From: Octopus sinensis
Taxonomy: Eukaryota
Reading direction: 5' to 3'
NCBI RefSeq assembly: GCF_006345805.1
Contig: NW_021831041.1
Span: 186,001 to 250,000, forward strand
DNA: 64,000 bases
Shown here: one piece after another, positions 1-64,000 of the stretch
Layout of the letters: every line of letters begins with the position of its first letter
Position numbering within the stretch: the stretch's first letter is position 1
The notes under the pieces: model-generated
Told to the model about the DNA's origin: nothing
Database searches by the model: none
Seen by the model: the letters and a program-made list of their open reading frames with translations, nothing else
Position numbers and translations under genes: made by a program

Positions 1-303
1 TTTCAAACAAATATTTCCACTCTCACTAAATGCACACTCGAAGTAATAGATAGGACTTATTTGGTCACATCTTAAAAATGGACTCCAGCTAATCTAGCAA
101 TGGAACATTACTAAGCTCTTCCGGGATTGACCCAACCCTTATACATCAAAGCCTAACTTGGATTTAGAAAGGATTAACATCAGCAGACGATCTTGAGCTC
201 CTAGCGCGAAAAGCGCGAGAAGTAGTATCTTGGTGTGCTTGAGAGTTTGGTGTACTTTAACATTTTATTTGGCTTACGTAACCCATATATAGAATATTAA
301 ATG

Positions 304-1290
304 TCAATGAATATTAAGCTTTAAATATTCAATTTTTAATTTTCTGTTACTTGAAATGAACGCAAGTTCTTCCTCTTTTAATAATAACTCGTTTCCGGTT
401 ATTTTGTACTCAACAAATGAATTCCTCGCCAAATCATAGAGTTGAACTGATATTGATGGAAAATTATTCTTCCAACTTATAAATAATGACCCCAAATGAT
501 CAATAATTAGTGGAATAATTTCTTTATACTTCCTTCTTGTACATAAGGAAACATGTTTTCCATTTGTGATATGTTTTTTCCATATTTTAATTTTTTCATA
601 AAAGCACCAAGTTTGTTCGTACAACTCGACAGAATTTCATTTCTTTGTTGCATGCTGCTATTGAGAACATTGAGTTCAAGTCCGGATTCTTATTTTTCGA
701 AACAGAAACAAAGTCTTAAACATGCCCCGTCATTGCTGGAGCACTATTGGTTCAGATACCCACACATTCATTCCAATCTAGCTCTATATGCCCGAAATAT
801 GAATTTATAAGATTGAAAATGTCATATCCCTTTGTTGCTTTGAGCAAATCTTTGCAGCAAAATAATCTTCAAAAATAGATTCATCGTCATATAGCGAACG
901 AAAACAAGAAATTACATTCTTTTTTCTAAATCTTCTAAAGAATCTTGAAGCGCAAGAAAATCAGATTTTTTTGGTTTTGATGTCCTCAGAATTTCTCCAA
1001 AAATTATCTTCAATACTTCTTTGCACGCAGAGAAAACAACAATTTTCGCAGGATTTTGTGATTTTTATTTTTTTGGCAGCGATTTCAACCGCAGCCTAGC
1101 TAGCATGCAGTGCTTTTTCGGTTATTTTAAATCTTTTGGAAAAATTAGATGCTTAAAATTTATTCTTGTCCAATTTCTTTATAAAATATTTTTTTATACA
1201 AAGTTAAGGATGCTTTGAAAAGAGATGACGTTTAAGTTTCGTTGGAGCCATTGGACTAGTAAGTTTTTCACTGCAAACAACACAAAGTGG
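304..1290 (-). mobile_element. Degenerate hAT (Buster/ZBED5/FAM200-like) transposase remnant
   Basis: Minus-strand fragments across several frames read MAPTKLKRHLFSKHP, DIFNLINSYFGHIELDWNECVGI*TNSAPAMTGH, LNVLNSSMQQRNEILSSCTNKLGAFMKKLK and HLGSLFISWKNNFP..YDLARNSF..EEELAFISS. These match Buster/ZBED5-type motifs. Many stops and frameshifts. Confidence 0.8.
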
Positions 1291-2199
1291 TATAGGGCAA
1301 TCCAACTCGCAATATAACATTGCGCTACGATCTAACTTTAAGATATGCTTTGTCGCAAGACTCGATTTAGACACGGGCAAATTAAAATTTACAAGCTAAT
1401 TAAAAAAATAAAACAAATCCGTTTTATATATAATAAAAACAGATAATGAAAATTATTCACAATATTTTAAACTTTGTGAAACCTAAGAGGAACCCCGGTC
1501 GAGAAAAACTCTCCTAAGTTAACCAAAAATGTATCTAAGTTTTATTAAAATAAAATTCAATTCCCAACTGTTTTTATATCTATCATTAATACTTGCTTTG
1601 TACTTTCTTATTGAAGAAATTAGAGATTTGTACTTTTTTATTTAAGAAATTAGATCCTCAATATCGGCCATTTGTTCCTTCTCTATTACAGTTAATCTAG
1701 CTGCAAAATCCATTTTGTCCACATGGCTTGGTTTTTATATTCTTGTTCACTTTTTTCTGAATCTTCTAAGGAATTTTGATTTTAATAAATGTTTCATTTT
1801 CCATGTATTCAATGTTTAAAAAAGCTTCAACTTTGAAAGAATCGGAAATCTTCAACTTCAACTTTGAAAGACTTTCGTTATCGAAGTTCCATGCCACTTT
1901 TGTATAAAAATAGTATCCATTAAATTCATTTTTTAAAAATTATAGACCGAAATATTTTGAGTTTCAAATAATTCCGTCAAATAAATTAACTTTCGTCAAG
2001 CAAAATTACTTTTTTATGCATTTTCGCGATTTAATAAATCATGACTGTGGTCTTGATGTTTAATAAATAAATAAATGACAAAGCTTGACAGTACAAGAAA
2101 CAATAAGAGTTGTTAGCTTGGTCCATTTCTCTCTATCTTGGACGACGTCCCGCAATGCTTCAAGATCGTCTTTTAAAATTTTCCCCACACTCCGAAAGT

Positions 2200-2345
2200 C
2201 TCTGCCAGATTTATTATATCAACCCAGTACTATTTTTAGGCAGAAACAATATTTTTATTTATTCCAAATTCGTCGGAAAGCAATGGCAGAATAGTTGTCA
2301 ATCAATATTAAAATTCGTTTTTCGATATGATTTTCTGTCAATTTG
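2200..2345 (-). mobile_element. pogo/Tigger DDE transposase fragment
   Basis: Minus strand reads RILILIDNYSA...IKILFLPKNSTGLI, the DDE_1 'LLxDNxxAH...FLPxNxT' motif. Confidence 0.55.
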
Positions 2346-3449
2346 ATGCGTTTAATTAACGGCATGTTTCATTATCTGACTGACACATGCCAGTCTAGCC
2401 TATTATATTCTGTCCCATTATCTGTATGAAAAATGACATTTTTGGCCATTTATTAGAATCATTGATTTCTGAATAACGTCGATCAGATTTGATATGTATC
2501 TGTCTCGATTTCTCGCAATTATCGAGGATTATTGTTGGCTTTGAGCATAACGATTTTTATAACTTTGAAAAAACGGTCCCGTCCAAAGAGATTAAAATTG
2601 TGTTCCGCATAAATTATATTGGGATAAATTATACTTCAATGAATTTTAGCTTCGTTTCATTTTCGCAAAAAACGCAATTTAGACCAGTTCTATTGTAGAA
2701 TACAACTCGATTTTCAAATATAAATGATTCAGATAGTTTAATCATTCTGAACCTCTCGAGGAGGCTCATGATGTCTGGAAATCCAATTTCTGAATTTTCT
2801 TCATTGATATTTTGTAAAATATAAAAAATTTATTTAGTAAGTCTCGCCATACGCATGCTGTCATCTTTTTATTTAAACTAAAAAAGGATTTTATTAAAAT
2901 CAATAACGAATTAATCCTTTACTTGTTAATTTGATGTTAGAGTTTCATTAACGGCGTGTTTTTTTATCAGAATGTGACATACAGTATAACCCAGTTTCAT
3001 CCAGATTATAAACTTGTTTGAGTTTGTATGTTTTTAAAATTCCGATAAATTTAGGAAGAAATGATTCAACGTCGACAGATTTATCTGTTTGCACATCCCC
3101 ATGTAATTTACGCATTCTGAATCCATCCCTTTTTTGAATTTATCCAAAAATCCAGGATAATTTTTGAAATTACTGAGTTGTAACTCATCCGCAAAATGTG
3201 ATTTGGTCGGCTGGGAAGAGAATTCTGTGTATAATTGTGAAACTTATAGGAAAAAAGACCATTGATAACTGGGAAACCCACTGGCTGTATCAGAGAATAT
3301 ATATAAATTTTGCGAAATAACTCGTTTGCTATTCGCGGTGCAGCCACTGGCGAATTGTAATTATTTCCCCTTCCATACTTTGGAATATATTCTTAATATA
3401 TCAAAAAAATTATCATAAATTGTGAAAATAGCTAATGAGATACTCCAGA

Positions 3450-4030
3450 ACAGCCAATTAGTGTTTCTGAGTTCTTTTTAAGATGAGAGAACCCACCAAG
3501 GAAATGAATTGACAGACATTCATTCCAGGAATACTGCTTTTCTCAACAGCAAGAAAATCAGCAAGGAATCTTTTCTGATGGCCGAATATTTAGCATCTTT
3601 CAGTTTTTTGCGTCCTCGAACGAAGTCCCAGGAGAGCAGACAAAGTTAATCAAAATTAGATTTTTCACAGGAGTACACACAAGTGAATTTCAAACAAAAA
3701 TTTTTTCCTCCGATAAGAAAAAAGTGTTATCTCATCAAAACGTTTTCCGTGGAAACACACATGCTCTAGGACAGGACAAAAACTTGCTAAATTTAGGTAT
3801 CTCCTGTCAATGTCGTTTAAGGTAGAGTCATTGAGTATCTGCCGGCACTCAGAGAAATTGAAGTCTCTTAAAGTCGATTTTCCAGCAAAGATAAAAATAG
3901 AGGTACCAACCCTTAAGACTCAGATAAAGGCAAATTCCGATCTGGACAAATCCAGTGGAGGCCAAAGAGAGAGCACGAGTCAATCACCAGAATGGGTCTG
4001 AGGCAGGTAGATAAAGTCGATTCGAAGGAG
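3450..4030 (-). mobile_element. Degenerate L1/Tx1-like non-LTR fragment
   Basis: RIDFIYL resembles the end of an APE endonuclease domain. Segment 3452-3530 is the near-exact reverse complement of 14526-14604, which follows a zf-RVT-like stretch. Confidence 0.35.
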
Positions 4031-4865
4031 AAAGGATTTATATAAAAAAAAATTTATTAATTCTTTCGCAATCGGTTTATATTATATATTTATTGAATAA
4101 AATTATTTTTTAAATAAGTTATTTATATAGAAAGTTCTTGTGATAAAGAATAGACCATTCTCGATTAAGTTTACTCTAAAAACTTCGAAAAAAAAACTTT
4201 AATTAAAAATCCAAATTAAAAATTGACCAATTTCCACAAAATGGAAATTTTTTCAAAAAATCAAAATTAACACTAAAATACAAAAAAAATTAACAATAGA
4301 AACCTTTAAAAATGAAATTTTAATCATTTTAATTAAAAAATTAAAATAAATCAAATTTAAGATTCCTAAAATCTCAAAAAACACAAAAATCGTAAAAATC
4401 AAACAACATTTATAAATATGTATGCCGTTTATATTTATGACTAATATTTTTTCAATATTTATTTGGATTTAAATTTAAATAAATAATCTTTCGCAATCGC
4501 TTTATGATGCTCATGTTGTCAGAAATTGTTCAAAAAAATAAATTCAGTTTTTTGCCAAAATAATCAAAAAAGTTAATTTTGATGGAATTAAAGCATCGAT
4601 TAGAATGCTCTAAAGATGTTGTTAACAAGGAAAAGAATTTTTTACAAGTTAATACAAATTAATAATAAATCATTATTTATTTATTTTACTTTATATTTTT
4701 TATTATTTATTGTTAAAATATTAAAATTTTAATTGGATTACCAATTTTAATAGGATTTATAAATCTTGATTAGTATAATTATTTAGCTGGTTTTGGTGTG
4801 TCTCCTTTGTCTTTTTTATGTCCTTATTATTTTTATATTTGTAGATAATTAATATATTTTAGTAA

Positions 4866-5305
4866 ATGGCACGAACCAAACACACAGCACGTAAATCGTC
4901 AGGAGCCAAAGTACCCAGAAAACAACTCTCAGTCAAAACTGCCCGAAAAAGTGCAACTGCTTCCGCTGGACTGAAACGTCCTCGACGATTCCGCGCCGGA
5001 GCTCTGGCAATGAAGGAAATCCGCAGATACCAGAAGAGTACTGACCTTCTAATAAGAAAACTGCCCTTCCAACGTCTAGTAAGGGAAACAGCTCAGCACT
5101 ATAAAACCGACCTCCGATTCCAGAGTGCAGCTATTTGTGCATTACAGGTCAGAATGTCCATTTCATGTCTATTTAGGAGGCCAGTGAGGCATATTTGGTC
5201 AGTCTTTTCGAGGATACAAACATGTGTGCCATACACGGCAAGAGAGTGACGATCATGGTCTCGGACATCCAACTGGCCCGAAGAATTCGTGGCGAGAAGG
5301 CTTAA
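4866..5305 (+). CDS. H3: Divergent, intron-containing histone H3 variant (H3.3-like), 135 aa mature
   Basis: [21 protein letters not shown]... Removing a 29-nt GT-AG intron (5148-5176) after ALQ restores [42 protein letters not shown]. Confidence 0.95.
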
Positions 5306-6281
5306 TTAGTGTCTTAATTGTTTCGTTCCTAATCTTTCTCGTTTTTTCTAATTTTTGGCCTTTTTTTGCTGAGAGAATAATTGTTTTTTGTTGGTATAAT
5401 CGATAGGTGGTTAATTGGTTTATTTTGTCTGGAATTGGGCAATTTTGGGGGAGGATTTGTAGTCGGTTTACTTCACGTTTGTTCATTCAGCATGCATGCT
5501 TTATTGATTAGTTATGACAATTAAATCGATTGTTTAATAGTTAATGTGTTGCCTGTTGGTTTTTCTGTACTTTGTAGTAGGGTTGTGGCAGTCTGTGTGT
5601 GGTGGATCAGTTTGGGGGGTTGGATTCAAATGTCCTTGTGTTAATCTGTCGTGTTTATTTCTGTGGTCAACTAGGATGATAATGAATTAACTGCTGGAGA
5701 TCAATTAAATCTCATTGATTCAATGACGGCAATTAGTTCAGGAAATAGGAAATTTAAGAAAATGTTGCATTTTAAGCAATTTTAATGTCATTTTACATAA
5801 TGCTTTCACCCAAACTAATTCAAAACTAGAATTTCCTAATTTGAAGAAAAACCTAAAAATTGATTTTGTGCACTACTATCACTACTTCCCGTGGAAATTA
5901 CTTTCTGGGGGGACAAAAGTGAATTTATCAGACATATAAAACATTAACAGCAACCACCCCTAGAAAACTGGTTTATGTCACAAAACCACATTTTTGTTGA
6001 ACGTCCTGGCTATCACTTGATTAGACAAGCTGCTAACTTGAGATTTTTAAAAAAATTAGCTCTTAAAATATCAAGATTTAATGACTTGATTTTAGCAAAA
6101 TATTTTCAATAAGTCTCTTTACCTGTAGAACTCGAAAGATAGGAGTGTCGTACGTGTTTTAAAAAAAAGTTTTTCTTAATAACATGAAAAATCTGATTTG
6201 GCCGTTGATAGATTATGAAATTATTTATTTACAGTTTTTACATTAATAAATATTAAGCTTATATAATTTAGTATCCAAGAA

Positions 6282-7090
6282 ATGGAATTTCCTTTTGTTG
6301 TTTCTGACATACTTCCAAAAGAAATAAATAAAATAGACAAAAAATATCCTTCGATCGAAAATCCGTATTTTTGCTCATTTTAGTAACCAAAACAGAAAAC
6401 TAAAACGAATCGTCGACTCAGTGGGCCAGCTGTCCTCAGAGGTAATTCCGAGCCCAACAAATCTTAGGCACAGAAGGTCCGTACTGTCCTCACCACTTTG
6501 GAAAGTGTCAAATTGAACAGTCAGATTATATATATTATTCGCGATACATCCAAACAAAAGTATTTTTGTCATGTTTATAAATTTCAGTGTCGTTGTCGGC
6601 ATTCTTAAAATTGGCTATAAATCTTTGTTTTTGTACAATAAGAACTGTTCTGTAAAACAGTATTTTCCGCTGTGTCTTCTTGATTTTTACATCCACCATT
6701 CCGTCCAACGACGAGGATATGGGCGGACTATTTTCGAATATATGATTGAGGTGTCAATTAGACTTTAGTTTTTCAGGATCAGGGGGTTGAACCCGCTGCT
6801 TTGGCCTATGACTATCCGAGTAAACTGATGTTTTCATTTTTTAAAAAACATTTCAAATCGGTCGTGCTTATCATCCAGAGAAATAACTTTGCTGTTTCAG
6901 ATGCTTTCTTCTCACTCAATAAACGTTATTTTAATATTAACTATTTATAGCTCTGAAAAACGGTGGGACCGTCTCAAGTTCTTTTACGTGCTATGATCGT
7001 AAGAAAACTGTCGGGTGTAAGTCCAGTAAATCGCCTGACTCATCCTTAAATATATATGGCATACCATTTTGCTACAATCAGTCTGTTTAA
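6282..7090 (+). CDS. ATAT1: Alpha-tubulin N-acetyltransferase (MEC-17)
   Basis: Starts MEFPF. Motifs IVDSVGQLSSEAQ, VGILKIGYKSLF, LCLLDFYIHHSVQRRGYG, LAYDYPSKLMFSFFKKHF, QRNNF. Five introns: 6365-6383, 6442-6467, 6560-6587, 6751-6776, 6925-6950. Confidence 0.92.
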
Positions 7091-8674
7091 TTTTTTGTAA
7101 CATTAAATCAATTTTTACTTGCATTCAAACTAAATGGGATTAACGCTAAAAAATTCTTTCTTTAAAATTTAATGTGGGGCTCCATGCAAGTTACACCAAT
7201 TTTAAACGTTAAATTTTGATCTTCATTTTCTGTCTATTCTGGTTAAAGGGTGTCTCATTACTAAGGGGTATCCAAGAGACAGACAGCCAATCTGAATTGA
7301 ACTCTGAATGAAAAAAGGATAAACGGCGATCTTTAATCCTCTGAGGGAATGGATATAGAATTAAGACAAACAGAAAAGAAAGAAAATAACTTGAATCAGG
7401 GGCAAGGAGTGGTGGAAAACAGCGCCTGGTTGATCAAGACTGAGAGGGATTTAGCCACAATGAGCCTGGCCAATTTTTGAATCTGGTCCCTTTGGAAAGC
7501 TGATAAGAGTTTAAGAAATACCAAAGGAGTAGGATAGCTGTCAGGAATTGAAAGTAAGCAGTTGAGTAACTAGAGTAAATTAATAATAAGGAACCTCGGA
7601 CACTTTCATAGCCGAGGCAAAAATCGGGAATTCTGTGAGTAATATAAACCAAAAAATGGCATTTGGCTACAATTACGTAATTAGGAACTTGTTTTTTTGC
7701 ATCCATTAGGACACTATTTAACTATTAAAAAAATATTGATTATTTGGCGACATAATGTGGTAAAATGTCAAATAATGTTTATATACGAAGACACAATGAA
7801 GTCGTATAATGTTTTCACCTTCATTTGTGTCGAATTTATAAAATCAAATATGAGAAAAAAATAAAAAACAAATGGTTCAGTAAAAATTGTCAACAGGAAA
7901 CGTTAAAATCCAGGTTGATATGGCAATTCCAACTGAAATCTAAGTACAATTCAACAAGCCAGATATGCACGACAAAATCAGCAACAATATAACTTTAATT
8001 GAATTATTATTTCACATGAAGACGTCACAGGCATGCTGGATAATGAACTCTCAAATACATATAATTCCATTAGTTATGAACGGAGTTGTAGGGGAATGCT
8101 TCAAAGATTATACTAGTGGTTTTTAACCTTTATTTTTGTATCGCCCCCTTGGAATTTTTTTCGCTCCTCAAATTTTTGTATCTCCCTCTTATTTCATTAG
8201 TAATAATATTACTATTAAGTAATTATAAAAAATATTTTTTATTTGAAAAATAAGATTTTTAATGAGATCCGATTTGAGTGCTGAATCCTCTCTCTGAATC
8301 CCTTTTAAGAATAAATAAGATTCAAACATTTCGAATATTGACAATCCTGTGGTATCCATGATTAACGATTTTTCAAATAATAAGTCTTCTTGCAAAATAA
8401 AATCATCATCGAAGTATCTTTATAAAATTTATTTATATTGATTCGTCAAGTTGGACTGAAAACTTGCGTTCTTTAAAAAGTGAAATTAAGAATTTTTCAA
8501 TTTCATTAGAAATTTTATCAATTCTCGTTCGCTGCTTAATGGAATAGTTTTCATAAATTTACTAAGAAATTGTTAAGGACAATGAGAAGAAGAACTGATG
8601 GCGATCCTGTTTCCCCTCACTATTGCTTGGGACACGTTTTCATAATATTTGAAAAATCTTTTTGTAAGATATTA

Positions 8675-10285
8675 TGTGACAGTCCGAATAAAAACACGCC
8701 CAAAGAAATGAAAGACTCCAACTTTGAATTGTCAATCGAGCGGCATGAGCGATACAGGCTCACAAAATTGGGAAAGAATTTCCATTTTGAAAATGGAAAA
8801 ACATATTTTCGAAAAAATGGGCTTAAATGCGTTTTTTCTGTGAAGATGAAATCGAATTAAAGCTTAAGTGCGTTGAGGTCCAACTTAATAAATAAAATTT
8901 AGGCGGAACATAACTATAACCACTTTGGGAGAGACCGGCTTTTTTCAAAATTAAGAAATCTCTATTATGGATTGAATAGAGAAGAAATCTCTAAGGTGAT
9001 TTCGAATTGTGCTTTCTGTCAGGTAATAACTCCTTTTAGTAAATATTCTTAGTCGAAAAAATTATTGTCTACGAAGCCTCCGATTACGCCAATCATGCAA
9101 GGAGATGTAGGGACAGATACATTGCGGATTTAATTGACCTCAGAAGATATTCGGCGTTGAATGATGGCTTTAGCTGGGTATGAATTTAATGTTAATAAAT
9201 AGATTTTGGTAATTGTGATTCTTTTTCCAAATATGTAATGCTTGAACTGTCGGTAACCAAATCTTCTGCAGAAATCGCAGATTTATTCCAAAGAATTTTT
9301 TATTATGTCGGGCCTCCGCTTATTCTACACACTGATAATGGAAAGGAATTTTGCAATTCGCTAATGGATGCTCTATATACGAAATATGGTATAAAACATG
9401 TACGTGGGAGGCCTCGTGCTCCTTGGGTACAAGGGCAAGTCGAAAGGTTAATGATTTAAAATCGATTTGTAGATTTAATCAAGCATAAAACGCTGGATAT
9501 CGTCGGCAAGTTCTTCTCAAAATTGTTTTGGACGATATCGCGAATGCATAAAGGACATCGTGTATGATTACAATAACAGCATTCATTCTTCGACAAAAAA
9601 AATCCCTTTTTATATATTCATGGGTGTTGAAAATCCTGGAAGGATTGATGAAGGGGGAATGGAGCAACTTTTAGCCTATGATTCAACTGGATTATCAGAG
9701 GCACGAGAAAGTGCATTAGAAAACTTAATTATTGCTGGCGAAAAAATGATTGAAAAAAGAAAATGGAGATACGACGAAGAAAATCAATGTCGGAACGACT
9801 GTGCTTTAAGGTCTCAAGCGTCAAATTAATTTTAGACAGGACAACGATGCCAATGTTCGGCAGTCTCCGCTGTACGATGGACTTGATGTTAATAAGTATA
9901 TTGTTGTCGAGCGAAGAAATGATCTCTATGTTATCGAAAAGGAGGACGGTGAGCGGTTACACGGATTCATATTTCTCGATTAGCTAAAATTGATTAATTT
10001 TCATAATCCATAATAAAAATAATTTTTTATTTAAATTAACGATAATTTTATATGAAATTTTATTAGGATAACCTAAAATGGAATAACCATATTCAAACGT
10101 ATAAGTTAACTGCGTAAATTGAGTGTGGTTGGTTTTGTTTATATAAATTAGTAAAAAAGGTTAATGAATTTTACATTAAAAATCATATTTTTAATAATAA
10201 TTAAACATTTTGTTGTGTAAATTTTTAATTTCAGTAAAATTAAAGAATGTAATTATTCGGCGTGTATTTTATTCGGACTGTGACA
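8675..10285 (+). mobile_element. Ginger2/TDD-type DNA transposon (gypsy-like integrase, SCAND3/KRBA2-like), with introns
   Basis: TIRs TGTGACAGTCCGAATAAAAACACGCC (8675-8700) and GGCGTGTATTTTATTCGGACTGTGACA (10259-10285), with TATTA on both sides. Spliced protein has HNYNHFGRDR...CAFCQ (HHCC), IADLID, HTDNGKEF and GRPRAPWVQGQVERFN (DDE). Confidence 0.88.
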
Positions 10286-10299
10286 TATTATTCTAACAA

Positions 10300-12505
10300 T
10301 TCCGTAGGAACATAAACAAAGTTATAATCCCACACGTGTCACAAGCGAAACAATCTTCTAGACCAGTGATTCTCAAGTGCGGCCCCCTGGGGCCGCATGC
10401 GCCCCTAGGATTAATTTGCGGCCCCTAGGTTTTATAAATGTTTTGTTTTTTAATTTATATTTTTAAATTTTATGAATAAAAAAATGTCACGTTTTTTATT
10501 TTGTTGTTGTGATGTGCTTGATTCTAAACGTTGTCGAAAACTTCCGAGGAAAATAGGATTTTTCACACATCTGGGAAGAAAAATGTTTCATTATTGAGAT
10601 CAATGGAAAGGCTCTTTGCCTAATATGCCATTCTATTATTGCAACTCTAAAAACGTATACAATCGAGCTTTAAAGAAGGTGCAAATTCAATGAGATTATT
10701 TGCATCTCCATTAATTATAAAAGTGAGGAGGTTTCCGATTTTACCAACTGGAATTGATTGATTTGCAAAATGATGTTGACTGAAAGTTTGTGTTCAACAA
10801 CATTTCAATAATTGACTTTTTATTCGAGAATTCCAGAGAACCGATTTCCGATTTAGTCAATAATGCAAAGAAAAATTTAGCAATTTTGGATCACATATGT
10901 CTGCGAATCGACATTTAGTAAACTCGTTCGAATTAAAACAAAGTTCGCAGCAGATTGACTGATACTCATCTGAGTGATTTGTTACGTACTTCAACAAGTA
11001 GAATAAACCTAATTTTGATTATTTGGTTAATAAATAATTCTTAAAAATATTTGCGCCCCTGTAAATTTTTTTTTTAATTGGCGGCCCCTGAGGAAAAAAG
11101 CTTGAGAATCACGTTTCTAGACCATCCTCGTCCATGCCCCTCTGTTGCGGGCGAGATCCCGCAAAGATTCTAGGTCGTCCCAGTTTTTGAAACTTTTGCC
11201 ATGAGGTTTGAGATCCCTTTCCAGAACTGCCGGAGAGTGGATCTAGGTCTCCCACGATATTTGTCTCCATGTTCGGAGAAATAATCGTCTATTGCCCGAT
11301 TGGCCGGAGCTCTGGGGTCCATTCGCAAAATATGGCCAAATAATTTCCACCGGCCTCCAACAATTTCTTGAGACAACGGCGTAGCATCGTAATGTTTATA
11401 CAGAGATAGATTGATGTTTATACAGAATGAGTATTCTGGCACGTTCCCTCTTCAGTGCCTGTTTGTTATTATGATCGTTCTCGTTTTCGATTCTGAGCTT
11501 TAGATCCTTTTGCTCAACGATTATCGCCCGAACATCCGGGTGGCACCATCTCCCAGACTGATTGTTATCTGGTTGCTTCCCGATGTGCTCGTCAGCAGCC
11601 GTATGGATACCATTCATAATGAATTCCCATGTGTTCTTCGAGGAGAGACCCGTTTCTATACAAGAGATATAGCTCTCCAATGGTTTTTGATAGTTTTTAC
11701 AAGTGAGGAAGAAGTGCAACAGTTTTTCCGTGAGATATCTTTTCCTTGTAGCAGATGGGAGTCTTCGCGCGTTGAGGGGCGCATGGTCTTTCTTGATGTT
11801 GAAACGTCCAACGACCATTTTGTGATCACTGTCAACCCGAGATCTCCCATATGATCTGGAGTCGAATAAGGCAGCCTTATCGGCCTGTCGACAAAGAATA
11901 TAATCGATTTGGTTGTAGATTGATGTAGGTTCACCGACCCCATTTGTTCTACTTCCAGTCCATGTGGTCCAATGTCGTGCAGCGTCGCAGAAAGCCGTGT
12001 TACACAAAAATAGTGAAAAGGTTTCACAGAGAGTCCCCGGAAGGTTCCTGTACCCACGGCCATATCTGCCAATAAATTGCTCGTCCCCAGAGCGGATGCC
12101 AAATTTGGCATTCCAATCCCCCGCGATGAATAGAATGGACGAATCCTGCAGACTTGTGAGTGTCCTAGCTAGCTCCTCGTAAAAGGAGTCTAGTTCGTCG
12201 AGATTCTTGGCAATCCTGCCACTTTGAGGGGCATAAACATTAATGATAGAAAGCATTCCGGATTTGTGTCCGGTACTTATTTGTAGTACAAATATTCGAT
12301 CGGTGACCCTCCAGCAGCGATGAATACAAGTAGATAAGTGTTTGTGTGCCACAAAGCCTTGGCCATAGTGCCCGCAAGTCGATTTAAGGCCTCTTACATT
12401 GAAAGACACAATAGATAGTTCGTATGATTGTTTTGCTTGTGTTATATCAGACATTGTGGAATAGAGGGTTGTCACCAGATATCGTTTATAAATAAATTTA
12501 AACAA
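10300..12505 (-). mobile_element. RTE-clade LINE with APE endonuclease; RT domain deleted; interrupted by hAT
   Basis: ORF 11396-12505 has SFNVRGL, INVYAPQ, IAGDWNAK, NQIDYIL and DSDH. It joins directly (~11430) to the RTE C-terminus RWKLFGHILRM...GRPR...LARNRGAW, whose tail continues past the hAT insertion. Confidence 0.8.
10364..11114 (+). mobile_element. Internally deleted hAT (Charlie/SPIN/GTF2IRD2-like) element, 751 bp
   Basis: TIR CAGTGATTCTCAA ... TTGAGAATCAC and exact 8-bp TSD TTCTAGAC (10356-10363 and 11115-11122). Remnants of the N-terminal zinc finger (ALCLICH) and C-terminal dimerisation region (QLELIDLQND, YVCESTFS, RLTDTHLSDLLR). Confidence 0.88.
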
Positions 12506-12886
12506 GGGCGGACGACTTTATCTGCAATCGAATGGGCATTACTTATAATTTAAAATAATAATGCAACCAGTTTTTGCGATTATCTCTGCAACTTTATATG
12601 AATAAGATTCAGAGACATTTTGAGAGATATTTTTTATTAAAGATTGACGGTAAGGTGTTTTTATTTTCTTTTTTAATTCTAACAAAAATTCTGCCTTTTC
12701 CCAATTGAATTGTGATGTTTTCGCTTTAAATGTTCAATCAAACGAGACGGTTTCATAGCCTCATTCGAAAAGATTGTACCACATTAAAGACAAAGTGGTT
12801 TATTAGGAACTTTAGAATCTTTAATAAATCCAAGAGAAATATATTCATCTCTATACATTCTGACTTTTTTTGAACACTGGATTATA

Positions 12887-13180
12887 CAGTTAACCCTCTA
12901 TTTATTACCACCAACCGGACAGACCAAAATAGCGGCAAAAAAGGGAGGTGGTAAAAAAGGAGATAATCAATAATGTTTAGTTTATTTAGTAATTCTCCGA
13001 ATCCCTCGATTTTACACGAAAAATCATCAATTATTCTACTCGTGAGGCCTGTTTTATTCTAGCAATTATTGATAGTCTTAGAATAAATGTCACTTCATTT
13101 AAATAGAATTTCAATTTTGTTCGGTAAAAAAAGGAGAGTGTCAAATCATCATAGAGGTGGTAAATTAGAGAGATTAAATA
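12887..13180. mobile_element. pogo/Tigger-like MITE
   Basis: Begins TA-CAGTTAACCCTCT..TTACCACC and ends GGTGGTAAATTAGAGAGATTAA (imperfect inverted repeat). Segment 13110-13175 recurs inverted at ~20620-20690. Confidence 0.5.
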
Positions 13181-13550
13181 AATCATCAACTGGAAAAGCA
13201 ACAAGGACATGCATCCAATCAGTTTTGATAAAAAGGACCTCAGTGATATAATTGAAAACAACCACGTTATCAAGGTATTTAATAAAGAATACTGCTTCCA
13301 ACCGGTTTGTGGAGATTATTGAATCAGATGTGATAATTGTAGATAAAGACAGTATGGCCTTCTTTTATAAAAAGAATAGGCATACCAACGGTTTGGACTT
13401 AATCAATTGACTAATTTTAGCATTATTTGATTAATACATTCTGACTAATTTTTGTCATAGAGACAAAATAATATTAGAATTGTACGCAAAACTTCCTAGA
13501 ATACAATCAGAAAACAGTAAAAGTCAAATTCGTTTATTAAAAAACATTGA

Positions 13551-13985
13551 TTAAATTTTTTTCGACGTGTCGCGAGATCTGTAGGCGACTCCAGAATCTT
13601 TAAGTTTCTCAACAAAGTGAAGCGGAAGAACACCAGAAACCGAAATAGCGTAAACTCCAGGGACATATTTGTCTATATTAAAAACTTTTGAATTACCAAT
13701 TCCCTGCCACCTAGCCACCCAGCTGTCCTCGGGATCAAACAGGGTGATCATACTACGATATATAAGTATAATACCCGTCAAAATTGCAACTCGTACATGA
13801 TGAGACTATTGCTTTGTTTCCTATCATTCCGAAAATATCTTCGCAGTTTTCACATCCATGTGTGAGAAATTGCTCAGTAGACTGACAAATTAAACAATTA
13901 TTAATACTTTTACCAAGGAACAGCTAAGACAGGCTCTTAGAGAGCGAGTATTGTTGGGAATAAGTTCGGACTCGACAACAACCAT
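13551..13985 (-). CDS. SUPT4H1: Transcription elongation factor SPT4
   Basis: LRACLSCSLVK..EQFLTHGCENC..CTSCNFDG..DPEDSWVARWQ..PGVYAISVSGVLP..YRSRD. Introns 13882-13907, 13753-13774, 13673-13696. Confidence 0.95.
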
Positions 13986-14099
13986 TCACAAAAATTGCAA
14001 ATAATGCTATTTTTATTTTAAATAAACATATCTTCAATAAAGCATATATAACTATAAATTTAAATGCATTTTAATGTTAAAAACTAAGGATCTTCTGCT

Positions 14100-14620
14100 T
14101 CTCCGTTCTCGAATTAGGCACCAAACGGGACTGTCTGCGTCATATCTTCTGGTCTGGGAAGCTTTCCACAACTCCTTACGACTTTTTCCGCCACGAAACA
14201 TCCGGCCCCCTAGGACTATCGTGATTTCTTTCCCCTTATGTAGTACCGCTTAAGATCCTTTGGTGGCAGCAGCTCCGGAGGCTTTGACGGACTACGATAG
14301 GGCGATCGGGAAAACCAGAACTAATCTGCCTGCCCCAAATAAATTCCGTACACTTCATAAATCGTCTGCCTAACCTATTTTAAGTTTTCTGCACCCACTT
14401 TTGAAACATTCATAATCGACTTGATACACAAGAATCTGCTTACGCCTCAGGACTACCCGTATCAACCAAATACAAATTTGGCGTACAAACCGACGAGCTT
14501 GACTATCACTCCCTCTCACTTCTTCATGGAATTTTACGTTTGTCAATTCATTTCTTTGGTAGGTTCTCTCATCTTAAAAAGAACTCAGAAACACTAATTG
14601 GCTGCGGGATAGCGAACTAA
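14100..14620 (+). mobile_element. Mosaic of CRE-like and L1-like non-LTR fragments
   Basis: LRSFGGSSSGGFDGLR matches LNSFRGNSSGGIGGLRP of the CRE-like element near 22460. It is followed by IHNRLDT...GLPVS (zf-RVT-like). Segment 14162-14201 recurs at 16848-16887. Confidence 0.45.
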
Positions 14621-14980
14621 ACCAGATCATCCATCGGTCACTCCATATTACTGGATTCCATTCTCAACTGAAACTAGGGATCTTTGCAGAGGACAGCAGG
14701 AGGCCCAACGGGATGACGAATTTTCCTTTTCAAAGGAGAAATTGTCTTTTTTGAGAAGTCAGATGTAATTTTCTTTTTAGCCCACAACATAAGAGTATCA
14801 CTTGAAAACTCTAATACCCCATCCGAACGCACCGAAAGAAATATGCTGATGTCAAGGATGACAGAGTGTCAGGAATCCCCTGACAGTCGAAACTTCTGGA
14901 ATACATGTATTTTGAAAAATGATTATTTAGTAAGTTTAATATTTGGAAACAGAAAAGTGATTAGTTAGTAATTGTTTATT

Positions 14981-15609
14981 TTAATAACTACACTCTTCGT
15001 CGTTATTATCTGGATTTTCTTCTGAATTACTATTTTCAGTGTAAGGTTCATTTTCTATTTCAGGTTCATTCATCGAAGCATTTTGATTTTTCACTAAAAA
15101 TAGTATTTTTAATGTACAACTTGGAACTTCACATAAAAACGGAATTACAGCATCGCATGAAACATCGTTCCATCCCCCGTCTTTCGAATCAAAAATCACA
15201 CAGTCTTCATTTCCGACGTTATTTGGCTCCCCATTTTTCCAATTCAAAAAATACTAATTTTAAAAAGAATTTTTTGTACTTGTCTGTTCATATACGAATC
15301 TTGAAAGTATCCTTCAGATTCAATATCATTGACGCCTATGTAAAAATACGAATTATGATGAAGCAAATTGGCGTCTATGGTAAAATTCTAATTTTACTTT
15401 TAATAAAATCATTTGTTTCGCGGTCTTTTATGTTTGCTAGTAATCCCCCAATTTGCTGACAAAAATAGTTTGCCTGATAATGGTTTTTTTCTCCATTCCC
15501 ATAAATATAGCATTTGTCATGAAAACAAACTTAAATTAAAAAAATTCATTTTACATTCTGAACACACAAATTCAGTGAGTATCAATGCAAAAGAAATTAA
15601 AAAGAACAT
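14981..15609 (-). CDS. Secreted single-domain C-type lectin (EPN/WND)
   Basis: Hydrophobic N-terminus MFFLISFALILTEFVCS. Motifs KCY, ANYFCQQIGGLLANI, YIGVNDIESEG, WKNGEPNNVGNEDCV, GWNDVSC and FLCE, then an acidic tail. Several micro-introns are required. Confidence 0.85.
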
Positions 15610-16889
15610 TTCCAACTTGTTTTTTAATTTATTTTATATTGTAACTGACACCATTTGTTAACTGTCACACCTGGCATAGCAATTATCCCCAACGATTTTA
15701 TTGTGCTTATTAAACACTTTTAAGTAACGACCAAAAAAATAAATCAATTTTTTATGTTGTACGTAATCCAATTAATGTATCAACCTGTTTCAGCTACCTA
15801 ATTACTTATTTCATAAAATAAATATACAATTTCCTTAATTAAGCCCCAAAGCTAAAAAAAATTATTTAAAAATAGTGTTAACAATAAGAAAATTTAAAGA
15901 TAGTAGGGAGTAAGAGATTATTTGTAAAATTTAGAAAAAATAATTTTCTCGAAATTGTGGTAACAAAAAATAGCGAGCAGCATAAGTCTCAATGCACTTA
16001 GAAAACTCCTGATTAAGTTTTGTCGGAACTAAAAATCTGATTTGAATCAACACATAAATTAACAAAATTATGAATTTTACCTTTTCTTACATTGTCTAAA
16101 AATATGAAAATTGCAACTAATTTAAACTGTAAAAGCTCTAAATGGTTGGCTAATGAATTTTAAAACGGCATGAACTCAAATTCCAAATTCTCACTGCCGA
16201 AAAAATTCGTACACTCATGATAGAATCCAATCGTTTGTAGAAGTTTTTTGAAAAAAATAATCAAAGATTTTAAAGATGATTATTCCAAGGCGTTAATTGA
16301 ATTTACTCGTTTGCTAGATAAAGAAAATTTTTTTCCGACTCAGTTAAAGCAATTAATCTACGCCAATCATTGACAATAGTATCGAAATATTTGAAAAATG
16401 TATTCTGTAAAAGAAATAAAAATAGATGGGATAAATACCTGTTGTATCTGACAATAATCTGATAGATGTGATAGAACAAGTTTTAGATAAAGTTTCGGAA
16501 AGCAGGAAAAGCAGCGATAAAGTTTTGAAAAACAAGAAATTTTGTATGATGTGCAAAATAAAAAGACGACGCTGAAAAAAGTAGCAAAAAATTAATGAAT
16601 TGGATGTCTTAAACATTGGTCCAGGTTCGTTTAAAGATTTTTGCTGCTTTAGACAAAGTTTCTTCAGTAGGATGAACGAAACTATGGGTATGAAAATAGA
16701 ATTAATGATTATTTTAATAAAGAATGACTTTCATGAATTTTTTTATATTAATGCTAATTTTTGGATTGTACATGTTTAGTCCATATCTCAAAAGTTTATA
16801 AATTCAAAAGACCGTTTACATAAAGTTAATTTGTATATTTCACAATTCTTTCCACAACTCCTTACGACTTTTTCCACCCCGAAACATAC

Positions 16890-19010
16890 AACGAGAAAAA
16901 TTCACTCACTTCACCTGATATTACTATTTGCTCACCACGACTGGCACCTCTTGTTCATTGGTCCGTTAATTTTGAATTGGGGAGCGATCACAACCCTATT
17001 CTTATCAAAATCAATTGCACCCCGGCGACCCGGTCAAAGCATGCAATATTTCACGATTACGCTAATGCCGATTGGACAGGATATAAAAAATATGTTGATT
17101 CATCCCTATGGAACTTTCATCCTCAGAATTTCAACTCCCTCGACACGGCAGTCAACTACTTTAACAAAGTTATTCTAAAGGGGAGAGATCTATTTGTAAA
17201 GAAAGGAGTCCTGAAACTCACGAAAAGAAAATACGACGCTAAAACAGTCAAACTAATAAAAGAAAGAAATCGCCTTAAACACAGTACACATCTGACGAAA
17301 CTCACAACGAGAAGGATTCGGGTATTGAACATGGAGATCGCAGAAAGTGCGAGACGAATGCAAAAAAGAAAATTGGACACGATTTCCCGAGGGATGAACA
17401 AAAAGTGCTCACTCTCGAAAATGTGGAAGATGCTGCGTAACATTAAAAACGCCGACAGTACAAACGAGGATGACAACAATCACCAACTAGACCTAAACAC
17501 TTATATGAAACATTGCGTGAAGATAAGTCACAAGGCCTATAAAAAATCGGAATCCTCTTCAATTATTAAGGGCAAACCGAAAAGGGAGCCTCCATCATCG
17601 TACTTCCTACCTCGAGATGTCGCTTTAGAAATTTCCCGACTAAAGAATACACGCTCCTGCGGACCAGACGGAATCCCAGCGATCATGCTCAAAAAATTGG
17701 GCGATGCAGCTATCTCTGCACTTACGAGTATTTACAACTACTCGTACAACTTCAATTTCATTCCAACATTATGGAAACTGTCGTGCATTCACCCAATCCT
17801 GAAGCCTGGAAAACCGAAAGAGCAACCTGGATCATACAGGCCACTGTCCCTTTTATGCGTCCAGGCACGAATTCTAGAGAGAATGGTCATGACTTTGATT
17901 CGCCCCCTCCTCCCAGAAGTCAGTTCCCAACATGGATTCAAAGAGGGGCGATCAACTGTCACACATCTAAATGCTTTAATGAAGTTTATATCAGACGGTC
18001 TAAACAAGAAACCTAAACAGGAAAAATCCATTGTCTGCTCGATCGACATAAAGAAGGCTTTCGATTCGGTGCCAAGGAAAATACTCACACAAAAGATCTA
18101 TTCCTCAAATATTGATACGAATCTAAAACTATGGCTTGGGAATTTCCTGAGCGGCCGTCGGGGAAGGGCTTGTTGTGGAAACAGATCTTCCATATCGAGA
18201 CTATTACCAAATGGGGTCCCTCAGGGTTCTCCACTATCTCCACTTTTATTCAATCTCATGATGAACGACATACCACAGTTAGAGGGGGACAACGATCTGT
18301 TATTACTATATGCAGATGATATTATCGTCGCATCAAGGGATGTGAGCATAATAAAAGCAACGGATAGAATACAGGATAACCTCAACAATCTGAGTTCATG
18401 GCTATATAAAAACGAACTGGAGGCAAGTCCGGAAAAATCTATTTTGACTCTGTTTACGAAAAACAGAAGGCTTGGGAAAGTCTCAATTGAAGCGAAGTTA
18501 GACGGGGAAATTATACCGCAGAGCAAAACCCAGAAGATTCTTGGTGTTACATTCGACACCTTTCTAACCTTTTCAACCCACGTCGAAAATGTAGTTATGG
18601 CGGGTGCAAGAAAGATTAACTTCCTGAATGCCTTCCTGAAGAACGCAGGAGAATGCAAAGGCCTATATGGCCTAAACAACATATATAATCAATACTTGGA
18701 ACCTACGATCGGCTATGCGTGCGGAATCTGGGGAACAAAATTAAGTGCAAACAATATATCAAAAATCGACAAAATTCGGTTGAAAGCGGAAAAACCTGCT
18801 AAATACTTTTTCCGATAAAAAGATTATTCCAAAAGCCTGGAACAACAGAGAGGTTCGTCCTAAAAATCCCCGTCCGTACCGAAAATGCGTCGGGACAACG
18901 GCGGAACATCGGAAGAGGCTGCGCGAACTGCTGAGGGAGGCTGGGATCACCTGAATTCTTCTTTCTTTTGGCTATGACGGTGGTTTTCTGGTTCAATAAT
19001 AATAATAAAT
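16890..19010 (+). mobile_element. 5'-truncated Jockey/I-like LINE with an open RT frame (16977-18818)
   Basis: GSDHNPI (end of APE), SCGPDGIP, YRPLSLL, QHGF, DIKKAFDSV, GVPQGSPLSPLLFN, YADD, ILGVTFD. (AAT)n tail at ~18996-19010. Confidence 0.9.
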
Positions 19011-19149
19011 TGTTCATTATATAAACTAGACTTTGATAAACCGAAATAACTCATCTATTTCCAAAAATTAAATCAACAAAATATAAAATCATTGAAGTTA
19101 TTTTAAAATCAATTATTTACTATAAAATTCATTTTCACGAATATAAACA

Positions 19150-20224
19150 TCAACTGCGATTGAAAAGCCGTGATCGAGAGAAATAGTCTTTAAAATATTC
19201 ATATGTCGAAATCATTATTGCACATGCAGGAGCAACCTTCATCATTCTCGGAACAAGTCCTACCAATCAGAACAAATACCAACCCACATAAAACCCACAA
19301 ACACCTTCAGACCTTTTCACTGTTCGACAAATTTCCAAAAGTCCCCTCCTCGCTCCCACATTCCCCAAATCAGTCTGCATCCGAGTTTTGAGCACATCAA
19401 ATGGCATTGTAATAACCGACGCACTCTAATACTATTTTACCCCCAAAACACCATTCCAGCCAAAAAGCCGTACAAAAAACTTGTCTGGGAAGAAATTACA
19501 TCTCTGGACTGAACGTGAGTTCTTTTCAACAACTCATAAAAACTCCAATAAAACACTTGCGTAAAAAAACAAAAAAACTTGAAAAAGGAACGTCCCGAAG
19601 AACACTGGGAACCCACCCCCTCCAAAGCAGAGAAACTCCTTCTGCGGAAACTGAGGATCGAACGTGTCCCCAGATCTGGGAATAGGTATATTTCCCCGAC
19701 TGAAGCTTAGTACGCACAAGTTCGAGTGGACTTATAAAGGTGACCGAAGCCACTACGAGATTAACGGAATTGTCAAACTCCGTGCAATGGCCCCTGAAGC
19801 CATCGGAATGACGAGTTTGTGGCCCGCATTTTCATATCCGAACCAATTTTTAATCTGGTCGTAGCAGGAGAAATAAACAACATTCGAAGGAATGGCCAAA
19901 ACACTACATTGATGGGCAATCAGTACAGTGTTGCTGAGAATCCACTCCATAGATAACCAAGCCCTTCATTCCGGACAATATGAGTCACCACTCCAAGATT
20001 TCCGGTCTTTCTGTGGCTCAGGTGGATGGCGGTACATGAAGATATTCGAAGAGAAGGCATCTCAAAGGGAATGCCTTTTCTCTCAGTTTGTCGACGAACT
20101 CGAATAACGTCAAAGGGAGTGACTGGAATGGTAAGAGTTAACTACCAAATATTGAGGTAACGAGTGCACCCGTCGTGGAAGCCACCATTCGTTCAAACAG
20201 GGTTATATCCCCACTAGGAGACAT
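19150..20224 (-). CDS. SLC25A40: Mitochondrial carrier, SLC25A39/40 family
   Basis: Three carrier repeats ([31 protein letters not shown]) plus [16 protein letters not shown] and [18 protein letters not shown]. Several micro-introns. Confidence 0.9.
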
Positions 20225-21714
20225 GGGAATCACGTGGAGTTGGAACGAACAAAAAAACACAAGAAAATTTTTCGAAATTAATTTTTAAAAATTAATGTTT
20301 ATTATCTATTCAGCAAAAAGAAAATATTACAATTAAAACTTGCAAGGAACTCCAAATATCTCATTAATGTGCATAATTTGTTGATATTTTCAACGAAAAT
20401 GTTTATCGAAAAAACATTCTTTTTTAACTAGATCAGAATTTATATAAGACGGACTGCTTTGAAGATCTTTCCTGGTTAAATCTGAACTTAAATAAGTTTT
20501 TTTACCGTTGATGTATTCATAAAAGATAAAAAGGTTAGAAATTTCACTTTTTTCTAACATTCCTTATACAAACCACTCCGTTTTAATAAAAAAATTCATT
20601 CATTTCATTTCATTCAAACCACTCTAATTTACCACCTCCATGATTTGCCACTTTTTCTTTTTGCCGAAAAAATTGAAATTCTGTTTTCCCTTATTTTCTT
20701 TATTTTGACTAATCAACCCGTTGGGAAAAAAATGAAAATAATGAAAATAACAGACAATTGAATATTAATTCAGTGAGATTTTTGATTTTGTTTGTTCAGA
20801 ATAATTTTACTTATGTCGGGCTTCATCTTCGACAAGGCTACTCTCTTAATGACAAACACATAGTTTTTGAACAAAGTGCATGTTTGTTCAATCCTCAGTG
20901 TATTTTAGCAATACCAGGAACTTATTCCTTAATACAAGAAACAAGTTCAGATTGATGACGCAGGTGCACCATTATACATATAGATCCAACTTTATCTTAT
21001 TTGATTTTATTCGTCGTCATAAATTTTTTTATTTTAACCGAATAATCATTAACATTTGATTAGGGTAATTAATTAGGTGATTCGTCGTCATAAAATTGTC
21101 AAAAATATTGAAATTTCCTCTCCACGAGTGTGTTTATCCATCTCAAAAAAATAAAAACTTATCAATTATATTCACATGATCAACAAAGCGAACATAGGAC
21201 AGAAGCTGACAGACGTTAGAAATGTCATTTGACTCGTCGAATGAAATACTTATCTGTAAATCCAATTTACAGCTTCCAACCTCCGTTTAGCTTGCGATTT
21301 ATTAAACCATTCAAACTTTATCTGTAAATCCAATTTCGTTCTTTTGACTTTAAAATATTCATGTGAGCAACAATTTTTTGAATGTCAGACTCTTTGTGGT
21401 GCCTATGATGAGAAGGTTTCAGTGAATTGTTTTCAAAATTTTATGGCAAATCATAAATTTTGGCTCTATTCCATTATTTGAGGCAATGAATTTAATGAAT
21501 CTAACGACGATTCTTGTTAACCGTATGATGAATGATAAACCACGCTAATCAAATCAGGTTAATTTCAATGTTTTTGGTTTATACTTAGTTACACAATTAG
21601 TTTTAACTTAACTTTTTATTTTGCGGTTTTTCTTGTGTCTTTTCTTGTTTTTTTGGTCTATATTAAAGAAGTTTTTTTGGTGATTATGTTTGTCTTTTTT
21701 CCATTCATTTTTCA

Positions 21715-24260
21715 ATGGTTATCTGTTCCGTTTGTAAATCTGTTAATAATCGAAAAAAGTTTATTCAGTGCGATTCTTGCCATTCTTTCTTTCATATTTC
21801 ATGTATCAAGCTGTCAAAGATATCACTTTCCGGCCTTACTCGTTGGGTGTGTTCTTCTTGCTCTTTCTTTCCTCCTTTTTATATAAATGATGGCCTCCCC
21901 TCCGCCACTCCTCCATCTCTTGACAATCCTCTAGATCCATTTTTGTTGGATCCTGAATCTGTTCTTAAATTGATTTACAATTATCATGCTTCTTTCTGCA
22001 TTCCTATCCGAAACCAAAAATCGGCCCATATTTTGGTGGCCCTAAACTTATGCTCTTTAATCGATCCATTCATATCTAATTTGAATCGTTTATTCCTTTT
22101 TCCAACTTTTGCGTTGGGCTCTCCTGCTCGTCGCCCCGGTGCCGGTGGTTCCTTTGTTTCTTTCTTGAAAAATAATATGAGTCAGTTTATGAATGGCTTT
22201 CTCGTTCCGTCTTTCTCATATAAAATCTACTGCTAAACCCTCGTCGAAGGACGCTTCTAAACGTCTACGGTTTCGGATTAATTCCTGTTTAATGTCGCAC
22301 AATGTCAGCGCGACTGTTCGTTTTCTGCCGTCTTCCGATCTGTCCGTACAATCACCCCCGTTGCATTCTCAAGGAAAAGCACCCTATTGGAAAATCAGCA
22401 ACCTTTGATTTGTCCTGTTTGCCATTTTCTGTTTCTTCCAAACAACTTCTGGATTCCCTAAACTCTTTTAGGGGTAACAGTAGTGGGGGTATTGGCGGTC
22501 TCCGCCCTATTCATATGAGAGACTTCATTTCAGCCACTGATGATACCGGGAATCGCCTCTTGAATGCTTGCACTGTTAGTGCAAAAATTTTGCTACTTGA
22601 TCATGCTAGAACTCTGTTCTTTTTCGCGAATCCTACAGCCCTGGGTAAGAAAGATGGTGGCATCAGTCCTATTGCTGTTGGAAATGTCTTTCGTCGCTTA
22701 TTTGCAAAAGTCTGTTGTAAGTCCGTTATCTCTTCTATTGTTGTGCAATTGCAGCCCATTCAGTTGGGTGTGAATGTTCCTGGCGGATGTGAGTCTTCTG
22801 TTCATGCCTGTCCTTGTTTCATTGACGCTTCCACTCAATCCAATATTCCCCTTACTTTATTGAAACTGGATGTAACTAGTGCATTCAATTCTCTAGATAA
22901 TGGCCATTTGTTGGAGGTCTGTCAAACCCGTGTCCCACATTTACTTCCCTTTATCTCGCTTTCATACTCTCTTCCACTCATTTTAATCGCCGGCAGTTCT
23001 TTCATTACTTCTCCCTTTGGCCTCCAACAGTGTGATCTTTTGGACTCTATTGTTTGCCCTTCCCGTGGATTCTATCGCCCGGGTAAATAAATCACCTCTA
23101 AATCTCTGGTATCTCGACGATTGTACCCTCTGCGGTCCGCCCGATGTTTTGTTGAGGGACTTAGGCACTCTAATTTTGACGTTATTCAACATTGGTCTGG
23201 TCGTTAATTTCAGAAAGTCTGAGATTGTCAATCTTTCTGTTGAGCCATCCCTTTTGAAGATCTTCTCTCTTTTCTGCGGACTCCTTTCTCAGTTGAGACT
23301 GTCGCATCTTTTTGTGAAAAACTTTATGTCATTGATCTTCATTCTACATCCTCAAAAACTATCTTTTGATCCCAAAAATCATTTATATCCTGAGGAGCTC
23401 TCCTTGTTTTTATGTTACCCACGTGCTGGAATCTTATGATTCCTTCGTTCGGAGTTCTGCTGAGAAAATTCTTAATGTACATTTCGATGATATTGCCTGA
23501 TGTCAGGCTAAACTTCCTGTGAGTCACGGAGGTCTGGGCCTCCGTTGCAGTCTTGATTTGGCTCTTCCCGCTTTTCTTTCTTTGGCGTCTGGATTAAATT
23601 TCAAAAATTCAATCAAGAATCTGCATTGAATAATAATAATATCTCCATGTCCTGGACTCTGATATTGATTCGGCCCTTGCACTTCGGAAACAAAATTACT
23701 CTGAACTCCATTCTGATGTCATTTCTTAGCCGGATTGGGACAAAATTTTTTGTCGTCGATCTCGACCAACACAGACTGGCCTGTTTCCGTTCCGCCGTCA
23801 TCTATACTCACGCTTCTGGCTTAATGTACTCCCTTCTCCGCTTTTGGATACTGTCCTTAATAGAAATTCACTCTGTTTGGGTATCTGTAATCGCCTTGGA
23901 CTCCCTGTTTGCAGACCTCACCCCTGCTGTTGTGGAGCTAAAGTTGACGCCCTTGAGCTCCATCCTCTATCTTGTAGAATGAATGCATTTTCTCGGCACA
24001 CTGAAATCAACAATCTAATTCACAAAGCCCTGGAAAGAGCTGATTTCCCCTCAGTTCTGAAACCGACAGGGCTTGACCTTGAAGATGCAAAACGTTCGAC
24101 GGCTGTAAGCTTTTCGCTTTTGAATCCGGGAAGCAGCTTGTTTGGGATGTCACCTGTTTCGGCTCTTTCGCCAAGGAAGCCTTGAATTCCACAGCATGTC
24201 GACCCGGTTCGTCGGCTGAGAAGGCCGAATTTACGAAACTGTCGAAATACGATGATTTTT
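21715..24260 (+). mobile_element. Degenerate CRE-like non-LTR retrotransposon (PHD finger, RT with YLDD, RLE endonuclease)
   Basis: N-terminal CSVC..IQCDSCHSFFHISC..WVCSSC (PHD). RT motifs PIAVGNVFRRL, QLGV..PGGCE, KLDVTSAFNS, WYLDD. C-terminal CCCGA..HPLSC..RHTEIN and LVWDVTC. Multiple frameshifts. Confidence 0.85.
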
Positions 24261-25699
24261 AGGATCGCTTTTACGTGGAAATCCAACACATTTACACTTC
24301 CCGGAAACGAGTCTTGCAATGTCGCTCAATTCAATCGTCGACAACCTGCGGACTCCATGGATCATCATTCTAATAAAAAACGTGGAAACGTCAAAGGAAA
24401 AGCACGTAAATCCGCAAGTTCTTTAGCAGAATCCGTAACACCAAATGGCATTCTCGTGTGATCTGTATAGTGTGCTCATCCTGGGTACCTGTCGCAAACA
24501 CGGAAAACTGGTTAAACAGATGGAATTGGAGTACAACTTTAAAATCCACCACCTGACTTCACACATGGAACCCCTGACCAATATTCTCCCGCGGGTAGTC
24601 TTCCGTGAAAGTATCAACTCGGAAAATTCCATAAAAACTGCGGACGGAACCGACAAATTGCGACTTTTTTGGACTCGACGTGGAAATACATTGAAGGGTT
24701 GATTGAGTCACACGGAAACGGGGAGGCGGTGATCGGTCCCTTTCTATTTGCTGACATCCCCTATGGCGGGAACGTGGGTGATTGGTTTGTTCGTAAATAG
24801 AACAACAGAATAATCCCGCTGTTGAGACGAGCTCTCCACTCCACGCTTTCGACGGAACTCTTCGAGTTGGTCATGGAACGGATTCCGTAGAAGGTGACTT
24901 GACTGTTGATGAACAGACTTGGCAATATTCACAAATAGTCTGTTTTATTTTCCTTTTAACTGAATTTAATCAAAATATAGTCAAATCAAACAAAACAAAG
25001 GAAGCAATTTTTCAACTGGAATCAAGTCTTGTCAACGTTGCCCATCCATGAGTTTTTCTGTCCCGACATTGTTGCAGAAAAGGGATCTCCTACCTTCTCT
25101 GGTCACATTACTAATAAAAACTGTTCTTTATGATAAACCTTTGCCGGAAACAAATGAAGTTTTGCTCGGCGACGAGAACCATCTCCCACCTCCATCTCTT
25201 TGCATACAGAAAAAAACTGTAATGAAGATTTGGAGGTGTGTGCTTAAAACCATTTGATATATTAAACGGAGTAGTTTTTAATCTGTTAGACTTTTTTTAT
25301 TAAAATGTCGAAATGCATATAAATATCACAATCTTATGGCTTCCATGAAAACTCAATTTATTAATAAAAAGAAACAAATTAGCTAATTAATTGTTTAAAT
25401 AAGTTCCAAGCTTTTGAAGTGAACAGGTAATGGCCCTTTTTCCTCCTCTTCTCTGGCTCTGCAGACCTCCCAGGATTTGCAGTCCAGCGCTCATCGCTGA
25501 CTAAATGTCAGGAAAAAACTGGAATCCCGAAGACTGAGGAAACAGTTTAATATTGACTATGAATATGAGAGTGTTAGTGCTATAACACCCTGCATTATGC
25601 TTGATCGACATTTGTTCGAATTAGGCAGTGAGGACTCTGCTTAGCAGTTCTAGACACAGGACAAACAGCAATTGAAATTTTCTATCTCTATGTAATATG

Positions 25700-25830
25700 C
25701 TCCTCTCTAGCATTTGTTGTAGGGTAGATGCACATTCCATCTGTTCATTACAGTTGCAAGAAATTTTATAAACCACAAAGGAGTCTTCGCAGGCACTCAA
25801 CGGAGTAGGCATGGTCAACATTTGTCTTTT
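25700..25830 (-). mobile_element. Possible Penelope GIY-YIG fragment
   Basis: SFVVYKISCNC resembles the Penelope 'VVYKIxCxC..YIG' motif. The rest of the element is not seen. Confidence 0.25.
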
Positions 25831-26619
25831 TCACATCCACCCATATCGACTAGATCAAACTAGTAAGTTGATAAAAAAAAATTTCAATCCCTAAAAAATA
25901 TTGTGTTAAGGCGTCCAAAACAGCTGAAGAGATTTTGGTAGATAGGAAAACAAACCTAATATTAGAGGGAGCAGGTGTAAATTCATTTATATTTAATAAT
26001 TACGAGTTAACACTTAAAACGTGACGCCATTTTAATAAAAAGAGACGTAAATTTTCAAAAATTGCCGTAATTTAGGTCTCCACGAACAATATAAATACGT
26101 GTTCTGCGGGTGATAAATACTACTCTGAAATGAAGACTTATTTGTATCAATTTCTCATTGAAAATTTAAACAAGAAGTGCCTTTATAATTCGTGAATTGG
26201 GATGTCGAATTCGTTTTGCATTACCAATCCAACTGAACTAGCAAAAATGTGGGGGGGAGTTGAAAGAAAACCATAAGATGACAGTTGACAAGTTCAAACG
26301 CGTCATAAGGTTGTATTACAACAACCCGAGGATCCTAAAAAGAGAAAAAGGGCAGAAAAATACCTACACCTTTTATGAAGATATTTGGTCAAAAGATGTC
26401 CTTTAGCAATCTATTGAGGAATATACACTTACTGCTGCTCGAATGCATATAAGTCTCCTCTTAGTATAAATTATGACGACCTTATACAATCGTTTTTGGG
26501 GAATATAAGGCCCAGGACTTGTAGGACTCTCTGTTGCTGTAGTCTTGTCCGGGTGATGCTGCAGTGAAACCCAAGATGGTGGAGGAGTTGAAAAGACTAA
26601 TATTCCAGCAGTAAAAAAA

Positions 26620-28320
26620 GCTACAAATAGACGGACTGGTCGCCTAGTACATCATTCTCACATTGCAGCAAAGAGAGCATATTCCCAGAACAGTCAAAGA
26701 GAGCGGCTGATTTGATGTGTGGGGTGGACAGGATATCGAGGACATCAAGAGTGCCCCCGTGGAAGACTACCTCCCCGAGAGATACTTCCCTCTGCTCGAC
26801 TGGACGATGATTGTTAGCAGGATAGGCGGTTGAATAACTCAGTTCGCGCACTGTCACCCCCCCAACCTGAGGGCACTGTGGAACAACCTCTACCACCCTT
26901 CGATAAACACGTATTCCTCGTCGGGGGAAGAGAATAGGAAAATAATGGAGTTGGTGAAAGAGCTCGGGGATCACAGTTGGTGTACTGTGGCTAGCCAATT
27001 GGGAGTATCCTGGGTGATTCGGGGTAGAATCGGAGGACTCCCTTCTTTTGTCTGCAAAAGTACCAGAAGATTCGGTGGTTTTTGTGGAGTATGCAGGGCT
27101 TGGGGGTCTGCCGAAGATGACATTTTGCTGGAAGTAGCGGACAGTCTGTGTTTGGGGGCCGAGTGTTCTTCAAGGAAGGTTAAAATGTGAGTGAGTCTGT
27201 ACATGTCTAATCAAAGCAGAGTGGAGTGCTTGAAACGGTACAACGAGTCGTGTCCCCGTCGTTGTCTGGACACGTGAGGAGTGGAGGAGGACAAGGCTGT
27301 CTGTCTCGGTCACTTACAGAGACTGGTGGCAGCCATGAGGACGAATGGACTGACCAGATATCGCTGGAGGGACGAGGACTACTAGACAATGTCGGCAGAG
27401 ATGGATTTCCATGTTGTGGAAGGCCGGAGAAGTGGACGACAAGGCTCTGGCCAGGACTGTGAAGAGAATGGGATACAGGTAGGAACATTTGGCACGGGAG
27501 GTGGGGGCTGCCCCCGACATGTGCAAACACCGCTACCGAATGTTGACAACCTATAATCGACGACTCATCAGTTCGGCTTTCCAAAGGGTGGTCTCCTCCT
27601 TTATTCCAGGTCCGCTACGACCCAGCCATCCGCGTCGACCTCAAACTCACCGACAAGTTGATGGGGCATGTTCGCCAACTGTGTTAGATTGAGCGACAGT
27701 TCCTTCAGGAGACGACAATTCTGAGGGAGAAGCAGGCCAGTCTGAGCATAGCTCGCCCATTCGACATGTCTTACCCCTCCATTGACTCTTCTCTTCTCTC
27801 CATCGGTCATTCCAGATTGCTGCTGAGTTGGCTGAGTTGGTTATAAGCAGAATAAAAGCAAACACTGTGATTTGTGCATTCCTGGCAGTTTTAGGTGTTT
27901 CCTTGAGTTCATTGCGATCTATTTAAAGAGTCTTGAATTTCTTTGCAGGTTTTTGGAATTGTCCCAATCGTCTCCGAGATTACTATAGTTGTGGAGTTCA
28001 GTCGGAGGTCCCTCTCTCCCCCCACATTTTCCACTACATGTGCATTTGTCTACCTGTTGAAACAGAGACCAGACTTGGAGAGGTTGTTCATCAAATCGTC
28101 GTTTGAAGAGGACGAACACTTCACTGCCTTCCGACTACTCTTCATGGCCCTGTTCACATGGCCTGCCGTATTCACCATATGTCAGTTCTCCCAGAGGTTT
28201 ATCCCGTCCGGCATGTTTAGGGAATTAGTCAAGTCCACAATTCGACGGAAGAGGTAATTGTGGAAGAAGAATAGTAAACTGGGTGTGTCGGGTAGGTCGA
28301 AAAGAGCCATGACAATGTGT
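26620..28320 (-). mobile_element. Heavily degraded GC-richer LINE/RT-like insertion
   Basis: Abrupt rise in GC. CSYLYPILFTV..MEIHL resembles a decayed GVPQGSxLGPxLF..YADD region. It abuts the Helitron motif FAMTINKAQ. Confidence 0.35.
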
Positions 28321-28324
28321 TCCT

Positions 28325-29030
28325 GAGCCTTGTTTATTGTCATCGCAAAATCCTTTTCAACAGAAATTCCAGCCATTTAAATCTAAACTGCAATTTATTA
28401 GAAATAATAGGAATTCTTGGGATATGAACATCCTCACCTTTATACTTACTCGTTAATCTCGTCGCCTCTATTACGTTAACAATCAAATTTTTGATAACTA
28501 ACCTCGTTCCGTTGCATAATGTAGATGGTGCAAAATTTCGTTATAAAACCACCGAAAAGCCTATCTTTAACTTTAAAAAATGATTTGGTATTCAAGAGGG
28601 ATCTAAGGAATTTAAAAATTCAATCGGATATTCGCCCGAAAATAAATTGTATGTTTGAGAAAAACTTAAAAATAGTTAATATTTTTTAGCAAATTCTTCT
28701 AATTTAGCTGTCAAAGGGTGGTTAATTGTGTTAATGATTGTGTAAATCTTAATAAAATCTGTGTCTGTGTGTGGAAGTCCTCCAAGAACCTTCCACTCAA
28801 AAATCTAGCATATCAAGAATATTCCCGATGACGAAGTCATTAAAACCTTTCCGTCAAAAATTATTTTTTGCATCAGGGGTCATCTGTCTGGAATCACTTT
28901 CTTTCCTTCGTCGGCTAAGGACGAAGATTGCTAAAAAAAGTAAAAACCTCAACGAGGCTTGACATCTTCACCAAAGAATCTCTTTGGTGATCGTCCGGGG
29001 GAATAGCCAGGCCATCTTATGCGCCGGCAA
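28325..29030 (-). mobile_element. Helitron Pif1-helicase remnant
   Basis: LKLKIG..RNFAPSTLCNGTRLVIKNLIVNVIEA..GEDVHIPRIP..FAMTINKAQ, the hallmark motifs of the Helitron helicase C-terminus. Confidence 0.8.
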
Positions 29031-29301
29031 TTTGATATAATTTTTGTCTGTAATTTAAATTAAAACTATTGTATTTCAAAATAAATGCCATACTGCCGAC
29101 CACAAATTAAAATTAAAGCTATTATTATAATCGATCTTGATAGTGTAATCGGCAGACTTTAAAATACCACTTGACAGTGCAGTTAGCAATTTAAAAGTAC
29201 CCATTTAAATAATAAAACATTCATCTAAAGAAAAAATATTAATATTAGAGTGAAACTTAAACAGAAAATCTATTTACTATAATTTTTACACTAGAGTTAT
29301 A

Positions 29302-30609
29302 CACTCAACCCTCTCAAATTGGCCCCTCTCAAATTGGCCATTTTCAACTTGCACAAACTTGCATATTTAACGGATTTGTTAGAACATCAAGAAATATCCG
29401 TTTATAGTTCATATAAAAAACTCACATTAAAGGATGTTGTGATATTTGTTAAAATGGCATGGGAAGATGTATCGCAACATACCATTTTAAATAGTAAAGT
29501 TAATTTAATCAAGTGAAATCGACAAAAAAATCTAGCTATAATGTACTGGCTCGCAGGATTGAAAGACAATTCCCGCGTAAAATTGTTACGGAATTCTAAA
29601 TAATAATAACGTGAAAAATAATTCAGAAAATAGTATATCAATAGAAAGGACAGATATTTTTGATCCGTTGGATATTGAAGAATTTCTTGCATATGAATAT
29701 GCAGAAAATGATGCAATAGAAGAGATAGACAATTGCAAAAACATTGAAGATGAAAATATAAATGATGAGGAAGAAATTAACAAAAATGACATTTTGGTCA
29801 GGTTAACGACAATTGAAAAAGATTTATTAAAAAACATTGAAAACGAGAATGATGTCTTACTAATCTTAAGTTCTAGTTTTTCCTTCAGTTTGCAAATAAT
29901 CTTATCAAAAGAGTCCACTGGGTCTTTCTTAGTAGGGTTCCTCATAGTCAACTTCTCATAGGCCACTTGACCTGAATATATTATATCCGAGATTTCGTCA
30001 ATACAGGTCGGGGGATTAGTCGCTGTAAACTCAGCAACTACTTTTTTCACTCCAGAAATAATGCATTCATCCACGTATGAGTGTGGGAGCTTCTTCGTTG
30101 GCCTTCTCTCAGTCCGGTCCAACTCCTTCAAACAAATGGGAATTGAATTTTACTTTAAACAAATTAAGATTTTTTTAATTTTCTTTAAATTTAAAAAAAT
30201 TTATGCTAACTGAAGATAAATTAAAGTAATTTCTTTGAAAATTTATCGACTTTATTATCTAATTGGCCATTTCGAGTTGCTCTAAGAAAAATACGGCGCC
30301 TTATCGCACCGTTATATCTTCGCCCCGGTCGCATTGGAGACGTCGGGTGTCCTCGGTCCCAGGACTAAAAAATTTCTCATTAAATTGGGGAATCTGGCAA
30401 GCAGAAGGAAAAACGATCATCGAGAACGCACATGGCTTTTCCAACGCATATCAATAGCCATCTTGCGTGGGAATTGCCATTCCATCTTGTCCTCTGCCGA
30501 TAATTAGTTACACAAAAATAAACAATTCAAAGTAATATATTAAAACATTTCTCAAATTGGCCAACAAAATTGAAGGAACCAAAAATGGCCAATTTGAGAG
30601 GGTTAAGTG
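29302..30609 (+). mobile_element. pogo/Tigger non-autonomous element carrying nested retroelement fragments
   Basis: TIRs CACTCAACCCTCTCAAATTGGCC and GGCCAATTTGAGAGGGTTAAGTG, with TA on both sides. Tigger C-terminal remnant LTLKDVVIFVKMAWEDVSQHTILN. Confidence 0.8.
30300..30520 (+). mobile_element. 3' end of a CRE-like RLE non-LTR element
   Basis: ETSGVLGPRTKKFLIKLGNLA..RERTWLFQRISIAILRGNCHSIL*, a typical RLE-element C-terminus. Confidence 0.7.
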
Positions 30610-31249
30610 TACATTAAATTAAAAGCTATTCATTCTTTTTGAACAATAATTTACTATACAATTATTTCAGTTAATGAAAATTTAACATTATCGACCCGTT
30701 GTTGAGATGTAATTAGTTAAGAAATTCTAAAACACTGAGAATGGAAGGGGTTTCATCTCTATTTGTTGTTTCAGGCGTTTTCGTAGGATGACGAGAATTC
30801 CAAACACAAGCGCAGAAGAGAAAAGCACGTCACGGCGGAAAAATACCTATATGCTAGATTTTTGGATGGAAGGTTCTTTGATGACTTCATCCTTTTAGAC
30901 TTGTTCCCCATTATTGGCTAATTATAAGGGGAAAGGATTTTGTCAATCTATCTGTATTTTTTTAATTTGAAGTTTGTGTAAACATACAGAAAGACACACC
31001 ATGTTATTATTAAGATCTTGTAAATTTTCTCTTCGAGTTGCTCTAAGAAAAATTTTTGTGGAGATCCTTCCTTTTCGAGTATAACCTTAAATACGCTTTT
31101 TTACCGTCGATGCATTCATGAAACATAAAAAGAGATAAAAAAAATTAAAAATGATTTACAAAGTGTAGACATATCGTATTCGGATTTGATGATATCATTT
31201 ACAAATTGTTTAATCTGTTATTATTTAAAACTACCAAGGGATAATGTTT

Positions 31250-31524
31250 TTAGACAACAGATAAAAGCTTCTCGACTTTAAAATGTAGGATTTTCCCTGG
31301 GTTCACATCAGATTCAGCGTCAATCTTATAGTAGCGATTTGTATCAGGGTTAAAAAAGTACCCGTCGAGTTCTACGGTTTTTTAAATAGATTACTTCGAT
31401 CAAAGTCAAAGTATGTGTCGGAAACACTTTCGGTAATGTTATACAGCAATGCTTCGTACAAATGAGAAGGTTTTACGCTATCAAATAATAAGTAACCAAC
31501 TCAGACATACTATGGACCAGACAT
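31250..31524 (-). CDS. Putative ~72-aa microprotein (two micro-introns)
   Basis: Splicing 33-nt and 23-nt GT-AG introns gives MSGPYVKPSHLYEALLYNITESVSDTYFDFDRKLDGYFFNPDTNRYYKIDAESDVNPGKILHFKVEKLLSVV*. Confidence 0.35.
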
Positions 31525-31577
31525 AGATATCCTACCCCCGTAAATAAATTTATTAGTTTTATTAATAAATTAGATAT

Positions 31578-34500
31578 TTAAAAAAGGGACTTTCCCACGT
31601 TTATATTCTTCTCACACTGAAGAATAATTTTGTTATACTCTTCCTCATAAAATCGTGTATTTCGACTTAATGAAAAATCAAGAGGATTGCAATCCCTTTG
31701 AGTCCTTCCCGAAATCGGCCGTCCTGTCTCATCAGAGTAGAACCCCACGTCAAAATCAAACGGATTTCTGTTTATCCGTTCATGAATTGACATAAATAGT
31801 GGAATATACACAATATAATCCAAAAACGAAATCTAAACTGTTTTAACCTTCTACCTCATATCGTTCATTTGGACGCATAACTTTGAGCAAATACTTCTGT
31901 TGAGACACCGTCAACCCCCCGGCGAGCAGTTCTATTCTCAGAGAAGACGCCGTGATGTAATTATGGTTGTACAATCCCGTCGTATTGCAGTAGAAAAGCG
32001 AATAGTAAAAATTCATTTTACGCTCAATGTCGTACAGTCGGCACAACTTGATCAAATCCTGACAGTAAGAGCTAGTACGTGAATTTATGACCTCCTCACT
32101 CCATTTGTATCACTCGTTCGACCAAGGCCGCCAGGACTGTGAATTTCCTGAAACAGATTTCGCTCGAATCTTCGATTTTTATAACCTGGCCATTTTAGAT
32201 AGCAAACAACCTTCATGACGTATTCTTTCTGTTCCAACTCGAGATTGACGAACAGATTTTTTATGGCACACATCGCAGTCTACACTCAACACAACATCAG
32301 ACATACATTCCCGTCAATCACTGGTTTCTTTGACAAATTTTCAGAAAGAAATCCTTTCGCGTATCGCTCGATCTTTGTCGAGTCTACCAGCTTGTAATGA
32401 GTCAGGATTGTCATGTCTTTTGTGGATAACACCAAAGTGACCTCTCTCGAAGGGGGAGATGCGTTCTTCCGAGTCTTCAGAGACACTTTTGACCAGTTCT
32501 TTAATGTACTCAGTCAGTTGTCCTCGACTTCCGGAAATTCCACGTGATTGCTGCATTTTGTTCACTGAAACTTAAATTGAGTATTACTGATATCCAAAAA
32601 ATTGTTGGAGTTGAGCAATTCGTTTATTGGCCTGTCCTCGATGCTCTCGTTCTGAGATGAGTATTTAATAAAAGACCGAAAAGGTGACATCCATGTTGAT
32701 TTTGTCCTTCTTTAGTGCCTGGGAAAGCTTCTCTCTAAGAAGGGCTTGTTCGGATTTTCTAGTTCTTTTCTTTTCTTCTTTTACTTGATTATACATAAAT
32801 ATAAATACATTTTCGACGGGTTTCGATGCTCTGAGAGTATTATAAGTGTATGGAAAATTACCTTTGCGACTTCGGATAATGTTACGGATGCTTTTGGGAC
32901 AAGTTTTTGGGCTTAAGTTTAGTTTTTGGGGATTTACCTTCTTCGGCTTTAATTTTTTCTTGCCTATTTTAGATTATTAAGTGGATTACATTTTTTTAAA
33001 TTCTTTGCGTTTCTCTTTTTCTTTGAAGTAGATTTTCTTTTCTTCTTTGGTCAATGTTTTTAGAAATTCGCGCTCTGTCTCTGAATCAAGGTCCTCGGAG
33101 TCATCATCTGAACCCTGGCCACGAGCTCGCTTTCTTTAAAAATGTATTTTTTATTTTAAATTAACAAAATAGTTATCTATTATAAAAAAAACTTACAATT
33201 GTTTTTTCATTTCCGTTAATTTGTTAAAAATTTTGTCTTTTTTATTGTTTCTAATTTCCTGTTTTTCTTTTCGAAGAGCCTGGCGAATTTTCTTGTTTTC
33301 AAAATATTTTTCTTTTTCCTCGTTGGTCAATCCCTCCAAATATTGTTTTTCCCATTCCTCGTCGGTCTCGGAATCACTGAAATCTCACAAAACTCGCAAA
33401 AACCTTGTCAGGACAATTCCAGTCTTAATCTGCAGCAGTTTTTTCTTAATTTTCTTTTCATGTTTTTTCTTTTTAATTTCTTCCTAAGAATTTTTTGAGA
33501 AAGTGCACAGCGGTCATATTCGTGTAGTCCTCACTACTGTCAGTCACCGACGAGTAGTAGGAGTTCCCCTCCGAGTCGACCCTCCGCGTTTTTTTGGTGG
33601 TTTTTCCGAGTTGTTTCCGAACTTTGTTTTTTAGAGATTTTTGAGCTTTCTTTAAAATTTCGTCGCAAGATGAGCTTTCGTTAGTTTCGTTGTCTTTGAC
33701 GAGTCTCTCAACTCTTCTTTTATTTCTTCTCAGCTTTCCTTCTTCGTCTGCACTGCTGTGGTAGGATTCGGCGTCGGTTTCATAACCTGTCACTCATAGG
33801 GCTGTATTACCGAGTATTTCCCCGTTTTTCCCTTTTATCTTTTTTCTTCTCCGCACGTGTTTTTTGCCGTCCTCCCCAATGTAGCTGTGATAGCTGTAGT
33901 CACTGTCGCTGTCTGACTGCCTTCCTCCTTCGATATATTTCTGAAGTACAATTTTGAAGTGAATAACTTGAAATTGTTCTTTGGTCATTTTTTTGAGTTT
34001 TTCTTTTTCTTTTTTTCTTAAAATTTCTTTTTTGTTTTTTTGGACTTCTTTGCTCTCGATTAGTTTGTTTTTGTCGACTTTCCTATACGGATATGACCAA
34101 GTTGATACTTTATATATTTTTTCCCAGTTTTCTTGTCTATTATAACTTCGTAGAGCTCTCCGTCTCGTTCAAACACTTCCAGTGTTTCCATGTCGTCTTC
34201 ATTCGCTTTTGAAGAATCAAATATGTCCAAATCGGCATCTGACAAATCAAAAAGATGAAACACATTTATTTGAATCAATTTTCACAATTGATTTTTTTGA
34301 CACGTTTATTATCTCAATATCGTCTTCCAAGCCTAACATCTCACGGAGGACCTTCTTCTGGTCTCCACTGTTCACATAATTGTCGTACTCTTCTGCTGTC
34401 ATGATGATCTCCTTTTTAACCAACTAAACATCTTTTGTCAATTCTACACCCTTCCAGATTTGGTCCTCACAGTTATTGTCACCAGTTTTTTATCGACTTC

Positions 34501-35880
34501 TTTCGGATATTTTTTTAGCTTTCTTTCAGCTTCTGTGATGCGTTTTTGCTTCCAATTTAAGACTTTTTCATCTGAGGCAAGTAGATTTCGTTTTTTCATA
34601 ATGTCCTCGATTGTCAGCTTTCCTTCTTCTAGTGCCTTTGCCTCCTCTTCGGTCAATGACAACTTTTTTTTGACAAGTCGACCACTTTTTGTCCGAATAG
34701 TTGCTGTGACTGTGTTGTGGACCTTTTGATAAAAATTGATGTTTGTATAACTTTTTCCTTTGATTTTACTGTTTTTTCTTGTTTCCAGTCGAGGACCTTG
34801 TCGTTTTGCTTAAGGATGTTTTTTTTCCTCATAATCTCTTCTATCGTGACCTTCCCTTCCTTCAGTGCTTTGGCCTCCTCTTCAGTCAAAGAAATCTTTT
34901 TCTGAACGATCTTTCCACTTTTTGTGCGGATTGTGGCAGTGACGGAATGCTGCATTTTATCCTAAACGTATTTAATCGGAATAGACTTTCTTTTGAGGAG
35001 GTTTAGCCTTCCAGGCTTCAAGTTTCTCATCTTTGCTAATTTCACCGCGTTTTTTGAGGACATCCTCGAGGTTTAGAGTCCCACTTTGGATGGCTTCGTA
35101 CTCATCCTTGGTCAAGATGATGTCTTTCTCGACCAAACGGCCACTTTTTGTTCTGATGAGGGTTTTTATGACCGTTGGTTCCTCTAAATCGATTTTATCG
35201 ATGATGTCCCCTTCCGATAACTTGCCAGAGCAAATCAATTATTTTACTTTAATGTATTTTTGAAGGATTTTGTGAGCAATTTCGCTTCCGTCAAGCATTT
35301 TTTTGTAATCTGATTTTGACACGAATGCTGTGACTTTTTTCAAATTTCCACTTTTTGTACGAATGTAAGTCACAGTAGGCACCACCTCCTCTTCATCGAA
35401 AGTTTCTATTCGTCCTCGATCATTTTCGCTCAAATATTTTTTCAAAATCTCCATTTTGTCGGCGCCTTCTTTGAACATTTCTTCATAGTCCTTTTTCTTG
35501 ATATAAACAATCTTTTCCACAAGTTCTCCCTTGCTATTTCTCATATAAGTTCTGATAGCCACAGTTTCTTAAATGTTTCAATTTTGTAGGAACCTTCATC
35601 GTCTTCTTGTATTGTCGATAACATTTTGTTGAGGTTTTCCTTCAATTCATTCTTGAAATTGACATATTATTTAAAAAATACTTCTTTTTCTAACTTTTTT
35701 AAGAGCATTTGAATGTAATAGTAACTGTGCCGGTATCCCCCTCCGACTCTAATGAATTTGTTCTAAGTAATATGTAATTCCTCATTTACCCGCTGACAGA
35801 TTGAATGGTCCACCTCAAGGAGACACTTTAGACATATGCGACCGTCCTAAACATTACAAAGTAAATCACATTTCTGGCTA
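31578..35880 (-). CDS. Large multi-exon protein: ~6 RTKSG repeats, charged K/E/D/S-rich middle, conserved-looking EF-hand-like C-terminus
   Basis: Consecutive minus-strand exons linked by micro-introns. Repeats of the type TIRTKSGxxVxKxxxLTxEE...W. C-terminus ELLAGG..SFLDYIVYIPLFMSIHERINRNPFD. The start codon is not firmly located. Confidence 0.7.
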
Positions 35881-37099
35881 GTTGCGAATTAAAAAGTTTA
35901 AGTTTAATCAAAAGGTTTAGTTTTTTATTCTATAAAATTTGAGTTGACAAAATACATCATGACTTGTATATTTTACGTTCGGAAAAAAACAGTTTTCATT
36001 TGTTGATGGATTAAAAAAGGCAAACCTTCTCCATTTTGAAATAGATTCGTAATCTCAGTTATTATGTCATTCCATACTTTCACAATCTGATGTGTTGCTG
36101 ACAGATTCCCTGCCACTCAATCGTTGTACCATCAAACCCCAGAATGTTCCAAATAACGTAATTCGAGTTTAAATCAACTCTAAGTGTGATCGATTATAGC
36201 CTTTGTTGAGATATATTTACTCAATATACCTGTTCAATAAATTAGTTGGTAAACGTAAGAGAGCTTTATTACGATAATAAAAGTTTCATAAACTTAATTT
36301 ATTGATGGTTTTAGTACATTTTATTTAACATTTATTATTTCTCATCTACGAAAAATCTGGAAAGACTTGAGAATTCCATTTATTGGAATCGCATAAAGAA
36401 AATAGCCTTATTCTAAACAAATATTTTGAAGGTTATTTCTGAAAATAGGAGGATATAGTAGATTTTTAATAAACCAAATTTGGAAGCTTTAATCTTCAAA
36501 TGTGACATATGGAGGGGGCCTTCACATGATATTTTGATAAGAAATCGTACTTTGAACTAATTCTACCTGCAGTAACTGATAAGGTTATCCTGCATTCCTT
36601 TCTTTACCTAGCAAAATTATTACCAATTGAAATAAAAAACATCTAACTCGTCACGTAAAAAAATTATTTGACATACAGGGATAGTGGAAATAAATTTACG
36701 TGAAATATAATCATGGACAATTCCTTTAAGGCGGCGGCTCGCGACCTTTTAAACACTAAGAACCAATTACAAAAATAAATCAGATTTTTGTAAAATTTAT
36801 TATATATAGCTATTTAGTGACATTTTGGATCTCGTTTGTTCAGACTAATTCCAGTAATGTCAGGTTTTATTTGACAAAGCGAAACCTAATTTCGGAAGCA
36901 TATCAACGCCTTCCAGAATGTTGCCAAAGGATTTGAAATTTTCACTAAAAGAACCAGACGGGAAAATATCTCCTCTGATCGTATCCCGGAAGTATCAGGA
37001 ACCAACTGGTAAGGTTCAAGAGGTCGAATCTACCGTTCCACGAGGGACTTATGACCGAATTGTGAAGAAGCTTGGCTCTTCGCAATTATCGGGGGACCA

Positions 37100-38330
37100 T
37101 TATGTGGGGCGATAACACAGAAGAGGTTGAAAGGGCAATTGCTGGGTTGAAGAACAAGGCGCCTGGCTTTGACTACATCCCTCCGAAGTTAATTAAAGAA
37201 GGCCCCTGAAATCTTGATACGAGCATTGACTATGTTGTTTCACGCAGCTGGACGTTCGGACACCTTCCATCGGCGTGGAAGCATACGATTGTTCGAATGA
37301 TTCCAAAATCTGGTAAATCGACATGTGGCACAGAACTACCGGCCAATTGCTCATTTGTGCTTTCTCTAAGACAATGGAAAAGATTGTCTTTAACAGACTC
37401 TCTGGTCATATAGAATCACAAAATTTGCTTTTACCTGAACAATGGGGATTTCGTGGAGGAAGAAAGATCCACCGGGACTGCCTCAGGGAGTTAGAGCACC
37501 AATTATCCCGTGCTGACAGAAATGAAGCATGGCTAACTGTGGTGTGTCTGGATCTGGCCAAAGCCTTCGATAGCTGTTGGCACCTGGGCTACTCTCCAGA
37601 ATCCATGACATCGGAGCCGGGATAAAGACCTATCGATGGCTGGAGAGCTTCTTGTCAGGAGACAACAATCATTTGTCCGCTGTGGAAACCGCCTATCGGG
37701 TGTGTGGAACTTAGAAGGGGAGTCCCGCAGGGATCTATCTTGAGTCCACTTCTGTTCAAACTCTTCTTGGCGGACATTCCTCTGCCGTCGACACGTACTG
37801 GCAAGCTCGTTATCTATGCTGACGATATCCTGGTCATGGATACCTCGAAAAGGATATCGCAGTCTTGGAGACGACTGAAATCATACATTGCAACGCTAAA
37901 GATGTGGACTATAGAGAAGGGTTTGACCCTAGCACCGGAGAAGAGCACCATTTCATGTTGCGGAGAGGGAGTCGCTATGCGGAGTCTTGTGCATATGCGA
38001 TGAGTGCTATGTGATGGATCTCTCGAAAAGAAAAATCTTTCTTACCTGGGAGCAACCATTAACTGTCGTGGCTCGTACGTAGAGCATATAGCAAATCAGA
38101 GAAAGAGGAGTGTGAGGATCCTCAAAAGCTTAAACCAGGTTCCATCTGGATCCGGAAACGTACATCTACGTATACAAAACGTGTGTGCAGCCAGTCCTCA
38201 CATATGGCTACGAGGGCTGGTACGGTACGGAGGAGAGTGACTACCTGATCGAACAGTTGGAAAAGACAAGACGTTTCGCTATGAAATTGGTTACGGAGTA
38301 CAACTGACGGAAATTAAAAAGACTCACAAG
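37100..38330 (+). mobile_element. Degenerate Jockey-like LINE RT
   Basis: NKAPGFDYIP, NYRPI, EQWGFRGGR, LDLAKAFDS, GVPQGSILSPLLF, IYADDI and YLG, with several frameshifts. Confidence 0.85.
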
Positions 38331-39208
38331 AATCCTCTGTGCCCACGATCCGGATGGTCTTGGAGAATTGTCGTCAAACGGACTAGTATTGGGGATACGC
38401 ATGGAAAGAGGACACTTCGGTGCCTTGTTTTATCTCCCCGCGATGTTTTTGCTTCCTGGTTTTCTTTTTCTTTTCGCTCAAAAACAATATTCTTTTATTC
38501 TTTATTTTGACAAAGCAACTCACAAATCCTCTATTTAGTGTTCTCTTAACAATGAACAGATTGTTTTGAACAAAGTGCATATTTGTGCAATGAATAATGT
38601 CAATACCTAGTACCAATTTCTTAATAAAAGTAACAAATCCGGAATGACGACCAATCAGTGGATAATGAATCCGTCCTTCCATTTTCAAAAAATAAAAATT
38701 CATCCACAAATCGGAAATAAGAAACAAGTTGACAAATATTTACAATGTCCATCCGATTGGATACTTATCCTGCACTCAATTTTATTGATTAAATTAATTA
38801 GTGTGACAATTCAGAAACTGTTCGTCAGATTGATTTCTTGGTATTATAAATGAATTTAGTGAATAAAAATTCTGGCTAAGAACTAACCAAAGGGATCGAT
38901 TTTTGTTGACTATAACCAGGAAGAAGCGTTATTTTTCAGTTTTATTTTTCTTTAATTTTAACTTTATTTTTTTAATTAACTTTAATCTTGTAAAACTCCT
39001 GGAAACCATTTAGAATTTTCTGAGGATTACAGTCGAGAACCGCAGCTTTCCAAACTTTTAAGTACAGTGATTTTTTTTAATTTAAAAGATATTGAACGAT
39101 TTTTATAAATATATATTAAACAAAATTTGATAATAATTATAGTCTAAAAACGTTATTACCACCTGTATTAACTTGTTCTAGTTGGAATAAACGCTGGTAT
39201 AAAATACA

Positions 39209-40977
39209 ATGCCAAAAAGAAGAGCAACGAATGAACTAATTCGTGGAATAAACCCCGAAACTCAAGTTATTTAATAATTTTATACACACTTAGGAGGAGG
39301 AAAGAGATTACTCTGAGGATGAGCCAAAGGAAGAAAGCCCAGGAAAACGAAAAATTTACAAGGCAGTCCGCAGATTTGCGACAGTGACCTCATCAGAGAA
39401 CAATCAGTCAAAATTTAAATCCTTTAAAGGATTCGACTGGAATGAAACCAAGAACCCACCGCAAAGTCCTCCCAAAGGCTCAAATTTAACTCCTGAAATT
39501 CCAAACGAGAGTGAATCTGATCAGAACAGGTCCAAAACGTGTCATAAGTCTCAGATTAGCTACTCATTTGTCGAAAATAAGAGGCTTAAACTCTGATTTT
39601 GTGGATTCCATAAAATTGTACTTCACAGAGAATCAGAGTAGCGACTTTAGACCGACTTTGAGAGATTACATCACACATTTTGAGAGACTTGAACTGGAAT
39701 TTAGTGAGATTTGGTTGATTTCATTTTTAGATGGCAGTTTGTCGACGACTGGTGTCAGTGGGGATACATTTTCCTCTCAAACTTCTCATTTACAACCAAA
39801 AAATTCGAATTTATCTTCCAACTTCGATCCGACCTTCCAAAAAATTTTCGGTCCTGGTTTTTCCGTTGCCACAACTTCGAGTATAAACACGGGGAGTCAA
39901 TCCCTGCCGTTTAGTTCAGGTCCCTATGTAAATCCATTTGTTCTGAAGGAGCCTTTGGGCTCTCAACAAAATTCATCCATTTTGTCAAAAAGTTTTGAAC
40001 CTCCGATTTCGACTGCATGTTTTGGTACTTCGTTTGTTTTTAAAAACATGGAAGGTCTGGAAATTCCCCAAAATGATAAATCTTTGGCTTGTGATTTGCC
40101 GATTTGTTCAGTCGGAGAACCTTTTAAGTTTGATATTACGCAAGCCCAATCGATTCCTTTGATTTCTGTTACTTCGACGACACCGAAACTGCCGGAATCG
40201 TCCGTTTCTTTCAATCCTTTCCAGTTTAATCCGAGTTCTACTTCAGTTTTTGATCCATCGTCTCTAAAACTGCCGGAATCGTCGGTTTCTTTCAGCCCCT
40301 TTCAGTTTAATCCGAGTTCTACTTCAGTTTTTAATCCATCGACTCTAAAACTGCCAGAATCGTCCCTTTCTTTCAAACCTTTCCAATTTAATCCGAGTTC
40401 TACTTCAATTTTTGACACATCGAATTTAAAGCTTCCAGAATCGTCTGTCTCTTTCAATCCTTTTCAGTTTAATCCGAGTTCTAATCCCAATTTTGATCCA
40501 TCGGCTCTAAAGCTGCCAGAATCGTCCGTTTCTTTCAATCCTATCCAACCCAGTGGATCTTCGAAGGTGGAAGCTGAGGGTGATGAGGAGTATGAAGACA
40601 TGCCCAAAGTCGTAGAGGAAGAGGACACTGATGCAAAGGAGTCGCTATTCTTTTCAAAATGTGTGCTTTATATGTTGACTGAGACTGATGACGGATCTCG
40701 GAAGGAGTGGACCAAGAAAGGAGTTGGAACTGCCTATGTCCAAAAGAAAAGTGGTCATAGTCACGTTTTTGTGAGAGCAGACGTATCCACGGGACTCCTA
40801 TTGTTGAATACAATGTTGTCTGATAAGTCCAAGTTGGAATTGAAGACGAGTAAAAGAGTGTGTTTTGTCAGCGTATTGAGTGAAGAAGAGTTGAGGATGA
40901 CCATGCTTAGTTTTACTGCTGAGAGTGATGCTCAAAGTTTTATCGAGGCTGTCAACAAGTGTTTTATGGACTCGTAG
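39209..40977 (+). CDS. NUP50: Nucleoporin NUP50
   Basis: MPKRRATNEL..RKIYKAVRR..FKSFKGF (importin-alpha-binding N-terminus), GLNSDFVDSIK..DFRPTLRDYITHF (KLP-type segment), and a C-terminal Ran-binding domain (WTKKGVG, VRADVSTGLLLLN). Introns 39266-39293 and 39530-39554. Confidence 0.9.
40186..40550 (+). repeat. Coding tandem repeat, 81-bp / 27-aa unit, ~4.5 copies
   Basis: KLPESSVSFNPFQFNPSSTSVFDPSSL repeated with few changes, also visible at DNA level. Confidence 0.95.
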
Positions 40978-41249
40978 TTTGGAACTGATTTCTTTTTTTA
41001 TTCAATTAAATTACTTCTGATAGTTTTAGTAGACCGTGTGGTCCATGTGCACAAAACATGTTACCTTTCTTCCTGTCTCTCGTCTCACAACCGGATTGTT
41101 CTGCTAATTTGTTATCGTTACGGGCTATCAAGTAACGCAAATGGACAGATCAAGTAGGCGAATGTAGTGGTTGACGTCTTTTGAGCAAGATTCAAAAGAA
41201 TACCCTGTGGTGGATTGCCTATGGTCACCCGGGCTTTTAATGAAAAGTT

Positions 41250-41900
41250 TCTTAGTTTAAAATCTGTAACGAATTTGAAGTGTCTGGCATAAAGATCACC
41301 CCTGTTCATAATTTGAATAATACCACCAACATCATCCATGCTGCACAGCTGACATACCAAGCTCTAATAAAATACTTTCCTAAGAATGACACCTGGAAAA
41401 AGGACATAAAAACAAAACCGAGTAAACTTATAGCACAGTACGAACCTTGGATTGAACGTGCTGAGAGAATTACAGAAGAACCGTTTGGCTGAGCAAATAA
41501 AGAAAAAACAATTGCATAATATTCTTTTCGATTGTTTAAATGATCCCAACGTTGATGTTGCTGAATCCTCTCATTGGTTATTACATAGAAATAACTCACC
41601 AAAAACCGAAGAGCTTCTGTGGCTCATAAAGGACCGTAATCTATTTTCCGAAAACGATGGAGCATTATGCAGTCATTGTAACTCAGCTAAAAAGACAGTT
41701 GATCCTTTAGCGACGAGGTGTGATCAGATGCTAACAGTGACTACTTATGAAGACACAACGACGTAGTGAAGTGCATACATCTGAATTTATACAGGAAGTA
41801 TAAAATTAAAAATCCAGAAGGTTGAAAACCCACTATGTTTAGTCAGTGGCTGCGACTAACTCTGTGGAGATTTGTGCTGGCACGACAATAAATACGGATG
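41250..41900 (+). mobile_element. R4/Dong-like RLE non-LTR remnant lacking the RT core
   Basis: IIHAAQLTYQ (N-terminal part, similar to IIYSGQVAYE at 29860-30131) joined to KDRNLF..CSHCNSAKKTVDPLATRCDQML..RHNDVVKCIHL (zinc knuckle preceding the RLE). Confidence 0.6.
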
Positions 41901-42199
41901 TAAAATGGATAAGTATGCCCATCGAAGACATTGGATCTGCCTCGAAGAAAAAGAGAATCGAGTGAAAGCAGACGCACTTATTTTTCAACATAAAAAAGAT
42001 AGGGAGGGTGATAAATTAGTTAATGACCTCACAAGACGCTCGCCCAGCCTTACGAATAGAAGACTACAAAGCAATTGGAGTATAAAAAGCGAATTCAAAA
42101 GGTGGGCTTACTTGAAAATCTTGTGATCCTCAACCAGCCTCGAAGCGTGCCCAGGATCAAAAGCGGACAGAGGGAGATTTTCGCACAAGAATGTGTCCG

Positions 42200-43430
42200 G
42201 GTAGATGGAGATCAAAATATAGGATTTTCCCTGATCGTAAGAAAAGGTGGGATACGTCTCTCTTATTGACCACGGTTCAAAACAACGCTATCTTCCAAAT
42301 GGGGTACCACAAGGTTCTGTGTTGTCTCCGTCCCTCTTCAACCTATATTTGCATGACTTTCCGGCTAATGGCCCAATTAACTTGACATTTTCTTACGAGA
42401 ATGACATTATTATTGCTTCTAAACACGCAGACTACATATCAGCTTCTTTTAACATCCAGCAACAACTATACTCCGTTGAGAATTGGCTCATAGAGAACAG
42501 GCTCGATTCTTCGTCCTCAAAATCATCAGTCACCTTATTATCTTCCGATAGAACACAATAAAACCTACACCCGAAGTTATCTCTGTTTCTGACCTTCTGT
42601 TATGCAAAAACCCCACTTTTCTCGGACTTACTTTCGATCTAACTATGTCTTTAAACAAGCATGTCTCAAACATGCAATAAGTAGTCACATTACTGATACC
42701 CAGAAGCCATTCCTCAAACGAGTTTACAAGCAATACATACAACCCGTATTAAGTTACGCGAGTCCAAGCTAAGGGCCCTGCCTATCTACAATCTCAACAA
42801 TAGCACTTGAATCAGTACAAAACAAGGTCATTTGTACTAAACAAGGTCTGAAATCAACTCCAATCAATCACCTCCACTGTGAAACAAACCTTTTGTTGAT
42901 TGAAGAACATCTAAATATGAGAGGAGCACAATTCCTATTTTCATTGCGAAATTTCTATCATCCTTGTTCTGTTCTAAATGTGCTAAACGGAAATGGTCGT
43001 TCACTAAAGGATACGCCGGCGAATCTATATTCCCGGACCCTTGCTAAAATTGATGGCCTGCACCGATTTTCACATCCAATAAAAAGAATTTACGATTCCA
43101 TCTTAACTTCAGCAATTCTCAAGCTGACGCTCGGTCCTCAATAAATAACCACCGGATGTTCACCCTCTAAAAATACTTCTTGACCGTTTCGCTCAGATAA
43201 ACCTTGCTCGCTCTGGCCATCACCACTCACTAAATAACTATGCACACAAAATGGACATCTCGATCTCCCCCTTCTGTAACATTTGCAGTGCTGAAGAACA
43301 CTTAACTGCTATTTCGCTGTCCTGATCTTCTTTTACTCCGCGAAAAATTTGATATTCACTCCTCCGAGGTCCTATGGGAGCAACCTGATAAGGCGCTGTT
43401 GTTCCTGCTAGCTGCTGGTCTCATAATCTA
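42200..43430 (+). mobile_element. 3' half of a degenerate Jockey/I-like LINE
   Basis: NGVPQGSVLSPSLFNLYL, SYENDII (decayed YADD), FLGLTFD, YKQYIQPVLSYASP, LESVQNK and LARSGHH..PFCNIC. Confidence 0.8.
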
Positions 43431-43527
43431 ATGTGAAATGAGGTTACGCAGCAACAACATAAAAAGGATCTCCTTACCATAAGGATTTAAACAGAAAAAG
43501 AATAAAAATGATAAAACAGAACAAACA

Positions 43528-44040
43528 TTATTTATGGTGATCGTTGACATTCTTTCCGTAGCCACCTCTGCCCTCGTCATAGTCTGTTCTGTACTCATCC
43601 CTGACTTGTCCCCCACTCTTCCCTCTGCCGTATTGTCTCCCTTCTGTAAAACCCGCGTCAATGTCAATCCTTATTATCCTCTCGTCCAAAAACAGTCCAT
43701 TCAAATAGCGCACAGCATCCACTGCGTCAGTCCTTGAGTAATACCTTAGATTTAACTTCATAAACTTACTCGGCAAAACAAAACCCACAGGGCAGTTTTT
43801 TAATTCTGTCAATTCCCATTATTACTCTTTTTAGTGGTCCGATTCTCGAAAACAACTCAAAGACTTGTCCTTCAGTAGTTTTGAAGGACAAGTTTCCCAC
43901 ATATAATGTGGTGGAATTACTAATTTTTGACTCTAATTCTTCCATTGAACCCTACCTTTAAGATTATGCTATTCAACTTGATATCGACGATCCCTGTATT
44001 TGCACGTGTCCGATGATTTCGTTCGCAGATATTTAGCCAT
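43528..44040 (-). CDS. NCBP2: Nuclear cap-binding protein subunit 2 (CBP20)
   Basis: [82 protein letters not shown]. Intron 43745-43769 plus one upstream. Confidence 0.97.
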
Positions 44041-44169
44041 CTCCTGCAACACACAAGAAAATCAAATAATTATTATTATAATTATATTATCAAATCAAAT
44101 AATTTTGTGAGTAATGTTATAATTTTTGAGCATCTTTGTTAATCAATCCCTAATATGACGTCATCATGG

Positions 44170-47100
44170 CCTCACCATCTCATCGAGTTCTTCTCTCCGA
44201 TTGTTCCTGGCCCATGTGGCTCTGACCTGAGTGTCCCTCTCTTTCTCTTCCATATCATGATCAGTATATGACAGTCGTAGTATCTCTTGGTCGTTCACTA
44301 ATCCTAAATCAAAAACCTAAAGTAAAATACCAATTTACTTAACCTCTTTTCCTAAACGGTCAAACAGCTTGACAGGGTGAAGATTCAGTCCAAAATGATT
44401 CTGGGAAGCAGTTTTTATGTGCTCCAATGAATGTCCATAAAACTGTTCCACATGATCCACGTCTTTATGATAGACATTGACATATTTCTGTATGTGATTT
44501 ATATGTCTTAACCCATTTCTTGTGCGACAATCCTGCCTTTTCTTTCATTTTCTCGATTTCTCCCTTAAACTTGAAAAATGATTTCTACTGTCTTTTCGTC
44601 ACTTTGGGTACATTTCTTATTACGGAAAGTGTTTATCTTTGATCTTTGTTCTCGGTCCGTTGTCTGCCTCATTTCCAAGTCCTCAGGATCGACAAACGGC
44701 TCTCCACACGATAGCCACAGATCGACAACTCCAACTTCTCCTCGTTCTTTCAAAATTTCTAAATGTTGAAGTCTAAATTCAAACCACTCATCTGGAAAAT
44801 CTCTTCTTCGTCGACAACAAGGTCTCCAGATAAGAAATATAACTTCCTTCCACTGTGAGTCATTTCCAGTCTTCTACTGCTTTGGTCTATGATCTATACA
44901 CATATTTGGAGACATAAACCTCGTCTAGGGATATCCCACACACTCTGACCCCGCCTTCTCTTACAGGAGCCCCATTCCGATGTACTATAACACGTAGTTG
45001 TGGCCGTTTGAATTCGTCGTTGGCTCTCACCTTGTCCGCGTATATTTTATGAGATTCGCGGATTTCACTGAGTTTATTTTTCCAGTATTCGAGTGAGCTT
45101 GATATTCCTTCTATGCTGAAGTCAACCTTCCCAAAAAGACACTTTAGGTTCCCCAGTTGTACTGAAGATTCATTTTGTGCTTTAAATGATTGGATATATT
45201 TACCTTTGCCAATTTCGCAACAAAATTCCACTTTGGTTGATTTTTTGTACAATTTGCTAGTCCCCCGTAAGGTTTTTGCACATGCATGACACATGTATAT
45301 TTCTTTGCCACGTTTGTCTATCTCACAACAGAAACCCTAAAAAAACAACTACGAGCCCCACTGGCTGGTCAATTGGCAAATTGGTGACTTCAAATGTGCA
45401 TATATTTGCAAAGTAGGCAGCTGTGATCTCTAAAAATTGTTTTACTAATGAAACCTTTGTTCAGCAAAGTTGTAGCAAATGGGGACAAATTTGATCCTTC
45501 CCATTCCCAATTCTGATGAGCCGATCCGTAGGCCTCCGGAATAATTTTTTGCACGACCACTAAATGCAAAAAATGCAAAATACATTTTGGAGTCGTACTT
45601 AGTTGAACAGCCAAGCATAATTTATTTCGATAACAGAGAACGATTTTGCTGTTTAGAATAGACAAATATAAATACTTTCCAAGCTGTTTCCACTGTTGGA
45701 AAATGTTTCCAGGCTCTTTCTGCATTAATAAAACTTCCGGGGACTCGATTCGAATATCACGAACTCCTAAAACAAGTCTGGGATTGAACTTGAGGGAAAT
45801 TAATTTTGTATTCTCATCAAATATAAACTCGCTGAAATAATTAAAAATTGACACTTTTTATCACGTTCAGTCTCGATGAGTGATCCAACAATCACATTTG
45901 CATTTTCCTGAATTGCTCCACTGACCACACAGACAGACTTGGGAAAAACAGCATATTTGTGATATGTTTCCAAAAGGGACAGATCATACTTGAGTTTTCG
46001 TTCATATTTGGCCTTCTTCTCCTCTTGTGTTAGTGTTTTGGGCGAAATCATGTCTTCATTAGCAGAGGCGTACACTAGCTGGTCTCTCTCCAGGTTATTA
46101 AGTGTGAAATGTTCTTTTCCGTCGTCGTCGAATATCCGTCGACAAAAAGTACTCATCCCAAGCTGCACTGTAACTCGTTCAAGAAACTAAATTTTTATCA
46201 AATTCAAAAACAATTTGAAATTCAACTTCATTCGGAGTAGGCTTAGATGGGGGACTCTGATAATTTGTCTTTTTAGATTTTGCAGGCAGGTTTGGTGCCG
46301 TTACGAAGACTCCAAATTTTTTAGAAGTTCCATTTCTGACTACAAATAATCTTTTGGCAGAAGGTTGAACAGTAAAGTTCTTTTTATAAAACGGAGGTGC
46401 GTGAGGGACAAAGAACCCCGACATTGGCCAATCATAGTTCTTTATAGCTCTTAATATTTAAAAATAAACTTCGTTGAGATTTCCGTCGTCGTTTACAGGC
46501 CAAGAAAGTCCGCGTTTGTGCCATTCTGGGTTTTGAACTGTACAGAGTCTCCATTGACCTAAATTACGGGGACCCTCCTGTTTTAGTGCCCACCTTGAAT
46601 GTCATGCATTTTCTTACCTTTGTGATGATTCGTTCTTCCCTTCAATTTTATCAGTCAATACAATTTTAAATTCATTATTTCCAGTATTGAGCAAAGTCAG
46701 TACTTTGTTAGGAATGGTCTGAAATGATATTAGGGCATTCCTTACTTGCATTGATATATATCCATCCCTACTAAACTCCCACGCTTGGAAATCATCAGGG
46801 TTGTCTTTCATTCTTACCACAACCTCGATGTATTGAACATTGCACTCTCCCAACAATCTGGTATTCTCTTTTCCTGTAAAAAGTGCCAAATGTTGGTTAG
46901 CTTTGCAGCATATTAGTCCATTCTGGGCGAAATAAAATAAACTAAAAACTTTATGGAAAATCCACGTCTTCCAACTATCACGGTTTTTGTTGAAATCTCG
47001 TTTCACAATGTCCAATCGCAAACGGACAAAAAAATTAGATTTTGTCTGCAAATAAATGATTTATAAATCACAATATTTTTCAAAATTAAATCACTTTGAG

Positions 47101-49209
47101 TGATTTCTGTCATTTCTTTTGTCTCTTCGCTAGTGACTCGTTGACAGTCTTCGCTGGAAACAGTCTCCCACTTGTAATGACTGTGTAAACTATATTTTGT
47201 AAATGTGACCTAGTCAAATCCTTTGTTTCTTCCCCGTCAAGTGAAATCACATGACAAAAAACACTAGATCTTCCAAAAGTCGAATATAAAGATATTCGTT
47301 CTATTTTTACAGCCAAAAATAAATCTGCAAGTTGAAAAAACACAGAAAACCAATTTCTTTTATGAAGGGTTCCCCACCCGATGCAAATATGAGTGATCTG
47401 TTTCTTAGAGAATTGATGTCGCGGATTTCAACCCCGTCCTTGTCGAATATTCTTCGAACTTTTTTATTGCAGATTTGTTCTGAAATTAAACCACTGATTT
47501 CATCTAAAAACTAATCATTCAAAATTTGTGGATTTACTTTGTCAAAGACTAGTTTCCCAGTTTTATGCAGGACACAGCCTCTCCATCTGTCGTATGTTGT
47601 CTCCAGTTTTATATTTGGTTGTCCATTAGGACTCACGGTTAAGTTGAGGACATCGTTGACTACAAGGCGATTGTTGTCGTCAATTTTAGGAATGTTGCTT
47701 TGAACCTATTTTAATTTTAACAAATTTTTCGCACTTTTTGGAGCATTTTTTTCATTTTATTTTCATTTTTTTGGTAATCGGCTCGGACCCTTCCCAAGTC
47801 GTAAATCAACTCTTGGGCCTATTTGTTGAATTCTTATTTTATTTACCTCCATCAACTGCTCCTCGACTTCTTCTGAAGACAATGATCGATACTTTGGCTG
47901 TAATCTGCAACTTTGGGGATTTTCTTGCCGCAATTCAAGCTTGTTTTAAACATTTTTGTAATTACTTGTGCTATTTTCTGGTTGCATTTCAGTTCAAGCT
48001 GTTTCAGGACAATTAATTTATCTTTGACATATTCCAATACACCAACGGGGTCAAAAGACTGTCCCGACGAAATCCAAATGGGTCCAAAAATCTTAGAATA
48101 TCCTTTTTGAAGAAATTCGGGGAGTTTTAGCACTTTTTGATTTATCATAGATTTGTACATTTAGAAACATCTTTGACTTGTTTCCCATCAATATCGTATA
48201 GAAATTTGGCTGGACTGTTAAGAGAAAGACCTCTGCTACATTCTTCGTAAAACTTGAATATATTTACATTGAATTACATCATTGCTGTTTTCAACATTCA
48301 TGGTGACGTACCTTTCAGTTTTTCCACGGCCATTCTCCAGAATTTGTACCATCCGATTGGGCGAATCCCTGAAATAATAAAGACTTATGTTTATCGTAGT
48401 AACAATATTATACGTACGTGTAAGACAAATTTGATTTGTTTATACTTTTGTCAATTTTAACGCCATTCATTGTCCATTGCACATTAGGACATTTCAGAGC
48501 AATTCCTACAAGTACACGACTCCATACCAACTGTTCATATTAATGTATGGACCTCCACATGACACACTAACGGACACGTAACTTGGCAATTCGTCACCCT
48601 CCAATACCTCCTTTCCTTGCCAATATAGTTTCCGAGCAGCCGAGCTTAAATTTAATCTTATCGTAGCTTGTTCTAACAGCTGAAATAGATAAAATTTACG
48701 AAATACTGATTTTATAGAATTTCCACTAATTCGTACTCCTTCGTGGAGAGTCCCGTTTGGGTATGCAAAAACTACATAGCCGTTTTTTGTAGGATGCAAC
48801 GGTTTATCTATGAAATTCAAAAATGTTTATCATACCATTTTTCCTTTCGGTTTTGGGATTATTTTGGTTACTAAAATTATTAGTGATTATAAACAACATT
48901 TTTTTGTGGCTATGTAATAAAGAATCGAGAATATAAGGAATTCCAGTTACTCTGCTTGTAATCACTAAAACTAGACCTGGTATTGAAATCTGACTCGTTG
49001 TAATCTCTTGGCATAATTTTATTCAAGTTTATAATGTTCCTTTTCTTATTTCTTTTGATACTTGTGAGATTTGTCCTACTCAAATCGCTTACTGTAGATG
49101 TGCGAGAGTCGGCATCAGTGGTGTAGGCCACACATTCATCTTTAAGAAAATGCCTGTTGAATGCCACTGGTCTTGACGTTTGAGGTCGATTTTCATTTCT
49201 GTGCAGCAT
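44170..49209 (-). CDS. DCDC1: Doublecortin domain-containing protein 1 (multiple DCX-like and ricin-B-like domains)
   Basis: Repeated DCX-like starts (VFAYPNG, RLFVVRNG, RVIVHRNG), LLEQATIRLNLSSAARKLY, WISSGQSFDP, LWLSCGEPFVDP, and QxW ricin-type motifs (FQAWEF, FQQWK, HQNWEW). Many micro-introns; the 3' end is approximate. Confidence 0.75.
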
Positions 49210-49243
49210 TCGATTTTAAATTTAGCGAATGTTTTAATTTATT

Positions 49244-49257
49244 GTTGCCACGGTCAC
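49244..49257. promoter_or_regulatory. X-box (RFX)-like element upstream of DCDC1
   Basis: GTTGCC-AC-GGTCAC, one mismatch from the GTNRCC(N0-3)RGYAAC consensus, 35 bp upstream of the ATG in otherwise AT-rich DNA. Confidence 0.45.
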
Positions 49258-49569
49258 GCGAATTAAAATGATTTAAGCAGAAAATTATTTTTTATTCTCT
49301 TATTGCACAAGTCGTCAAATGAATTTTTAAATATATTGAATGTAAATTTTATAGACGAACCAAATATTTTCGTGATAATTATCCAAGTATGCATGTTCTT
49401 CAAAATATGACCTCATTAAAAAACGTATTTGTGTTATTAGGCTATTTTGTTAGAAATTTTAGTTTTTGTAATAATTTAATACTCAATTTTTTGACAAAAA
49501 AATCAATTTAAACGCTGAAGATAAATCTTTATTTAAAAATTGAATGAAAACTCATTAAAAATCTAAGTT

Positions 49570-50237
49570 TCATTTTTTAGACAAAAAACTTTTCGTTTTC
49601 AAAAAATTCCATTTTGTTTTAACATTTACAATTTTTCGGAGAGAATCCAAGACTGAGAATAGATTAATGATTATAATACTTATCTGCTCTAAGAGCTCCT
49701 CTACGTTGAAGTCATTCCATACGGATGTCTCGATGAACACGACGGAGGTTGCTCTCGAAAAGGACGATCCCCACTAAGATTTCTTTTTAATTTGTTACTG
49801 ACTTCTTTTTTCACATTTCGTCCTTCTCGGTCTGTTTTATTCCCAACAAGAATAATCGGGACTTTTGAAAACATTAAACTTGTTTTAATTTGATCGACAA
49901 GTTGCATTGCAACTTCGAAGGAGTGGTAATTTGTGATATCGTAAATAACCACAAATGCCCGCAGCTTTCTGGAAAAAAACATATTAAACAGAGTTTTCAG
50001 CTTTATTTTTTGACTCACAACTGCTTCCAGATTGATAGAAAAATTGTCAAATTTAAATTGTCTCCTCAACGGAGTCTCTCCCAAATTATTCTTAAAGATT
50101 GACTAAACGTAATTTACGCAATGTCCATAAATCAACATGGAGGCCAAACTCTTCTTTCCGACAAAATGGTCTCCCTGAACATATATTTTGATCGAGTAAT
50201 CTTTGTTCTGTTTGATTAAATCTTTTTCAATGAGCAT
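49570..50237 (-). CDS. Divergent Ras/Rab-superfamily small GTPase-like protein
   Basis: G1 GDHFVGKKS, FVVIYDITNYHSF, G4 ILVGNKTD and G5-like FIETSV. The frame needs 27- and 29-nt introns. Confidence 0.75.
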
Positions 50238-50621
50238 TACGTGAATAATAACTAGTTCGGCTTTATGTAGTATGCGACGGCGGTTTATTTTTAATAACAA
50301 GGCATGAAATGCTGACCGCATAAGTAATTTAGAAAAAATACTTTGTATTTTGAATTTTATATTAATCAAAAAATTTCCGTTTCAAATACCAGACAATATA
50401 CGACCACAAATATTCGGTTACTATTAAAATTGGTTAAATTTATTATTTTTTATTAAAACAATTATTTATTCATTGGTGATACCTGATGTCGTGACGTCGT
50501 TGTTGAACATTATCTTAAAAGAAGACTGTTTCCTTTTATTTAAAATCTTAAAATTTGTATAATTTGGTAAATTTAATTACAATAAAATAATTATAATCTA
50601 TCCATCGATGTTCCTAGTTTG

Positions 50622-51527
50622 ATGATAAGAAAGCAATTTCTTTTCGACGCTTGCGGAATATTTTCTATGACTTTGGCCTATATTATTCTAGCATTCTCAG
50701 AATACGCCATTTGTGTAGAACTAATCCCCAAAATCGCTGCCTTGTATTCTCTTTTTACTAAATATAAGTCCTCTGACTGTCCCTCTCATCATAGCATACA
50801 CTCTGCTAATATTCGTGATCGCATTTTTCCACATTTTATCCTTCGTTACAGACCCAGGCACAATCTCCCCTTTCAACTACCCCGAGGATTTCCTATCCAA
50901 TTACATTGAATATGTAATAAATCACGATTTATTAACAAGGAAAGTCGTGGGTGGGGAGAATGTATTCAATGTGGGCATGCCAGACCTTTTCGAGCCCATC
51001 ATTGCAGAATTTGTCACTCATGTATTTACGGAATGGACCACCACTGTCCCTGGTTGTGAAATAATTCACATTTTAGGATCAACAATTGTGTCGGACAAAT
51101 GAACAAGAAATATTTTATTCAATTCTCGTTTTATATTGCAGTGCTTTGTGTGGTCACTTTTGCATTTTTGGTGGTCTATTTTACTCAAAAACCAGTGAGA
51201 GGGCCTAGCTTGTTGTCTTATTTGTTTTTATCTTTGAATAGTGCGGTTTTAGCTGTGTTGGGAATTATAGACGCCGTGTTCTTTGTGTTTATTGTGGCTA
51301 TTTTGGTCGAACAAATCTCGTCGGTTTCTAGCGGAGTAACGAGGATTGACCGATACAAGTACACGTTAGGAACATCCGGGTCTCATTTAGCCACACGTGC
51401 CAGTTTCTTGTCTTTCAAGGAAGTAATGGGAAACAGTATGGTTTGTGTGGATATTTCAGGTGTTTGTGACTGGATTTGTTCTACCAAACGAACTATTTCT
51501 TTGGAAGAGTACATGGATAGGCAATAA
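50622..51527 (+). CDS. ZDHHC3: DHHC palmitoyltransferase, ZDHHC3/7-like
   Basis: FLFDACGIF, TDPG, CIQCGHARPFRAHHCRICHSCIYGMDHHCPW/INNCVGQMNKKYFIQF. Confidence 0.88.
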
Positions 51528-51816
51528 ATTGACTTTTTTAATATCACTGCTATTAGTAGGCTAAATTGATAGATAAATAGAGGGGTTCGATTTATTTTTT
51601 TCTATTTAAGCATAGTCGGGTACAACTATTTTTATAGGCTGGGACTCTCCTGTTTTGTTCTGTTGAATAAATCGGTTCATTTATTATTTTTTACAGTTTT
51701 TTATTTGCTAAATTAAAAAAATTTTGTTAATTTACAGAAAGTAATTGTTGGGTTTTATAAGAGATTAGTTTTCAATTTATATTCTATTAAAACAAAAAAA
51801 TAACTTAATTTTAAAT

Positions 51817-53275
51817 ATGACCTTTACGTGGTCACAGCTGAAATATGTGAAATTTGTTTTCTGTCGACACCTACACTTTGACATCGGCATAGTTGGGGGA
51901 GGAATGATCGGAATGGCTATGGCTGCTAAATTGGGTGACAACTATCACCAAATTAACTAAAAAATAGCATCAAGTCCAGAAATGAACAGAAAAAAGATAC
52001 TTCTCATAGAAAAGTACTCGGAACCCAAATACAACTTAAAAGCCAATTTCTTAACTCGAATTGTCGCCATAAACAATTTCTCTAAAAAACTTTTACTTGA
52101 TGTTGGTGCATGGGAAATTATAGAAGAAAACAGATTTTCCAAAATTTCTGCACTCCAAATCTGGGAGGCCGACCATTCCAACTTTCTCCGTTTTGAAGGC
52201 TTGCCAAAATACCCCCAAATTGCCTACGCTGTAGAAAACGAACTCCTCCGAAAGTCGGCCATGACCGTAGCTCGTGCGAAAAAAAATGTCGAATTTATAT
52301 TCGATCAATCGGCGAGAATTATTTCTTTTCCCACCTCAAAAAACGATTCCCTTTCTAAAATTGTATTACAGTTGGATAGTGGGGACCGTGTGAGCCTTGA
52401 TCTCCTGGTTGTTATATGAGGAATCAGTGACAGATTGGAGCTGATGGAGAACGTTCTGAGCTTAGAGACACAATCGGTCTTAGGTGTCTCAAATACGACT
52501 ATGGACAATCCGCAGTGGTCGGAAATGCAAGACTTTCTTCAGTTCATTTGGGTTAATTTACATTTAGGGGACTACCAATGATGTGGCCTGGCAGAGATTC
52601 ACCCCTTCTGGTCCTATTGGAATGTTTCCAACAGTTATATATATTAGATTATGCTAGACTCAGAATAGTGTATCCATTGCCTGGTATCTCCCCGACGAGA
52701 TGGCCAAATCTACTCTTACTTTGACAAATGATCAGTTTATTGAGTCATTTAACAGGAAAATGGCAATTTGTTGGTTATATGATGAGTAGTGTGGTATGAA
52801 CGCGTCCATTCCTTGTCTGGAAAGTGTCGATTTGAGTGAAATGAAGGCTATTCACGTATCATTTCAGCACTCTTTAGAATCAGTGTATCCTCGGATCGCT
52901 TTGATAGGGTTTGATGGTATTTGGTAACATAAGGGACGCTGCTCACCGTGTGAACCCAATGTCTGGTCAGGGAGCAAATCTGGGTTATGGGGACGTCGAT
53001 TGCCTTGGTAGAATATTGGTCAACACCATCAAAACAGGCGGGGATATTGGTTTGGTTGATTTTTTTGATCCATAGGAAGTTTACGAGTGTTAAAGAAATA
53101 TCAAAATGAAAGAAGACCACATACTGCCGCCATGTGTCTTGGAGTCGAGGGAATTAGAATGTTTTTTGGCTTATCTCATGCGTCTATGGTTGTACAGAGT
53201 CGGTCCCTGGTTTTGAATATACTTAATAATTTCTCCCCATTAAAAACCCGTTTGATGGATTTTGCACAGAACTAA
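51817..53275 (+). CDS. COQ6: Ubiquinone biosynthesis monooxygenase COQ6
   Basis: [63 protein letters not shown]. Confidence 0.92.
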
Positions 53276-53519
53276 TGTTCTTTATTAATTTATGTTCATG
53301 GTAATGCTAAAATATCAGATTAGGTTAAATAATAATATTTGCCGAATTCTTTCATAGAGCTAATATTTAATACTAGATTATCGCTGTATCCGAAAATTAG
53401 TTTAATTTCCGATAAATTCTAAATCATCGAATATTTATCAAAAACGATCCTTGGTCTTTTGCTAGCTTCTAACACGGTTTTGTTTTGTAACTTTTTTTTC
53501 CTGAACTTGGTTCCTTCAT

Positions 53520-54060
53520 GGAGAAGTAAGATGCTTACATTGTTTTGCAAGAAATGAAGCTCTCATCCAAAAACTTTCTGCCTAATTTCACGGGTTACTC
53601 ATATGTCCGGAGAAACAAACCGGACTTTGTAAATGGGAGCGCTTTTCTAGCCTTTATCAAAAAATTAATTCCTTTCATTAACTGTACTTTGCAAGTGTAC
53701 TTGCTACTCGATAATGACCCAGTGATTGAGGTGACAGCTATAACGGTCTCTATAGAGTCTTTAACTTGAAGAATGATCAATATGTACATTCCTCTAAATT
53801 TTTCTTTTCCTTACTAATGGACTCCTGTTCAAAACCTTCACCCTTTAGCAATGTCATTATTTGTGGTCATATGAACGCAAAGAGCTCGATTTAGTTAAAA
53901 ATCAATGCTTTGACCCAAAAGGATTTTTTTCTATTTAATCAAATTGATGGATTAGTCATCCTAAACAATCCGTCATCTCATACCAAAATCGTATCAAGAA
54001 AGGGCGACGCAACTCCCCCCACCACATGGTTTCAAACCACAACGCGCAACAATTACTCAC
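53520..54060 (+). mobile_element. LINE APE endonuclease remnant
   Basis: LQEMKL..FTGYSYVRRN..NMYIP..IICGHMNAK motifs, interrupted by stops. Confidence 0.55.
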
Positions 54061-54294
54061 TTAACAACGCTTTCCAAATTCGTCCTGGACGGTTTCAATG
54101 AGAAGAGACCAACTCTATAAAGCAAATGTCCGATGGAAGAAAACGAAAAAGCCTTTTAAAAATTCGGGTCAGCCATAATTATTCAAATTCTCGAAATAAA
54201 ATTTTAAAGTATGCTAAAAAATTCCTAGAACTATTTTTAGACGTGTTTTTTAAGAGTTGATATTGTGACAACATTAAACCAGGTAAAAATAATT

Positions 54295-56709
54295 TTATGT
54301 TGACAAAACAGTCAAGAAAAAATCATCCAATTCCCTCGAAACCATCAAAGATCGATGTCTACAATTAAACAAAAAATTAAACCGAAATTTCTGCATTTCA
54401 ACAACAGCCTGTTCCAACATGGCCAAATCACTCTCCACCTCTCCCAACCCATCATTGAGAGTACGGTCATATTCTGCCACACCATACTGGAGCCGATCCA
54501 CAAGACCACTCAACTCTCTAAAAATCGCTTTCAAACACAAAACTGTTTAATCTGACCAGCACACGAAGAACTCGTTAGCCCAACTACAGAACCAAGCTTC
54601 GCAGAGGCATGCGAAACATATTGTTGTTTCAGAGCACGTTCTTTAGCCTTCAGGGTCCATGTGAATTTTTCAAAAAAATAAAAAAGGCAATACGCAGTTC
54701 CCAACAAGGTGAGAGCCTTCCAACCAATATCCTTCAGCGCCTACAAATAAGACTGAAACACTCACCGCGCTGGATATCAAAGCAAACGAGACACCGAGAT
54801 TTCGGTAAAGGGCCATCTTAGACCCCTGAACCATCAGACTCTAACCATTTATATAAAAAAGCAACCCCCGCATTGTATCCAAATATTCTAGAAGGGTGGA
54901 GAGAAAAATGGAATTCAATGTCTTCACGGAAGTCAGAACAAAGCGAGCGGAGATCAATTCGATATTTCAACATAAATCGACTTGTGGGGATCATTCTACG
55001 AAGAACTTCCCCTCTCGATTCGGGAATTAATCTCAACATAGACTCTAAAAATGACTGAAAATAACACCAATAATCAAATCCATGGTTTCCCTGACCTGGT
55101 CATCAAGAGAAGCACATCTGGCCGACATACTGAGACGGACTGCCTCCTCTACAAACTCGTTGAGTCCCCTCTTATAGTCTTCTAATACTTCACTTTCCAG
55201 TCCAAAATGCCCATCAAATTCATTCAACAAATATGAGAGCCTTTTAATCTCAGTTTTTAATGCTTGGGAAATCTATTATTCCGTTATCACCAACAAACTA
55301 TAATTTCCGCACTTTCCAACACTTTTTGGATCATTTTTGCACTTTCCTCCACAGCTTTGTCGAAATTGGACTTGAATGTTGACAGTTGTATCCCAATGTC
55401 CTCTCTTTTCTCAACCAACGAGTTCCTCTAACTCATTAACGTCGTCAAAACCGAATATTTCCAGCTGCAGTAGAAACGTTAGAAATTATTTGACCCCCCG
55501 AGGTCAGAACTGATTTAGCAAAAAATGCATGCTGTTCAAATTTGGTGTGAATTGCACTATTTGAAATACAATCCTGAAAAACGAGTTCAAATTGTTCAAA
55601 CTCCGCCAGACGTTCGACCCGTCCACTCAATTCACAAATCACACCTTTTGTTAAAACAAAAAAAACGATTTAATCGAGTGTCCAACGTCTCTTTGGCAGA
55701 AATAAAAAAAATCCGTTTTTGTGCAGTTTTTTTGTCCGCGACTTGCAACTCATCGACCAAAAAGGCCAACGATCGCTGCACGTGTTGTTCCTTGACCTAG
55801 AAATAATTATTCTGAGCAACAGTGCTATAGTCCTCTTCTGTAAACCCAGCAGAGGCGTCCCAGTGGTTGTACAAAACAAATATATTCGGTTTTGAAAGAC
55901 GGGAACTCACTTTGACAAAAAAATTTTTTTCCTGATAACATTAGGTGGAGATTTACCGCTTGAGAAAGAGTAGAAACCGCGTTTTCAACGAGAACAAAAA
56001 CGTCGGCGTCCATGCAGTGGAGGTCAATCCACGAGTCCAAGTCAGGCGTCACGTCAACTCCTGGACTGTCCACCAACACGACGTCATCCTTCAACAGAGC
56101 TCTCTCCCTCTTTGGCACCAAAACACGCATAAGGGAGTCCGGACTTAGCTTGTTTGTGCTGATGTCTGTTGAGAGTTGTTGGACTCGCTGAATGGATTAG
56201 TTAAATAGCACTTTGAGCGAATAGTCCTCTTCAATGTCGTCAAAATACATTTTTGCCCTTTCCAGGTCGGAACCTTCGATTTGGATGAAACAGGATGTAG
56301 TGTGGCCAATGTTCGCGGGGACCAGTTCTGAGTGGAGCATACAGTTGACCACAGAACTCTTCCCGTTGGAGGTTCTGAAAATTTTTTGAGGAAAGGAAAC
56401 CTGCCAAAAAAGACGACCTTCATTTTGTCTCGCTGCAGTATTTTTTGGATTGCTTCCACTCGGAGCTCAAAATCCTTAAAATCGTTTTGACATTGAGGGA
56501 GGCCGAGCTTTTCGATTATTTTACAATCTTGGATAGTTTTAGTCTTTTTAATAAACCGGTGAAAAAGAGGAGGTTTCTGCAAAATATTCGGTCAAGTTTT
56601 TAAAAATTGAGGTTATTTTGTTTTTCGCAGTTGCAAAGTGTTTTAGTGGGGAGTCTTCGTTTGGAATTTTTGTATTAAAATTGTTTAAATTGTAATTATT
56701 TTTCGTCAT
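54295..56709 (-). CDS. MFN: Mitofusin (metazoan MFN/Marf type)
   Basis: [83 protein letters not shown] and a C-terminal HR2. Many micro-introns. Confidence 0.93.
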
Positions 56710-57558
56710 TAAAAACCAACCAACAAGGATAACACAATGCGAATAAAAAATAGTCTAAATATTTCACTTTTTAATACTTTTTTTTATTATAAATGTCACT
56801 TTTTTAGTTATTAAACATTATTTACTCGATTCTATATTTTACTTATAAGTTTTTACAACTTAGAAACTTAAAGGTTGGCAACCTAACTTCCTTCTCTTCT
56901 CGGAGACTTTGAAGACATTTTATGAAGAAAATTTTTATCCACGGTGACCATGCAAAAACTCAAACGGATGGATCAAAGGACAGCCGGTCACTTCATTACT
57001 CTGCCTCAGGCTTTATAAAGCTTTCGTAAAATCCGTCCTTATTAACATGAGAATGTCTAAAACGGTGACAAGGACTTGACTCCTTCATTAGAAGCTATTT
57101 GGCTATTTCTTATGAGTTGAGTGACCTATCTTTGGACCTTGATAATTATCAAAAATTTGCAAAACCACCAACCTGAAAACATAAATCTATCATTTTCTAA
57201 TTTATCAAAATTTCTGAGATCCTCTTAGTACGTGTGTGCCTGGAATTTGACATTAAGATTTCAGTTGATAAGTGAAGTCATCTCAGTACTCTTGGTTGTG
57301 GATTCAGCTAAATTTCACCAAAAAACACTTGAGAGTCTAAAGTCTTGAACTAGATAAACAAATTCATTTTTAATGTAACTTTTGAAGATTATGGGTCAAT
57401 ACAGGCATTTTTATGTAGCTTTGAAAGGTCTCAAGTGCTCATGAATGCCAAGACTGAGACAGTTAAATTGTCTGTCAAAATTGAAGGCAACAATTTAAGA
57501 TTATCTATTCGAACAAAAAGTTATCATGAAAGAATTGAGACAAATATATTTTAGTAAA

Positions 57559-60484
57559 TTAGACAGGCATATGAGCTTCTTGATAAAAATCAGGTTCATC
57601 CTCCTTGTACAAGCTTGGATGACGAGTCCCCTCAGAATCGATCTATCAATATTCAGACCACAAAACCATCGTAAGTTCAAACTGAGTGAATATCCGAGGA
57701 ATAATGAAACACCTGAGAAGGGCAATAAGTAGTATAAATATTGGGAAACTCAGTGAAACAACGGTTATGCTTATTGCGAATAGCACGACAGAACATATAA
57801 TTTGAATGAATGTGAATAAATGCATTTTTAGAGTCCTCATCTAGAACAACTGTTGGGACCAATATACGTTTTTGACGTAGGGCTTGTAAGGATGATACTT
57901 CACTGGCAATAAAAAGAGTTTAAGACGACCCATCAACTGCGTTCCTGCAAGGGAGGAGACTCCAATGTAGAGAACGATCCCAAACATGACTGGGACTGGA
58001 ACGAAACACAAAATTGGACTCATGTAGACCGACACCACTTCAACTATAAAAGAACAACAAATAAAACGTATGACGACGGAAACGACAAAGGCAGTCACTC
58101 TTTGTTCTATAATTCTCACAACCTCTGATTTCTCTCCGGGGGCGTTGTTAGCACTCACCACACTCAGAGCATTCACATGGGCCAGTGACCGGACCGTGCC
58201 TCCTGCCATGAAGGGAAATCCAAACGTTCCGCAAATGAGAGTGATGAGTCCCATAAGCATTAAATTGAGATGATATCCTGTCCCTTTTCTCAGCTTCCTC
58301 TCAGGCTTATCCAAGATGGCACTGCTCTACGTTTTACAGACTCGGTGACCATGTTATTTGAGTTTCCACGAAAATTAGAATAAACACGAAGAGGCCCAAA
58401 AACAATGAAATAAAAATATTTAGAGAACTTCCGTAACTTCGTGGGTCAACCACCCAATTCCGTTGGGTTGCGTTGGTCAACTGAAATCCCACAGGTGTCC
58501 GTAATTTCTGCACGAATAAGAAAGCCAAAAACTTGTGTGTCGGTATCAGTAATCAGGTAATCAGCCAAGGACACCACAAGGATAGAAATGGGCACTCCAA
58601 AGTCACCAAGAGTCCTCCGAATCTTCAAATAACGACACGTGGACTTACTCTTCTTCCGAAAAATTTCGTATTTCGGAAGGTTTTGAGTATCTGGGCTACA
58701 GAAAACGAGGACATAAGCAGAATCAAAGAAAGGAGGGCGACATTGTTGTGACCGGGGTTCGTTGAAGACAGTGGATATTCCAGAAAAATCTACCGTTTTT
58801 TAATTAGGGAACTAACGCGGTAAATCTTGCTGATGCTCTCGTAGATGAAAATGAACGAAATGACAAAAGAGAATATTTCCGTGGTGAACCTCGTGAGGTA
58901 GTTTATGAGCCAACTTCCGTCAAATCCTGTAAACACAGAACACGTGACAAAACACCAAAAACCGATCAAAAATCGGAATACCAGCAGATTGATACCAATT
59001 TGTTTGCTAAGCTATGATAGTTTGCAACAAAATTCCCCACCGAATAAATTGACGATTCCAATACCAAAATGGGCCCCGTAGCGCCAATCAAAACCAAAGG
59101 CTGACCGCTAAAGAGTGCAAATATGATGCCCCCCACACCAGAGCCCACCAATGTTTCGATTACTCCTATGTAACCTTCCAACTGAGTATCTATAATAGTC
59201 TTTTTCGTCACAACCCAGAATGGACCCGAAAGCGATGGTTGGAGAAAGGACTGCAAAGTACATGAAAAGGATTGTAGCAAAGGATTGAAATGAGATCCCG
59301 TCTTTGATGTCGGAAATGTAAAGGCGGTATCTTTCAGATACATCTTTGATGAAACCCCCAAAAGGTTTTCCAGTTTTTGTGATCTTCTTCGGCTCCGGAA
59401 TATCTGGAATAATTTTTGAGATTTAACCACGCTCGTGTTCTTTCTTTCCAATCTCAACCAACTCTTCGGAAAAGAGAATCTCCTTGTTTAACTCGTTCAA
59501 TGCAATGACGGCTGTTTGGGATAGCCAGTTATGGATTCCCCTTAACAGGTCGTCTTGGTTGTGGGCCTCGTACATCACTTGGCGGAACTCCTTCGAAATT
59601 TCGGAAAAAACTCAACTTTATTGGACATTAGAGACGCAATGGCTCTCCCAATTTCATGGCATTCCTCTTTAAGTTCACTAGGTTCGAGCAATAAGCAAAT
59701 AAATCTAGTTGGAAGCTTCAATTCTGTCAAATTCTCCAAATATCGAGCGTATTTGAGTTTCAGAATCACCACTGACAATTTTTTAACAAAATTCAGTGCT
59801 CCGACCAAAACCACCCCGACTTCCGACTGATCACACAATTTAGTGATTTTTGCCAGCTCGTTCAGGGTTTGTTTTCTTCTATACTTGTGATAAATATGCG
59901 AAATGTCCCCCTAAACTATGAGACCAAGTAATTTGAACGTAGACTGTGTGTCGAGCCTTGTTGTCTTCAGCCTCCTCTTGCACGTGTCTAACATTGGAAA
60001 GTGTGAATTACTTGTGTTTGAGTAACAGAATGTTGATTATTTCAGAAGAATCTTCGTGCTTGATTTCATTATTTGCAACCAAAGCATCGGCGATTGTTTC
60101 TGAAATTTCCTTCAAAGTTTCATTTTCAACGTTCATTAGGACAATTCCTGAAATTCTTTTAGAGAATAAAACCTGATTCAAGGCCTTTCATTAACTCCGA
60201 CAGAGAACGATATGACAGGTAAGATCTATGTGGCTTTCCCCACGTGAGGTGAACATCTTCAAAGTCTTCCTCGTATTTAATCCACCTCGCAGTTTCCTTC
60301 CAAATTGTTTGGTTATCTTCAAATGTCAACTCGTCCAATTCAACAAAGAACTAAAATATGATTAGACTGCTAATACTTTATCTGGTCCATTTTGTTCGGT
60401 CGGTTCCTTAGAGTCAGCGATATAAATTTTATCATCCAAGTCACTGGTCTGTTTGTTAGAAGTAATTTTATTGTTGGATGTCAT
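57559..60484 (-). CDS. SLC4A2: SLC4 anion exchanger (AE2/AE3-like)
   Basis: WKETARWIKYEED..WGKPH, EIGRAIASLMS, FSGQPLVLIGATGP, GDFGVPISI, LRKGTGYHL, TVRSLAHVNAL, EQRVT and the C-terminus YQEAHMPV*. Confidence 0.92.
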
Positions 60485-61509
60485 TCAAAATATTCATAAA
60501 TAACCAAAAATGAATTAGAAAACTGCGCTAACGAAAAGAAATATATTTTATTTCCGGTAATCAAAGAATTACTGTTCTACTTAGTTGTGTTATTGATTCA
60601 TCATACATAATCAAGCAAACGATTTCATATTAGAACATCAATGAAAGAAACATGTTTTACCTGAGTGGGAATTTGAGTGTGCTCGATATTGACCGTACAC
60701 ATAATTGATTTTTTTTATTTTAATAGGATTTTTAGAATAACAATTTCTAAAGTAATATATATTTAATAGCTATTTTCAAGTGCATTCGACCTCTGAATAA
60801 AGTAATTACAAATAAAAAACTTAGAATCAATCAATTTTACATAGCTTTGATGAATTTTAGAACTAAAAAACATTTATTGATTCAATATACTTGTATTTAT
60901 GTTCAAAAGAAAGATATAATTTTAATGACCTATATTTTAGTTACAGATTTCTTGAAAATCAGCTTTTTCCGCGAATCTACATTTTTCATAGTTTATATTC
61001 GAGAAAGCTTCTTACGTTCGCTAATAATGGTTACTTCTACATATCAGTAGAGACATACATAACACAAATTGTGACTGTTACTAATCATATTAAAAAACCA
61101 TCTTTATACGTGTTGTAACACTGATTGCGACTGACATTGTAATTTCCCATGGTCTCTAATTTGAATTGTCAAAATAAAACTTAAACAACGCCTTTCAACG
61201 ATTTTTAAACAAGTAATCTGTGAACTGCAAAAATGGTGCATTATTTTAAGAAACAAAAATTATTATACGAAGAAACCTGTTTTGTTAGCTTACTACCAAC
61301 GAATCGAGAAACTCCACATATGATTATTTCAGCCAGAATCCCCGTGTTAGGGAATGAAAAATATCGTATTTTTCACAGAATGAGAAAACCAAAGCCACGC
61401 CTACGGAAGGTTGGCTAAACGAAAATTATAAAAGTAAACTAAATTTGGCACAAAATTTTTCGGACTTGTATAGATCGGAAATACATTTTTATTTGTAAAT
61501 TGAAAATAT

Positions 61510-62389
61510 TTATTTGGAAATGTCAATCCTACTGTCCATGACTGCCTTGACCTTCGTCTCGGTATACTCATTAATGTTGAGCTCTGTAAGCTGATTTGTA
61601 CTTTTACGAAGCTGACCATAAATACATATTTACTATACTTCGTTTACAACATCCCTAAGCACAGATTTGTATTCTTCTTTAGTAATTTTTTTATCAAAAT
61701 AGTACGGGTCTAGCGTCTCCTTTGCATGTTTTTCGATACGTGCAATAACAGGCTAATAATGTAATGATATGCAGTACAGAGGGGTTTGGTCCAAATTGTT
61801 TGCTAAAGTTGATTCGAGAGGCCCACTCGGAGTCGACTGGATAACACGAGGTCACTCGAGTGACTGCTGAATCAAAATAATCTAAAATTTCACTCAAAGC
61901 AGCATCTACAAGTTTAAAGCCAATCTACCGACTTTGAAAATCTGAACTAGTTTTGTTGTCAATGACGTCTTTCTCAGGAGATGCTGGACTGGGCTGTTTT
62001 TCCGGAGACTTGATGACAGGTTCAGGTGCCTCGCCAATCGGTCTCCAAAGGTGTGGATGGTATTTGGGACTGGTGACAGTCTCTGCCTGCTTGCAGCGAT
62101 AATACGAAGGCAAGGAGTTAACATCAAGCTACAGGAATAAGCAAATTACTCAACTTTGTAAAGATACTCGTACGTATTGGCATTTCTTATGTAAATGATC
62201 TTGAAGTGGCGCTTGTCTATTGGGCAGACAAAGTTTTGAATCTATCTTATTGGCTATGACGAGTACTTTGACGTGTTGTAGGAGACATGGAATGCAAAAA
62301 AAGTGATGACAAATGTCAGGATTGCAGAGTTCAGAAATATTTTCGGTTTTCTGACATATCTGACATTTGAAATCTTCAGGTGATATCAT
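61510..62389 (-). CDS. Miniaturised SCAF11/PHRF1-like protein (RING plus C-terminal Pol II CTD-binding-type domain)
   Basis: RING CQIC..CHHFFCIPCL..CPIDKRHF. C-terminal KETLDPYYFDKKITKEEYKSVLRDVVNE resembles the SCAF11/PHRF1 'IKPFYQ..ITKEEYKxIxRK' domain. Confidence 0.7.
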
Positions 62390-62528
62390 TAAAATAAAGA
62401 AATATGTTATATAAGTATTACGCGTAGCTTTTATATTAATTAGAGAGATTTGGTTAATCACATTAAAATTTTCATCAAATAATAAAATAATTTAATAGCA
62501 TCGTTATTCTAGTGGTGACCTCAAAGAA

Positions 62529-64000
62529 ATGACCGACCTTTTGGATGGGGCAACCGATGACTGGTACCAAGTCGGAAACGAATGTTTTTATCAGTGAGCA
62601 CACTTTCAATAAACCCCCAGAAAAATAAGAAAATACTCATTTAATTGGAGTTACAACTTTCCGTTCACAGCCAACAGCGTCATCCCTTGTTTCTACGGAG
62701 GACCTATAGGTAGGTAACCCACCACAATCTCAGCCATCGCCGTTCCAATAAAGGGGTCCGAAAACTCATTTACTCCATATTTTGTCAACAATGCCGGACT
62801 ATCCTTCAGAGTTAAGAAGAAAGTAATACTTTGGCCACATTTATCAGTTTGATGTGCACAGGAATGTGAAAATGGGCTGGACTGCAAAAGTCGAGTTCAT
62901 ATCGATATCCTCTGAGGGTGAAGTCCGAGTATATTCCATAATAAGCGGAGACTACACTGCCAACTCCTCGATTTCAGTTAGAAAATGTGGTCATATTCAA
63001 TCAGAATATAATTGACAAGAAAAAAGAGAGAATTATCGACGCTTTGTTGTTCACGAGGAGAAATAAGCAGACGGGGGTGTTGTTTCTCTCCAATCTGAGC
63101 AATCTCTACCTTTTGCACAACATTGAAACAAACAGAATAGATAAACTGCCCAAAGTTCCTGGTTTGGCATTTCTAAGTAATTGAAAGATATGAAAGTCCC
63201 TGTTTGTTGGACAGTGGGGGAGGATAAGGACCTGAATATCCTCATAGGCACTTCTTCCGGACTGTACTCTCCATACCCTTTGAACGGGAGAATTGTATTG
63301 GTATATCACTATGCAGTCAATTGGGGTGGATTCGTGTGTGACCAAGAATTTGATACTTGCAGCCTCCAGCTTTACTGGTGCCAGGATAGCGTTGTTAAAC
63401 AGTGATGGAATACTGTGGATTGGACTGGTTAATATGAAGAAAACAATCCTGCAGTTGCAGACGTCTGAACATGCCTCCAATCCGACACAAATGGCCTGGT
63501 AGAGACATATTTCTATCATTTTAGGTGTGGAAGTAACGCGGTTGCTTTGCTGTGTTCCTCTCTGCTAATCCTGTACGGAATGGACGGGGAATACTCACAG
63601 TATTGCTGTGGTTGTATGAAATAGATTTTATGTTGATTCAAAGTCGCTGTTGATTAGTGAAATTGACAGTCTCCGTATGCTGATGCCAAACAGACAGGAA
63701 ATACTCGTGGAATTGGACCGTATTTGTAATGTGTGATTGATTTGGCAGAACAGGTGGTGGATACTCTGAGGATCGGTTCCACTGCTCCTTCAATATATCT
63801 TTTACGGTCTAAGCTGTCATCAGATGAACAGGAATCCGTGACAAACATGGTCATGATTAGAGACCAGCTCTGTCAAGCCGCCACGGAATGTTCAAAGGCA
63901 GCACTGCACGTTCAAAACATACAACTCCAACGTTGGCTGTTGCTTGTACTCATTGTCACTAAAGTGAGGCAGCCACGTTTGGGAAATCGTCGTGTAACAA
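62529..64000 (+). CDS. VPS16: Vacuolar protein sorting 16 (5' part; runs off the window)
   Basis: ATDDWYQVGNECFY..YSFNW..FYGGPI, PTQMAWCGSNAV and EIDS, matching the VPS16 N-terminal beta-propeller. Micro-introns throughout. Confidence 0.85.

Follow-up and report, generated by a model that had tools for sequence, protein, structure and literature searches.

The 64,000-nt window analysed here, the whole stretch of contig NW_021831041.1 presented above, contains genes for histone H3, an SLC4 transporter, a dynamin-family (mitofusin-like) GTPase, a mitochondrial carrier, a DHHC enzyme and a Ras-family protein. The histone H3 gene (4866-5303) is divergent and holds a 29-nt intron, read by eye, at 5148-5176. 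At 8675-10285 lies an integrase-encoding element with inverted ends. Its left neighbour, on the minus strand at 8115-8672, is a fragment that we take to belong to a hAT/Buster-like family (L211-L215), and ~75 bp to its right, at 10364-11000, is presumably a second, degenerate hAT-like element with a CAGTG end and zinc-finger-like fragments. Two further stretches, with ORF fragments at 29586-30149 and 41306-41766, resemble what we take to be microsporidian non-LTR retroelements; a search with ORF 41434-41766 returned one match only, which was not independent and adds no support.

The element begins with TGTGACAGTCCGAATAAAA at 8675, directly downstream of a TATTA at 8670-8674, and its right end reads TTTTATTCGGACTGTGACA followed by a second TATTA (10286-10290). 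The left end agrees with the reverse complement of the sequence up to 10285 at 18 of their first 19 nucleotides. The TGT...ACA terminal inverted repeats (TIRs) and TATTA target site duplication (TSD) reported in a first-pass annotation of this DNA are thus real. The right TIR is present in all of its 34 bp (10252-10285, minus strand; exact pattern match) and ends in the terminal ACA, whereas the left TIR is shortened to 26 nt of the family's 34 bp (8675-8700, plus strand). It stops at the junction (8700-8701) of a 171-bp deletion which, by pairwise alignment to the family copy L002, spans positions 28-198 of the 1,797-bp family master and takes with it the inner left TIR, the 5′ region, the start ATG and the first 14 codons. 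In other copies the alignment starts at query position 27, and the TIR lies ~200 bp beyond it. The element had been described as complete; it lacks these 171 bp, start codon included, and is frameshifted as assembled.

The remainder of the element, on the plus strand, consists of six exons and five short introns. The remnant of exon 1 (8701-8877) contains a second ATG at 8708 and a 1-nt deletion near 8827, and is followed by intron 1 (8878-8902, 25 nt, phase 0). Exon 2 (8903-9022) encodes the H2C2 motif, with the first His at 8909 and CxxC at 9008-9019; intron 2 (9023-9052, 30 nt, phase 0) carries an in-frame stop at its 3′ end. Exon 3 (9053-9177), with a 1-nt deletion near 9095, supplies the first catalytic Asp (9127-9129), and beyond intron 3 (9178-9202, 25 nt, phase 0) exon 4 (9203-9446) forms the integrase core, with the second Asp at 9334-9336, the Glu at 9442-9444 in a D-35-E spacing, and a 1-nt deletion near 9216. 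Intron 4 (9447-9472, 26 nt, phase 2) leads into exon 5 (9473-9810), which has small deletions near 9480, 9782 and 9804, and intron 5 (9811-9835, phase 2), 25 nt long here and 26 nt in the majority of the family, precedes exon 6 (9836-9997), which has a 1-nt deletion near 9964 and runs to the family stop codon at 9995-9997. All five GT-AG, AT-rich segments coincide exactly with the introns first proposed, including the last, whose position had been given as approximate.

Compared with the master, the window copy has 13 deletions of 1-3 nt (seven of them frame-breaking in exons) and nine substitutions, and 11 of the 13 small deletions fall in base runs. Several other copies likewise have 12-26 small deletions beside 1-6 substitutions. 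We infer that this excess of small deletions over substitutions is long-read error, and those of the window copy may be assembly errors; the 171-bp deletion probably is not. As assembled, the copy has neither the intact 5′ region nor the open transposase frame of an autonomous element. It is an ordinary damaged copy, and its value lies in the family series.

In L002, Integrase_H2C2 (PF17921, E 2e-6) matched exon 2 and rve (PF00665, E 9e-16) matched exon 4, both above the Pfam cut-off, which bears out the proposed HHCC and DDE integrase; the other four exons, exon 5 among them, gave no Pfam match above the cut-off. The spliced L002 model of ~405 aa contains HxxxxH...CxxC, D140, D201 and E237, the latter pair separated by 35 residues, and a pattern search of this model found neither a GPY/F nor a YPYY motif. 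The nearest structures are the foamy-virus and Ty3 integrases. As an independent intron test, our own spliced aligner was fed a profile of 11 outside proteins only. This profile placed all five introns in L002, in phases 0, 0, 0, 2 and 2, and on the window copy it recovered introns 1-4 and misplaced intron 5 because of a nearby frameshift. An A-run in exon 5 (window 9594-9602; L002:2401-2407) has 8 A in 12 of 28 matches, which leaves the frame open, and 7 A in 11 of the 28, including the two cleanest full copies, in which the frame ends at 304 aa. The difference may reflect an error of the assembly, a subfamily that is defective or a site of frameshifting, and among these 28 matches, with their 7-A and 8-A runs, no copy has a demonstrated fully open frame.

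A DNA search of G000, the assembly that contains the window, in which 40 of 260 candidates were scored, gave at least 81 matches. Among the 30 loci listed, 21 have both ends and 12 are longer than 1,750 bp, with a majority length of 1,797 bp. The genome-wide TIR search that the first-pass annotation had proposed found 49 exact occurrences of the 34-bp TIR and none of a reversed control, which implies ~25 or more copies. Exact, AT-rich 5-bp duplications flank 15 of the 21 TIR-bounded copies, or 14 of 20 distinct sites (two copies share a flank), a frequency beyond the chance rate of ~0.005 per site. Since 17 of the 21 copies are within 0-6 substitutions of L002, the burst was recent; two older copies have 38 and 53. 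Large internal deletions occur in 9 of the 20 other copies and in no case coincide with intron boundaries. The introns are kept in every copy, and as precise intron loss was found in none, movement was probably from DNA to DNA. An empty TATTA site was also sought for the window copy, to no avail: the left flank is a multi-copy hAT fragment, and none of five fetched copies runs on into the right flank. At L019, where TGTAATAAATCGAC ends lie ~2.9 kb apart around the copy, and at L053, a different inverted-repeat element with such ends encloses or breaks up copies of the family.

The initial assignment to Ginger2/TDD-type DNA transposons (Bao, Kapitonov and Jurka 2010, PMC2836005) is supported. 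The element has TGTNR termini (TGTGA and TGTCA) on its TIR, an H2C2 plus DDE core from which GPY/F and YPYY are absent, and a 5-bp AT-rich duplication; each 1,797-bp copy contains one gene between inverted ends, with no RT, gag or LTR. As described in that paper, Ginger2/TDD elements share the TGTNR ends, the H2C2 and DDE domains without GPY/F or YPYY, the AT-rich targets and the low copy number, and TDD-4 and TDD-5 share the 5-bp duplication, which is 4 bp in animal Ginger2 families. Our families are smaller, at 1.8-2.2 kb against 2.7-6.7 kb (Table 2 of PMC2836005), a published range that is descriptive rather than diagnostic, and the 34-bp TIR is shorter than the 45-297 bp given there. The element also has five introns of 25-30 nt, whereas the accessible portion of PMC2836005 lists introns for Ginger1 only. 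Anatomy and motifs fit except for size, and the KRBA2-like and SCAND3-like labels of relatives point to this group only indirectly; we file the element as one that works like Ginger2/TDD and is probably a member. Ginger1 is similar in its TGT ends, integrase-type transposase and 0-4 introns, one of them GT-TG, but has a 4-bp CCGG/CCGT duplication, GPY/F, YPYY and an OTU or Ulp1 tail (PMC2836005), none of which the element has. GingerRoot, as characterised in PMC6839031, is set apart by a 6-bp GC-rich duplication, mostly TA...TA ends and a 100-150-bp TIR, and the element has none of these. In the literature covered, with Repbase and most subscription journals outside its scope, we found no report of micro-introns in Ginger or dicyemid transposons, none of micro-intron gain in such elements and no description of this family.

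The organism that carries the family is probably not the octopus. Contigs C1-C30 of the 2.7-Gb assembly, which has chromosome-scale scaffolds, include four that were checked and are 15-213 Mb long; C1-C30 contain none of the 81 DNA matches, the 49 TIR matches or the 150 matches of a protein search in which 150 of 1,447 candidates were scored, so the family sits on small unplaced contigs, likely of a second organism within a large animal assembly, and genes annotated on those contigs would then be mislabelled. Aligned to the window at 43.5-63.4 kb, sequencing run X1 has nine gaps of 23-27 nt in host genes, 9/9 of them GT-AG. Our best guess, judged by intron size and by the labels of protein relatives, is a dicyemid-type parasite. 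Among animals, introns this short (<30 nt) are attributed in PMC13644364 to myxobolid myxozoans and dicyemids only; dicyemid introns have a median of 27 nt (PMC6543705), and the Dicyema genome is reported to have a GC content of 36.7% and 49% repeats (PMC6736024). Four database relatives of the integrase (P0001, P0011, P0019 and P0024) are labelled cephalopod, which helps the dicyemid guess; as they are probably not independent, they were omitted from the trees.

To place the introns among relatives, exon 4 was searched against G000, giving at least 150 matches at 48-100% identity. Gene models were built for 86 loci (10 that came from the DNA search, 16 of the 30 exon 4 loci listed and 60 hand-picked from the other matches across the range), which fall into 28 groups at 80% identity, so the genome holds at least 28. 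Beyond the window family, 18 related loci have TGT ends and an exact 5- or 6-bp duplication. Introns were counted with a rebuilt profile at seven sites that recur or are well supported and that have support in their flanks; many long introns called in the first spliced-alignment pass were false and came from poorly aligned flanks. Numbered by amino acid, the five introns of the window copy occupy sites 75, 115, 157, 238 and 352, which are present in 18, 17, 23, 21 and 5 families, respectively. Two more sites, 136 (phase 2) and 193 (phase 1), occur in two families and in one (L073 only). Counting one intron per family and site, 87 introns from 25 families have a median length of 26 nt and range from 16 to 35 nt, the 16-nt case being probably an alignment error. 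The claim that the introns are host-sized is therefore upheld, as this median does not differ from that of host introns (25 nt, n=10; p=0.22).

The four old sites (75, 115, 157 and 238) are common to families that are only ~50-79% identical over the core, and all of their introns are host-sized. Across families, introns at the same site are hardly more alike (0.36) than introns at different sites (0.35), which indicates that length and ends were kept while the sequence turned over. Long co-residence with the host, as first suggested, agrees with both the shared sites and the divergence of intron sequences close to background. Families with 0, 1, 3-4 and 5 introns coexist in this one genome, and five contigs (C12467, C12603, C12459, C8460 and C1794) carry both intron-poor families and intron-rich copies. 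L110, L111 and L118 each consist of one uninterrupted reading frame (468, 471 and 399 aa, respectively). Site 115 is cleanly absent from L071/L078 and from L077, inside the intron-rich clade, either through exact removal of the intron from a DNA transposon or because these groups split off before it was gained. L073, L071 and L079 read through site 352; L066, which is sister to the clade with that site, breaks off there. What looked like absences in L085, L104, L055 and L097 were sites that have mutated or are non-canonical, and not losses.

A careful tree was built from 56 rows and 246 columns (LG+G4), with 25 distant, partial or redundant rows excluded. Metagenome integrases, 10 of 80 of which served as outgroups of a quick tree only, do not enter it; the metagenome scan gave only distant integrases, mostly 24-37% identical, and the protein atlas only generic integrase clusters. 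The nearest independently named relatives are integrases of the microsporidia Dictyocoela muelleri, Nosema granulosis and Cucumispora dikerogammari, labelled KRBA2-like, SCAND3-like or Pol. They are 46-53% identical to the element over exon 4, have the HTDNGxEF and RxPWxQGQVER motifs in common with it, and read straight through its intron sites. A look-up of names for 10 unnamed relatives yielded nothing useful. In the tree, the intron-rich families and four unnamed proteins (P0002, P0003, P0025 and P0036) form one clade (100/96), within which the five families with site 352, the window's among them, are nested (100/84). The two site-136 families (100/93) are sister to the intronless L118 (100/94), and these three together with L110 lie amid the Dictyocoela, Nosema granulosis and Cucumispora proteins (97/95); three G000 lineages are placed among microsporidian integrases in this way, and the window's family belongs to a separate clade. 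Approximately unbiased (AU) tests, with constraints chosen after the first quick tree had been viewed, rejected a single clade of all G000 rows (p 5e-5), of all intron-bearing rows (p 3e-7) and of the microsporidian rows (p 9e-55). Taken at face value, this topology suggests several lineages and exchange between microsporidia and the host, in either direction; ancient duplication with patchy sampling may account for the same pattern.

Parsimony scores sites 136, 193 and 352 as gains and leaves sites 75, 115, 157 and 238 unpolarised. For the first three, gain in the host appears likelier than shrinkage on the present tree, because they occur in nested subclades only and because intronless and one-intron families group with microsporidian integrases. 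Some cautions apply to this reading: parsimony can mislead, as the absence of site 115 from two groups within the intron-rich clade illustrates; protein databases favour intronless genes; and P0002, P0003, P0025 and P0036, which sit with the intron-rich clade, may come from either DNA or RNA. The comparison of intron positions with other taxa, which had been proposed as a check, covered microsporidian proteins, which read through the sites; among the relatives retrieved, and hence in the tree, no named Ginger2 or TDD sequence was found.

We therefore favour, at a probability of roughly two in three, the interpretation that the window holds a 5′-deleted, likely non-autonomous copy of a young 1.8-kb Ginger2/TDD-like family with five host-sized micro-introns, at least one of which (and two more in sister families) was likely gained in the host lineage. 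Under this interpretation, several integrase-transposon lineages, some shared with microsporidia, would have entered intron-poor and gained introns over time, and only introns of 22-35 nt would persist, because the host would splice best at that size. The host spliceosome would remove the element's introns, and the transposase of intact copies would bind the inverted ends, cut beside the terminal CA and insert with a 5-bp stagger. The window copy itself could move only in trans, provided that its shortened left end is still recognised.

An alternative, which we consider unlikely, is that these are old Ginger2 introns, once long, that shrank with those of the host and were lost from the intron-poor relatives; the first-pass annotation had spoken in this sense of introns converging on the host's size. 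Four of the sites are older than the radiation of 20 or more families, site 115 is missing from two nested groups, myxozoan host introns are reported to have shrunk at conserved positions (PMC13644364), and CACTA transposases mostly lose introns (PMC4158355), all of which would suit shrinkage. However, no relative with a long intron was found at any site, and sites 136, 193 and 352, nested among relatives that do not have them, would each require several separate losses on the tree. The integrase domains of KRBA2 and SCAND3, which are Ginger2-derived, are single exons (PMC3575427), as are the single open frames of L110, L111 and L118. CACTA and mariner-like transposases resemble the present families in that intron sites are conserved across families, but their introns are of normal plant size and loss prevails, whereas here introns of 22-35 nt at nested sites point to gain (PMC4158355).

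Whether the introns do more than get spliced bears on a further possibility, that they are kept as a switch through which inefficient or stage-specific splicing limits the transposase, as in the P element. If intron 1, 2, 3 or 4 is kept, the product is cut short at 79, 123, 157 or 241 aa, so the full protein needs splicing, and two families have unusual splice sites: at site 75, a 28-29-nt GT...TG segment is found in 7/7 copies of a young family (L055, L056, L057, L058, L068, L069 and L081) whose sister families have a GT-AG intron there, which points either to an acceptor outside the canonical type or to mobilisation of the family in trans, and at site 238 a 27-nt GC-AG intron is found in four of five copies of another (L097, L099, L106 and L121), with GT-AG in L127. 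When the element is divided into 30 bins, run X1, whose type is unrecorded but which behaves as RNA, covers 17. A single X1 contig of 238 nt (depth 2.3) matches L002 without mismatch and leaves out precisely the 26 nt of intron 5; three others extend into or across intron 4 in unspliced form, and none bridges introns 1-3, where missing cover is no evidence. The RNA check that had been proposed for the introns thus supports intron 5 in one contig, while intron 4 is kept in three. These unspliced contigs are rearranged or divergent, however, and may come from dead copies or DNA; in their size and ends the element's introns resemble the host's ordinary ones, and the genome still contains intronless families that have TIRs and duplications. 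We regard a regulatory switch as quite improbable. Control by splicing, a barrier to transfer and intron loss that eases transfer have already been proposed for other transposons (PMC4158355), and a MULE with three introns moved between grasses (PMC1310652). That the element is an LTR-retrotransposon fragment or a domesticated host gene with coincidental ends is already refuted, for while its protein is similar to the integrases of retroviruses and of Ty3, and some database entries are named "Gag-Pol" or "Pro-Pol", its ends are inverted rather than the direct repeats of Ty3/Gypsy elements, 1,797 bp is too small for gag or RT, introns are retained in every copy where such retrotransposons have intron-free ones, and 20 distinct flanks with exact duplications are joined by the 18 further TGT-ended loci with 5-6-bp duplications.

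Returning to the favoured reading of intron gain in the host, a broader version of it can be put forward tentatively, at odds that we place somewhat below even: that integrase transposons moved repeatedly between microsporidia and a parasite with micro-introns, gained 22-35-nt introns stepwise, and that the intron-rich lineage was thereby locked into hosts able to splice introns of this kind. If true, the genome would hold a dated series of micro-intron birth and act as a one-way trap for mobile DNA. Microsporidia are reported hyperparasites of dicyemids (PMC4150386), and Ginger elements are listed, on the basis of the rve domain, for the microsporidian Anncaliia (PMC5751038); within the literature scope given above, no paper was found that mentions "Ginger2" and "microsporidia" together. 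How new spliceosomal introns originate, and whether the very short ones start out short or have shrunk, is the larger question to which these elements speak. Nested gains in 28 or more groups make it testable, because intronless arrival provides a known starting state, and the family series would serve the study of how very small introns arise. The tree also points to transposon exchange with microsporidia. The match in intron size is what the biology of the host would lead one to expect; what is new, and testable, is the nested series of introns and the link to microsporidia, which stand on one assembly and thin RNA support.

Small introns are not particular to the integrase element. In the neighbouring hAT family, three of five copies contain a candidate intron of 25 nt and all five contain one of 18 or 31 nt, which argues that small intron size is a host-wide rule. 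The 31-nt form of the latter candidate holds a tandem 13-bp repeat.
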